The position numbers and the translations under genes were made by a program. The notes beneath the pieces are model-generated. The model saw only the letters and a program-made list of their open reading frames with translations, was not told the origin of the DNA and made no database searches. 64,000 nt of DNA from Octopus vulgaris (lineage: Eukaryota), in assembly GCA_951406725.2 (NCBI GenBank), contig OX597817.1:133982001-134046000 (forward strand). Reading direction: 5' to 3'. This document shows positions 1-64,000 of this stretch, one piece after another. Within the stretch, counting starts at the first letter, position 1. Each line of letters begins with the position of its first letter.

Positions 1-1171
1 ACTCCCGCTTACTTGAAGAGGAACGTAACGAGATGCCGCAGCATATTACAGGAACATGAGAGAAAATCGATGTAATTAATTTGATAGGTGTAATTAATCT
101 TGCTAGTGGAGAAAGACGGTGTATTTTAGATGTTTGGATCATTTTAATTACTTGTACAACCTGTAAATGAGTGATATCATATTTGGGAACTATATTCAAA
201 TTTATCTTGTAACAAGCATTATATACTGTATTACGTTACATAAGTATAGACAAATCCAACTCTATTACACATATTATGTAGCACCAAACAAATGGTATGA
301 GATATGCAGCTTATTACTTTGGCGTATTCGTAATCATCGCAAGATGTGTTTGATGAAACGAATAAAAATTATGTGAAATAGAAGAATCTAAAAAGGAAGA
401 CATCTACAATAATTTTTCGAAAGGATGATATGACGTTTGACAATGAAGAAATATGGGGGGAAATTTGTAGTTTTCTGGCTTTTGCTTCACTTCGTTTCGG
501 CACAAAATATTACTTATTTCGAAGACTTCCATATTGAATGAATAATTTAAAAGATGCTTCCATACTTCAGGTCTTTCCAATTTAATTACACCGCTTTACT
601 TCATTAACTTCAGCACATAAAATTAATTACGCTGCTTTCTTCTCATTTTACTTATATTTCATACGACCCACGGCCCACGTAAGGAGAAATATTACTGGGA
701 TAATTTCATTATGGTAAATAATTAATTGACTTCTAAAATAGCACACACACACACACATACACACACTCACAAACACACACACACTCACTCACAAACACAC
801 ACACAAACACACACACACTCACTCACAAACACACACACAAACACACACACACATATATAAACACATTGAAGATATATTCTTTCTGACTTCACTGATGCCT
901 CTGCTTAATGTTATCGAATATAATATTATTTCGTTTATATGTTGTATCAATCGTAAATATTGATGATTTCCTAATTTGCACAGTATATTATGCCAAATTT
1001 TGTCCCAATAAATGTCTGTTACGATATAAAATATGGATCGACTTCACATTTTTGTTTACAATAATTAGAATTTTCGTATTCAGTTTTGGCTTCGATCGCT
1101 CATAATTACGTTAATAGCATAAATAAGTTTACTTTATTTATCTAAACTCACAAGTTGATTTACTTTTGCAG

Positions 1172-1557
1172 TTATCTGTTACTGTCGTTAAAGGACCCAA
1201 TAATACAACACTATCAAAATATATCAACGTTGTACGTCAACAACGAAACTTTGATATCTGCTATCGTATGTCAGAACTTCGTTCACCTTCCTATGGAAAA
1301 TGAAATTATTTAGTCACGGCTTTAATGGTTGGTCCTTACCACATGACCGCAGTTTCAAAAATAATTAAATACTGATCTATAGAAACTTACCAACAACGGT
1401 GCCTTTTCCTAGATTCCTTTTCTTCATACCAAACTTTGCACCTTTCTAGTAATTTGAGGTGGTCAATGATACAGAATCTTTTCTGATCTTCAGCGTTCAA
1501 TATTCCATTTTACAATTATGATGAGCATCTTTGACCCAGGACGCGTTCGCTTGGTTA
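1172..1557 (+). pseudogene. Beta-tubulin pseudo-exon, copy A ([10 protein letters not shown] to DPRHGRYL region)
   Basis: After the acceptor ttttgcag at 1171, broken frames read LSVTVVK.PNNTTLS / YVNNETL.DICYRM.ELRSPSYG / VPFPR..FFIPNFAP / DLQRSIFHFTIMMSIFDPGRVR. These are colinear with beta-tubulin [72 protein letters not shown]. Stops and frameshifts are present, and a SINE interrupts it at ~1555. Confidence 0.85.
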
Positions 1558-1750
1558 ACGCGCCGGGGAAAATGCTTAGCAGTATTTCATCTGTCTTTAT
1601 GTTCTGAGTTCAAATTCCACTGAGGTCTATTTTGCCTTTCATCCTTCAAGATCGATAAAATAGCCATCAGTTGATCACTGGGTCCGATGTAAAAGACTTA
1701 TTCCTTCGTCCGAATTTGCTGGCCTTGTGTCAAAATTGAAACTAATATCA
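1555..1750 (+). mobile_element. SINE family 1 copy
   Basis: Contains gaaaatgcttagcagtatttc..ctgagttcaaattcc..gcctttcatcctt..gatgtaa; matches many other copies in the window. Confidence 0.85.
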
Positions 1751-2079
1751 CGAACTAATTTCCTTTGTCATGGACGATCGATTTTTGTAATTTCTCTCAT
1801 CATTTTCCTGGTTCATTAAAATTTTTCTTATGTCAGTTAGAATATCATATTAAGTAGGAATGTCCAATTTTCAGTCCAGAAAGTATTTAACATCCATTAT
1901 TTTATAACAAACGGTGGTTTATTTTTTATAATTACTGAAGGTTGTAGGTATGAAATTTTCGTTCCAATTTCATCAACCCCGTTTGTTGTTGAGCTCAGTC
2001 TCAAAATATGATTGTTAGTATTTTCCAGTATCCAGAAAGAAAATACTTAAAGCATTAAAAATCATTGTCAAGTTTTCAA

Positions 2080-2230
2080 GTTTGTCACTGCCATACGAAA
2101 ATAGCAAACAATAAATTTTGTGGACACAGCGAAGCTTTGTTAATCTATAATAAACAAACAAATTAATTAACAAAACGCACTCTCAGCAGTGCTGATTAAA
2201 ATAAAGCTGTGTTTCATTATATTTATGCTT
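2080..2230 (-). repeat. Left arm of a dispersed ~150-bp inverted repeat (partner at 3405-3550)
   Basis: Reverse complement cataaatataatgaaacacagctttattttaatcagcactgctgagagtg..aaaatttattgtttg..atggcagtg aligns with 3405-3550. Confidence 0.85.
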
Positions 2231-2274
2231 TCGAATCTAATACAACTTTAATAGATCAACACTTTATACTTAAC

Positions 2275-2595
2275 GTGTTTATATTTACATTTGACGGAAT
2301 TTTTGTCTCATTTTGTTTGTTGCTTTTAACCACCACCCTATATGCCCATGGACGATTATGAAGTGAATTTTAGAGCTTATAAATCTAATATTTTCCTATC
2401 CTTCCTTTATACCGGTTCCCATATACTACCCATATCTGCGCTCGGTCTGCTTAGGAGGTTTTCAAACCTAGCATATGTGCCGCCTCTTTTAGTTTTCCTA
2501 TTTTCCAATTGTGTTCTCTGTCTATTATTTTAACTTCATCCCACAGGGATGTAAATAATGTACATAACTCCTCATCTCTCAAATATAGAACTGTG
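2275..2595. repeat. Decayed remnant of the fold-back tRNA/HHR element
   Basis: Contains the left-arm piece atttacatttgacgga..ttttgtttgttg, the centre-like ttaaccacc..tatatgcccatgg, and the right terminus tgtaaataatgtacataa..aatatagaactgt, matching 47082-47538 and 12677-12938. Confidence 0.65.
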
Positions 2596-2611
2596 TTATA
2601 TTTTTGTAAAG

Positions 2612-2820
2612 TGGCGAGCTAGCAAAATTGGTATGCTGCCGGAAAAAATTGTTGAGCGGTTATTTGTCCAACTTTACGTTGTGAATTCAAATGCCGCGGC
2701 AGTCGACTCTACCTTTCCTCATTTTAGGGTCGATAAAACAAGTCCTGTTGAACACTGGGGTTCGATGTAATTGACTTAATCCTTTCCTCGAAATTGCTGA
2801 CCTGTTGCCAAAATTTCTAA
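2612..2820 (+). mobile_element. SINE family 1 copy
   Basis: Contains ggcgagct..aattcaaatgccgc..gtcgact..gtcgataaaa..cactggggttcgatgtaa. Confidence 0.8.
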
Positions 2821-3404
2821 TCCATACTTTCGTAGCACGAATGGATCAGTGAAGGGTTTTTTTGTATAAAGGTGAGTGGTTATATTTTTGGTGATAGTTA
2901 TTTTAAATGTTAATTTCTTTTTACTGTAATTTCGGGGTGGGGGTGAGTTATTGCTGATGAAGAAAACTCTGTAGAAAGTTTTTGATGGTCGCTGGTTGAG
3001 TGGATCGGAGGCAAAAGAGAAATATGTATTCTACAGAATTATGTGCTCCGTTATATGGAGAAAGGATCAGCCAAATGCATTCATGTCAAGTCCACAAAAC
3101 ACAGAAAAATACGCTTTTCTTTTGTGGACGCTCATGACTGCCCTTGTTCATTAAGTGAGACGGCGTAATTACGTAATTAGGAAATAAAATATATAAAACC
3201 AATTATAATGATTTATATGAAAATGTTCTACTGATTGATCGTTATTAATTTAAAATGATAATACGAGGATCTTCATTCCTTTGTTTGAGGGTGCGTACAA
3301 TTATGTTTAACACGTTTGTTTACACCCAAACTTGGAAAGACCTTCACTGTTGTAACTGGCTAGGAAGAGAAAATCTCCTTATACACAGTTTGTACGAGGT
3401 GTGG

Positions 3405-3550
3405 GAACATAAATATAACGAACACAGCTTTATCTTAATCACCACTGCTGAGTGTGACTTTTGTTAATTAATTGGTTTATTTATAATTGATTAGCAAAGC
3501 TTTGCCGTCTCCAGAAAATTTATTGTTTGTCGTTTACGCATGGCAGTGGC
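3405..3550 (+). repeat. Right arm of the dispersed inverted repeat (third partial copy at ~3640-3700)
   Basis: See 2080-2230. Confidence 0.85.
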
Positions 3551-3857
3551 GAGTCTTAATGGGTTATGAACAACAACATATTCGATGTATGTCGCTGGTG
3601 AAGCTTAATGACGCAGAAACACATTCTATACAAGCACAAGTTAAATATAAATGGAAACAGCTTTAATTTTATCATTACTGTTTAATGTGACTTTAATTGA
3701 TCCTAAAATATATTTTCAACACTACAAACATTATCTGCTATAGTACTCAATACACTGGATTGAGTCGTTAACAGCCCAACTTTGAGCGAAACTTAAAATC
3801 AACTGTTATGTCACGAAATACATAAAATATGAACGTAACGGGTGGGTGTGCTTTTAG

Positions 3858-4075
3858 ATTGTTAAAATATTTCTTGCGCGATTTTAATTGATTCAATTTT
3901 AACACAAGGTCTCTGGCCAAATCACGTGCCAGACAAATACATCTTCAAAATCAATATTAAAGTTTTCAATTAAAGTTTTAATTTAAATTTAACGCATCTA
4001 AATAAATAGATCTTTGTATTTAACCTCGTTGAAGTTTGTAAATTACACGGCTTCGTCTCCTGTTGACTCGCCATT
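3858..4075 (+). pseudogene. Heavily decayed beta-tubulin pseudo-exon, copy B
   Basis: After ttttag (3857) it reads KYFLR.ILID (KYVPRAILVD), GQI..PDKYIF (GQIFRPDNFVF) and EVCKLHGF (ESCDCLQGF), in the correct order across frameshifts. Confidence 0.55.
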
Positions 4076-4674
4076 CATCTGAATCGTTTATTATCAATGG
4101 ATTTAGATCAAACTGATGCAAAACAGGAATTTTTAAATTAAAAATACGGAGACAAAAATTTAATATCTAAAATACAATTAATAGAAAACTTCATTTATTT
4201 TCGCATTATGTAACAGAATTGATAATAAATATTAATAGTATTGCCATATTCTTTTGTAGATACGATAAAAATATAACTTATTGACGCATTAACAGTATTT
4301 TGCTTCAATCTTTTATTGTGTTAAAGAAGATATTAAGAGACTTTAGTCAATATTGTAACTAAAATATGTAAACGGCGTGTTATATATACAGAGTGCAAGG
4401 GGCATTTGAAGAGACATAAAAGTTTTTATTCCTTCAGATCTCCCATAGCAAAAAAATTGCCAATATACGAAATGATGAAAATAAATGCAGTCTTTGTTTC
4501 CATGAATGTTGCGTGAGCATATATGTACGCAAAGTTCGGATGGAATCGGAAGCCTCTCGCAGGAATAATTCAGCTGTGTCAAAGAAAGAAAAACTTTATA
4601 AACGTTGGGACGCTATATTCAGACTGCAGTTTATTAAATGAACTCAAACCATTATCTATAATGATCCCGCTCAA

Positions 4675-4988
4675 TTAATCCTTTCTACTATAGGTACAAG
4701 GCCTGAAATTCTTGGGGAGGAGACTAGTCGATTACATCGACCCCAGTGTTTCACTAGTGCTTAGTTTATCGACCCCTGAAAGGATGAAAGGCAAAGTCGA
4801 CCTCTGCGGAATTTGAACTCAGAACGTATCGGCAGACAAAATACCTATTTCTTTACTACCCACAAAGGGCTAAACACAGAGGGGACAAACAAGGACAGAC
4901 AAACGGATTAAGTCGATTATATCGACCCCAGTGCGTAACCGCTAAGCATTTCGCCCGGCGTGCTAACGGTTCTGCCAGCTCGCCGCTC
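4675..4988 (-). mobile_element. SINE family 1, with a second copy nested inside
   Basis: Body gtcgattacatcgacccc..ggaatttgaactcagaacgta is interrupted at ~4845 by a second 3' tail (ctatttctttactacccac..), then resumes at cgctaagcatttcgcccggcg. Confidence 0.9.
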
Positions 4989-4989
4989 T

Positions 4990-5630
4990 CATGCTGGGAA
5001 ATTAATGAGAACTATCGTCAAACAATTTCAGTTGTTGGAGTGGACTGTCAGGGCTGTGGTACATGAAGACATTCGATACAAGAAAAAACGTTGGATCAGT
5101 ACCGAGCAGTTACTTACGAAGGTTACAAAACCTTCACAATTATGGCAGGTTCTGGTTCTTCTTTCATGAGAAAAAACTTCGACCAAGACTAAAAGTCTAG
5201 CAGGAAGAGTAATAAATGATTATTTAAAAATTCTTCTGATTTCCCCAGGGTGATGCACTCTGAATTTCAGCGACTGAAATGGTTTTAAGGTTGGTAACAA
5301 CTGTCGTGTCATGTCACCTCACATCTTTCTGTAGGGTCTTAGAATTAATTCTGCCAGATATATTGAGGTGCTGGAGGCAGTTGTTAAACCCTAGATGGCT
5401 GAAGTACGTATTTCACCAAAATTCAGCACATTCTCACAAAGCCCACGTGACCCAAAAATGAATGTCAAACAATCTTCCTGGTCATGTAGCGCTCCACTTG
5501 TGGCTTCCAAACACCAGATCGCAATCCCATGGACTACAACGTTTAGAGTGTTGTTGAAAGGATACTAATCGATAGCCTCCCATTACATGGCTTCACTGAA
5601 GGCTGACTTTACAATTGTGATCCGAATTGC
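4990..5630 (+). mobile_element. Decayed Tc1/maT-like transposase fragment
   Basis: Fragments TVRAVVHEDIRYK, EKNFDQD, YVFHQNSAHSHKA (QQDSAPSH) and WLPN.PDRNPMDY (WPPNSPDLNPLDY). Related to 38881-39605. Confidence 0.8.
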
Positions 5631-6159
5631 TCAACCACTAAGCGACGCACCTTCATACCAGAGCCCATATCATACAGTCTAGAAATCCTATCATAAAAGA
5701 GAGTTAAGAAAAGAGCGAGACTTCTTGGTCATTAAGAGTGATAATGAACCAGAGGAGAACGGGCAAGAAAATCTTCGTGATGGCTCCTAAAAACCTTAAC
5801 GGTACGTTTATTTGTTGTTATTAATTCGGTAATTGACAGAGTATGAAAAGCAATTGGGCTCGGTAAGAACAATAAAATGTTTTGTGTTCTGTGAGAATAT
5901 CTATGCATAACAGAAGACGAGCTGAACCTTGCATGCTCAAGATATTGGAGAAAGACTCAGACGCTCTTTCAGAAGATAGATGGAACACCTGAAGGCAATA
6001 TAGGACGAAGATACGGGAACCAAATGAGCTTTTAAACCAAAATGTACAAGCTGGTTGCCAAGTTTCGTAAATTCATGTCTTGCTCTTAAATTTATTTTCG
6101 AACCCAAAGATCACGGCGTTTCCTCCTGAAAGAGGTCCTTTGCAGGTTTCAAGAACAGC

Positions 6160-6352
6160 AGTTTCGAGGGGAAAAGACCAGTGAATTTCATCCCTGCCCC
6201 CAATATTTCACTGGTACTTTATATTATCGATCCCCAAAATATGAAAGACAAAGTTGACCTCAGCGGGATTTCAAATCAGAACGTAAAAACCCAGATGAAA
6301 TGCCTCTCAGCACTTTCTCCGATGTGCTAACGATTTTAGCAGCTCACTGCTT
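6160..6352 (-). mobile_element. SINE family 1 copy (diverged)
   Basis: Contains cactggtactt..atcgatcccc..atgaaagacaaagttgacctcagcgg..tcagaacgtaaa..tgctaacgatt. Confidence 0.8.
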
Positions 6353-6746
6353 TTGAAAAGTTATTCTACACATTGCTATTTACGGTAGAATCAGTTGAGA
6401 GATTTTTAGACTATGAAAAGTTCATCGAGAACTTCGTGAAGAGGGCGATGACAACAGCTTGTAGGACTTAATCCGTTCTCACTTAAAATCGAGAGCGATC
6501 TTCAGGAGAGGAATGATCTCAGTGAAATAAGAATAATAATATTTGCTTTGAAAAAGGCACGAAAATAATTTTTTGATTAATTATGAGAATTTTCAATATT
6601 GCATTAATGAACTCTTAATGAAATAATAATATTTTAAATGTATTTAAGCTTTCAATAATTTTTCAATTAATTGGACAAATGTTAACATTATTTTGTTATT
6701 TTGTAAAAACAGTGTTTATTGTTGGTGCTAAAGGCCATTGGCCATA

Positions 6747-6807
6747 GGTAACTTCCCGACGAAAATCGACTCTTTAAGTGACTTGAAATATTGCTAGAAT
6801 TGTTACC
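6747..6807 (+). ncRNA. Degenerate type I hammerhead-like motif
   Basis: ggtaac-ttc CCGACGA aaatc..gactt GAAA tattgc TA gaa-tt-gttacc. Stems I and II pair; core has U4C and stem III is imperfect. Confidence 0.45.
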
Positions 6808-7399
6808 AATTCAGAGCTTCCAACAGCTTGGTCGTTTGAACTTTTACCAAGAGACAAGCCCCGGGGTTCACCGCTCCATTCGGCAATCCTGTACATACAT
6901 ATACATTTCAACATAATATATGTATGTAAATGTGTGTGTATTTATGTATTTGAGTAAACACTTGCCGAAATGCAAGAAATTAAACAACAAATAGCTTACA
7001 AATTACAGAATTTTCTCAAGAAAGCCAAGAGAAAAAGATGTTTTATAAACACATTCTACCAGTATACGAAGTTGAAAAGTTTTTAGCTACGAAGAAATTA
7101 TTTTAAAAATCTGCCAGTCAAAGCGAAAAGATCCCCATTGTATTTTGTGAAAGATAGGCACACGATTATTTCAAGAATTCTAGGGGGAAAAAAAACATCA
7201 GATGACTTCGACAGGATTCGATCTCAGAACATTTGTCCTACGGTATATCAATTCATCCAATCTACATTCCACGAGTGAGTTGAAAATACTCGCAAAAATC
7301 TCGTATGCAAATTCTGCATCGTTCTGAATAAGGAACAATTGCAATATCTCTATAAATAGCGAGTTTTGTCTCGAGTTTTTTTTTACCCTGTCTGTATAA

Positions 7400-7641
7400 G
7401 GAATATATGTAATGTTAAAATGTAAATTGTAAAATTATTGTATTTTGAACTGGAATATATGTAATTGTGAAATGTACAATTGTATTTTAAACGGAACTAC
7501 GAGTTGGGGGTTCGTAAGCCGTTCCATCTCATTACATATAATTCATCTTTTACTTCATATTTTATTTTTACTTTATGTACCCCATGTCCCGTCTTGTAAT
7601 GTCCCCCTCTTCGTGGCCCCTTTGTGGGTAATAAAGAAATA
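7400..7641 (+). mobile_element. 5'-truncated LINE 3' UTR with an 18-bp target-site duplication
   Basis: tttaccctgtctgtataa occurs at 7382-7399 and 7642-7659. The insert ends in gcccctttgtgggtaataaagaaata. Confidence 0.8.
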
Positions 7642-7764
7642 TTTACCCTGTCTGTATAATTTGCGGTGGACAGTTCGACGCAATTGTTAGCTGGGAAGGA
7701 AAATCGTGGATGGTTCTGTTGTGTAAAATAATAATCAAAAGTGATTCTTAATTCTGAGAAGTTA

Positions 7765-8090
7765 TTTTCTATGAATACGCCATCAATTCTTATTTTTGTC
7801 GACTTCGAACCTTGTACAATGGATTCTATTCGTTCAGTTAATTTTTTCGAGCAAAGAAATTCAATTTTGGCTCAAAAGGAACTGGAAACAAAGCTTATTT
7901 ACACAGAAGGTGACGAATTGGTTGCTCGTGTTCCGGATGCAAAAGTTAAACATTGTGACTGTCTTCACGGCTTCCATCACTCTCTTATCAGTGGCAATGA
8001 ATGGTCTACGAAGAATTTACAAATGAAGAAACCTCCATGAAGACTATCTTGATAGCAGGAGAAACACGTCCTTTACTTTCCCCGCCAAAC
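7765..8090 (+). pseudogene. Beta-tubulin pseudo-exon, copy C (VDLEPGTMDS to SPK)
   Basis: ORF 7741-8040 contains IFVDFEPCTMDSIRS and YTEGDELVARVPDAKVKHCDCLHGFHHSL, matching ILVDLEPGTMDSVRS and YTEGAELVDSVLD..CDCLQGFQLTHSL. Followed by the donor GTAAGT at 8091. Confidence 0.9.
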
Positions 8091-8766
8091 GTAAGTAATT
8101 TATTTTTCCTTCCCACTTTCTACTTTTCATTTTCACGATATTGAATGGTGGTTTCTTTACAGGCGCTTCATTTCTTTTAGATCTCGCATCATATGTAACT
8201 TTCTTTGAATCTATTATCAGTTGTATCCTAAATTTGTGTCAAAATATGTGCTAAAAATTTTCATTTAAAAAATGTAAAATCCTCCTTGCCATATGTTGAC
8301 TTGGTAGCAAGTATTGAAGATACTGGCCTAGTGTTGATGTTATTGTCAGCATCCTTTTTGCAGTTCTTTCAAAAATATCATAAATAGCATTATAGTCGTC
8401 CTGAATTTGCTCCACACAATGTGACCGACATAATTTCTTATTTTGGAACAATATCCCGTTCTTGATATGATGCATTCTGATACATTGGCCCCAGTACTCG
8501 GTTAGTATTCTACAAACCCTGATATACTGGCGCCGCTGTCCTGCTTTCTCGTATGCAAAATTGTCTCGTTTGTCCGTGCTTTTGAGCGACACATATAATT
8601 AAGCTTTTGTAACTGAAAGACTATTTTAAGAGTTTCCAATAAATTACCACTAGGTTATAATTTGTAATTCAATCTGACATTTAATTTTGAAATATTAGCA
8701 TTTCGATGCCAGTTCTTGGTGATGTATTTCAAACTTGCCATATTAATGTCAATCGTTTCATGTAAA

Positions 8767-9075
8767 GTACTTGCTTCTGTTGTAAAACCTTATAATACGA
8801 CACTGTTAATATATGAGTGTTATACATCGATAACGGAGCTTTATATGATATCTGTTATCGTATGGTGAAACTTAGTACACGTTCTTATGGCGACCGCTCT
8901 AATGGCTGGTCTCACCGCATGGCCGAAATTTCAACGACAGTTGAGATACTGCTCCACAGAAACTTGTTTACAATATGGTGCCTTTTCCTGTTATACATTT
9001 CTTCATATCAGACTTCGTCTCCTCATCGAACAATTTGAGGTGGACAACAACACAAGACTTTGGAACTTTGCTTGT
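8767..9075 (+). pseudogene. Beta-tubulin pseudo-exon, next exon of copy C
   Basis: Reads VLASVVKPYNTTLL, YIDNGALYDICYRMVKLSTRSYGD, ALMAGLTAW.KF.RQL, MVPFP and RGGQQ. Frameshifted, and truncated by a PLE tail at ~9106. Confidence 0.9.
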
Positions 9076-9105
9076 GACAGATCTCAAACATTAAATGCTC
9101 GATAG

Positions 9106-10455
9106 AACTTCGATAGAAATTTTAAGGAGATCTGATAGTGAAAAATCTACTAAATCATAAACTAGACCTTCGTCTCTCCTGTATTCATAAGGCTACCCGC
9201 ACGAAGGACATTAAAAACCTTGTATAACAGCGCCCAACCTAGGTCCAATCTGATTTACTTCCTCTTTCGCTGACCCTTTAGCCTATCGATCTCCCCATTC
9301 GTTTCTGAGTCCTCCTAGTCTCGTTTTTAACCGCTCTTACTATACTTTGATGCTATAGAGAAGGAACTGACCATTCTATAATGTGCTGTACTCGGTATTC
9401 TGTAATAGCGACGACTATGATACTTGACCTCTAGTAACAGCCTGCACACCCTAGCCAGTTCGTTTCCATTTCTACTGGGCATGTATTCCTTACACCAACA
9501 TACAGTTTGTTGAGCAGCACTCGTTGTACAGTAGATAGAACACACTATCCAAACCTCGTACCCACAACTATTGTCTCCAGTTGCTTCACCTGATTCACAC
9601 AAAGGGGATTATACCATTCCAGTTTTAATATCATCGCTACCCGTTTAACATTCCAAACTGTTAATCCTTAGTCTACCCCCTACTGCTAGCTTCCTTTGAT
9701 ATCCGATCAGCTATCCCCCCTAACTCTGCGCTAATTATATAACCCCATCCTTGTTTAAATCATTGACACTCCTTACTGATAGGTAACACGCTACTATAGC
9801 TTTGATTCCATAAAAGTTAGATCTTATCTGATGGCCTTCGTACCAACCCCTCCTCTCAATCAATATCCACCGAATACCCTTAATTCTGTGTATCTCTGTC
9901 CCCTTTCCCTGGTCATTTGCCATTAGCTAGAGATTCCTAGACCCCGACTCTATGCCCGATTAGCTTCTATGCTTTTATTTTTTCCTTCATCCTTACGTTT
10001 GATTTATTTCTTTTCTTTTCCCCCTATCCTTAATTTGTTTTATGACCTCTCCTCACTTGCTACTGCTCTAAGCCTACTATGATAAACTCTCCTACACTCC
10101 ACTCCAGTCCACACCTATAATCTAGTCTAGCAGACTCCTTCTCACCAGAGTCATTGACCTTAAATATATTACACACTTTAAAGAATTACATTCTTAACCT
10201 AGTTGGCCAGTCTCTCATTTCATAGTTGGCCTCGATAGACTCTAGCCTTATCCCTGCTGTATTCTTAGGATATTCTTTTGTTTTGTAAAATTACTTCTCA
10301 CCTGATGATTACGGTCTTTTATATTGGAGTAAGGTTCTCATTCTTCTATTAAAAAGTTACGCAAGAAACAGCTGTAATGAGCTGATAATTACCCATCGTA
10401 TTTTATCATTCATTTGATTATAATAAACCAAGGGAATTTACGACTTGTCGGACAC
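9106..10455 (+). mobile_element. Penelope-like element 3' end (GIY-YIG C-terminus plus tail with HHR)
   Basis: IEILRRSDSENLLNHKLDLRLSCIHK fits the PLE endonuclease terminal motif IL..LLN.R.E..C.H. An HHR lies at 10297-10381. Confidence 0.7.
10297..10381 (+). ncRNA. Type I minimal hammerhead ribozyme
   Basis: ctcac CTGATGA t [long imperfect stem II] GAAAC AGCT GTA atgag. Core intact, stem III palindromic (ACAGCTGT), GUA cleavage triplet. Confidence 0.75.
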
Positions 10456-10467
10456 CCTTGAGTATAC

Positions 10468-11355
10468 CTATTTCTTTACTACCCACAAGGGGCTAAACAC
10501 AGAAAAGACAAACAAGGACAGACAAACGGACTAAGTCGATTATATCGACCCCATTGTGTAACTGGTACTTATTTAATCGACCCCGAAAGTATGAAAGGCA
10601 AAGTCGTCCTCGGTGGAATTTGAACTCAGAACGTAGCGGCAGACGAAATACCGCTAAGCATTTCGCCGGTGTGCTAACGTTTCTGCCAGCTCGCTGCCTT
10701 GAGTTTACCAACACTGTACTATTGAAAACAACGCGTGATTTGGACCAGCCCATCATGCGTTAAATACTAATAGGGTTGGTTTACTTATTTCTTTATTGCC
10801 CACAAGGGGTTAAACATAGAGTGGACAAACAAGGACAGACAAAGGGATTAAGTCGATTACATCGACCCCAGTGCGTAACTAGTACTTAATTTATCGACTC
10901 CGTAAGGATGGAAGGTAAAGTCGACCTTGGCGGAATTTGAACTCAGAACGTAAATACCTATTTATTTACTACCCACAAGGGGCTAAATACAGAGAGGACA
11001 AACAAGGACAGACAAACGGATTAAGTCGATTATATCGACCGCAGTGTGTAACTGGTGCTTATTTAATCGACCCCGAAAGGATGAAAGGCAAAGTCGACCT
11101 TGGCGGAATTTGAACGTAAAGACAGACGAAATATCTATTTCTTTACTACCCACAAGGGGCTAAACAACGAGATGACAAACAGATTAAGTCGATTATATCG
11201 ACCGCAGTGTGTAACTGGTACTTATTTAATCGACCCTGAAAGGATGAAAGGCATAGTCGACCTCGGCGGAATTTGAACTCAGAACGTAGCGGCAGGCGAA
11301 ATACTGCTAAGCATTTCGCCCGGCGTGCTAACGTTTGTGCCAGCTCGCCGCCTTA
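10468..11355 (-). mobile_element. Tandem/nested array of four SINE family 1 units
   Basis: Repeated tatttctttactacccacaaggggctaaac..gtcgattatatcgacc..ggaatttgaac units start near 10468, 10785, 10958 and 11135. Confidence 0.95.
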
Positions 11356-11674
11356 TGTTTTGTCTGTACACAACTGAAATATCCTATCTGATATTTCGAT
11401 GTTCACCAACCATACTGGTACTACAAAATTAAAAGCATAAACTTGATTGGGTAAAGTTCTACTTCAGACCTTGTTCGTGGTCGTTCGCCACGCTTTCTCC
11501 ATGATCGTTTGCGCTTCGCATTGTTGCAGACGATTTAATTTTCGTCCCCTAATTCGTCGCAAATTCGCATCGAGCTACATCGAAGTATCTAACGCATGCG
11601 CAAAGGACAGGCTGAAGTTAGCTATTTGTTAGAGTGCCTCAAGTTCAGTGTCGACAAACTTTTGGGCCAAATCC

Positions 11675-11775
11675 AAATATGGTACCTTGGGCAAGTGTCT
11701 TCTACTATAGCCTCAGGCCCCACCAAAGCTTTGTTAATGGATTTTTGTAGACGGAAACTGAAAGAAGCTCGTCAA
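11675..11775 (+). mobile_element. SINE family 2 fragment
   Basis: accttgggcaagtgtcttctactatagcctcaggcc..gtagacggaaactgaaagaagc; the same motif is at 13205-13365 (-) and 49475 (+). Confidence 0.8.
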
Positions 11776-12676
11776 GCTAGGGTCTTTGGTTGAATATTCT
11801 GTACTTGGGAAACTTATCTTTAGTATCTCATACTTTAAAAAAATATTTTAAATGTCGTATCATCTGTATAGATATTGACAGTGAGGTTCGTAATGAGAAG
11901 AACATATGAACAATAAATTTTTGTTTTAAAATGAAACGTTGGAAAACAGAAAGCGTCAGATGTGAAGCGAAACCGCACAGGCGCCGCCGGCAAAGCTAGA
12001 TATTTAGAGTTTTAAGGAAAATGATCATCCATTTTTCTTTTCATTCTATATTAAATGTTTTTTTTTTTTTTTCTACAAATCGTCAGTTTAGCAAAACTAT
12101 AGATTCGATAAAACAAAAACCTTGCTACTAAGTACATTCAGGATTTGTCAGTCTAGAATTCAGTGTGTTTATTACACGTGATGAATTAGTTTTTGTTATT
12201 TACTGTTGACTAACACGAATTATATAACTTCGTAAAGGGTTTTGCTTTTTGAACTGTTATCAAAAGAGGTTTTGTTTTTTTTAATATTTGGGGGAACTGA
12301 ATTTAGTCTTGGGCATACCCGGCTGGATTTCAACACCGAACGTAATAAGTAATTTAAAGAGCCTTGCACTCTGCTCTTCCAACCACATTAACACTAAAAT
12401 ACATTACACTGCTAACAACTACATGGACCTGGAATAGATTTTTCTCCTTCTGTTAGTGTCTTGTTATTAACACGGTCGTGGCTGTTAGGATCTTCACCTC
12501 ATCAGTTACACTGCAACCCTTAATGAACCAAAGAATGCATAAGCATTCAATATTCATTTTTTTCCCTCTTCGAAAATACTGGAATTTTTTGTTATTTTGA
12601 TCTTTTGCTTGTTTCAGTCATTAGACTACGGCCATGCTGGAGCACCGCCTTGAATTTTAGTCGAATAAATAGATCT

Positions 12677-12938
12677 TACAGTTCTATATTACAGTTCTAT
12701 ATGCTCACGGGCATATGACGTAGTGGTTAAGAGCGCGGGCTACTAACCACAAGACTCCAAGTTCGATTCCAAGGCAGCGACCTGAATAATAATAATATTG
12801 AAAAATACCTTAGGAATGAGGACCTCGGTTCGAAATTTTCCCCAAGACACCTGATGAAGGCTGATGGGTATATCAGCCGAAACGCTGTGTTAAAAACAAA
12901 CAAGATGAGGACAAATACCCCTCAAATGTAAATAATGA
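12677..12938 (+). mobile_element. One arm of the fold-back element: tRNA-like head, (AAT)n, hammerhead
   Basis: A-box TGACGTAGTGG (12716-12726), B-box GTTCGATTCC (12761-12770), HHR at 12846-12891. Starts with a duplicated tacagttctatat, the reverse complement of the element's other terminus atatagaactgta (47526-47538). Confidence 0.85.
12846..12891 (+). ncRNA. Type I minimal hammerhead ribozyme (U16.1 mutated in this copy)
   Basis: gacac CTGATGA a ggctga-tgggtata-tcagcc GAAAC GCT gtgtt. The sister copy at 47445 has GAAACGTT, which restores the palindromic stem III. Confidence 0.8.
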
Positions 12939-13204
12939 ATCGACCTTAGTGCTTATTTTTTTAAAGACGGATACTTACTCTATCGGTATCTTTTGCCGAA
13001 ACGTTAAGTTACAGTGATGTAAACACACCAACATTGTTATCAAGCGGTGGTGAAGGACACACACACTTTCTTTCTCTCTCTCAGGGTTGGGCAAAAATAG
13101 GTATTTAGTTGCTTAATATGACAGCTTTTTAATGTTTTTTAGGATAAGAATAAAAAAGATTTGCAATGAACTAAGCATATCTCGAAGATGTTTTAGTCGG
13201 CTTG

Positions 13205-13366
13205 ACGGGCTTCTTTCAGTTTCCGTTTACAAAAATCCATTAACAAAGCTTTGGTGGGCCTGAGGCTATAGTAGAAGACACTTGCCCAAGATGACATGCA
13301 GTGGGACAGAACCCGGAAACATGTGGTTGGGAAGCAAGCTTCTTACCACACAGCCACGCCTGCGCC
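13205..13366 (-). mobile_element. SINE family 2 head (tRNA-derived)
   Basis: Reverse complement: gcgcaggcgtggctgtgtggtaagaagcttgcttcccaaccacatgtttccgggttctgtcccactgc..ttgggcaagtgtcttctactatagc. Confidence 0.85.
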
Positions 13367-14164
13367 TATCCTCGCCTGTATTATGAATATGAAAAGTAAT
13401 TTGAAATTCCAGAACATTTCTTTTCGCATTAATTGATTTTACATAAATATAAGATGTTGGAATATTAAATGTATTTCTGCAAAATACATCTAATATTTCA
13501 GACAACTATAACGGAATAGGTTGTTTTCATTTTTGTTTAAAATACTTATCTTTTTATCTCCAGTCTCAGCTCTGGTGGAGTCAAACCTTAATCAGATTTT
13601 ACCCGGTATTTAAAAATTTTTTTTTATAGAAATATTAACTACACAACGGAATGTTTTGTGTCACAAATGTAGAAAGAATCTATGCAGTCACTTGGTCTGC
13701 TAGAAATAGTAGTCATATTTACATCATGGTGTCTAAACCGGTGGTTCTCAAATTGATAAATACCAGCTTCATCATACAGAAACAATGCTAGAATATGTTT
13801 TGTTCCTCTTTACAGATGGTGTGTATCATACAATTCTTTCTTCTTGGTATTGGACAAGTTTCGAAAGTTTCGAACCCAATTAATTTAAGCCATTTCCATT
13901 AAAATACAATATTGTAAAGAATCTAGTTCAATCTCACCAGTAAGACATTTGCTGAATTTTGCAAGTCTAAGCAAGTATGTGTTGTTGTGGAACATTAAAG
14001 CCCCATCCACTCCGAATAAAGCCTTTCCATGAAAACTAGTTGGTTTTTTTTCAGAGTATATGGAAGCGATTACATATTTTGCAACATAATGAATTAGCCC
14101 TTGAATACTGACAATAGTAATCCTTATAAATTTTGGCACAAGGCTAGCAATTTTAAGGGAGCGT

Positions 14165-14300
14165 TCTGCGTTCAAATTCTGCCGTGGTCCACTTTCCCAT
14201 TCATCCTTTCAGGGTCGATAAAATAAGTACCAGTCGAACACTGGGGTCGACGTAATCGACTTATCCCCTCCCCCAAAATTGCTGGCCTTGTGCAAAATTT
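14165..14300 (+). mobile_element. SINE family 1 fragment
   Basis: Contains gttcaaattctgccg..tcatcctttcagggtcgataaaataagtaccag..ctggggtcgacgtaatcgac. Confidence 0.85.
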
Positions 14301-15959
14301 TCTAACAACAACGGCTTCCCTTATGTCATTAGTGGAGAATCAATTTTCTATTAATTAGTGTAATGCAATCATCGGTCGTTTTCATTTTTACAAAATATTC
14401 TTCCTTTTCAGATGTTAACAATTCCAATCATAAGGAATTCTGCTTCAATCTTTTGCAACCTGTTGCAACCATTCTTAAGTCGTTCAACCCAATTTTTATG
14501 CGTTTTAAACTGTTTGAACCGATTTTTAAAGTGAACCGACTGTGAATTTATTTTCAACTTAATCCGATTAAAATACAGCTTTCATCATGCGCTTTCCGGC
14601 TTTTTACATTTTTTAAATAGAAACTGATGTTTCGGATTTAAACCATTTCGAATCACTTCTAATTAGTTATTTAAGTACATACTTGCTTCTTTTTTTTTCT
14701 CGTGTTATTTTGTAGAATTAAGATTCTCAAAGAATTTGAACAGGGTTCACCTGGTTCAATCCAGTCGTAACTGGTTCGCAACATTTAAAGCCGTTTCACA
14801 CCAATGTTCATTTGTTCCCGTTGCCGTCTTATTAGTGTAATGTGTTACGATTTATTTCCTTTTAAATTAGAAATATTGCACTGGAATGATCCGGTCTGTG
14901 TCAATTATATATTGTTTAAAATAGATTAGGATAAAATTATCTCATGGTAGCTTCAAGAATAATCAGAAATAGCGCAAATAAAATTACAAATAACACGATA
15001 AAAATTATCAAAAAGAATATAACTGATTTATGTCCCCAACATTATCAGTGGTCGAATGAGGGGTTAATGAAGGGGACGTTTTTGTCCTGATTTTCATCTA
15101 CAGTGCTGGAGTATTCTTTACACAACTTAACAATCCTTTTCTTTTCCAGCTTCACTATCAAATATACCAGAGAAGGTTTAACTCATCAAAAATATGGGTT
15201 ACCATTATAACGAAGTGCTTTTCAACGATGATTTATAAAAATGGAGAGGGAGTAAATAATAAAACAAAATATTTAGGTGATGGGGCGAAAACGAATGGGG
15301 TTAGATTGTTCAGTGTCTCCTAATTGGTCAAAAACAAGTCTTATATACCAGCAAAAACTGTGTTGCCCAGTATAGTTTCCAGTCTGTGAGTGTGCGCGGG
15401 CGCGTCCCAAGAACGTGAACCATCCTCTACCATTACGTGGCCACTGGAGTTACTAGAAATGGCAGCCTCGTATCCATGAAGTTAAAATTGAAACAATTGG
15501 ATGGTAGATATAAACCTAGATAAAATGTTTCAAGTTGAAAACGCGCAGTGGTCACGTTTGGAATCTCTGATCATAGATTTATTTGATCAGCTGACGTGGA
15601 ACAATCAACAAAGTAAGTAGATATGAAATACAACATGATCATCAGGTGCGACTAAGGAAAGAACCATCATCGCTACGATAGTAGCAGATGCCAGTGTCTG
15701 ATTGTAACAGTAATAACAACAACAACGTTTGATCAAATAAGAATAGTAACAACAACAATACATAGAACAGACAAGAGGCTGCAACAACAGCAACAAAACG
15801 GATCAAAGAGTCAATTTGTGATGTGATGAATATAGCAGCCATATCTAAAATAAGACGTTTTATTAATAAAGGAAGGACAATTTGTAAAGTGTAGTCTTTT
15901 ATATGGTGGTGCAGAAAGCATGAAACGGTCACGCTTGAAAGGCTTTCTATTAAGATTTT

Positions 15960-17410
15960 GCTTAATTATGGTTGTCCCGAGGTGAAACAAATGTCCCAGC
16001 CAGAGAAGCCAGCAGCATTGCCACACGTAATTAGCATTACTCTGTCCTTCTGTGCCTTAGATTCTGGGGCTTCGGCGTCGTCCTTCATGATGTACGTTCT
16101 TGAAGGTATCTTCTTCCACATCAAGCTAGTCTCGTCCATACTGAAAACCTGTTCCAGTTTGTATCCATTGTCCTCGATGGTCTGCTTGAAGGTCTCGTGG
16201 TACTTCGCGGTGGCTTCTTTATCGGCTGATGCTGTCTCTCCATGCAGGGAAACACACTTTATATTAAACTGTTTCTGGAAATGGTCAAACCATTCCTTGC
16301 TGGTTTGAAAATCTTCGTGCTCCAATGCTGTCAATGGTCTTGGTTGCGGTTTTTCAGTGCCTTCAGCTCCGTCACTTCTGAACTGCTGGAATAAATTCCG
16401 TGCTTTCTTGTGGATGATGTTACAGCTCAGGGGGATGTTTTTCTTCTTGCAGTCACTGATCCACATGATCCACTGATCCACAATGCCAAGGCAGATTTCA
16501 TCCTGACGAAGTGCTTATTTCTCGTTATCGTTATGTTTTTGGCACTTTCACAACCACCTCGTTCTTCTTTAAGTAGCGTATGAGGCTTTCATTGACATCA
16601 TAATAGCTACCTCCGGCAGCATAACTTTTACCTTCATGGAACATATCTAGCACTTTCTCGTGGAGCGTTATAACCTTTTTTATGGCGCTTGGCTTCACTG
16701 CTAGAAGCCTTAGGTGTAGGGCGTTCGGGTGGCATTTTAGGGCTTTAATAACTCGCTGTGAAAAACGGAGCCCTCAACAAAACACTGGAGACAGCTACTG
16801 AAGGCAGGTTTTCCAAAAGAAAATCTACAAAAAAAATCTTCATATTGCGTCTGATATGCGTATACGACCAATGGAAAATTGAGCAGAGGTTAAAAGTAAT
16901 CATGGTCTTGAAACATTTAGTTTGTATTATCCCTACGTACAGTAAGAGAGAGAGAGGTGTGTGTGGGGGGGAGCAAGTAACCTAGTTTCAAAGAGGTTAT
17001 ATATTGGCTCACGACCTTAATTATTCTGGTGAAATAAGCAATGTGGAGAATCAAATGTAGCGATGATTTTAAAAAACCCCCCAAAAAACGTGCGTAAGAT
17101 ATCGCTATATTAAGCAAGCTTTGATTGAAAGCAGGAATGAGATACAAGATAGTGTATTTGTATATATAAAAAAAACAATCAAGCGACGTGACGCACAGCT
17201 ATTCTAATCAGAAGGACCTTCAGCTGCGAAAGGGCGTCCAGTCAACCGGCAAATACGGTATATTTTTATTAATAATTTAGCCTTAAAAAGTATATATTGC
17301 CACGAAAAAAAAAAATCCATGAAAAATCGCGGATGATATTTATGATTCCGCGAATATTCGGTTGTTTCCGCGAACAATTATTAGTTCCGCGAATAAGCAG
17401 GGGTACACTG
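15960..17410 (-). mobile_element. Tigger/pogo-family DNA transposon, 5' part (transposase pseudogene)
   Basis: ATG at 16735 (MPPERPTPKASSSEAKR..VITLHEK). CENP-B HTH and DDE start in ORF 15966-16481 (WISDCKKKNIPLS, SKEWFDHF, LHGETASAD, QVFSMDETSLMWKKIPSRTYI, KDRVMLITCGNAAG). Terminus TA-CAGTGTACCCCTGCTTATTCGCGG at 17410 with three ttccgcgaa subterminal repeats. The 3' half is missing. Confidence 0.92.
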
Positions 17411-17774
17411 TATTTCACAAAGTGTGTGTGAAGCTTCGTTGGACGGACTGCCTCTACTTTGGGATGCGATATTTCAACTTGTCATTCGGTTAAACGTCGC
17501 GCCTTGCCCTCGTATACCTTTAAAAGGTTCCACTACTTTGTGAGTAGACGAGCTTTGATTTCAAGGAGAAACCGAGATTTTCATCTTTCTTCTGGTCTAC
17601 TTAGGAGTCCGGTACATATTCCATGTCTTTGTTCTTTCTATTTGCCATTTGGTAATTGTAACAAAGCCTCCAGAGGTGGAGACAGTTAAAATGCATCAAG
17701 AGGTTATGTTGTATGGTATTTGATATAATCTCTCTCTCACTCACTCACTCACTCACAGGCTCTCTCTCTCTTAT

Positions 17775-18280
17775 CAGATAAATTCATTCGTTTTTATTTT
17801 CATTTATTTTAAGCATCAGCAATTTTAACAAATCAGTGTTCTCTCCCATTGTAGACCGATTGTAGACGAATCCCTGCCAGCATTCTCCTTAGCATGTCAC
17901 TGTCTTAAAGGAAGGAATCATTGGGTCTTCAGTCGAAGTGATTCGCCGAGGCAAAAGTTTCAAGTCCACGTCGTTGTTGATGGAAATATTTCTTAAACTG
18001 ATGGAAAGTGACTGGGCAGATGTGATAATGTGAAGACGCTGTGTCAGGAGCATACGGTGGATATGCGGTAGAACCCCCCCCCCCATCAGAGGCTCTTGAA
18101 TAGCATTGTTTTTCAAATTAGCGAAGTGGGGACGATGTTGCCGAATTGAACAAGCATGCTGTTTCGTCGAACGTTTCGTTTCAGCAGGATAGCCTCGTGT
18201 CCAGCTGGAGCATTTTCTGTCTCTGCATTGACCTGTGACTGTTTTCAAGAGTTTTCGTTGTAGCTTAGCCATTTCCATTC
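17775..18280 (-). mobile_element. Decayed mariner transposase 3' fragment
   Basis: RPHFAN..IQE..VLPH followed, after a frameshift, by PPYAPDTASSHYH, matching mariner RPH..WEVLPHPPYSPDLAPSDYH. Confidence 0.75.
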
Positions 18281-18308
18281 ATAACAAACGCAGGTGATGC
18301 ACGAAATG

Positions 18309-18357
18309 TTGCCACTGAACAGGTCGCGGTCTCAAATCGACGAAAATATTTTGTCAA
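18309..18357 (+). ncRNA. Variant type I hammerhead-like motif
   Basis: ttgcca CTGAACA g gtcg-cggtctcaaat-cgac GAA AATATT T tgtcaa. All three stems form and stem III is palindromic; core position 8 is C. Confidence 0.55.
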
Positions 18358-19334
18358 ATTAAATTTAAATGTTGATGTGAATCTAACGGTTTTTGTGTGT
18401 TTCTTTAAATGGCTTATAAACACTTTCCACGCTACGATTGTCTTATTAGAGAACTGTGTTTAAACAATTCCGTTGCCTAATCGCAACTGCAATGAGAGTG
18501 ACCAGGTCGCAGAAAAGTTTTAACAATTACATCCAATACAATTAATTCAACGAGGGTGAGCATAACTGGGTTTGTAGGTTTGTGTGTTCATAAATGGCCC
18601 AAACAATTCTTCTATCCGTTGATAGTCATTATATGATTAGCCATCTAAATATTTATTCATCCAGACGTAACGGTGCTTACTTTTCGGTGAGAACACAGAT
18701 GTTCAAATATTTCTACTGTATGACATTATGAATATTAACATACGCGTGCGCGCGTGTGTGTGTGTGTGTGTGTGTGTGTCTGTCTGTGTGAAGTCAGCAG
18801 TTTTTATGAGGATTGTGAAAAATTTTAATTTCTCAATATCTTTTAATGATAATCAATAAGTAGACGATGATTTTAATTTTAATGTTTCCTCCTTTAATAT
18901 TTCATATTTCCTGTTTCTTTGTGGTGTATCTATCTATGTATGTGTTTGTATGTGCATGTATATATGTATATGTATACACACACACTGCGTATATCTGCGT
19001 ATGTAAACACACATACACACAAGTGGGGGGAGAGAGAGTAAGATTCACATCGCTAACATAGCCTCGTCAAAGCCGTATACATTAAATATTTTATAAACGA
19101 TGTCGTGTGGCTGACAGCTGGATGTGTTTTAAAAAGAAACTCAATAATTCCTGCTTGTCGGAATGTCTTCATGTTCAGCCATCGTTTAAAGTCAACGAAT
19201 GCAATTTATAATTTGCAAACGAAGCTTTGCCTGTTGTTAATATCTGGTCTCATGCAGGTCTGTTATGGTTCTGTGTACACATAGTTTAAGATTATACGAA
19301 ATGTTGTTGTCTCTTCTATCATGGAAGAGTCATT

Positions 19335-19560
19335 AAGCGCAGAAACGTTAAGCACGACGGGCGAAATGCTTTGCGGTATTTCGTCTGCCGTTACGTTCTG
19401 AGTTCAAATTCCGCCGAGATCGCCTTTGCCTTTCATCCTTTCGGGGTCGATAAATTAAGTAGCAGTTACGCACTGGGGTCGATGTTATCGACTTAATCCC
19501 TTTGTCTGTCCTTGTTTGTCCCCTCTGTGTTTAGCCCCTTGTGGGTAGTAAAGAAATAGA
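19335..19560 (+). mobile_element. SINE family 1, near full length with long tail
   Basis: Reads gcagaaacgtt..gttctgagttcaaattccgccgag..gccccttgtgggtagtaaagaaata. Confidence 0.92.
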
Positions 19561-19574
19561 ATACACGCGCTGGT

Positions 19575-19910
19575 TCTAAGGGTAGAGAGGGATGTGTTGT
19601 CTTCTAGCCAGTTTGCTAAAAGGTGGATGAAAGTGGGGAGAACGGTGCGAGTGAACGGCCTGCCCTAAGCATGCCCTTGTAGTTGGAGAAAGGCACCTGT
19701 CCTCCAAAGTCGGGGTACCCATGGTTTTCTCGAACGTCTCCTTACTATTGAGGATTACACATTGTTTTTCCCCCCCTTGAGTTAATCTTGTTTCCACGCA
19801 GAACCCTCACAACACACACACACACACACACACACACATTCTTTGTTTTGTCCTGTACTGTTCATAATGTCTGTTTTAATGTAAATCCTTTGTTGTAAAT
19901 AAAGAAATCA
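19575..19910 (+). mobile_element. Tx1/L1-like LINE 3' end
   Basis: LRVERDVLSSSQFAKRWMKVGRTVRVNG is homologous to the ORF end of 56637-57420 (IRPEK.CLLHNMYTKRWKSVGSMLCLTG). Ends in aataaagaaat. Confidence 0.65.
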
Positions 19911-19918
19911 TTTTTATT

Positions 19919-20350
19919 AAGGCGACGAGCTGGCAGAAACGTTAGCACGCCGGGTGAGATGCATAGTGGTATTTCACCCATCGCTACGTTTTTAATTCAA
20001 ATTCCGCCGAGGTCGACTTTGCCTTTTTTCTTTTCGGTGGTTGATGTAATCGACTATCCCCCTCCCTTAAAATATCGCGCCCGGCGCCTATAGTGGAAAG
20101 GATTATTATTATTATTATTAAGGCTGCAAGCTGGCAGAATCGTTAGCACACCGGCCAAAATGCTTAACTGCATTTCGTCCGTCTTTACGTTCTGCGTTCA
20201 AATACCGCCAAGGTCGACTTTGCCTTTCAGCCTTTTAGTGGTCGTTTAAATAGGTACCAGTTACGCACTGAGGTCGATGTAATCGTCTTAATCCCTTCCC
20301 CTAAGCTGCCCTTGTGGCAAAAATTTGAAATTATTATTATTATTATTATT
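19919..20350 (+). mobile_element. Two tandem SINE family 1 copies with (ATT)n tails
   Basis: Starts aaggcgacgagctggcagaaacgttagc at 19919 and aaggctgcaagctggcagaatcgttagc at 20120. Confidence 0.9.
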
Positions 20351-21404
20351 CAACATTAACCAATTAACTAAACGATTGTATGATTAGTTTTTCGCTCAAA
20401 ACAAAATAGTCAATCAGTTGAGTTCGGAGCCACCACATTTCACTGCGGATTTCGATCCTTCGTTGGAAAATTTCCGCACATTCTCTGTCCCCCATTTGTT
20501 CTTGGTTTCTCGAAACATTTGAAAGGATGAAATCTAAAGTACTTGGTGGTGGGATGTGAATTGAGTGCAAACACGGATACAAATGCCTAAAACCATTGTA
20601 TCCAGCGCCCGGTATCACTCTGCCAATTCTCCTTGTTTCCGTCCACCCAAATTCACTCATGGCTTGGATTGTCTCGAGGCAATGGTAAAATAAGTTTCCC
20701 AAGATGGTACCCACTGCGATCAAACTCCGAATCATTACTGCAAAGCTACATTTGCAACCATTCGGCTACACTATAATACATTCTGGGATTGCATATATAT
20801 GTACACGCACGTATACAGACATACATATGTCCATACGCTCGCAAGCTCACAGAAAACACCTGTGTGCGAGTATGTGTGTGTGTACTATATATGTATGTGC
20901 GTGTGTGTGTGTACTATATATTTGTACTATATGTATGTATATATATATATATGAGTGAGAGAAAGAGATGCGCATACACTTACTTCTGCACGTGTAGACA
21001 ATATATTTTATAGTGATAATGGTGAAACGCACACTTAACAATCCCATTCGGCCCACCACCACCAACACACGTATTCCCGCTACTTTAATTACATCCAAAT
21101 GAAGAGCTTGTACAGTCCAACACTTAATGCCATCGAGCCATCCCCAAAGGATTAGCATAAAAATGTGGAATAAGTGGAACACACGTTCTGAAATCTCCTA
21201 ATAATCCCTTTCATTGGTGCTTACCTGCAGTTTTACCGATTCAAAGTGAGTTTCGTGACGTCAGCCTTACGTATGGCCTTAATCGAAATTATTGATCTCT
21301 AAAGCTCGGTTAGATTTTTATTGGCAGCGATCTGTGGAGTTGAATGGTGTTGCGAGATTTTAAAATCGACAGGTGTCGCTTCGATAGGCCTAACGAACAA
21401 ACTC

Positions 21405-21625
21405 TTTCTCTCTTTTTCTTCAACTCATTTTCTCTCTCCCCTATCTCTTTCTCTCCCCTCTCCTTTTCCCTTTCTCCCTCTCTCTTTCTACTCATCTCCT
21501 TTTCCCCATCTCTTTTTCCCTCTCTTTTTCCCCATCTCTTTCACCCCTCTTTCTCCCCCACCTCTTTCTCCCCCACCTCTTTCTCCCCCACCTCTTTCTC
21601 CCCCATCTCTTTCTCCCCCCTCTCT
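21405..21625 (+). repeat. Polypyrimidine tract with a 15-bp unit (tctttctcccccacc)
   Basis: Visible tandem repeat. Confidence 0.85.
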
Positions 21626-22353
21626 TGCTTGTTAAACCCCGGCATGGCTGTAGTCAAATGACGAAGACAAGAGGTAAAAGATAAAAACCATGACCTCTAT
21701 ATACTTTCTCCCCCACCTTTCTCCTTCACCTCTTTCTCCCCATCTCTTCCCCCACCCTCTTTCTCCCTCCCCATCTTTCTCCACTCTCTTTCCACCATTT
21801 TACTACCCCTATCCCCTCTCTCTACTCCTTTACTTTTACACTCTCATATCTTTCTCTGTCACCCATCACCCCCCCCCATTCCTTCTATCTGACACTCCTT
21901 TACTCTTTACCCTATCATCTTTTTGCACTCTCTATCACCCTCACCTCCGCATTCCTTCTATCAATTTATCCTGACTGACCACTAAGTAGACTTTCCCTTT
22001 CTTCATCTCTTTACTATCTCGCTCCCCGCTTTTCTTTTTTCCTTCCTTTGTTCCTATTTTCCTTTTTTCGATTTGACCTTACAAGTACATTCCCAACTTT
22101 AAGTCATTTAAAAAAAACCCTCGATTCAATAACACCGTGTACAAACTCTATACTTGGAATGACCAATTTTAAATACTATTGGAACTTACTGACTCACAAG
22201 GTACTGGAATCTTATATGTATACCATTCTGCCTAAATAATGAGTCTACAGATGCAATATCCCTGCATATCTCACATCTATTTTCATTCCTCCACTTCATA
22301 CTCTATTTCACATCCTATCTAGAAAAACTATTGCTTAACCATTTTCTCACACC

Positions 22354-22399
22354 GTCTCCGATGCAGGGATATAAAATATCCCGGAAACATATGTAAGAC
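22354..22399 (+). ncRNA. Degenerate type I minimal hammerhead
   Basis: gtct CCGATGC a gggatat-aaa-atatccc g GAAAC ATAT GTA agac. Stems I, II and III are perfect (III palindromic ACATATGT); there are two core changes. Confidence 0.7.
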
Positions 22400-22461
22400 C
22401 TACTTAGAAATGTTCTAAAAGCTTTCACAGTCTTGGATTTTTATTTCATTTTCAAAACATT

Positions 22462-22509
<48 letters not shown>

Positions 22510-22645
22510 GCTGATACATGACCTACGTTGGACTCCTCATTCACGTAATCACCTAACCTGGAGCTTAACTATAATGTGTCCATTGCACTTACTCAGCATT
22601 ATCTGACACCTTTGGGTCTTATTGACATGATTACCTCTCATATGC

Positions 22646-22720
<75 letters not shown>

Positions 22721-25700
22721 CAGGGGCGTGCACTCTCAGCAATGCAAGGTATGCGCTGCATGCCTTCCTTGTTTCAAAGAAAATACGTCCAGTTGTTTTA
22801 GAAATATTGTCTCCACTTCGTACATCTGCTTTGATAAATGCTTTTAGAAGATCGCATGATACACACTCCCTCTCTGTCTGTATTAGTTTGTCCTTCCTTC
22901 CTCTCTCTCTCTATCTTAGTGACTCGATAAATTTATCGCTTGTCATGCGTTGGGAAGACAGCATGAGTCCCTTCTCTCTGTCTTTGATAGTTTGTCCCTT
23001 CTCCCTCTTTCTTTGTTTAAAAGATATACTACGAGGAATGGTCACCCCCTTCTCTCTCAGCGATTCGACAAATTCAGTTTGGCGTGTCATGCTGTGCTTA
23101 GATCGCATATCACGCCTCTCTGGCTATTTTGACCGGAACAAGAGCCGTCCCATAATTCTTGTTTTAGCCAGCTGAAATGTTGGAATAGCCTTCGCATGTA
23201 AGTTTGAAATTTTTTATCCAAAACATCCGTTTGCACTATCATATTTTTAGAAAGTTTTGAAAGCAAAAATATCTACATTATATTTCTTATTTCAGAAATA
23301 GCTAATTAATCTTAAATTAATTTAACAAAGGGTATTTTTCCGTTTTGTTGAAATTGACTTAAAATTTACGCCGGCGCTTCCACGTGGGTCCTTAAATAAG
23401 AGCAGCCTTTTTCAAAATGAGTGAAATGTGTGCTATAAACGATATTTTGAGAACTAGTTTTTCTAAAAGGGACTTCGATGGGAAAAAATTAATTATAAAT
23501 CGCGGGAGACCAACACCGAATTTACCTAATTTGCGAAGCTACAACAAGAAATTCACGAGACAATTTCAGGTTAATTCGTATGAAAAGAAGAAATGGTTAA
23601 CTGGAAGTGTTGCTCTTAATAAATTATTCTGTTGGCCGTGTTTACTTTTTGGCTTAGAAAAAAATGTTTGGAATGATAAAGGCTATGATGATTTAAATAA
23701 TTTACATATGGCTATGCTAAAGCACGAGCGTTCTCAAAGGCATATAAAATGTTTGATAGACCTTAAAATATTCGGGAATGTTCGCATAGACTTACAATTA
23801 GATGCACGTAAAAATCAAAGCATACAACAGCATAATGAGAAAGTTCGACGAAACAGATCCATTCTGCAACGATTGATCGATGTTATTTTTTTAGGCCTCC
23901 AGGAATTATCGTTTCGGGGTCATTTTGAATCTGAAGGCTCTAATAATCGGGGAAATTATAAAGAACTCGTTTATTTGATCAGTCAGTATGACAAACAAAT
24001 GGAAAGTCATTTAGATACAGCTGCTATCTTCACTGGTCTGTCGAACAGAATTCAAAATGACTTGATCGAAGCAATTCATAAAGTTATGTTGAATGAGATA
24101 CAGAAGGAAATTGACCAAGCTAAGTTTGTTTCTATTCTTGTTGATGAGACATCTGATGTCTCAGCATCTTCACAACTGTCAACAGTTTTACGTTATGTTA
24201 CAGAAGACTGTGACGAAAGAACGATTTATCGGTTTTAGTGATGTTAGTGCAGATCGATCTGCAAATGCTTTATCTGAACATGTTTTTAAATGCATTGAGA
24301 CGTGGGAATGTGGAAACAAATTGATTGCGCAGACATATGATGGTGCCGCTACAATGGCAGGACAACTAAATGGGTTACAGGCAAAAGTAAGAAAGAAATA
24401 TGAATGTGCGATCTTTATTCATTGTTGTGCCCATATCCTAAATTTAGTTCTTTCACAATCATGCTCTGCTATGAAAGAATGCAAGATATTTTTTCTACAA
24501 TAAATGGACTCGGTACATTTTTTACGAAATCACCGAAAAGGACTAATGCATTAGATAATATTGTTAAAAAAAGATTTCCGAAAGCAACAGCAACTAGATG
24601 GAATTACTCCTCACGTCTTATTATTACCACAAAGGAAAATTATAATTTCATAATCAGCCTTTTTGAACACATCATTCAAAATCCTGAAGCATGGGATGAG
24701 ACCACCATAAATTCAGCAATTGGATTCTTACACACTTTAAAAGCTCCTGATTTCTTATTTTTGTTAGAGGTATTCAGTGACATTTTTTCTTTTACTGACG
24801 TCTTATTTAACATACTCCAGAGTAAAATTCATGACATAGTGTATTGTAAACAGCAAATAGATAAAACTAGAACTGTACTCGAAAACAAACTTGATAATTT
24901 TTCAGTCTTTTATGATAGGTTAGGGGAAAAATATGGAGTCGATGCAGGAATCGGAATTCAGAGATCCAAGAATATATCTATTGATCCCCAACGACATTAT
25001 AGAACGCTTTATAACAAAATTATAAGTACAATAGTTGACCAAATAAAAGCACGATATTCATCCTTAGAAGAGTTTAAATTCATGGAACTTTTGAATTTCA
25101 ACAAAGTTGATGAGTATTGCAAACAATTTCCTGTGGACTCTTTAGATTCTTTAAGAACAACTTATGGCAGATTTTTTGATGTAATACGATTACAAAGTGA
25201 GCTCAATGTGATGTATTCAATGAAAGATTTTAAAAAACCAAGTGTAAGTCATTTAATGAGTTGCATTAACAGCACTGATCTTGTTGAAGCTATGCCAGAA
25301 CTCTTCAATCTGTGCAAGTTGATTTTGACAATTCCGTCTACCACTGCTTCTGTAGAGCGATCCTTTTCTGCATTAAGTAGAATTAAAACATATCAAAGAA
25401 ATGCGACAGGAGAAAGAAGACTGTCTGGGTTAGCACTAATGTCAATTGAAAAAGATTTATTACAAGAATTGATGAAAAGAGAAGATTTCTATGAAAATGT
25501 GATAGATATATTTGCCCAGAAAGATCGAAGAATTGAATTAATTTATAAATGAGCTAAGTAACATTTTAAAACATTAAAAAAAATATATATTAAAGAGCAT
25601 ATATTACAGGTTTTGCTTAGTGTTTGTTATAACGTAAGGTTCGACCTTCTTACATCAGTATTGTTTCGCAGGAGAAATGTTTTGATTTCTTCGTGAAACC

Positions 25701-26504
25701 TAACTTACATAGATTTCCCTTTCTGTGCTGCTGGGTGTAGTCTATTTACGGCCGTAAATAAATGTTTTGTTTCACTTTCAATAAGTGTCTTGTTTCAATC
25801 TCAGATGTTGACTTCTGCCACAACAGTTTTGGGAGGCTTTTTACAATGTTGAATTTTCGCTGTCTTTCATTGTGTGCGTATTCATGTATATGCGTGTATT
25901 TTCAATGTTTGTGCGTGAGACGTAGTCCTTTAATGTACGGAGTTCAGTAAGTCTCAGAACAGTCAATAATTTTCCCAGGAATTGACAAGTAGCATGATAA
26001 AGAACCTGACTTGTCTTCGAGAGCGTAACGATCTAAAACCATGGCCATATAATGTAACTAAATGTGTTCTTTTAATTAAATCATTTTATTCAGCTCAACC
26101 GATAGGTATAGGGGCTAATGCAGAATCGAACCCCTTTGAAAAACGAATTTATGTGAAAATTTTTTTCGGATTCCTACCTTTAACAGAGATTCTGAATATG
26201 CAAAAATATTGACAGAATCCAATTTCATCTTTATTACATTTCACTTATGATTTTTAGACTTTTCTAAGGGAGAATGAGGATGAGAAAGTACTGACGTTTC
26301 GAAGAGCAAAGAATAATACAAACAATACACTTATTTCAGGATCATCTCTGCACAGCCATTTTTTATTCCCTGTTTATTCTGCATATTCAGAATCTCTTAT
26401 ATGTAAATCGTAGGAATACGAAAATGTTTTACTGAAAAATTGCCGGGGGGGGGGGCAATGAAATTAATTGCATGCCCAACGCCGGAAGTCACCGCACGCC
26501 ACTG
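22721..26504 (+). mobile_element. Full-length hAT DNA transposon
   Basis: TIRs CAGGGGCGTGC (22721) and GCACGCCACTG (26494-26504; 10/11 match). Flanked by atatatat on both sides, consistent with an 8-bp TSD in (TA)n. Encloses the transposase. Confidence 0.95.
23417..25552 (+). pseudogene. hAT transposase (ZMYM1/DUF4371-like) split by two frameshifts
   Basis: Motifs: LFCWPCLLF..KHERSQRH zinc finger, FRGH..GNY, ILVDETSD, QTYDGAA, HCCAH.LNL, TRWN and the TASVERSFSAL..RLSGLALMSIE dimerization domain. Frame changes near 24210 and in the T-run at ~24490. Confidence 0.93.
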
Positions 26505-27039
26505 ATATATATATATATATATATATGACTTTGTCATGGCATACACAGATACTTAAATTAATTTAAAAAATAAACGGTATTATGTATTTCGTAGAGTAAA
26601 TTTACAGCATTGTTATCTTATTCCATTTCTTCTTTGGCATCGAGTCTACTTCCAGTACAACGAAGTCGTTTCTGCTGCACATAGAACAGTTCTGGGTCGA
26701 TTTGCTCGATTAAAGGCAGTGATCCAGCATGCCCGCAGTCAAATGGCTGAAACAAATAATATATATATATAAATATTTGTGTGTGTCTGTGTGTAGATGT
26801 ATTTATATGCCTTATTTTTATTCTATTACACCTACTTATATCAGTACACCCTTTTCCTTGTATTCTTATATTTATGTCTATATATTATCATTTGGTTATG
26901 ATATACAGAGTAAATGTAGGAGAACGTATGATAAATACAAGATATAAACACCATCTTGTGTTTCTCCTACTTGTCTTTCATAATACATGCACATGTACAC
27001 ACATTCCCTCTGACTCCTACGCAACTCAGTCTCTGCACC

Positions 27040-27700
27040 GATGCATACAACGCTTGACCTATGGAGTCCCTACACAGTTTGTCCACCAGCTAAACATAAC
27101 GAATAAATCTCCAAATCATAGCTATCTTTTTAAATATTAAGTCATGGTAAATCTATACATTTTTAGCCGAACTGCCTTTATAAATGAAAGATATTAGATC
27201 CATTAAACAGCCGGAAACCTATAATTCCATGTTTACATAACCTCCCTGAGGTCAATGAATGAGAAATTGACTGAACTACAGTTTCAAGTGTCATTACCTT
27301 CTCCTCAGCGATCGTTTACCCTCGATGAACTGACCTCTGTAAAATCCTATTTAAAGCCAATGGCATGAGGTATATAAATAACTCAGTAAAACATATTTGA
27401 ATATTTGGCACGTTTTTTGCTGTCCTACTAAATAAAATTCTGTTCAATATTCGAATCGATCTTTCTGATATGTTTATACAGCTAATAATATTGACTTAAA
27501 ATATAATTTTATAGTGGTCACTTAATGCAGAGTAATCGTCTGCTGACGAGAATGTAATCGTATTTGAAACTATTGTCCAGTCGTTCACTCAATGAGATTC
27601 TATAAAGATGATAGACATTTAGATTTCTCGAATGTATTTAATAATTTTTATTTATAAATGCATTGAAGACTAAAATTTATGGATTTACTCCATAGTAAAA
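27040..27700 (+). mobile_element. Decayed Penelope-like 3' end
   Basis: NCLYK*KILDPLNSRKPIIPCLH (~27170-27240) resembles the PLE endonuclease terminus. An HHR lies downstream at 27537. Confidence 0.5.
27537..27583 (+). ncRNA. Type I hammerhead ribozyme with intact core
   Basis: cgtctg CTGACGA gaatg-taatcg-tattt GAAAC tatt GTC cagtcg. GUC cleavage triplet; stem I 5/6 paired. Confidence 0.75.
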
Positions 27701-28182
27701 TTTAGTACGAAAAATAAGCGCCGCTGAAAGGGTCAATAATTCACTTGATATTGAATAATAGAGACCAAAATATATGATATCTAAAAATAGGTGAGATGGT
27801 CACAAGCGGAATGCTTTTGATAAAAGTTCTCTTCTCAATTATGGTTTAACTTAGGACAAAACAACTACACACGATAATGTAGGTATGTTTCTCTCTCCAT
27901 TCACATACACACGTTTTGCATGTGTACGTACACACACACAAAGAAAAACTAGTGTTTTTATGCATACAACAGCAGATATTAAATAAGCAGACCAGTGCAC
28001 GTGTACTCTACAGGTTCTGTCTTATTGACAGTGAGTTCTAACATTCGCTGACCGTGTAGTTTATTTAGGTTGCTTCAATAATTCCCAAACTCCGTGAAAC
28101 GTTGAAGTCACAATGTTTGTATTGTATGCATATATGTACGTATACCTGTAAAGGTATACATATGTACAAGTACATGTAAGAT

Positions 28183-28184
28183 GC

Positions 28185-28278
<94 letters not shown>
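28183..28278. repeat. (TA)n(CA)n microsatellite
   Basis: Direct observation. Similar tracts at 740-860, 22465-22505, 37970-38070, 52000-52090, 59063-59110, 60310-60460 and 61355-61455. Confidence 0.95.
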
Positions 28279-28281
<3 letters not shown>

Positions 28282-28639
28282 AAAACGAGATTTTAAAAAA
28301 TCTAGGCGAACAATTTATAGGCACTATGTCGGGGCAAACTTGGTTAACTAAATTGTTTATTGAAATCCACGGTGGTCGTAAAGTTACTCTCCGCTTTCTG
28401 TCCAGTTTGTAAATCCGAAACCCAAACACCAAAGGAATTTAGTATAAGGTTCGAGAGTATAGAATGAAAATACAAAGAATGGAGAATTATTCATTCTTTA
28501 ATTCGCTTTCACGCGTTTCAGATGAGATGAACATTTCAAACTTTTGCGATGCAGTAATCATGCATGTTAACCGATCCCTTATTTGATGGACCAACATTCT
28601 ACGGCGATAAAGAAATTTAACACTATCCGATCTTTATCA

Positions 28640-31200
28640 AAGCTTTACCACACTGCTTAGAATAGAGAATATTTCGAGGGAGATGGTTTACTGTTTTCTG
28701 ATGAAGGCTCACCAAAAATGATGACAGCTTTCGATCCAAGTCATTTACCCACCTTCGCTTCCGGCACATTGGGGTGGATGTGTGGCTGACAAGACCGACA
28801 TGGGACAAGTTGCTCTAGTGGTACTGAGGACATTGAAAGTAACCCCTAACAACAGTCGCAGGGGGTTGAAGACATCTCATGCAGTCTCCTGCATTCGGTT
28901 TCTAAAACACTCTACTCCAGTCTCACACATGAATTTCCATGCCTTCCGATCAAATGCCAAGTCGCCCAACCTCTTGAAAGACTGTTTCAGATGATAATGA
29001 AACCGAAGTTTTGGGCGTCTATGGGGGCTACCTTCAATTTCGATCTCCCTGAAGAGGACCATCTTTGGGAGTCGGTTACCCGGCATCCGAATCATATGGC
29101 TGACCCAGTGTAGACGTCGACGATGGATGTAGGCTTAAAGACTGTAGATCTAACCCCTGGTGAGGATTTCGGTATGAGGCACCTTGTCCTTCCACATGAG
29201 ACCGAGAATACTTGGGAGCGATCTGATGCGAAGCACTCTGTTTTCTGACCTGGCGCCGATAAAGGGGCTCAGACACGTACAAGAGAATGGACACACTGAC
29301 AGCTCGTTTTTGTACTTGCTCTTAGGTTGCTGCTCTGACAGATTCGTTCTGAGTCCCTCAGACGCCGAGTGGACCCGACGGAGTATTTCCTTGTCAAGGA
29401 GTCCAGGGTGAGAGATCGTGCATCCGAGACAGCAGAATGAGTCCATCTACAGTAGAGGAGCATCATTAATAAAGGCAGGCTGTGACCGAGGTGAATACGG
29501 GAAATCGGATTGGAAAGTGTTAAAGATGCTGCGGATTCTACTTTGCACTTTCAGATTGTGACTATATTGGATTGTTTCCACTTGGCAGGTATAGCCTGCG
29601 CCTGCTAACAGGGAGGAAACAGAGACTGAAGGTGGGATGGGAAGTAAGGTCAACCATACTTGTAGATCTCACCGCATATAGTCCTTCATCGCCAGAAGGC
29701 GTCTTGTTTTTGAGACCGCAGATGGCCTGTTGGGCTTCATGCTAGAACGTCATCAGACTGTCACGATAGAAAGATCTGGAATTTCTTCAAGGTCTGTACA
29801 GCTGACCCGGTTCAGAAGTTCTTGAAAATGTACTCCCCACCTACGATATATCGTAGATTTCCCTTTCGGTAAGGTGCCATTAGATAATCTCACCCGAGTG
29901 GTCAACTTCCTTCATCGGCCTAAGATGCTCTTGATTGATCGTAGAATTTATAGGTTTTTTTCTCGCCTGCAAAATGTTGCCTTTCGAAGCCACCGATTGT
30001 TTTGAGCATTCCCGATGACACGTTGTTCGGTGGCACGAACGTTTTTTCACCCTTGGCCCAGCGTTGCAGAGTCCGTGTTGGCTAGAACAGCATCGTGGAG
30101 CTTGTTTTCGGTCTGGAGTGGTTGTATGACCTAGACCGTTTCATCAAACCACTCGAGGTTGCGAGTAGAACATTGAGGTATGATTCCTTGTAGAACATGG
30201 AGGTATGATTCCTAGAGGTTTTTCATTTTGTCTTAGGTGGGATCAGCAGCCAAAAAATCTGGGAAAGGCGGAAGCTGATCTTGAAGCTTAGTACGCATGT
30301 TAGGATTGGAGAGGGAAGCAATATCAAGACAAAGAAAGGGTTACTATTTTCGGATTGGAAATCTGATCATTCGGTGCTCTGTCCAACACTCGGTAACTCT
30401 CAGCACGAACGATCCCTTTGACATACAATCATATAGCCAAGAAGATACCAGGATTTGGATGGAGGGTACAAGCAAGGAGAGCTGGAAAACCCTGTTGGTA
30501 ATGGCCTGTCCATGTTGGGACGAGAGAGAAAGACGACGAAGGTCATTGGTGTTCATTATTTGCAACACCATGATGGCTAATAACACCGGGTCAGATGCCC
30601 TGGCAGAATGATCTGATCAGATTTGGGTGTCCTTCGGATGACGTCGTTCAGGAACAGATAGAATCTGACCTTCGCTTCTTCATGAAAATCCTAGGTGGAC
30701 TCATTGGCACTGATGATGGTGGTGTATAGATGTTTGGAGGGAACGAGACAGAGTTTGATGAGATGTTCCTGTAATCCGACAGGAAGCTCTGCCATTTTCT
30801 TTGCAATGGAGTTCTTCACAGCGTAGGCCACTCTATGAATTCTACTGTTGGCATCAAGGATACCGTTCCAGTAGAACATGTATCCTTCTTCCTGGTCAGT
30901 ACGGGAGACATCCTCTGAGAAGAGCATCTCACAGAAAGCGTCGGTTCGGAGGCAAGTTCGTCAGTCCTTCGATGATGTCGATCTCAGTTAGGAACGTCAA
31001 GTAATGTTCTGATATTCCAGGAAGCAAATGACTATTTGGTTCCACCGTATAGGAAATGTGGTTTTCTGGCCGAGTAAAACAGCAAGTTTTGTTTGGGACC
31101 ACCTTTTCTAGGCCGTTCCTTGGATTGAGGTAGGCAGGACTTTCCCTAAATAGGGGTGCCTAGACACACGAGCAGGTCTTCCAGCATCATCCGTCATTGG
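28640..31200 (-). mobile_element. Decayed RTE (BovB-like) LINE with internal deletion
   Basis: APE endonuclease EEGYMFYWNG..RIHRVAYAVKNSIAKK..ELPVG..LYTTIISA and CWTEHRMIR. 3' region DSFCCLGCTIS, ILGLMWKDKVPHTEIL, RMPGNRLPKMVLF..RPKLRF..DRKAW. Confidence 0.88.
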
Positions 31201-31859
31201 TTACTTATCGCCGATGGTCATGATAAAGAAATGGAAGAGAACAAAGGAAGAAGGCTGAGATGGATCGGTGTTTGCACAAATATTTGTTTGCAGTGATAAG
31301 GGCGCATAATCCTATACCGCACAAGTTGAGTTAAATGTGACTTGTCCAGTGGCAACGAGGAGATCCAGAGTGACTGGTTCGAGAACAACCTGCAAACGAG
31401 CTGCCGCGTCAACAGTATGTAGTGGGACACTTTTAAAGCCAGCCCGCCTGGATTTATTCTGTTTTATCTACCGAAACTCATAACTTGCCGCCAAAGGTCG
31501 AAGAGACGCAGGTGTGTGACCGGGGCAGACGCCAGATAAAGGAACAGACGCTGTTCTGAATTTGACGAAGGAGAGACGATAAATCAGGGTTTAATATACA
31601 TGCTAGTTAAGCTATACCTGTGACTCTGACAAGTGCTACTATTCCGGGTCAGAGTAGACCTGGACAACAGTGGTTAAGAGGTGGTTTCACACTCCTCAAA
31701 ACCTTAGAACTCCCGTAAGAGGACCCCACTGCTGGATGCCGTTTAAAGATATAGTTAAGTCAATTTTTTGGCTCAAAAAGCGAAAAGCAAGGCCATGTAG
31801 GGGGACATGGAGATATACCCAGGACTCGGACATAGCCGTAAAACTATACGTGTCCAAAG

Positions 31860-34800
31860 GATAAGGATGGTATTTCAGCAGCCTACTTCGGAGTAGTAAT
31901 CATCAGATGATGCTAGAAATGTAACAGGATACTTTGTCTCAACAATCCCACCCGTAAACTTGAAGGTTTATGGCAAAATTCCTACCCATTTAAGTCGTTA
32001 CTGACCAATTCAAATAGAGAGAGGTGGTATGTAGAAGCAAGGAGATATTTCAGGAGACAATTAAGTTACGATGGAAATGTCATTTGATCAATATCAAATC
32101 TAAATATAATCTAGGAGTTAAAGACAGGAAGAGTTATTGAGAATTCTAAAGGAAAATAACTGATATATTACTATTATAGATTTATTTTCCTTAAAAGAAT
32201 GAATATTAGAATAATTGTATGATTAATATAAATGAAGATAAAAGAAATTAAGAAAAAAATAATGTAAATTAAAAATAAATAAAAGCTTAAAAGGTAATTC
32301 AAAATAATGTAAACTGTAATTAAAAGCTAAATCAAAAAGCAATTAAAAATAATTAAAAGTAATTAAATATAATTGAAAATTATTAAAAACTGATAAAAAA
32401 AATAGTAATCTAATTACAGAATTTAAAAAATTAAATAATATCAACTACAATATACTGACAGTTATAACATTAAGATAACTAAAATAATTAGGTAAACAAT
32501 TAGGTAACTTATTACCAAAGGTAAAAGATAATAGCAGTCGGGTTAAATATACTGGACCGTGAAAGGCAGACCCGACTACATTAGGGTATACTGATCGGTA
32601 TTTCATTTATTTGGGAAGGTTTTAAAGGCTCTAAGTAAATGAGTACACCCTAACGTTAATTTATTTCTTTTATGTAATGCTAGATTTGGATGTCAGGATA
32701 TGTAACTTCTCTTCGAAGCATAAGTTGCATTTTAGTCTCCCTTCACTGTACCGTGACACACTACTTATTGTAAATCATATAATATCATGTCCAATCCTCA
32801 TTCTGAGGCTCCAGATAAATTTAACTTAATGAAGTGGTGTTTTTCATTTATTATATTTCGATGTTTAAACGAAGAAACATGATTATAAGTCTTGATTTCA
32901 AATCAGATGCGCAAGCACCTATATAAACAGTAAGTACATTCTCATGTTGCTACTCAACATTTACGAACTGATTTCGTAAGAATTGGATATCAAATGGACA
33001 TTTTAGATGATGTTTAATATCAAGTAACTAGTTAAGCATATTGTTGAGAGATCTTTCGTCTGTGGATTTCCTAATCCTATTGTCAGCATTAGGTGCTGAG
33101 CTAGAAATCTCTTCCATATAAATATCATACATCTGATATAAACATGTTTTACCTATTTGGAGTATATATATTTCAGATTCATTAAATATATCCCTAAATT
33201 GTTTCATATTATTGTAGTTCACATTATTACCATTAAGATTATTATGCTTGAAAAATTAATTTGCATCGTCTACATGTCTACAGCGAGATCTGGTATTAAT
33301 ATTTGCGCATTTATTCTTGTTGTGTCTATGCAGATTCAGACGCAAAATATGCTAGTCTCTGCAGAGTATGTCTTAGAACAACAACTTATCCTTTTTAAGA
33401 CCAGTGTGTTCCACAAACACATCTCATTGACTTGCGGCGATCTGGGACACCGGTGTTTTGACATGTAGTGTATTGACAGTCAAAAGTATCTGAAACTCAC
33501 CAAAGCTGCTGGTTTTGGTTAGTTTCAAAGATCCCAAACGCTGTGCGCCAATGGGACAAGTGTGTCGAGGACGCTGTTGTAAAATGGAAAAACCATTCTC
33601 CTCTGACATGTGCCTAGCATATTTTGCGTCTGAACCTACCTTCATGTGTTAAGAATAAATATATAAATATTTTTATTACGATTATTATTTTATTATTCGA
33701 CAAACGGTTGGTCTGATTCCAGGTAGAATCCTCGCAGCCTTGAATTGTAAGGGGTTGTATTTTTTCAACATTTTACTTTTCTTCAGATTCCTCGAATCAG
33801 ATTCATATGATGGATAAATCAGTACACAAACTACTACTACTGCTGATACTGCTGCTGCTGTCGCTTGCAATTATCATCATTGTTACTATCATCCTTCTTA
33901 CTAGTGGATTGGTTAAATTCATTTCAATAACAATTCTTAACTCAGTTGCATACCCTGGTATAATTTTACCCAAATTCCTTATAGTTGACTACACATATTT
34001 GATTGTATATCTGTCAAATAACTTACCATATTTACTTGATGGTGGGAAACGCTTGTCTAGAGTCATGAGGAACTGACCTCGTACATTTATATTGACTCGG
34101 GACCCGTATGGAGCATTATACTATTTAACCTGTCTTGTGCAAACTCTCCGCTTTCTATGATTAATAATATAGTTACTATTTATTGACTTATCTCCGCATA
34201 TATCGTTATTAGTAAAAATATGAGGGAGAACCATATTGAGTTATCATTCTTATTTCTCTTTATTATTAGTACGACTATTCTCATCATCCTTACTGCCCCT
34301 CCATTTCTAGCGTAATTACTATTACCAGTATCATTATTAACCCTATTATAATCCGCTGATTGTTTGGTGGTTACAATGGTCCTATTAATATTAAGTTTCC
34401 ATCTTAGATTCACATAGCTATCCTCGCACTTCAGTTCACTGTTTCAATTAATTAGATGTTTTTACCTTGTTGCACACTAAATACACTGACTATTCTATTA
34501 CTTCTTGTTGTTACTCTTCCAATTAAAGTATGCTTTTGTATTTTTATTCTGGCGATCACTACCGTTATTCTTCCGTTCCATCACTTCAACCTCTTTATAT
34601 TAATTTTACCGTTAGGAATATAATAAGTATTCTTTTTATAACGAACTTAATGCTAAATTGAAGAATTTCTCATTTTGCATAAATATCTTTTCATTAGCTG
34701 AATGTTTAGAGATTCTAAGGGAGACGCTCATAATTATAGAATTTAAAATTGCTTTTGGAGGATTAGATTTATAACTCCCGTATTTGAAGTTCATATCGGG

Positions 34801-35590
34801 TCTGTGTTACGGATAATTTAGTCCTGTACTAAAGTCCAAGGTAACACCCAGAAAAACTACAATAGTCATTCTCCAGGGCGATTAATATTCTTAAACCCTT
34901 AAAAAATTGAAAGTTTTTTTCCCTACATCTTTCTAAGTTAACCTTACTACACATATAAACAGTAAATAAAGCGTGATCTCTATATAATCTCCACCTAGCT
35001 CAGGAATTTCACTCTTTAGGCATTGTGATAATCCTTATTAAGTCAGTTGTTTGTGCAAAGTCAGCGCTACCCCAGCCACCGCCCAGTTGTGATATCAAAC
35101 TCTTAGGTCTGTCCTTTCAGATCCAATATCTACCTCTAGTCTACATAAAATCGGAGTTCCTCATCGCAAAGGTAAGAGGTTTATTTAGTAAAATAGGGTT
35201 AATGGAGGAATAACTAGATATATCTTTCTTAAAGTATTCCTTTGTATTCTGGTGATCATTATCTTTATTCATCCGTTCCATCACTTCAACCTCTTTATTT
35301 TCCCCATGTCTGAATTCGAAGGGCATATGAATCTAACTGCAGGATTAGTTACGAAGTTGGGCATATGAGCTTTTAAATTTATTGGCAGCATCCCAGGTGA
35401 ACGTGGTTCATTTCTGTCTTCCACTTGTATCTCCATTATACCTTTTCCTAGCGTGGAATAAACTAGTCTGAGTAATTTTATAATCCTTTGCAAGTTCCTT
35501 CTTAATAATAGATAAGAATTAATCAAAATCATAAAGATTAGCAGTCTTACCCACGCGGACAAGAATTCTTGATTAAATTTTTATTTCCTT
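31860..35590 (-). mobile_element. Decayed Penelope-like element (RT + GIY-YIG + AT-rich tail)
   Basis: RT motifs LKAHMPNFVTNPAVRFICPSNSDMGK, DISS.YSSI, FDIT.G, LYRDH and VVFLGVTLD..SNPP. Then IWF, KLFDRYTIK and KCNLCFEEKLHIL (~32695-32735). A degenerate HHR core (CTGATGA..hairpin..GAAA) lies at 31873-31906 on the minus strand. Confidence 0.85.
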
Positions 35591-35634
35591 AGCCAAAAGG
35601 TTTAGTTTCCTTCAAAGTATTTGCAGGGTTTGAT

Positions 35635-35860
35635 AGACGTAGGTAGTCAGGCATACAGGTAGGTTGGTAGGGAGACTGGGAGGGAGGGAAGTTGGTAGGC
35701 AGGTAGGTAGACAGGCATATAGGTAGGTAGGGAGAGAGGGATACAAGGAGGGATATATACAGGGAGGAGGAGGTATGGATAAAGGGAGGGAGGGAGGTAG
35801 GCAGGTAGGAATGCAGGGAGGTAAGTAGGTAGGGATATAGGAGGTAGGTGGTAGGTAGGT
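35635..35860 (+). repeat. (GTAG)/(GGAG)-type degenerate tetranucleotide repeat
   Basis: Direct observation. Confidence 0.8.
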
Positions 35861-35889
35861 CCAATGTTTGAAGAAGACGGCGCACTAAC

Positions 35890-37400
35890 TGCAGATTTTG
35901 AGGGGATAAACGATGTAGTATTTAAATTATTCCAAAGTGTTTTCGCTTGTACAGGGAAATAAGTAAACCTGATGAGTTTAACACCGCAGATCTACGTGAG
36001 AAACAGGCAACCATAGATTACATCGACATAAAAGAGGAAAATGTAATATTGGGCCTTGATGAGATGAACGTGAACTCGGCAACGGTTCCAGAAATATTTT
36101 CAGTCTTTCTTTTGAAGGCATGAGAAAAATGCTCTTGCAAAACTGTTGTAGGCACTATTTCAAAGTTTGCTTTGCACGCAGTAAACTTTCCAGAATGTTA
36201 AAAGAAGGTATAATATCCTTTGTCCATAAAGAGAGAAGCAGAACGGCTGCTAAAACTTACCCACCTATCTCTTTGACCTCACATCTTAGTGTCATGGAAC
36301 ACCTTGTCATAATGAAGGAGTCTGGTCATGTTCTTGGAACAAAATATCTTGCTTACAAACACGCAACGAGGCTTCCTTCGAGGGAGGAGCTGCCTCGCAC
36401 GGCATTATGACTTGGTACTGAAACAATTGTAGATGCGATATCTCAACTTTGCCAAAGTCTTCGACTGATTTTCATCATAGGATATGCCACAAACCGCCCG
36501 ACATTGGTATTGCGGGTTTTTGAGTAGGCACATGAGTTTTTAAAAGGCAGGAGTCAAACAGTTGCAGCCAGTAGTGCTTTCTGTGGGGGAGACTTCAGTT
36601 CTCTCAGAGAAGTGTACTGGGGCCACTACTGTTTGTAGTGTCTCTCTCAGACATGCCTTCAGCCATAGCCAGCTACTCTCACCAACTATGGTGATGATAC
36701 ACAGTCGGTCAACGACCCTGACCGCATATTAAAACTACAAAACGACCTGTATGCAATATACAGATGGGCTGATGAAAATAACATGCAGTTCAATGCCAAG
36801 AAGGTTTAAGTGCTCCACTATCAGCCCACAAACAGACTACAATCGGACTACACAGGACCAGGGAGTAGTGCAGTTGTTAGTTGGTACGTGATCTGTGAAT
36901 GCACATGAGGGGCGATGCATCAGTCCATGTGCCTATTACCCGATGAGCTACTGGGAGAGGCTAAAGAAACTGCGACTCTACTTCCGAGAGAGAAGAATAC
37001 AAATGAAACATTCTGGAAGCTTAACTTTGGAATTGAAAGCTACACCAAGCACTAAACTGGATGGCATTGCATGGTGCCAAAGATCCGGCCTTCTCCATTT
37101 CAAATAAGGACACAATACTGTAATACTGTAACAGCTTGGGTTTCAAGGGTCCACCACAATTCGACATTCTGTCGAACAACCTCAGGGATTTGCGAGGTGT
37201 ACAGTAGGAGGTCTTCAAAGAGCGTCTGGACAAATGTCTGAGGTGCCAGATTAACCTACATTATGGCAGGAGGCACGACGAAGAGCAGCTCCGTCCAACT
37301 CGCTACTTCACCAGAAACAATACAAAAGAGGAAGTCAATGCCACTGAAAGGCCACAGCATGCCACAGCATGGCCTCAGCCTTCGGCTGAAACAAAAAGAC
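35890..37400 (+). mobile_element. Decayed CR1/Jockey-group LINE reverse transcriptase
   Basis: Reads HKERSRTAAKTYPPISLTSH, FAKVFD, SVLGPLLFVVSLSDMP, YGDDT, LQNDLYAIYRWADENNMQFN and MSYWERLKKLRLY. Confidence 0.88.
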
Positions 37401-37454
37401 AAAAAAAACGAAATACACACGCTCTCTCTCTCTCTCTTTCTCTCTTTCTCTCTT

Positions 37455-37497
<43 letters not shown>

Positions 37498-37991
37498 GTG
37501 TCTTTTTCTCTCTCTCTCTCTCTCTCTCTGTTTCTCTCTCTCTGAAATAACACTACTCCAGTGATTAATATTCTGTTTTGATAATTTAATTTTGAAATAA
37601 ATATTTCTTTTATATTTCTCCCAACAAATAATCAAATTGATGTTCACATCAAATTGATGTTCACATCAATGCTAAGACCCTACTTATCTAACTTAATAAT
37701 AGCTTTTGCTTAAGCCATTTCATTCTTCTTTTCTGGTTTCCTTCTTAGTAAATCCTCTGTGGGGAATTCTTATTATTAAGTGGATGTCATAATTCCCATT
37801 CTCCTTCTTGAAACAATTTCATTTCACAATATTCCAATCTCCAAGGAATTTCACTTCCATATTTTCTGCATATTAAATGTGGTTTTCTGGTAGAATATTT
37901 AAATATGTTACAATTGAAAAAAAGGATACAGCTTTCCTCCACCTACTCCTCAATATTACATTATTCACGTACACACACACACACACATACA

Positions 37992-38075
<84 letters not shown>

Positions 38076-38880
38076 GTACACGCAATCACAATGGCTGCTA
38101 CTGAATAATCTCCCATATTTAACATGCCGAAGAATGGTGAATCTAGGAAGTTATTTTGATCCGCCGTCTCTCTTTCTATATATATACATATGTGCACGCG
38201 TGTCTATGTGTGCGTGCACGCACGCGTGTTTCTGTGTTAAAATTGTTTATTAACACATGTCTATATACGCTGGCACTTACGCTCATGTGATGTGTGTGTA
38301 TACATGTCTCTATAGAACGTAATGCGGCTTAGTGCGTACAACAATTCCGTATGCGTTCATTTGTGCCTGGATCCTTGTAAATATTGAGGAGAAACACAGT
38401 CTATGAATGTGATGTTACAAACCTACAAATACGTGTATATAGACGTGTATTACAAGATTACTATTATACATGTATTTGTAGATTTCCCTGTCTTCCTGGC
38501 ATATTTACATAGTTATGTATACACACACACAACACACACACACACATACACAGTTATTAGTGAAGGATTATCAATCCGGGCAAAATCCTTTGTAAGCTCT
38601 CTGTTACTAAACCAGGCTCTTCCACTTATTGCCTCTCGTCGCTCCCCTCCCCATACCCGTATTAGTCTTTCAGTGTTCTGCCTGGTTATATCCAGAAATG
38701 ACTGACGAAAGTTGCATCAATTTTCTAGGTCGTTCAATTTTATTTCAACCGATCGATGGGCCGACTGAGTAAAGCTATCAAGAAGGAACCTATAGTGACT
38801 ACTGGAAACAACTGTAAGCTAAGTCACTACAGTAAGGAACCAAACAATCACCATTATAGATAGATAGCGCACATAGATAT

Positions 38881-39605
38881 ACTGGTTGCGGTGAATATAT
38901 TGTTGTCTAAATTACACAAAAATCGAACATTTTAACAGATGTATTTACCAAAATTACATATTTTTGCCTTGAGTTGCCTTCAGTTCATCTTTGGTGCTAA
39001 AAGAAGTTTTGATACTCTCTCGCTCAACTGCACCCCACACATAATAGTCAAGGGTGTTGCAGTCTGGGAAGTTAGGTGGCCAGCTGTTAGGGGTGAGGTG
39101 GACGCAGAAATCGCCCGACAGCCACAGTTGGATTCTCCTGCTTGTGTAGCATGCAGCAGAGTCCTGTTGCCAGACATAGGGTCTTACAGCAGCCACCCTC
39201 TTGACCCAGGACGGTACTACCTCCTCCAGACAGATGATGTAGGCCTGTGTTGAGTCTGAGGCCGTGTGGGAAGATGAATAGAGGCATAACGTCCTCATCA
39301 ACAATGATCACTCCAAACACCATGATGTTGACTGGGTGTTTGATTTTTATCACTCTCGGTACATGTCCTCAGATTGACACCAAAACACTCTGAAATGTTT
39401 GTATTGGAGTTTCCGGCGCGAATGCCAAGCAGTAGAGCATGTCGTTTCCAAATTGCTGGCAGAGTGAATTGCTTTATGATGCTGTTTTCCGCACAGACGG
39501 TACCCAACAGATCCTACTATACTCTGTAGTTGACAAAATCAGAAACAATGTGCATGCTTGAAATCAAAAATATAAACTGACGACAATTTACTCATCGCAC
39601 TCTGT
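38881..39605 (-). mobile_element. Internally deleted Tc1/maT-like transposon with both TIRs
   Basis: Motifs KHPVNIMVFGVI, WQQDSAACYTS and WPPNFPDCNTLDYYVWGAVE. Degenerate TIRs actggttgcggtgaatatattgttgtc / gacgacaatttactcatcgcactctgt. Confidence 0.88.
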
Positions 39606-40013
39606 CTATCAGGAACAAAGCTGCAGAGCAATGTCTACCCGGGATTAATATCTACAACAACTGAACCATGTAAATGCACATAAATGCTGCATCAAAGGAC
39701 ACTAGGACACTTGACCGGCAGAAACATGTGTTGGATTGGAAATCTAAATTTAATGAGAATAACACTGCACTATTATTGAGGATGTGTAATTCTCCAGTCC
39801 TGTTAATGATATCTTAATTATAGACTCTATGTTGAAGGAAATCCAATGAAGCAGACTCAGGATTTATCTGTCGAGTAACATAACTTCCTTGTAATTGCTT
39901 ATCTGAAACAATTTTGTATGTTTCCTATCATTCGGTGTGGTTAGTCAGATCCGGATTATATGAAAGCTAATAAAGGTACCTGTCCAGATTTCTTATCCCT
40001 ATTCCTTTAAGTT

Positions 40014-40047
<34 letters not shown>

Positions 40048-40049
40048 CT

Positions 40050-40635
40050 ATCTCTCCACATCTCTCTCACTCTCTCTCCACATCTCTCTCACTCTCTCTC
40101 CACATCTCTCTCACTCTCTCTCCACATCTCTCTCACTTTCTCTCCACATCTCTCTCACTCTCTCTCCACATCTCTCTCACTCTCTCTCCACATCTCTCTC
40201 ACTCTCTCTCCACATCTCTCTCACTCTCTCTCCACATCTCTCTCACTCTCTCTCCACATCTCTCTCACTCTCTCTCCACATCTCTCTCACTCTCTCTCCA
40301 CATCTCTCTCCACATCTCTCTCCACATCTCTCTCCACATCTCTCTCCACATCTCTCTCCACATCTCTCTCCACATCTCTCTCCACATCTCTCTCCACATC
40401 TCTCTCCACATCTCTCTCCACATCTCTCTCCACATCTCTCTCCACATCTCTCTCCACATCTCTCTCACTCTCTCTCCACATCTCTCTCACTCTCTCTCCA
40501 CATCTCTCTCCACATCTCTCTCCACATCTCTCTCCACATCTCTCTCCACATCTCTCTCCACATCTCTCTCCACATCTCTCTCCACATCTCTCTCACTCTC
40601 TCTCCATATCTATCTATCTCTCCACATCTCTCTCT
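40050..40635 (+). repeat. Compound minisatellite with 22-bp (ctctccacatctctctcactct) and 12-bp (ctctccacatct) units
   Basis: Nearly perfect tandem units in alternating blocks. Confidence 0.95.
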
Positions 40636-41034
40636 CTCTATATATATATATATATCCCCCTCTCCATATCTATCTATCTCTCCATATCTCTCTCTCTCTC
40701 TCTCCATATCAATCGACCTCTTCAGACCGATCTCCCTCTCTCCCTCCCTCTCACTCCGTCTCCCTCTCTCCCTCCCTCTCACTCTCTCTCCGTCAGTCTC
40801 TCTCTCCCCGACCCTCTCGCTCTCTCCGTCTCCCCCGAGCGAGAAGTTATGAATAGGGGTGGGAACCAAGGCACTTTTGCATGTATGTTCGGTTGTCCCT
40901 CGGGAGGGTCGTTATAGCAATAATAAACACACTCACCGGTTCTATTTCACGTTTATTATTCGTCAATTGGTTAATGTTTTTCGAAGTCTCTCCCTCGTCG
41001 CCATTCTCGAGTTTTTCAGTGACATGAATTCTTA

Positions 41035-41422
41035 GTGCTCGACTGATACTTATTTTATCGACCCCAAAAGGATGAAACACAGAATACATGGTCGGAATTT
41101 ATACTGAGAATGTTACAAATTGCAAGAGATTTGGTTTAGTATTTTATCCAGCGCGGTAATGCTTCCGCCAGTTGGTCACTTAAATCACAATAATAATAAT
41201 AATAATAATCCTTTCTATTGGGAGCAGATCGCCTCAAATTTGGGGGAAGAGATCAAGTCGATTACATCGATCCCAGTGCGTAACTGGTACTTAATTTATC
41301 GACCCCGGAAGGATGAAACGCATAGTCAACCCCGGCGGAATTTGAACTCAGAACATGGAGGACAGCATTTCGCCCAGCGTACTAAACGATTCTGCAAGCT
41401 GGTCACCTGAATAATAATAATA

Positions 41423-41458
<36 letters not shown>

Positions 41459-41640
41459 TTGGTTCACGGGCAGCAATTTCGAGTAAGTGGGTAAGTCGGT
41501 TACATTGACCCCAGTGCGTAACTGGTACTTATTTTATCAATCCTCGAAACGATGAATTTGAACTCAGAATGGAAGTACAGGCAAAATGCCGCTGAGCATT
41601 TCCTTCAACGCGCTAACAATTGTCAACATACCACCTTGAT
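41035..41640 (-). mobile_element. Cluster of three diverged SINE family 1 copies separated by (AAT)n
   Basis: tttatcgacccc..ggatgaaa..aatttgaactcagaa motifs at ~41055, ~41295 and ~41535. Confidence 0.85.
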
Positions 41641-43430
41641 GATGATGATCATGATAGTTTCATAATCTGGTGCATATATCAAGTAACTGAGCAGAATTTT
41701 CCGTAAAAGCTGTGGGGTACCCTTCATTTCTCTCCCGCCGCAGCACTCGGCGATAACCGGCTTCACTTTCTCAGCATTTTCACGGTTGTGGAATCTCTCT
41801 TTATTGAACGTCCTGCCAGATGTGTAGGGACCGCGTCGGGTTTGTAGGGCGGCGTATTTTCAAGAGCGACACATAAAAGCCTGTAACTTCCGTGAACATT
41901 ATAAAAAGACGCGTGATAAATTAAGGTCCATACATCTAATAAATGCATTTATATATTCTCCAAACGACACAAACTGTGAAATGCCCTCGTTTCAAATTCT
42001 CACCAGCATTCATCATTCACAATATTACACTGCACAACCTGTACACTAAAATATCACGACCGTCTCTCATCTCCCCCTTTTCCCCCTTTCGGCCTCCTTT
42101 TCATTCCATACCCACTCTCCCTGCTCTCTCTCCTCATCCATCTCTTCTCGCTATCTCTTCCTCTCTTATCTCCCCCGTCTCTCTCCCCTCTCTCTCTCGT
42201 TCGTGCAATTTCAACTATTTTTTAAAAAGATGTATTTTTTTAATTATATTCGGTCTGTTGAATTACAAAAACGTTCTGTGTGAAACGAAGGGTTTAATTT
42301 GCAGATATATATGTGCGTGCACGCATGTGTACATACATGACGAGGTATCTATATGTGAAATATATGGGTGTGTGGGGGTAGATTTATGTATGTATATCTT
42401 TGTTTGTTTTTGTGTAGGTGGGTGTATCTGTGTGTATGCATCCATATATATGTGTGTGTGTAAACCACCTGTACAAACTATATTGTGTAAATACCTATGT
42501 GTGTGTGCCTGTATTCATATTTGTAGTAAATATCGGAGTTTCCCTATTTACCAGTTCTGTGAAGGTGTTAACCATTTAATAGAGTAAGTCATATGTAACA
42601 GTACAGAATTATGACTAAAATCCTCTTTGATCGTTGAAGTTCCACATGTAAGATGTTGTTTGATAACCAGAATCATGTGAGGACATTAAAGCGAAGTCTT
42701 GTACAAACATTGCTACAATATCACGTACTTTCGTTACACTCTTTAGAAATATTGGTTTTATATGTGAAACATATATGGAATAAATTACGATTTCATTTAA
42801 ACTCTGTGTGCGTGTGTGTGTGTTCACAAACGATTCTGCCATTATATACACACAGTTACCTTCCACCTTGTGACTAGGCGATTGAAAAACATTGTCCTTA
42901 ACAACTTCCGCCTATTCCTGTCATTCACTATTAGTTATCTTTTCGGAAAGATTCTCTATGCAACCTTGGGTACAGTAGTGTTTCTCTCTCCACCACCCAG
43001 ACCGGCTCAATACATCTCTACCGTATGTTCTCCACCTCGATGTCTTATACGTCGGTTCATTTCTTATATGACAACTCTTTTTAAATACCAAGTCCACCGT
43101 CAAATAGATCAATCGCTTTGACCATGTTGCTAGCAAAAACGAATATAGTTAACTTGAAAACCGTAATGAAGTACATTTGAGGGAAACCGGACGCTGTCAG
43201 TAGCAACGCCCAGGGTCACTGTGTCCATCAAGTCTGACGTAAGCCACCCGGCTACTTATTTGACCATCTTTCAGTCTGAGTCACGCTCCAGTATTTTGGC
43301 TCTGAGACCTGCAGATACTAAGAGACCAAACCTCTGTGTTATACCTCGCTAACTCTGCCCTGTAGGGTCTTCATAAACACCCCAATCTCATTAGACTATG
43401 CCTTTCACTCACATCACCTTCAACGACAAG

Positions 43431-43585
43431 ACACACCTACCCGCATGCACACGCACACACACCTACCCGCATGCACACGCACACACACCTACCCGCATGC
43501 ACACGCACACACACCTACCCGCATGCACACGCACACACACCTACTCGCATGCACACGCACACACACCTACCCGCATGCACACACA
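43431..43585 (+). repeat. 26-bp minisatellite (acacacctacccgcatgcacacgcac)
   Basis: About 5.5 tandem copies. Confidence 0.9.
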
Positions 43586-43747
43586 CGCACACACACACAC
43601 ACTACTCGCACACCTACACACACCTACCCACACACAATTTATTAAAGTACCATAAACATTCATAAAACAGAAAATATCTTGAATTAATTATTAACTGGCA
43701 ATACATTACTTGGACATTCACAACACTATATCTGATGCTATTACTTG

Positions 43748-43930
43748 TGAAGTTTTCTCCTGTCACTTTTTTCCTGGTGACTTTTTTTTCCAGCGACATT
43801 TTTTCTGGGAACGTTTTTTTTCCGGTAACGGTTTTCTTTTAGGTTACTTTTTCCTGGTGACTTTTTTTTCTGGTGACTTTTTTTTTTTTTCAGTGACTTC
43901 TTTTTCTCCTGTGACTTTTTTTTTACCTGG
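43748..43930 (+). repeat. Short gtgacttttttcc(tg) repeat array, probably a DNA-transposon terminus
   Basis: About ten degenerate units. The transposon assignment is an inference. Confidence 0.55.
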
Positions 43931-44060
43931 CAGTTTATGAAGCAGGTACTGAAGTGTGTTTTTGAAGAACATCTTACTAATCAGTGGTCCTACTAATGAG
44001 TGGTCCTTCTGTGGATGCCAAGATATTCTGTGTGAGGGCAGTATTTTATTGTGTGTCGCA

Positions 44061-44222
44061 TGTGTTTTATGCAGTTTAACGCATGCACCCTTTGTACTAT
44101 ATAGAGATTACTTACAGTAATACTCATTGTACTAGATACTCTGTGTACTGTGTTTTATGCAGTGTAACGCATATACTCTTTGTACTATATAGAGATTACT
44201 TACAGCCAGTACGCTTGTGCAC
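44061..44222 (+). repeat. ~89-bp tandem duplication
   Basis: tgtgttttatgcagt..ctttgtactatatagagattacttacag occurs twice. Confidence 0.9.
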
Positions 44223-45230
44223 TCCCTTCTACAGTTTCAGGGTTGATATTGGAATCGAAGCATCGTCATTTACATGTGAAAAAAAAATTGTTAGAGCTTG
44301 GATGAAAAGTAAGATAACCTTAAAAAAAAAAAATCTACCTTCCACGTTGATAAAAGAATATGGCACCGATATTCTAAATTCTTGACCCCTCGCGGCAACT
44401 GAACTTCTGGAGCGTCTCTTAGATTTATTGTTGCTGGTCAACGACCAGTTTCCTCGGATTCCAGATTTTTGCCAAAGTATTCTTTTTAATTTCTCATACA
44501 CGTTAGAGCTGCATTGTTGAATGTGCTTGAAGTAGACAGTGTTTGCTCCTCAATATTTGACATAGCTTTGAGTGTGTAGCCTTCATTGTCAGAACTTTTT
44601 GTGTAACTCTGTTCAGATGTTCTCTACATCATTTCATTTCATATATTCTTTCATACATTTCTCTCTCTCTCTCCCTCTACGCACACACACACGTGTGTGT
44701 GTGTGTGTACTGGCGATTTCGAAACTGCATATATATTTCTTCACTTATTTACGTACACACACACACACACATATATTGGAAGAGAGGGAAATAGAAAGAA
44801 AGCGGTGGCAGACAATAAGACACACGGACAGATATTGCATCCTTTCATTTCTTTGTGCTAAATAATATGAAATCTATTCCTCTACTGTCATACTTTCATA
44901 CAATATTATTGACCAGATTATAAAAATACGACTCGAAATGGCGATAATGCTTAAATATAAAGCAAGTGAACGAATTACGAGCAAATCCAATGATGACATT
45001 TCTGCAATAAAACGTCAATATGACTATCTGCACACACAATAAAAGACGCGTAGATAGATGTGGATATTTCCTCGTGTCATAGGACTAAATATTCTAACAT
45101 AGCGTTAACGATATATTGAGGACTTAGGGGGTATTGTACTTTAGATTAAGATTGGCGAGAGGGGTGGATTCGAGACGTCCAATGCGTAAATAGGTAAGTT
45201 TCTCTCAGGCAAACACACATATATGCCTAG

Positions 45231-45268
<38 letters not shown>

Positions 45269-46034
45269 ATATGTTCACATGTGAATTTGAGCGTATGTTA
45301 CACAGGTGTGTGTGTGTGTATGCATTAGTGTATGTATATATATATAGTGTGGGGTGAATGTGTGCAAACAAGTGTGTGCTGCATGTGTGCACGTGATGTG
45401 TGGATGCCGTCGTGCATGTGCGTATATGTAAATGTCGTTTACCATATATAATCACATCAGTTATTTAGCCGTGTTTCGTTTTCATTCTCTTCCCTCCACG
45501 GATTAATTTATCCATCTACACACGTCACACGCATGTCTGTGTGCGTGCACTGACCCACAAGCTCACTCGCGTACACTCATAATACACACACATAAATATT
45601 GACCGAACGTCGTTAAAAGAATAAGACATTACCTTAATTGAAACCTATTCACTCGCACCGACGCCCTCTCTCGCACTTTAAAAGCACCCACTAATTTGGT
45701 CTCCCCCACCACATACAAATACACACACTCTCTTTCTCTCTGCATACTCTCTCCCTCTCTCACTTACAATTCCAAACTTTTAAATACAACCCTAGTTTAA
45801 CTACACCGTGACAGACCTGGGGCCACGACAACCTGTCATCGATGAAGTCGGGCCGGGCGAAAAAGCACAACAAACAATGTCTGACTGGTTGATCATACGA
45901 TAAGTTAATCATTTAACTGGTTGATTGATAGTAGAGAATGGAAATATAACCAGAGCGTGTGTTTTTATTTACGAAATGACTGTCTTGACAAATTACGCTT
46001 TAGCGTATGCTTTCATAACGCGTGTACACACACA

Positions 46035-46071
<37 letters not shown>

Positions 46072-46249
46072 CCAGAAATTGCACTGTTGTGGAACTCGAA
46101 TCGCGGATTAATATTCAATTTAAGTAAATCATTCAATCGTGGTTCGACCCAATACAAGTCAAGTGTATGTGTATATATCATCATATACGTATATGTGAGC
46201 GTATGTATATATGTTTGTGTATGTTTATATATACACAGAGAAATTTATG

Positions 46250-46592
46250 TAGGTGGCACTCCGTCGGTTACGACGACGAGGGTTCCAGTTGATCCGATCA
46301 ACGGAACAGCCTGCTCGTGAAATTACCCTGCAAGTGGCCGAACATTCCACAGATACGTGTACCCTTAACGTAAAGATTCAGCGTGACACAGTGTGACAAG
46401 GCTGGCCCCTTTGAAATACAGTTCCGAGTGAGAGAAAGTTGTGGTGAAAGAGTACAGCAGGGTTCGCCACCATCCCCTGTCGGAGCCTCGTAGAGCTTTA
46501 AGCGTTTTCGCTCAATAAACACTCACAACACCCGGTCTTGGAATCGAAACCGCGAGTCAGCTGCCCTAACCACTGGGCCATTGCGCCGCCAC
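46250..46592 (-). mobile_element. SINE family 3 (tRNA-derived head)
   Basis: Reverse-complement head ggcgcaatggcccagtggttagggcagctgactcgcggtttcgattcc. Second copy at 54720-55005. Confidence 0.88.
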
Positions 46593-47081
46593 TAATACCA
46601 GGTAACAGACAATAGAAGAAAAAGCCATTTATAAATAACCAAATCAAAACTAATGTAAGTAGAAGAAACACTGCGTATCAGTAGTTCTCAGTTCATTGCT
46701 TATCTAGCAACACTGTCAATAATCTCAATAAAATTAAAATTGAGAGTTAAACATCTCTGCAGATTTGACAATACAGTTTGATTATTAAACTATCATTCTT
46801 AATGAGATATGCGTAAGATTGTGTAACTAAGTCTTTTTGTGAACAATCTCACTCGTCTTGTTTTGTATATTCACTCTGTGACATACCCAAGGACCGATTT
46901 CAACCAAATGATACGTGCACCTTAATACCGTTTTCCTTCACACATGGATATAAATATGGGGTTTTAATACTGATTATTGGTCGTGCGATGCAATAATCTT
47001 TTAAATTGCACTATATGTATATATCTATCAAAAGATTCATTAAACAAGTTATGTCTAATAAAAAAAAACTTATTTAGCTAA

Positions 47082-47225
47082 CATTATTTACATTGTCCTC
47101 ATCTTGTTTGTTGTTAATACAAGGTTTTGGGTGATATACCCTCCAGCCTTCATCAGATGTCTTGGGAAAATTTCGAACCTGGGTTCTCATTCCTAAGGTA
47201 ATTTTCGATGTTGTTGTTGTTATTG

Positions 47226-47270
<45 letters not shown>

Positions 47271-47538
47271 TCACTGCTTAGAATCGAATTCGGAATCTTG
47301 GGATTAGTAGCTTCGATTACAAGCAGTGAGGTGAATAATAATAATAATAATAATAATGATAATAATAATAACATCGAAAAATACCTTAGGAATGAGAACC
47401 CAGGTTCGAAATTTTCCCAAGGAAGGCTGAAGGGTATATCAGCCGAAACGTTGTGTTAACAACAAACAAGATGAGGACAAATGTCGGTCAAATGTGAATA
47501 ATGTACATAATTTCTCATCTCTTAAATATAGAACTGTA
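47082..47538. mobile_element. Fold-back element: two head-to-head tRNA/(AAT)n/HHR arms
   Basis: 47082-47310 is the reverse complement of 47312-47505 and of 12740-12938. Flanked by the 12-bp direct repeat ttatttagctaa (47070-47081, 47539-47550). Confidence 0.9.
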
Positions 47539-47559
47539 TTATTTAGCTAAGTTTTAACA

Positions 47560-48375
47560 TCATCTCCTTCGAAATAGTTACCCTGCGCAGCACTACACCG
47601 GTCCTAGCGTTCTTGCCACTCTTGGAATGCGGTCTGGTAGTCGTTTTCCGTGAGCGCGCCGAGGACCTTCTGCGATTCACTCTTAGTCTCGACAACGGCA
47701 TTAAAACGGCGGCTTTTGAGCTATATTTTCGTCTACACGTTGCTAAATCTGAAGATTAGGGTGGATGCAAAAGCGATCCTGTTTTTGGTGAGAATCTTGT
47801 GAGAGCTCAGCGACAGGGTGCACTGTCGTCATGAAGAATCCAATTCTTCCGGCTCCATAGATGGCGCCCCTTTTACCGAATATCCACCCTTAGACGCTTG
47901 AAAACTCCGCAGTATAACTTTTGATTGCCCTGGGGGTGGGGGCGAATTCTTGATGCACAATACATTTCCTAGGGTGAAACTCGTGGCAGGTCTTCTAGAT
48001 CGCTTATTGTCTTCCGGAGACGATCTTAGGCTTTTGAATGGCCCGTGCCATTCGAAACATTACTTACGACCCATTGTCCCGTTGCTGTAAACTTGCCGAT
48101 GCATGTTCAAATGTCTCTGTAGCAGACTTCCCAAGTTTAACGTAAAATTTCCCGTTGGTTTTTTATTCCAACTTCCTGTCCATGACAAAAATCGCAGACT
48201 ACAGCATAGCATACACGCGATCACAAAAAGCACGAATTTCGCAACTTGCAAAGTAAACACAGCGATATCACTCGGCACACTGCCTGATGGTCTCCGCTAG
48301 CTCTCACTGCTCACACAACCGTGTGCTTCCAACTGTTGATACGTTACAGAACCAACGTTTTCATACCACCTCGTA
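47560..48375 (-). mobile_element. Non-autonomous/decayed mariner element
   Basis: Terminus tacgaggtggtatgaaaa. Reverse complement of the 55278-56090 copy over gcagtgtgccgagtgatatc..atggacaggaagttggaataa. LHDDSAPCR motif (HDNAPAH-like). Confidence 0.8.
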
Positions 48376-49474
48376 TGTATGTATGTAACACATAGCCATA
48401 TATATGATAGATCTCTGTATAGGTAGCTACAGAGCCTTATTCACAAACACATATCTGCACATTGTTTCCACCATACAAGCAAGCATTTATAACATTAACA
48501 GGCACAAATACACATACACGAAATGGTAAACAGCTTTTCTTTTCACAATGTTATATTGAGAAGACGACTGTGTCTTGGGTATATTTTTTTACAAAATCTT
48601 TTCATATTTTCGTATGATTTCCTTGCTATTTCTCAGGAAAATTGAGAAAGTTAGCTTTTCCAGAAACTTCAAGGAAATCAGAGGAAAACAAGAAATGCTA
48701 ATAAAAAAGAAAGCTAAAACACAGCCATATTTTCAATTATATCTAAAATAGTATGTATGGATATACACGTTTGTGTGCTCATGTATATGGCTATAAGCGT
48801 GTTTATGTAGGTGTTGTGACTGTGTGCGCGTGTATATGAATGAATACATACGTATTTATGAATGTATGCATTCGAGAGTGGCATGTATACTTGTGTATAT
48901 GTATCCTTGTGTATGCATGCTAGTGTGTGCATATATAAATATGTAGACTTACAAGCGTATACATGTTTATATGTATGTAAATGTGTGTATGGTCATGCTA
49001 TATTATTAAATGTTTTATTGTGCTCTAATGTACGTCTTTCATTTGAATATTTTCCATTTGCAGTAGATTTCCTAGTTTCATGTGATGTTCAGTGAAAGAG
49101 AGCTGATTTATTAGAAACGGCTCCTGTAATAACTTTACAACACGATCAAGTCAGAGCTAGAAGAATGTAAACAGCGTGTTGGCATCAATTCTGACTGGTC
49201 TTGCATTGAGCTACAACATGGGGTTACTAAGCAGCTCTGGAGCGAACGCATTGAGAGTCTGAAGCATTTTTATAATGATACATGGATGGATGGACACAGG
49301 TATGATTGGGTGGATGTATGATGGATGTCAAACTTGAATACAATAATTTTCATTAACCCAAATGAAAAAGTGTTCTGTACCCACACATGTACACTATATG
49401 CATGGCTACACAGACACACACACACACACACACGCAGTAATATAAATCAGCTTCTAGTGTGTGAAAACTTCAAA

Positions 49475-49770
49475 TGTCTTCTATAGCCGCGAGCCGACCA
49501 AAACCATGTATGTGGATTTGGTAGATGGAAACTGAAAGAAGCCTTTCATATATGTGTGTGCGTGCGTTTGCATCTGTTTGTTTCCCAACACCGCTCGACA
49601 ACCAGTGTTGGTGTGTTTTCATCCCAGTAACTTACCAGTTCGGCAAACGAGACCGATAGAATAAGTACAAAGCTTAATAAAATTACTGGGATCGATTCAT
49701 TCGACTAAAAGTTCAAGGCGATGCCCCAGCATGGCCGCAGTAAAATGGCTGCGATTAGTATAAAAGACGA
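49475..49770 (+). mobile_element. SINE family 2 copy
   Basis: Contains tgtcttctatagcc..ggtagatggaaactgaaagaagc..gttcggcaaacgagaccgataga..cagcatggccgcag. Confidence 0.85.
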
Positions 49771-50015
49771 ACGATAATGATTAGGGGACCATTCTGTAAG
49801 TTGTAGCTGTGGATCATATTCTTTTCAGCACAAAAATGCTGAGAGTAACTCCGAAGTCACGACGATCGTTAGGTGTTTGTTGGGATTTTAAACCTATTTT
49901 CTGAAAGCAACGGAATATTTAAGGTCGGACTGATTCATTATTATTTCAACACACACACACACACACACACACATGCACGCGCAGACATGCACGCACACAG
50001 AGGGACCATATAGAG

Positions 50016-50283
50016 CAGGGGTTCCCAAAATGGGCGGTACCGCTTCTATGAAAGTGATGGAAAGATACAGGGGGCGTTGAAGAAAGATGAGGCGATTATG
50101 GGGTGACCAAAACGGGGACAGACGATGTAAAAAACAAAGGGTTCTTTTGGTTAAGTTTTCTTTGTGAAATACTGTTGCTTTGGATTTGTTTCGGAAAATG
50201 GTCTGTCTGTGGTGAAGTGGGGGTACAGGAATGTGCTCTTAAAACTAAGGAGGCGGCTGCCTGAAAAAGTTGGAGAACCGCTG
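50016..50283. mobile_element. hAT (Charlie-like) MITE
   Basis: TIR-like ends CAGGGGTTCCCAA and TTGGAGAACCGCTG. Flanks atatagag / gtacagaa form a degenerate 8-bp TSD. Confidence 0.65.
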
Positions 50284-51195
50284 GTACAGAATACAATTCA
50301 ATTCGTGTAGAGATTATCATTTATCCAGAAGTTCACAAGAATAAATTCTGTATTTGTTTTGACTATTGTCAATAAGAATGAAATTAAAAAGCAAAAGTGG
50401 ACTTCAAATGCACTACGTGGAGGAAATATGAAATATTCACTTCACTACACCCTCGCGCAACATCATAATGCTCCAGTTACCGTTTACCATACATACGGAT
50501 GGTGGAGAGAGTGTGTCTGCTTTGATTAGGGAAATTTGTTTGACGTCAGTCAGGTATGTATAGGAGGAAACTTTCATAGTGGTTCATTTGACGATGTTCC
50601 ATATTTAGACCACAAATCCTGTTTGACGGTTTTCATGTGATCATTCAAATCTTTATAGGATGATAGGATAATATTACTGACCATAAAATGTTTATAGATG
50701 ATGTTAGTACAATTTGTTAAAGTTCATAGGTTAGAGAAAGCTCAAAGTCAGTGTTGGTGTCAGAAGCTTCAAATAAATTTAAACTGGGTATATATTTTTT
50801 TAAAGGTTAGATTGATAAAAATATTATTACTATAGATTATTTGTTGAAATACTCCATTTCTGGCAAGGATGTCTATACATATACAAAATCAATTATATAA
50901 CCGCATATATCTGTATTTATACATATCGAGATAAAAACCTTCTACTATAGTGACACGAGTCTTTAAGGAAATATTTATATACACCCATCCGTGTATACGT
51001 GTAACTATGTATATGTACGACCGTATGTGATTATGTATGCATGTAACTATGTGTGTGTGTACATATAATTCATAAATGCGTAAAGATACATTGCAACATA
51101 GATTTATACACACAAAAGAAACATGTACGCCCACACTCAACCTTATTCAAAATATAATTAAAAAACCTAGACGAGAGTATTTCACTATGAATTTC

Positions 51196-51239
<44 letters not shown>

Positions 51240-52023
51240 CACCATGCTAGAAGCACCATACAAATAGCCAGGAGGAGCAAACTAAACCTCAGTCTGATGC
51301 CTAAGAAACCGAAACTTCGAAGTCACTATCGAATATTTTCCTTAGATATCTGCAACGTTAAAAAAAAAGTACCAAAGAAATGCAGAGAATCGATCAAAGA
51401 ACCTGATTCTGTTGCTTCATTCATAGCAATATGCCGAACATCACAGTAACACATGACATCGCACTTGTATTGGATGCAAGAATATAAAGAGAAATATTTT
51501 TTTGTTTAACTTTACTTCCCAAAATAGGTAATTCCGCAAGAAGAACAAAAAAAAAAAAAGACATAATTTTTATTTCCCCCCCTTTTAAATGCAACATTTA
51601 CTCGCGCGTTTAAATTATCAAGCAGTTTATTGTCTGATGTATTAGTGCCTATATATCGCTAAAATCATAGATTAATATTTGTTCCGAACTTTCTTTGTTG
51701 TTTGTCTTATTTAAGACAGTAATCGCCGATTTACTATTTTCTATATAACCCAGAAACAAGTGGAGTTGATGTAGAATTCATTCTTTTGATGGTAACTTTC
51801 CGTTTGTTGACATATCAATTTAAACACACTGGATACATCACTTGATAATGTTCCGTACCACACAGTTTAGATTCAACAATAAACTGATGTTTTATTAGTT
51901 TTTTTCCCCATCTTTGCTATCATAAGAGAATTTTTTTACCTTTTTTCTCGACTATATATCCAAATATATACACAAGCGTGTTTTATACTAACCTTCGCAC
52001 GCACACACACGCACGCACACACG

Positions 52024-52097
<74 letters not shown>

Positions 52098-53479
52098 AAA
52101 GTTAGTAGCAACCAATAAAGTATTTGGACTGCTTAACAATGGATATCGATTTATTTAGAGTAGATAGAGTTCCAGCTTCACGGTCGATAAAATAAGCAAT
52201 GAGGTGTGATGGCATTCATGCTTTTACCAAAGACGTTTACGGAATATATAAATTCCAAATGACTTCGCTCGGGGGCTCGACTAAACCAGTTCGCCGGCGA
52301 TCCCTTGCGGTGTTGTTGACAATCGTTCGTATTGCACCTGACCCAGATTTACAGTTCTAGCAGAAGGAAAACAATAGAATGAAGTGAGTTTCATGCTTTT
52401 CTCCTGAATATTAGTGTGACATATTTGAGGGTATTTTGACCCGTGATGGGAACATGGTTTATTTACAGCTCGATCCTGGCATGACTCTACCATACACCTA
52501 AAAAGCAATCATCCATAGAAGATCTACTACATCAATAGTTAAGTAAATTATGACAAATTCCGAGTGAATTGTGTCTGCCAGTGTTTTATTTCCTATTGTC
52601 CTTCCTTTTCTTGGATTTCCTTATCAATTATTTCTTTAGTTGAAACAAGTTCGTTTCAATAATTTTTGAAATTAATGAATTTATTAAAATAGTTTTGTCA
52701 TTATTAATCCTGCCAAACCAGGGCTCCTGAGCCAAAAAATAGCTAGTTGCATATACAAACTAACGGACGGAATCAGCTGCATCTTCCGTTTCTACTGGGG
52801 GTTTTTTTTTTTGTGAATTACCTCTTTAACGCGAATCCTGCAGAGAGGGTGCGTAACCCATTCCTGCAAGAGCAGAAATATGGCATGACAGGGTTATGTT
52901 GGTGTTTGGAACAGAATAGCAAGAAATTTTGCTGGTAGGATTTAATTTTGACCAGTTTAGAACATGAAGTTTCTGTCATAGGAACAGGGGTGGCGTTGGA
53001 CAGGTTGATACCAACTTAAGATAAGCAAAGATGTTTTGCAATGTTCCAGAGTCAAAACAAGATACAAAGGATGGGAGGACGTAATGTTTCTCATCTTCAC
53101 CTACTCAATATCTCAATATTTCAATTTTCAAAACGGTATGGAATTTATAATCTATGTTTGATCTGAAGTATAAAACTAAAAATTAAGTAATACGGATATT
53201 TCAACAAGTTCAGTTACCACCCTGCACAAAATTAGGAAGGAATTAAATTTCATTTGTTAAAATTCAACTCTTTCTAAACTGATCGTGAAGAATACAATGT
53301 CACAGAGAAGAGAGGATGCCACGTTGCATTGGTTTAGCAGAAAATGTTCTTGTCACTGAAATAAACCTTTACACAAACAGATGGAGTTCTTTGCTGCAGG
53401 AAGCCGCATCATAATTCTGAGGTCTTTTTAAATCTTCTTAGCTACTAGAAATAATATTTCGAATCTTTCATGCTAGTCT

Positions 53480-53800
53480 TGGACGGCGAATTGGTTGAAT
53501 TGGATAGTGCTTTTCAATTACTGCCGATGTCGCTTTTGGCCTTGATCATTTTCAAGTCCGGTCCTGTACTGGTGTCTGTCCATTTTCTTTGTCTCTTTCC
53601 TGAAATCGGCTATGATCTAACACTGTCCAAGACACACTGCAGATGAAGACACGGTGATCCTGCTTCTCCATAAGGATTTGAGGGCCCAAGGATAAGCAAA
53701 CCAACACATATCTTCTGTAACTGCAACAGTACTGAATGCTTCATTTCCCAACCAGTATAAGTACTGGCTGTCTTCATCAATGCTACAATGTATCTAAAAC
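53480..53800 (-). mobile_element. Highly decayed RTE-like LINE 3' fragment
   Basis: Remnants MCWFAY (LRWFGH) and GKRQRKWTD..TG in the expected order. Confidence 0.4.
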
Positions 53801-54719
53801 AAAAGATAAATATATCTGAAACATTTTCCATTGTTCAATGAAAGTATGAAACAGGAGGCCAAGGTTTCTGTGGACTTAATTCTAGTAAATGTTTTTCAGA
53901 TATTTCTCAGATGTGAAGTTAAATAGGATGATGGGATTTAATAGCGAGACGGTCTTTCTATATAAATAAATGTTGACATTTTTATCCGCATTGTGAATTA
54001 GTTGTTTGACCCCCAGTTCTTCGAAAGTCCACATTATCATTTATCCTTTTAGAATAACAAATATATATCGTTTTTACCTTGGGAGCAAAGTAGATAGAAA
54101 ATTGAAAGTACAGAAAAAAAAGATTTATATCCTCTTTGTCGTGTGGAACAAGAAGAGATAAATCTAAGCTGGTAAAATCAGAGAAAAATCTGTTTCGTGT
54201 TTGTGTGTGGGCTTTAACTATTATTATTATTTCGTGATGATGTTCTAGAGTAGGTGTCTTTCAAGATTAGTGTGTAACATTCACCACAATTTCACTTCAA
54301 ATTACATTGTTATTGTCTTTACACACATTCGTGAACATCACAGCATATAAATCTCTCGCTTTCATAAATGTTGATTGAGCGTGCGCTGGTTAATTTCAGC
54401 GAAGAAAATACAAATATTGACTCTAGCTGAAAGGTGATTAAAACTGTATTTCCGATTATACTGTCCTACAAAGACATCTCATGAGAAAACAATATGGAGG
54501 ACAATGCAAGGATATTCTAATATTTATAGGAATGTGACCATCACATATCGCATCTGTATCTGCAGCCTTCCTTTCACATCCTAACATTGCTTTTAATTTT
54601 GCCTTGTTCATGTCGACAACGCACCGAAAATACCGGTTCTCGCTCGATCAGCCTGCTTAGTACCTAGATGAATGAACCCTTGGAAAGCCCTGGTTCTGAA
54701 AATAAAAACTACCTCACTT

Positions 54720-55005
54720 TAGTTACGACGACGAAGGTTCCAGTTGATCCAATCAACGGAAACCCTGCTGGTGAAATTAACTGAGCAATCCATACACACA
54801 CGTAACCTTAACATGGTTCTTTGGGAGATTCAGCGTGAAACAGGATTCGACGAGGCTGACCCTTTTAAAATACAGGAACTAATTTTTCCCAGTTGTGTGA
54901 ACTGTAAGCAACGGGAAATAAAGCGGGTTGCTCGAGGACATAACGCGCCGCCGGGAATCGAACTCACAACCATACGATCGTGAGCCGAATGCCCTGACCA
55001 TTGCA
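54720..55005 (-). mobile_element. SINE family 3 copy
   Basis: gttacgacgacgaaggttccagttgatcc..gggaatcgaactcac matches 46250-46592. Confidence 0.85.
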
Positions 55006-55277
55006 ACCTAACCGTTTTTTATTCGGTATGTAAAAAAAGTTTTACATACCAACACCGGAGCCGCTAGACCGCACAGTGTGCGCTCTAAACTAATGTGCGA
55101 GGCCTTTGTACTCGTCGGGTAGGTTGTAATATTTCAGCCAAACTGTTTTATAATTTGAATTCATTTATCGTGTGACCTTGCACATTGAAATTGCTCTTCA
55201 CACACCCCTCTCTCTCTCTTTCACACACACAAACAGTTAACTAAATAAACTGATATGCGTGTTTGTGTCTTTATATA

Positions 55278-56090
55278 TACGAAGTGATATCAAAAAGTTC
55301 CCCCACTAGTTCTGTAGCGCGCCAATAGATGACAGCACACGGTCGCGCGCGCAATGAGAGCTGACAGTGACTTTCACGAGGCAGTGTGCCGAGTGATATC
55401 ACTGTTCGCAAGTCACGAAATTCGCGTTTTTGTGATCCTGTTTATGCTGTAGTCTGCGATTTTTTCATGAACAGGAAGTTGGAATAAAGAGCCCACGTGA
55501 AGTTTTGCTTCAGAGACATTTGCGCATGCTTCGGCAAGCTTACAGCCAAGAGGTAATGGGTTGTATGCAAGGTTTTGAGTGGCACGAGCGCTTCAAAATA
55601 GCTGCAGCTCAATCAAGAGCAGGCTTATGGATTTCTTTATTTCCCGACATCCGCAGAGTTGTGCATCAAGAATTCGTCCTGCCGACGTTTTGAAGCATGG
55701 GCGGAAGGACATTTGGCGAACGCGACGGATCTGTGGAGCGTGAAGAATTAGAATCTTCGCGACTACAATGCACCCTGTTACCGAGGTCTCTTCAGTTGTG
55801 AGTGTCTCACCAAAAAACATGATCTCGCTTCTGCTCTATTCTTCAGATTTAGCATCTGCGGACTTCCATCTTTTTCCCAAAATGAATATGAAGTTCAAAG
55901 GTTGCCGTTTTAACTCTGTTGTTTAGATCAAGAGTCAGTCGCAGAAGGTCCTCGACGCGCTTACGGAAAACGATTTCCAAGACAGATTCCTAAAGTGGCA
56001 GGACGCTGGGATCGGTTTATTGCTGCTGTAGGTGAATATTTTGAAGGAGATGATGTTAAAACTTTGATAAATGGTATGTCCAGTATTATG
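55278..56090 (+). mobile_element. Internally deleted mariner element
   Basis: Terminus tacgaagtgatatcaaaaagtt. Motifs MNRKLE*RAHVKFCF, GFEWHERFK, VVHQEFV, YSSDLASADFHLFPKM..KGCRF and GEYFEGD. Confidence 0.85.
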
Positions 56091-56636
56091 ACAACGTATA
56101 TCATCATCTGCTTGACTGGCCCATACGGTGTATCTCACTGACTATCACTACATGCTATGTTTGTTTACTATTATCTTCTCACTTGGGGATGTCTGCCCCC
56201 CCCCCCCAGCCATAATTTTGTTCAAGAATTATTTTTCTCTTCAGAATGCCGCAGGTAGTACCAGCCTACATTGTGTACCGGTAGCGCTACTAACACATAG
56301 CGATCTAACTTAAATCCTTCATTATGTGTAGTTCAGTTCCTTCTTCAATAGGCTTCATTTTTCACTGCGTATGTACGTTACTTTTCTCTGTGTAGTGCTG
56401 TCCTGTGTTAGAGTTCCAGTTTTATCAGAATCTTTTTTCAATAGAATTTATATATTTTTCACTGTGTAGTTCTTCCATTTCGACACTATTATGAACGTTC
56501 GTAACCTCGTTACCGCTGTTATAACGACACCGTTATACAGTGGGAGGTATCCTCGTCACCACTGATATGTACTGCATTATGACGATGTATTTCGTTGTCT
56601 GCCTGACTGGCCCGTACGGCGTAGCTCGCTGACTGT

Positions 56637-57420
56637 ATTTCTTTTATTTGGCCACGTGGGCCCAACAAGGAGGGGGCAAACATGGGCAGGCAATACATAA
56701 AAAGCTGGGAGGTGGGGTCATGTCGGATGGTTTATAATAGTATGCATTTTAAAAACTTTAAACAGGATTAAAAAGTTTTTGTGTGATGTCAAGACATCCA
56801 ATCGACGCCCGACATGTTCCCTTTTTTTGCGCTGGCTCCACCTACCTGGTTCCAGTCAGGCACAGCATACTTCCTACAGACTTCCATCTTTTTGTGTACA
56901 TATTGTGCAACAGGCATCACTTCTCCGGTCTGATTTTGCTCTTCAGGTGGTAGCTAAAAAAACTAACCAACCCTTGGCCTGTGATGAAGGTACCTGTCAC
57001 GATCCCTCTTGCAAGCGTCTTCCATACTGTCTCTTTCAGTATGGTTTCTACACAGAAAAAACAGGCCTACCACTCCCTGTTAAAGGAGGGAGGTGGCACA
57101 TTCTTTAAAATAGATTTAGCTGATGGCTGTCCTCTTCCCATTGTCGACAACAGTTGTTCAGAAAAGGTTTTCACTCCCGTTAATTCCGTACCCTGTACGA
57201 AGGTGTGCAGAACAGTTTCGCTGCCCTGCCCTCACCTCGGGCATGTCAGTGGGACGGCACGACCGTGCCTCGATAACCTCACTCGAACAGATAAAGCTGA
57301 TCGATAGCATAACCAGGCCAGGGATTTCTGGTAATTATCCAGATACCCCGGTCCAAAGATTCCCGTCTTTGGAAGTCAACTGACTTCCATAGACGTCCAG
57401 ATTCTCTCCCAGGACATCGT
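56637..57420 (-). mobile_element. Tx1/L1-clade LINE 3' end (zf-RVT domain and 3' UTR)
   Basis: Minus frame LDNYQKSLAWLCYRSALSVRVRLSRHGRAVPLTCPR*GQGSETVLHTFVQ matches the zf-RVT CCHC pattern. Ends in aaataaaagaaata. Confidence 0.8.
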
Positions 57421-59059
57421 CTGACATAAACTCTACCAGCCAGCTATGGAAATGTAAACTCTTTAGTTGACATGACAATTAGTTGAATGTATGTTGTTAG
57501 TTACCATCAACTCAGCCTTGATCTATGATGTCTCTGTTTAATGAGACTCTACAATGTAGTGTCAGTCAGAAATTATTATTTTTAAGACTGTTGGGACTGA
57601 TTTCATAATGAATTGGCTTCTATTTCTAGAGACCCCGTAATAACCTCTGAAGTGGCTCAGTGTCACTTGTAGAAGAATTAAGACGACAGGTGATAAGACT
57701 CATATACCGGGGACGTAAGTTCAAGAAGAGGTTGAAACAAAAGATAATGTTTCGAGTAGATCGTGTGAATGAGAAAGATAATGTTAGCGAAATGAGGAAT
57801 ATTCTGAGAATTGATGATTTATTTACCGGTGAAACTAGTTAGAGGTGACTATAGTTCTCGTAAATACACTGTTTCGTCGACATTCATAATGAGGGAGATT
57901 TAATTTTAAGAATGGATGTGGTAGGTTTCTTTGTAAATAATAATGGATTAAGATTATGGTATAATTGTAGACTTTAGGATCGTGATGAGTGCATTTATAT
58001 CTATGGCTCAGTAAGATGATGGAAGGTATCATCATATCTCACTATAATCATTTTGCGGGGAGAGATGGGTGAAAGATATGTTTATATCTACACATCGAAA
58101 ACCTCAACCGAATGATTGCAACATCCATAGGTCAACTTACGGTCAAACTGGCAAGCTTTTGAGCAAATGTATTCGTTGAGCCGCTTCGGTTTGAAGAAGA
58201 AAATAATAGAGGACAAAAGAAAGCATACGGTGACGAATTCTGGTCCAAAATATGACAGGAACCTGTAGAGAGTAAAACATTGAAAGGAGAGACTAAAAAA
58301 AAATCTACGGAGAAAATCGTAGAAAGGGAATACCGTCTTCGAGCTACATTACGTGTGGCAGGGCAACATATTGGAAATGTCACCCAAAACCAGGCTCAAT
58401 TCATATGTCGGGCTTCTGCACAATTTCTATTCACAAAACTTATGTCGACCCAAATCAGACATTTTCCCAATATGACACGCAATAGAGATAAATCTGGCCC
58501 CGCGTGTTTGTTAATGATATAAAGGGACTTAACAGCCATGTTATATTATGAAGCTTCGATTATAAATATCAACAGGAAAAGTACGTAGAATCTAGTTAAA
58601 TATGCAATCAAACGAAAATAAACAAACGTAAAGATATATTAATTAAAATGTGGGACAATTTTTTCCTCTCTTCGAAATTCCTATTTTGTTGCCTGCTAGA
58701 GCAGTTCTAAAGGTATAAGGCCGTTAATCACGTTTATGTCGGCAGCAATTATGGAAACAATTGGCAATCTAGAGAGATTGGTCACAGAGAAATATTCTTA
58801 CACACAAACTAATTACCAACTCAATAGTCTCGTGGCAATTTAAGCAATTTATTTCGTAAATTAAACTACAAACTTGATTAGTCCAGAGAACCAAGTTGCA
58901 AACGAAATGAAATTGTATATCGAGGATAATGTATTGAATGAAAAAGTAGTGTGCGTGTGTACGAATATAAATATATTATAAATAATCATGTGGTTAGTAG
59001 CCTTATAACGTACGTTCCAAAAGCACCTCTACGGTTATCGGCTACCATATGCTATCATA

Positions 59060-59113
<54 letters not shown>

Positions 59114-59159
59114 TGAGAAAGACAGACACCAAGATAGACAGAAGCTGGTTGTGAGTGAC

Positions 59160-60250
59160 TGAATAGAAGAGAGAGAGAGCGCGAAAAAAGGAATAGGGTA
59201 GGTGTAGGAAAGAATGAATAAGAGCGAAAGTAAAATCAGAAATAAAAATACAAGTAAAAATTAAAGGTAAGCTACAAGTGTTATTCTTCGTGAGTGTCGA
59301 TTCGGGGTGAGAGGTCAGGCGTCAAGGTTTTGGTAAAGTGGAGGAGGGAGGTATTTATGTTTATTAATCAAATATATGAATTCTAGGTTAGGTATGATCA
59401 GAATATTTAGCCCAGTAGTCAGTAGGGATAACTAAAAATAGATGCCTAGCTTTAGAGGGTATGCATAGAATAAAGCTACAATTAAATGGATAAGAGATGC
59501 AGATTAAAAGTTAAATTAAAATTCAAAAATTAAAAAGTTATATTAAAGCTAGCTAGCTTCTAAGATACTTATGAAGAAAAGGAAGAGAAAAAACGTACGT
59601 ATATTGCAACGACCGTGGATGCATATAAGCGAGTGGTTTGTGTGTTGACTTTACTTGCATTTGGACCTATGGAAGAATCTAAAGGTGCGATAGAATTTAT
59701 GTTTACATGTAGAAAATGCTTCGTGTTGTTTATTGAGTAATTGCTGTGAATAATGAATTAATATTTGGAGGGCTTCTTTCAGGCAGAGTCCGCATGTGGA
59801 GCGCTGGCCTTGGTATGGGTTACCAGAATCTATTATGGCCCAGGATATCCTATTTGGTACTTTTCTATTTATCAAAAGGTGAATGTGGTTGGCCAGAGGA
59901 GAGCATCTCACTCGGGGTCTTTTTAAGTTTATATGTCTATAGTGGTAGGGTTAATGTGTCTAGTAGTGGGGCATGACCCCCACCGAATTGAGTTTAGAGA
60001 TGTTTTTTAAGCCTAGTATTTACTAAGAATTTAATTTGCTAGTGCCTGGTTGTAGTATGTAGCGTGGCTATTGAAGATTTCTTCCGTGACTGAGAGAATC
60101 GATATCCGGGTAGATATGTCTTTCATTACACTACCAAAGGTAGATTTATGGTGATTAGAGTCTATGCTAATGCATCTGAGGTACTGATTATGTTTATGGC
60201 AGGTGGAGGGAGATTATAGCGAAGATTTTAAATCTAGAGTAACATTTAGA
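59160..60250 (-). mobile_element. Penelope-like element 3' portion with internal deletion
   Basis: Thumb region DSNHHKSTF..ISTRISILS..EEIFNSHATYYNQAL. GIY-YIG end ISWAIIDSGNPY..CGLCLKEALQIL..LLNKQHEAFSTCKHK. Confidence 0.85.
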
Positions 60251-60313
60251 AAATTAGCTGTTTTGTAAGTGCTTTCAAATGAGATAGATAAATCAAGATA
60301 AATCTATACACAC

Positions 60314-60375
<62 letters not shown>

Positions 60376-60561
60376 GTCTCCCTCCTCCCTACAAGTGTAT
60401 GTATGTATATATACCTATGCATATATATATATATATATATATACATACACACACACACAGAGACACGTTCACACATATACATACACATGTACACGCACTC
60501 ACAGATATGAATATCCATATATAATCATATATGTACGCATATACACGCACGCACACACACA

Positions 60562-60785
60562 TAAGGGTGTGCTGAAAAGTTCCTGGCTTTGGGGAAGAGT
60601 AAATTGTGGAAGATTAGTTAATTAGATTCTTATCCAACGTATTCCCCAATCAGATTTACACACTTATTGCAGCAGACCTTCAGCTTCAGTGTTTCTAAGC
60701 CCTGAAAAGAACTCGGAAGGTTGAGCGTCCAATCAGGCTTCTTGCGACACCCTTAAAGCCAGTAATTTTTCAGCACCCACTTGTA
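60562..60785. mobile_element. Mariner-type MITE
   Basis: TIRs aagggtgtgctgaaaagttcctggcttt / aaagccagtaatttttcagcacccactt. Confidence 0.85.
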
Positions 60786-60806
60786 TATGAACACATACGT
60801 ATGTAG

Positions 60807-60843
<37 letters not shown>

Positions 60844-61404
60844 CTTGCAACAACAATCCGAAAATTAGTCAGAATAAGTTAATCTAAGAAAAAAGATAGG
60901 TTCAGATATCAGATGTATGATATAACCTCTTCCCTCCTATAGAGAATATCAATAACACATTAGCGACTTCAGATATAAAAAATATATTTGCGAACCATAA
61001 CAAGTGAAACAACCAATGAATAAACAATAAACCAATAATTATGTGTCGTAGAACACAAGACATCTTAGCAAAGTAGGATCCGATTGCGCAATAAGCAATT
61101 GATCTACATCGGCCATTGAATATGCAAACGATATACCAAAAAACAATTTTCAGAAAGAAAGAACAATTCAGACAGAAAGAGCAGTAAAAAGATAGAGAAT
61201 TAAATAGCAAATTCAGCCAGTGAAAATAACTGAATGACCTACGAATTGATAAATGAAGCGATGACAACCATAGATAACAGGTTATTAACAAGTTAGCCTG
61301 TAATTGACAACCGCTGCCTGCCACAGTAAACAGTATTACTTTGCTCTAACATTTTATATGTATGTATATATATATATATGTATGTATATATATATATATA
61401 TATG

Positions 61405-61455
<51 letters not shown>

Positions 61456-61549
61456 ATAAATTAGAAAAGTTTGGGGCAGAATTGGCCCAGGTCATGGCTA
61501 ACTTAATAGCACCACCTAAAAAAGACAGTTAATGATGCTTGATATTACA

Positions 61550-61950
61550 TTCATTCTTTGGGCACCCATAGCCCATTCGAGTTACTGTCTGCAGAGATAT
61601 AACCGGTTATAAGTGGTTTATCTGAAATTTGTTGGAGATATTCCAACCGGAAGTGTTTGAATTTTATGAGATCTTTTTTTTCTTTCCTGATGTTAAAGAG
61701 TCCGGGGCTTGTGGGGAAATTGTTCTGTCTTAGTATGATTTTTGCTAAGACCAAATGGCTCGGAGAGTAAGCCATGGATGAATTCTAAAATTGATGCCAA
61801 CATGATTTGGGCAATTATGTGAAACCTTTTCCACATCATTCATAAGATATAACGCTCAAGGCGATGTCAGAGGGAATAGATGTTGAGCTTCTGGAGTTGA
61901 TCCCAGTTATCAAAATCTGTCACGTCATCTATTTTTTTGTGGTCGATCTC
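61550..61950 (-). mobile_element. Possible decayed PLE-type RT fragment
   Basis: STSIPSDIALSVISY (LYTSIPHD.AL..I.Y) followed by LAKIILRQNNF (ELILKNNYF). Confidence 0.35.
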
Positions 61951-62736
61951 TGGGGTACTTTAATTATATAAACGTAAAGCGAAAGGAAGTTAATTCTGGC
62001 GTTAAGGATGTAGTGGCGTGAAACTCGAGTGACGCACGTACACACTTGTAGAGAATATTCCATTATTCTTCGTTTTCGTTGCGCTGTGTATTATTAGGAT
62101 CTCCAGCTTTTTCATTGGTTGAATTCACAGTCAAATTTGAATGGGATGTTGTACATTCTATATTTGAATATCTTGAACAGATGAACTGAAAAACTTTACA
62201 GCCTTAGTTCATGTCTATCCCCCAGACACACACGCACGCACGCACGCACGCGCGCTTATAATCTAATTGTAGAAATGGAACACAAAGCGCGTTTGATCAG
62301 AACCGACGACTTTAAATTGACAGAAATAGAACAATTTTGTAGCTTATAATAGTTAAATCCTTTACAAGATGTTTGCTCTCGTCTTGAGAAGCTGGTGGTA
62401 AAGTTTCCTTTAAGTTGTTTTATGTGAAACACTTTTATTGTGAAACACCAATCGAAACTGGTGATTTCATTGTAGAACGAACACAATTATCGAAGGGTTT
62501 AATCCTGGCTATAAATATAGAATCATCTGCTTTCATAATTTTATGAACTGTAACAGTCTAAATTAGAAAGATATTCGACTTACTCTCTGCTGAAATCTGA
62601 ACTCTTCGCTTCTATAATATGCAAAGAATTATTCATAATTTTGGTAATGTTTGACTTTGGTGAACTTGAAGCCTCTTTCTAATTTCATCTGATCTATTTC
62701 TATCGATTTAATGTATATTTACACACACTCCACCCC

Positions 62737-62771
<35 letters not shown>

Positions 62772-63599
62772 CGCAAGAATAGAATCAAATTGAACGTCCT
62801 GATTCAATGTTGAATATAAGTTAATAGCTTAAAAAGGTCTAGTCTTTGGCTGGAGTGGGTCTGACTGGGGGAAGACGTTATCTTGACTGTAGATCTGGGC
62901 TGAATGGTTGGGGTAGAATAGCCTCGCCTAAAATCTGATGTGAAACCAGAAGACAGGTGATGTCTACCAATCAAGAGCAAAGCCCGAACTGACATCTGCC
63001 CCACCCTACTCCTATCCAACGTCGGGATTTTAAGGCGAAAATAAGAGAAACCAATCCATTGTTTTTTTTTTATATCTTTCATTAATTCATGACTTTTCAG
63101 TTGTTCAGCCAAAATAAATCCCTCGGTCAATCTATGTATTGCCTTCTGGTTTTATTTTAGTTCCTAATGCTCTGGGAACAGCTATAAATGCCACAGAACC
63201 GAATTTCTTTGACCGTCTGGTTATATTTCATTTCATAACATTAGAAAAATGTTCGTCTCGTTAATTCTGATTTGATACCCAACTTCAGAATATCTTTAGC
63301 CAACAGTGTCTATAGAGGTTTGCAAACAGTTTATCGAGAGAGAGGTAACAAGCGGACTAGTTTCAATCTCATGTCGGAACCTCATCAGTGGCCGCGTGCT
63401 TTTTTACCATCCACATAGTTACAAAGATTTGTTCTAAGGCAAATACCACGAGTGTCAATGCAGATAGTTTTATTGAATCAGCTAAAATACTTCTGTTTAA
63501 CACTTATACATGCACATGCCTCTCTGTAGACACACACGCACACACGCACACGCACAAAGCTCGCAAACGTATAAAACACACACACGTGTGTTTTGTGTG

Positions 63600-63935
63600 T
63601 CTACAGCAAACTCGATGGAAGAAAGAACTGCAAAAGATGATAATGCTGAAGGTGTCGGTGATGACGTCGATAATGGTGAGGATGGTAGGATGATGAGGAT
63701 GGTGGCGAGGTTAGTGGCGGGGGCTTAGTGGTGTTGAGACAGTTGCCGATGAGGTGATAACGATGGTGGTGTTTGATGGCAATGCTGTTGAAGGTGATGA
63801 TGATGATATTAACAATGATGATGGTAGTGACATTGACGTTGTTCGTGGTAATGATGATAGCGATGATGATGATGATGTTGAAAGCAGTGAAGGAGGGGAT
63901 GGTGGGGTGTGTGAAGAATCTACGTTGAATTCTTG
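63600..63935 (-). other. (TCA/CCA)-rich low-complexity tract, possibly a Ser/Thr/Pro-rich terminal exon (63711-63935)
   Basis: Acceptor-like tcattcattgcag precedes an open frame QEFNVDSSHTPPSPPSLLSTSSSS..PRH*. Similar composition continues past the stop in other frames. Confidence 0.25.
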
Positions 63936-64000
63936 CTGCAATGAATGATTGAAGATCAATCAATCAATATAAGTAGAATCTATGGCTGCCTGCCGCTAGA

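Follow-up and report, generated by a model that had tools for sequence, protein, structure and literature searches.

The window, a 64,000-nucleotide stretch of the Octopus vulgaris genome (assembly GCA_951406725.2, contig OX597817.1, positions 133,982,001 to 134,046,000 of the forward strand), carries near 47 kb two arms, 47161-47248 and 47334-47421, that are inverted and 92% complementary. The copy that they form is flanked by a perfect 12-bp direct repeat (47070-47081 and 47539-47550), so the fold-back proposed in an earlier note on this DNA is real. The note had also given each arm of its assembled element a tRNA-like head with A and B boxes; at 47 kb the A box is missing from both arms, and the palindromic centre is absent as well. 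Both hammerhead cores are damaged, the left by an altered GAAA and the right by loss of CUGAUGA. The features of this copy, named after the coding Penelope-like retrotransposon (PLE) described below, are as follows.

47070..47081, no strand: target-site duplication, left 12-bp copy (sequence)
47082..47311, minus: pseudo-LTR arm without tail, truncated within the tRNA-like head (alignment)
47116..47161, minus: damaged minimal hammerhead motif, GAAA and cut triplet altered (sequence, alignment)
47209..47266, minus: (AAT/AAC)n run, from head to coding start (sequence)
47267..47311, minus: 3' part of the tRNA-like head, positions 31-75, B box kept and A box lost
47312..47333, plus: remnant of the second head, starting within the B box; arm-arm junction without palindromic centre
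47334..47372, plus: (AAT)n run (sequence)
47373..47538, plus: pseudo-LTR body with the initial PLE ORF codons, hammerhead remnant and tail
47419-47457, plus: hammerhead remnant within the right body, with a 9-bp deletion on the CUGAUGA side
47504..47538, plus: PLE tail of about 35 bp, at the right end only
47539..47550, no strand: target-site duplication, right 12-bp copy (sequence)

Two further copies lie in the window, and none of the three (at 2.3, 12.7 and 47 kb) has an intact ribozyme. At 12.7 kb, the order that had been suggested for an arm is present, with an A box at 12716, a B box at 12760, an AAT run and a hammerhead-like fold (z -3.5), the core of which, at 12.8 kb, has lost the conserved U preceding the cut site. 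The 2.3-kb locus had been read as part of the same palindrome; its middle portion is instead the end of a coding PLE, as listed here.

12668-12678 and 12938-12948: second copy, flanking 11-bp duplication with 2 mismatches
12677..12702, minus: second copy, doubled 13-bp tail terminus, the sole remainder of the inverted arm
12709..12785, plus: second copy, whole tRNA-like head (A box 12716-12726, B box 12760-12770)
12797..12937, plus: second copy, body without tail; hammerhead fold at 12846-12892
2282..2322, minus: third copy, 3' pseudo-LTR end that lacks the tail and has its ribozyme deleted
2323..2548, minus: third copy, sequence coding for the C-terminal end of the endonuclease, plus the 3' UTR and the beginning of the head, all from the coding PLE (83-87% identity to coding copies)
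2549..2597, plus: third copy, inverted end bearing the tail

The 12.7-kb copy is nested within another dispersed repeat (window 12610-13050), and several other family copies likewise interrupt common SINE-like repeats.

The family is spread across the genome, with at least 3,302 candidates. The 21-base ribozyme-core pattern has 6,300 exact matches in the genome and the palindromic centre has 510, while the reversed controls have 0 in each case. Since 40 arbitrary 10-kb stretches contained 4 elements in total, we infer a copy number of the order of 10^4, with a wide error. Near-identical copies with common flanks (L372/L374/L375 and L264/L435) are probably segmental duplications and were counted once where stated.

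We assembled 45 two-armed elements from loci L002-L125 and the window, a non-random set drawn from best-scoring, centre-selected and arbitrary samples. The tail, comprising the terminal 35-45 bases or so, is on a single side in 42/45 of these copies and on both sides in 0/45; it was scored on neither side in the other 3, two of which show a deleted remnant by eye. The missing left terminus at 47 kb, which had been taken for a lesion, is therefore the rule. Target duplications pass the score in 28/45 copies versus 1/300 shuffled flank pairs; they are 9-16 bp long, with 12-14 bp in 19/28 (microhomology included), and 81% AT. Among 50 loci selected for a perfect centre, both heads are whole in only 4, and centres and internal junctions differ copy by copy. 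A symmetric palindromic element thus does not describe the family. The short copies are inverted pairs or solos, and the head-to-tail arrangement of at least two hammerheads that defines retrozymes was not found among them.

These data also bear on the alternative of a MITE, in which a DNA transposase would mobilize the element by its terminal inverted repeats; we give it a negligible probability. Its arms would be inverted, as they are here, and the terminus has a Tc1/mariner-like start, TA-CAGT. The duplications were inspected for the uniform TA expected of a MITE and are 9-16 bp instead; this, together with the one-sided terminus, led us to exclude it, and the sequence is moreover the end of an RT-coding element. 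Retro-insertion rather than cut-and-paste, as the note had favored, agrees with these duplications, the one-sided tail and the RT-coding parent.

Each arm is the 3' pseudo-LTR of a coding PLE of the same genome, and the fold-back is the shortest head-to-head insertion of this pseudo-LTR. The arm consists of the tRNA-like head, the AAT run, the first 55 or so codons including the hammerhead, and the tail. When an open frame adjoining one centre-selected locus was used as the query, we obtained at least 4,881 genome candidates. In 27 of the 30 best loci, the query locus included, the head and/or body lies about 60 bases past the matched endonuclease-coding end, and in 10 of these 30 an inverted body is also found upstream. 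At the 5' end of the coding unit, the tail continues in frame into the ORF. The pseudo-LTR runs into the ORF at 13 loci (12 independent), forming a partial tandem that overlaps the ORF start, and L448 holds a whole 2.8-kb PLE unit. No diagnostic site divides coding from short copies (54 coding and 140 short heads; 45 coding and 220 short bodies). We identify the arm as the pseudo-LTR because it follows the coding end, its tail is in frame with the ORF and no variant separates the two kinds of copy. The suggested mobilization by PLE machinery is supported.

Translated across the ribozyme, the arm gives a peptide that matches the N-terminus of P0003, an intact relative of 847 aa (15/29, pairwise E 7e-6). 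We dropped two alternatives, an ATG within CUGAUGA and a short intron located in the tail, since another frame reads through the ribozyme and tail into the ORF. A 569-aa open frame contains an RT domain (RVT_1, E 2.7e-6, just under the curated cut-off), and the PLE protein has 2,989 homologues. In Foldseek, the 8 best hits of the predicted P0003 model (pLDDT 87; P0003 is 56% identical) are all telomerase RT, which points to a telomerase-like RT in a single ORF, as for EN+ Penelope-like elements. A GIY-YIG-like motif was seen at the C-terminus by eye, and PF01541 (GIY-YIG) is precomputed in 3 of the 120 homologues listed; the endonuclease label rests on motif, position and homologues, since Pfam called no GIY-YIG in proteins of the family itself. 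The order of the domains and the ribozyme's PAc-like position suggest a place in the Penelope/Poseidon clade.

The hammerhead had been described as a minimal type I motif of the PLE kind, and its features agree with those given in the accessible text of PMC4209133. Like the PLE hammerheads described there, the putative ribozyme has an extra base between 9 and 10.1, a G10.1-C11.1 pair, a palindromic 15.2-16.2 and a helix III without a loop, and we noted no motif difference. Self-cleavage has left no sharp mark on the points of truncation. The core is intact in 67/198 arms and is no better conserved than its surroundings (0.922 versus 0.939), so we detected no selection on the ribozyme after insertion. 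Among 59 truncated arms, there is no 5'-end peak at the cut site that would mark ribozyme cutting, only a broad rise at positions 85-104 (17/59), and the truncation peaks at 17-20 and at 41-44 resemble hot spots of microhomology. Folding of monomer and dimer with ViennaRNA did not yield the catalytic dimer, and the stem-loop predicted in the tail was non-significant (z -1.09). The ribozyme is dispensable for anole PLE insertion in vitro, as described in the accessible part of PMC11167929; in the Octopus fold-backs, it is inherited PLE anatomy and probably needless for their insertion.

We aligned 19 equal-length heads with 10 tRNA genes of the same genome and found z values of 2.7-6.3, with Arg-TCG and Arg-TCT best and Thr/Ala/Cys next. 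The boxes sit at tRNA positions, with the A box at 8 and the B box near 52. The pseudo-LTR thus begins with a tRNA-derived A/B-box head, in agreement with what had been noted. The head is a poor cloverleaf folder; ARAGORN found no tRNA in the window and did not call the head itself, and an Rfam scan of the window called neither hammerhead nor tRNA. Another repeat (L363 and L373, positions 1500-1520) has the first 21 bases of the head and not the remainder. In addition, L182 has seven tRNA calls within 3 kb, six of them Cys and one Ser-ACT-like.

Copy number rises steeply at the head. Exact 18-base counts are 980 in the endonuclease, 1,012 in a UTR stretch that stops 7 bases short of the head and 4,927 in the A-box region, an approximately fivefold rise at the first base of the head, where the last figure is somewhat inflated by mirror heads and stray matches. 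Of the first 30 A-box-region matches, 2 are another repeat, 5 retain the UTR (3 of them near-identical) and 23 start at the head, so that, among 28 heads of the family, 23 have their start 0-7 bases upstream of its first G. A mirror of at least 7 bases is present in 10 of these 23 copies and absent from 13. This step implies that most copies come from a template that begins at the head or from a polymerase that turns there. As in SINEs, the copies have an A/B-box head and start at it, and the arm lacks TTTT in the coding units examined. On the other hand, the SINE hallmark of a head absent from the autonomous partner in a separate lineage is not seen here, since the head lies within the coding PLE and no diagnostic sites were found.

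The last point bears on the distinct non-autonomous element, with its own palindromic master, that the earlier note had envisaged. An independent SINE or retrozyme lineage that borrows the PLE protein would account for the roughly four fifths of heads without upstream PLE sequence. However, its head belongs to the coding element, no site sets the short copies apart, centres and junctions vary, and complete palindromes are few (the 4/50 above). We consider such a lineage improbable.

In coding copies, ATAATTGCCCACGGGCATATG lies just before the head and forms a 5-bp hairpin with an AC loop (TGCCC-AC-GGGCA). The middle two bases of the centre are AC, GT or the CpG-decay product AT in 48/50 loci. 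In 17/25 informative loci, it is the AC-led arm that is intact. In the other 8/25, the centre has the opposite orientation, which speaks against the explanation preferred below; there the intact arm has the mirror (GT) leader, as would be expected if palindromic daughters of an independent lineage were re-transcribed from either head. Across 42 pairs, the two arms of one insertion have 39 minority alleles in common, where shuffling leads one to expect 18.7 and reached at most 30 in 500 rounds. A single template or self-copying would produce such sharing, and later gene conversion might also have contributed.

RNA polymerase III (Pol III) is commonly regarded as a producer of short non-coding RNA, and protein-coding retrotransposons as users of Pol II or Pol I read-through. 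The head likely acts as a Pol III promoter behind thousands of SINE-like short copies. We consider it reasonably probable that the fold-back, as a head-to-head insertion of the coding PLE's pseudo-LTR, derives from a short Pol III RNA, and we hold a Pol III start at the tRNA-derived head to be probable to a similar degree. Pol III would start at the head inside the pseudo-LTR and yield a short RNA. By analogy with the anole PLE in vitro, the RT-endonuclease would then nick AT-rich DNA on both strands, with about 12-13 bp between the nicks, and reverse transcription would start at two internal RNA sites to give a tailed and a tail-less end; in the accessible text of PMC11167929, the anole protein (PAc) cuts and extends both strands, and its two starting points are internal sites of the RNA that delimit the tail. 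A cDNA that reaches the RNA start may snap back on the short hairpin, copy itself for a variable length and join its partner cDNA via homology or microhomology. Together, snap-back and joining would leave a palindromic centre, usually with one arm deleted, and the fold-back would be made anew at each insertion.

Since the step coincides with the hairpin, the same pile-up would be expected if reverse transcription paused or snapped back on a long RNA. The copies could accordingly be ordinary 5'-truncated, inverted PLE copies of a long Pol II or read-through RNA, in which the tRNA-like piece would be the relic of a SINE that was captured, and the hairpin, situated exactly at the step, would stop or turn the RT. 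Junction palindromes and one-sided tails occur in rotifer Penelope (accessible parts of PMC3846280 and PMC8557442), and short and coding copies here have all common variants in common and a similar divergence of 5-6%. Furthermore, only 1 of the 12 independent copies that run from a 5' pseudo-LTR into the ORF enters the head (to position 37) and none covers the whole head or beyond, which is fewer head-reaching copies than the gentle rate of ORF truncation would suggest and counts against the Pol III reading. However, the stem is just 5 bp, and the 13/23 short heads without a mirror copy end there all the same. We regard this long-RNA origin as rather unlikely, although it deserves more weight than an independent lineage.

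A Pol III origin predicts no TTTT, the terminator, on the sense strand, and we devised this test after the head was seen. In natural units, we counted 0 TTTT per 2,618 bases and 1 per 2,681, with about 6 expected by shuffling, and the L448 unit has 2 runs in 2,800 bases. A 1,972-base copy has 3 runs versus 4.3 by shuffling, and one region that contains flank has 4. The column-majority sequence (2,490 columns) has 0 runs of TTTT and 17 of TTT. Open-frame pieces have 6 TTTT versus 23.1 under synonymous shuffling, from 33 overlapping and hence non-independent pieces. TTTT is present in all 10 control families: observed and expected counts in four LINE families are 13/10.4, 190/146.2, 7/7.8 and 2/3.9, and the six other PLE-like families of the genome have 3-12 runs per frame in 20/20 loci. 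In 80 foreign PLE loci, we found 589 TTTT versus 394 expected, with zero in only 2 short loci, and a fit to these loci gives P 0.0002-0.002 for zero TTTT. The scarcity is that of one family and hence of one master sequence. One foreign PLE (L271) has only 1 TTTT in 2.3 kb of coding strand, yet its UTR has T runs, and a preference for TTC was found in control families too. T runs abound in the pseudo-LTRs and UTRs of other PLEs, and a long-RNA origin leaves the scarcity across ORF, UTR and pseudo-LTR unexplained. Separately, L271 has at 2421-2560 a hammerhead-like motif with a stem II that encloses an A run and a non-standard GAAAU.

With Pol III still as the preferred source of the short RNA, we tentatively suggest that the same promoter, where a tandem puts it upstream of the ORF, also makes a full-length, terminator-free RNA. 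It is likewise conceivable, though we would not press it, that an autonomous retrotransposon acquired a Pol III promoter of tRNA origin in its terminal repeat and cleared the Pol III terminators from its 2.7-kb coding strand, one promoter giving both an uncapped coding RNA and a SINE-like RNA. Such an element would be a LINE and a SINE in one and a coding parent for tRNA-bearing Penelope-type repeats. Since a Pol III RNA would be uncapped, its translation would need a separate route. If true, a PLE built on Pol III would offer a natural example of coding RNA transcribed by Pol III and illustrate one way in which a SINE can arise within its host element.

The architecture and the element type are known, and the promoter arrangement is apparently undescribed. 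As far as the accessible parts of PMC11167929, PMC3846280 and PMC8557442 describe them, EN+ PLEs of the Penelope/Poseidon type, whose endonuclease is a C-terminal GIY-YIG, share with the Octopus parent a single RT-endonuclease ORF of about 800 aa, a pseudo-LTR that overlaps the ORF start and a hammerhead in the first codons. They also share an inverted 5'-truncated copy, a tail of 30-40 bp at one end, short duplications in AT-rich DNA and a junction palindrome. The inverted truncated copy, often with the tail at one end, appears in the PLE overview (PMC8557442), and in Adineta vaga Penelope the tail is on one of the inverted pseudo-LTRs, with 8-10-bp duplications and junction palindromes (PMC3846280). 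Unlike these elements, the Octopus PLE has an A/B-box head and AAT run in its pseudo-LTR, an excess of copies at the head and a nearly TTTT-free sense strand; the rotifer pseudo-LTR is described with a putative TATA/Inr promoter (PMC3846280).

Other short repeats resemble the Octopus unit in part, again going by the accessible text of each source. In Schistosoma Sm-alpha/Sj-alpha (PMC6765202), a Pol III-type promoter likewise precedes a hammerhead; these are non-coding, often tandem and have canonical hammerheads active in vitro, whereas the Octopus unit belongs to a coding element as its terminal repeat and inserts head to head. Animal non-LTR retrozymes (PMC7761336; bioRxiv 10.64898/2026.07.22.740005) are also short hammerhead repeats derived from or moved by PLEs, but they form head-to-tail arrays and are said to be promoterless and circle-forming, in contrast to the inverted pairs and solos with a promoter-like head found here. 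Helenus, Ajax and Cassandra (PMC10886601) similarly have a segment derived from a small-RNA gene (tRNA or 5S) in a non-SINE retroelement; they are of the LTR class and non-coding, whereas the Octopus PLE codes for its own protein. Hammerheads are not mentioned in the accessible text of PMC13282606. In searches of the open literature, no paper on a tRNA-derived Pol III promoter in a PLE pseudo-LTR came up; Repbase, Dfam, subscription journals and supplements, the curated library of PMC13282606 in particular, may already list the family as Penelope or SINE.

The thousands of short copies constitute an in vivo record of the PLE cycle, and the one-sided tail, the 12-14-bp stagger and the shared arm alleles make the model of two-site, two-strand priming directly testable. 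For annotation, such copies are readily mislabelled as SINEs or MITEs.

Among the 80 foreign PLEs, a pattern search found tRNA-like boxes downstream in 0, and 2 have candidate boxes 480-560 bases upstream, namely a tRNA-Leu gene (L324 2432-2511) and an A/B-box segment (L277, about 2520). The six further PLE-like families of the Octopus genome (L407-L426) are 24-30% identical to the PLE of the fold-back family; several have long open frames and T-rich 3' ends, they are possibly Naiad-type, and no standard hammerhead pattern was found within 600 bases downstream. The window itself also contains a separate abundant repeat of about 160-200 bp (10464-11355, 4841-5002, 14163-14293, 19357-20035 and 41186-41354), which includes a local tandem of 4 copies.
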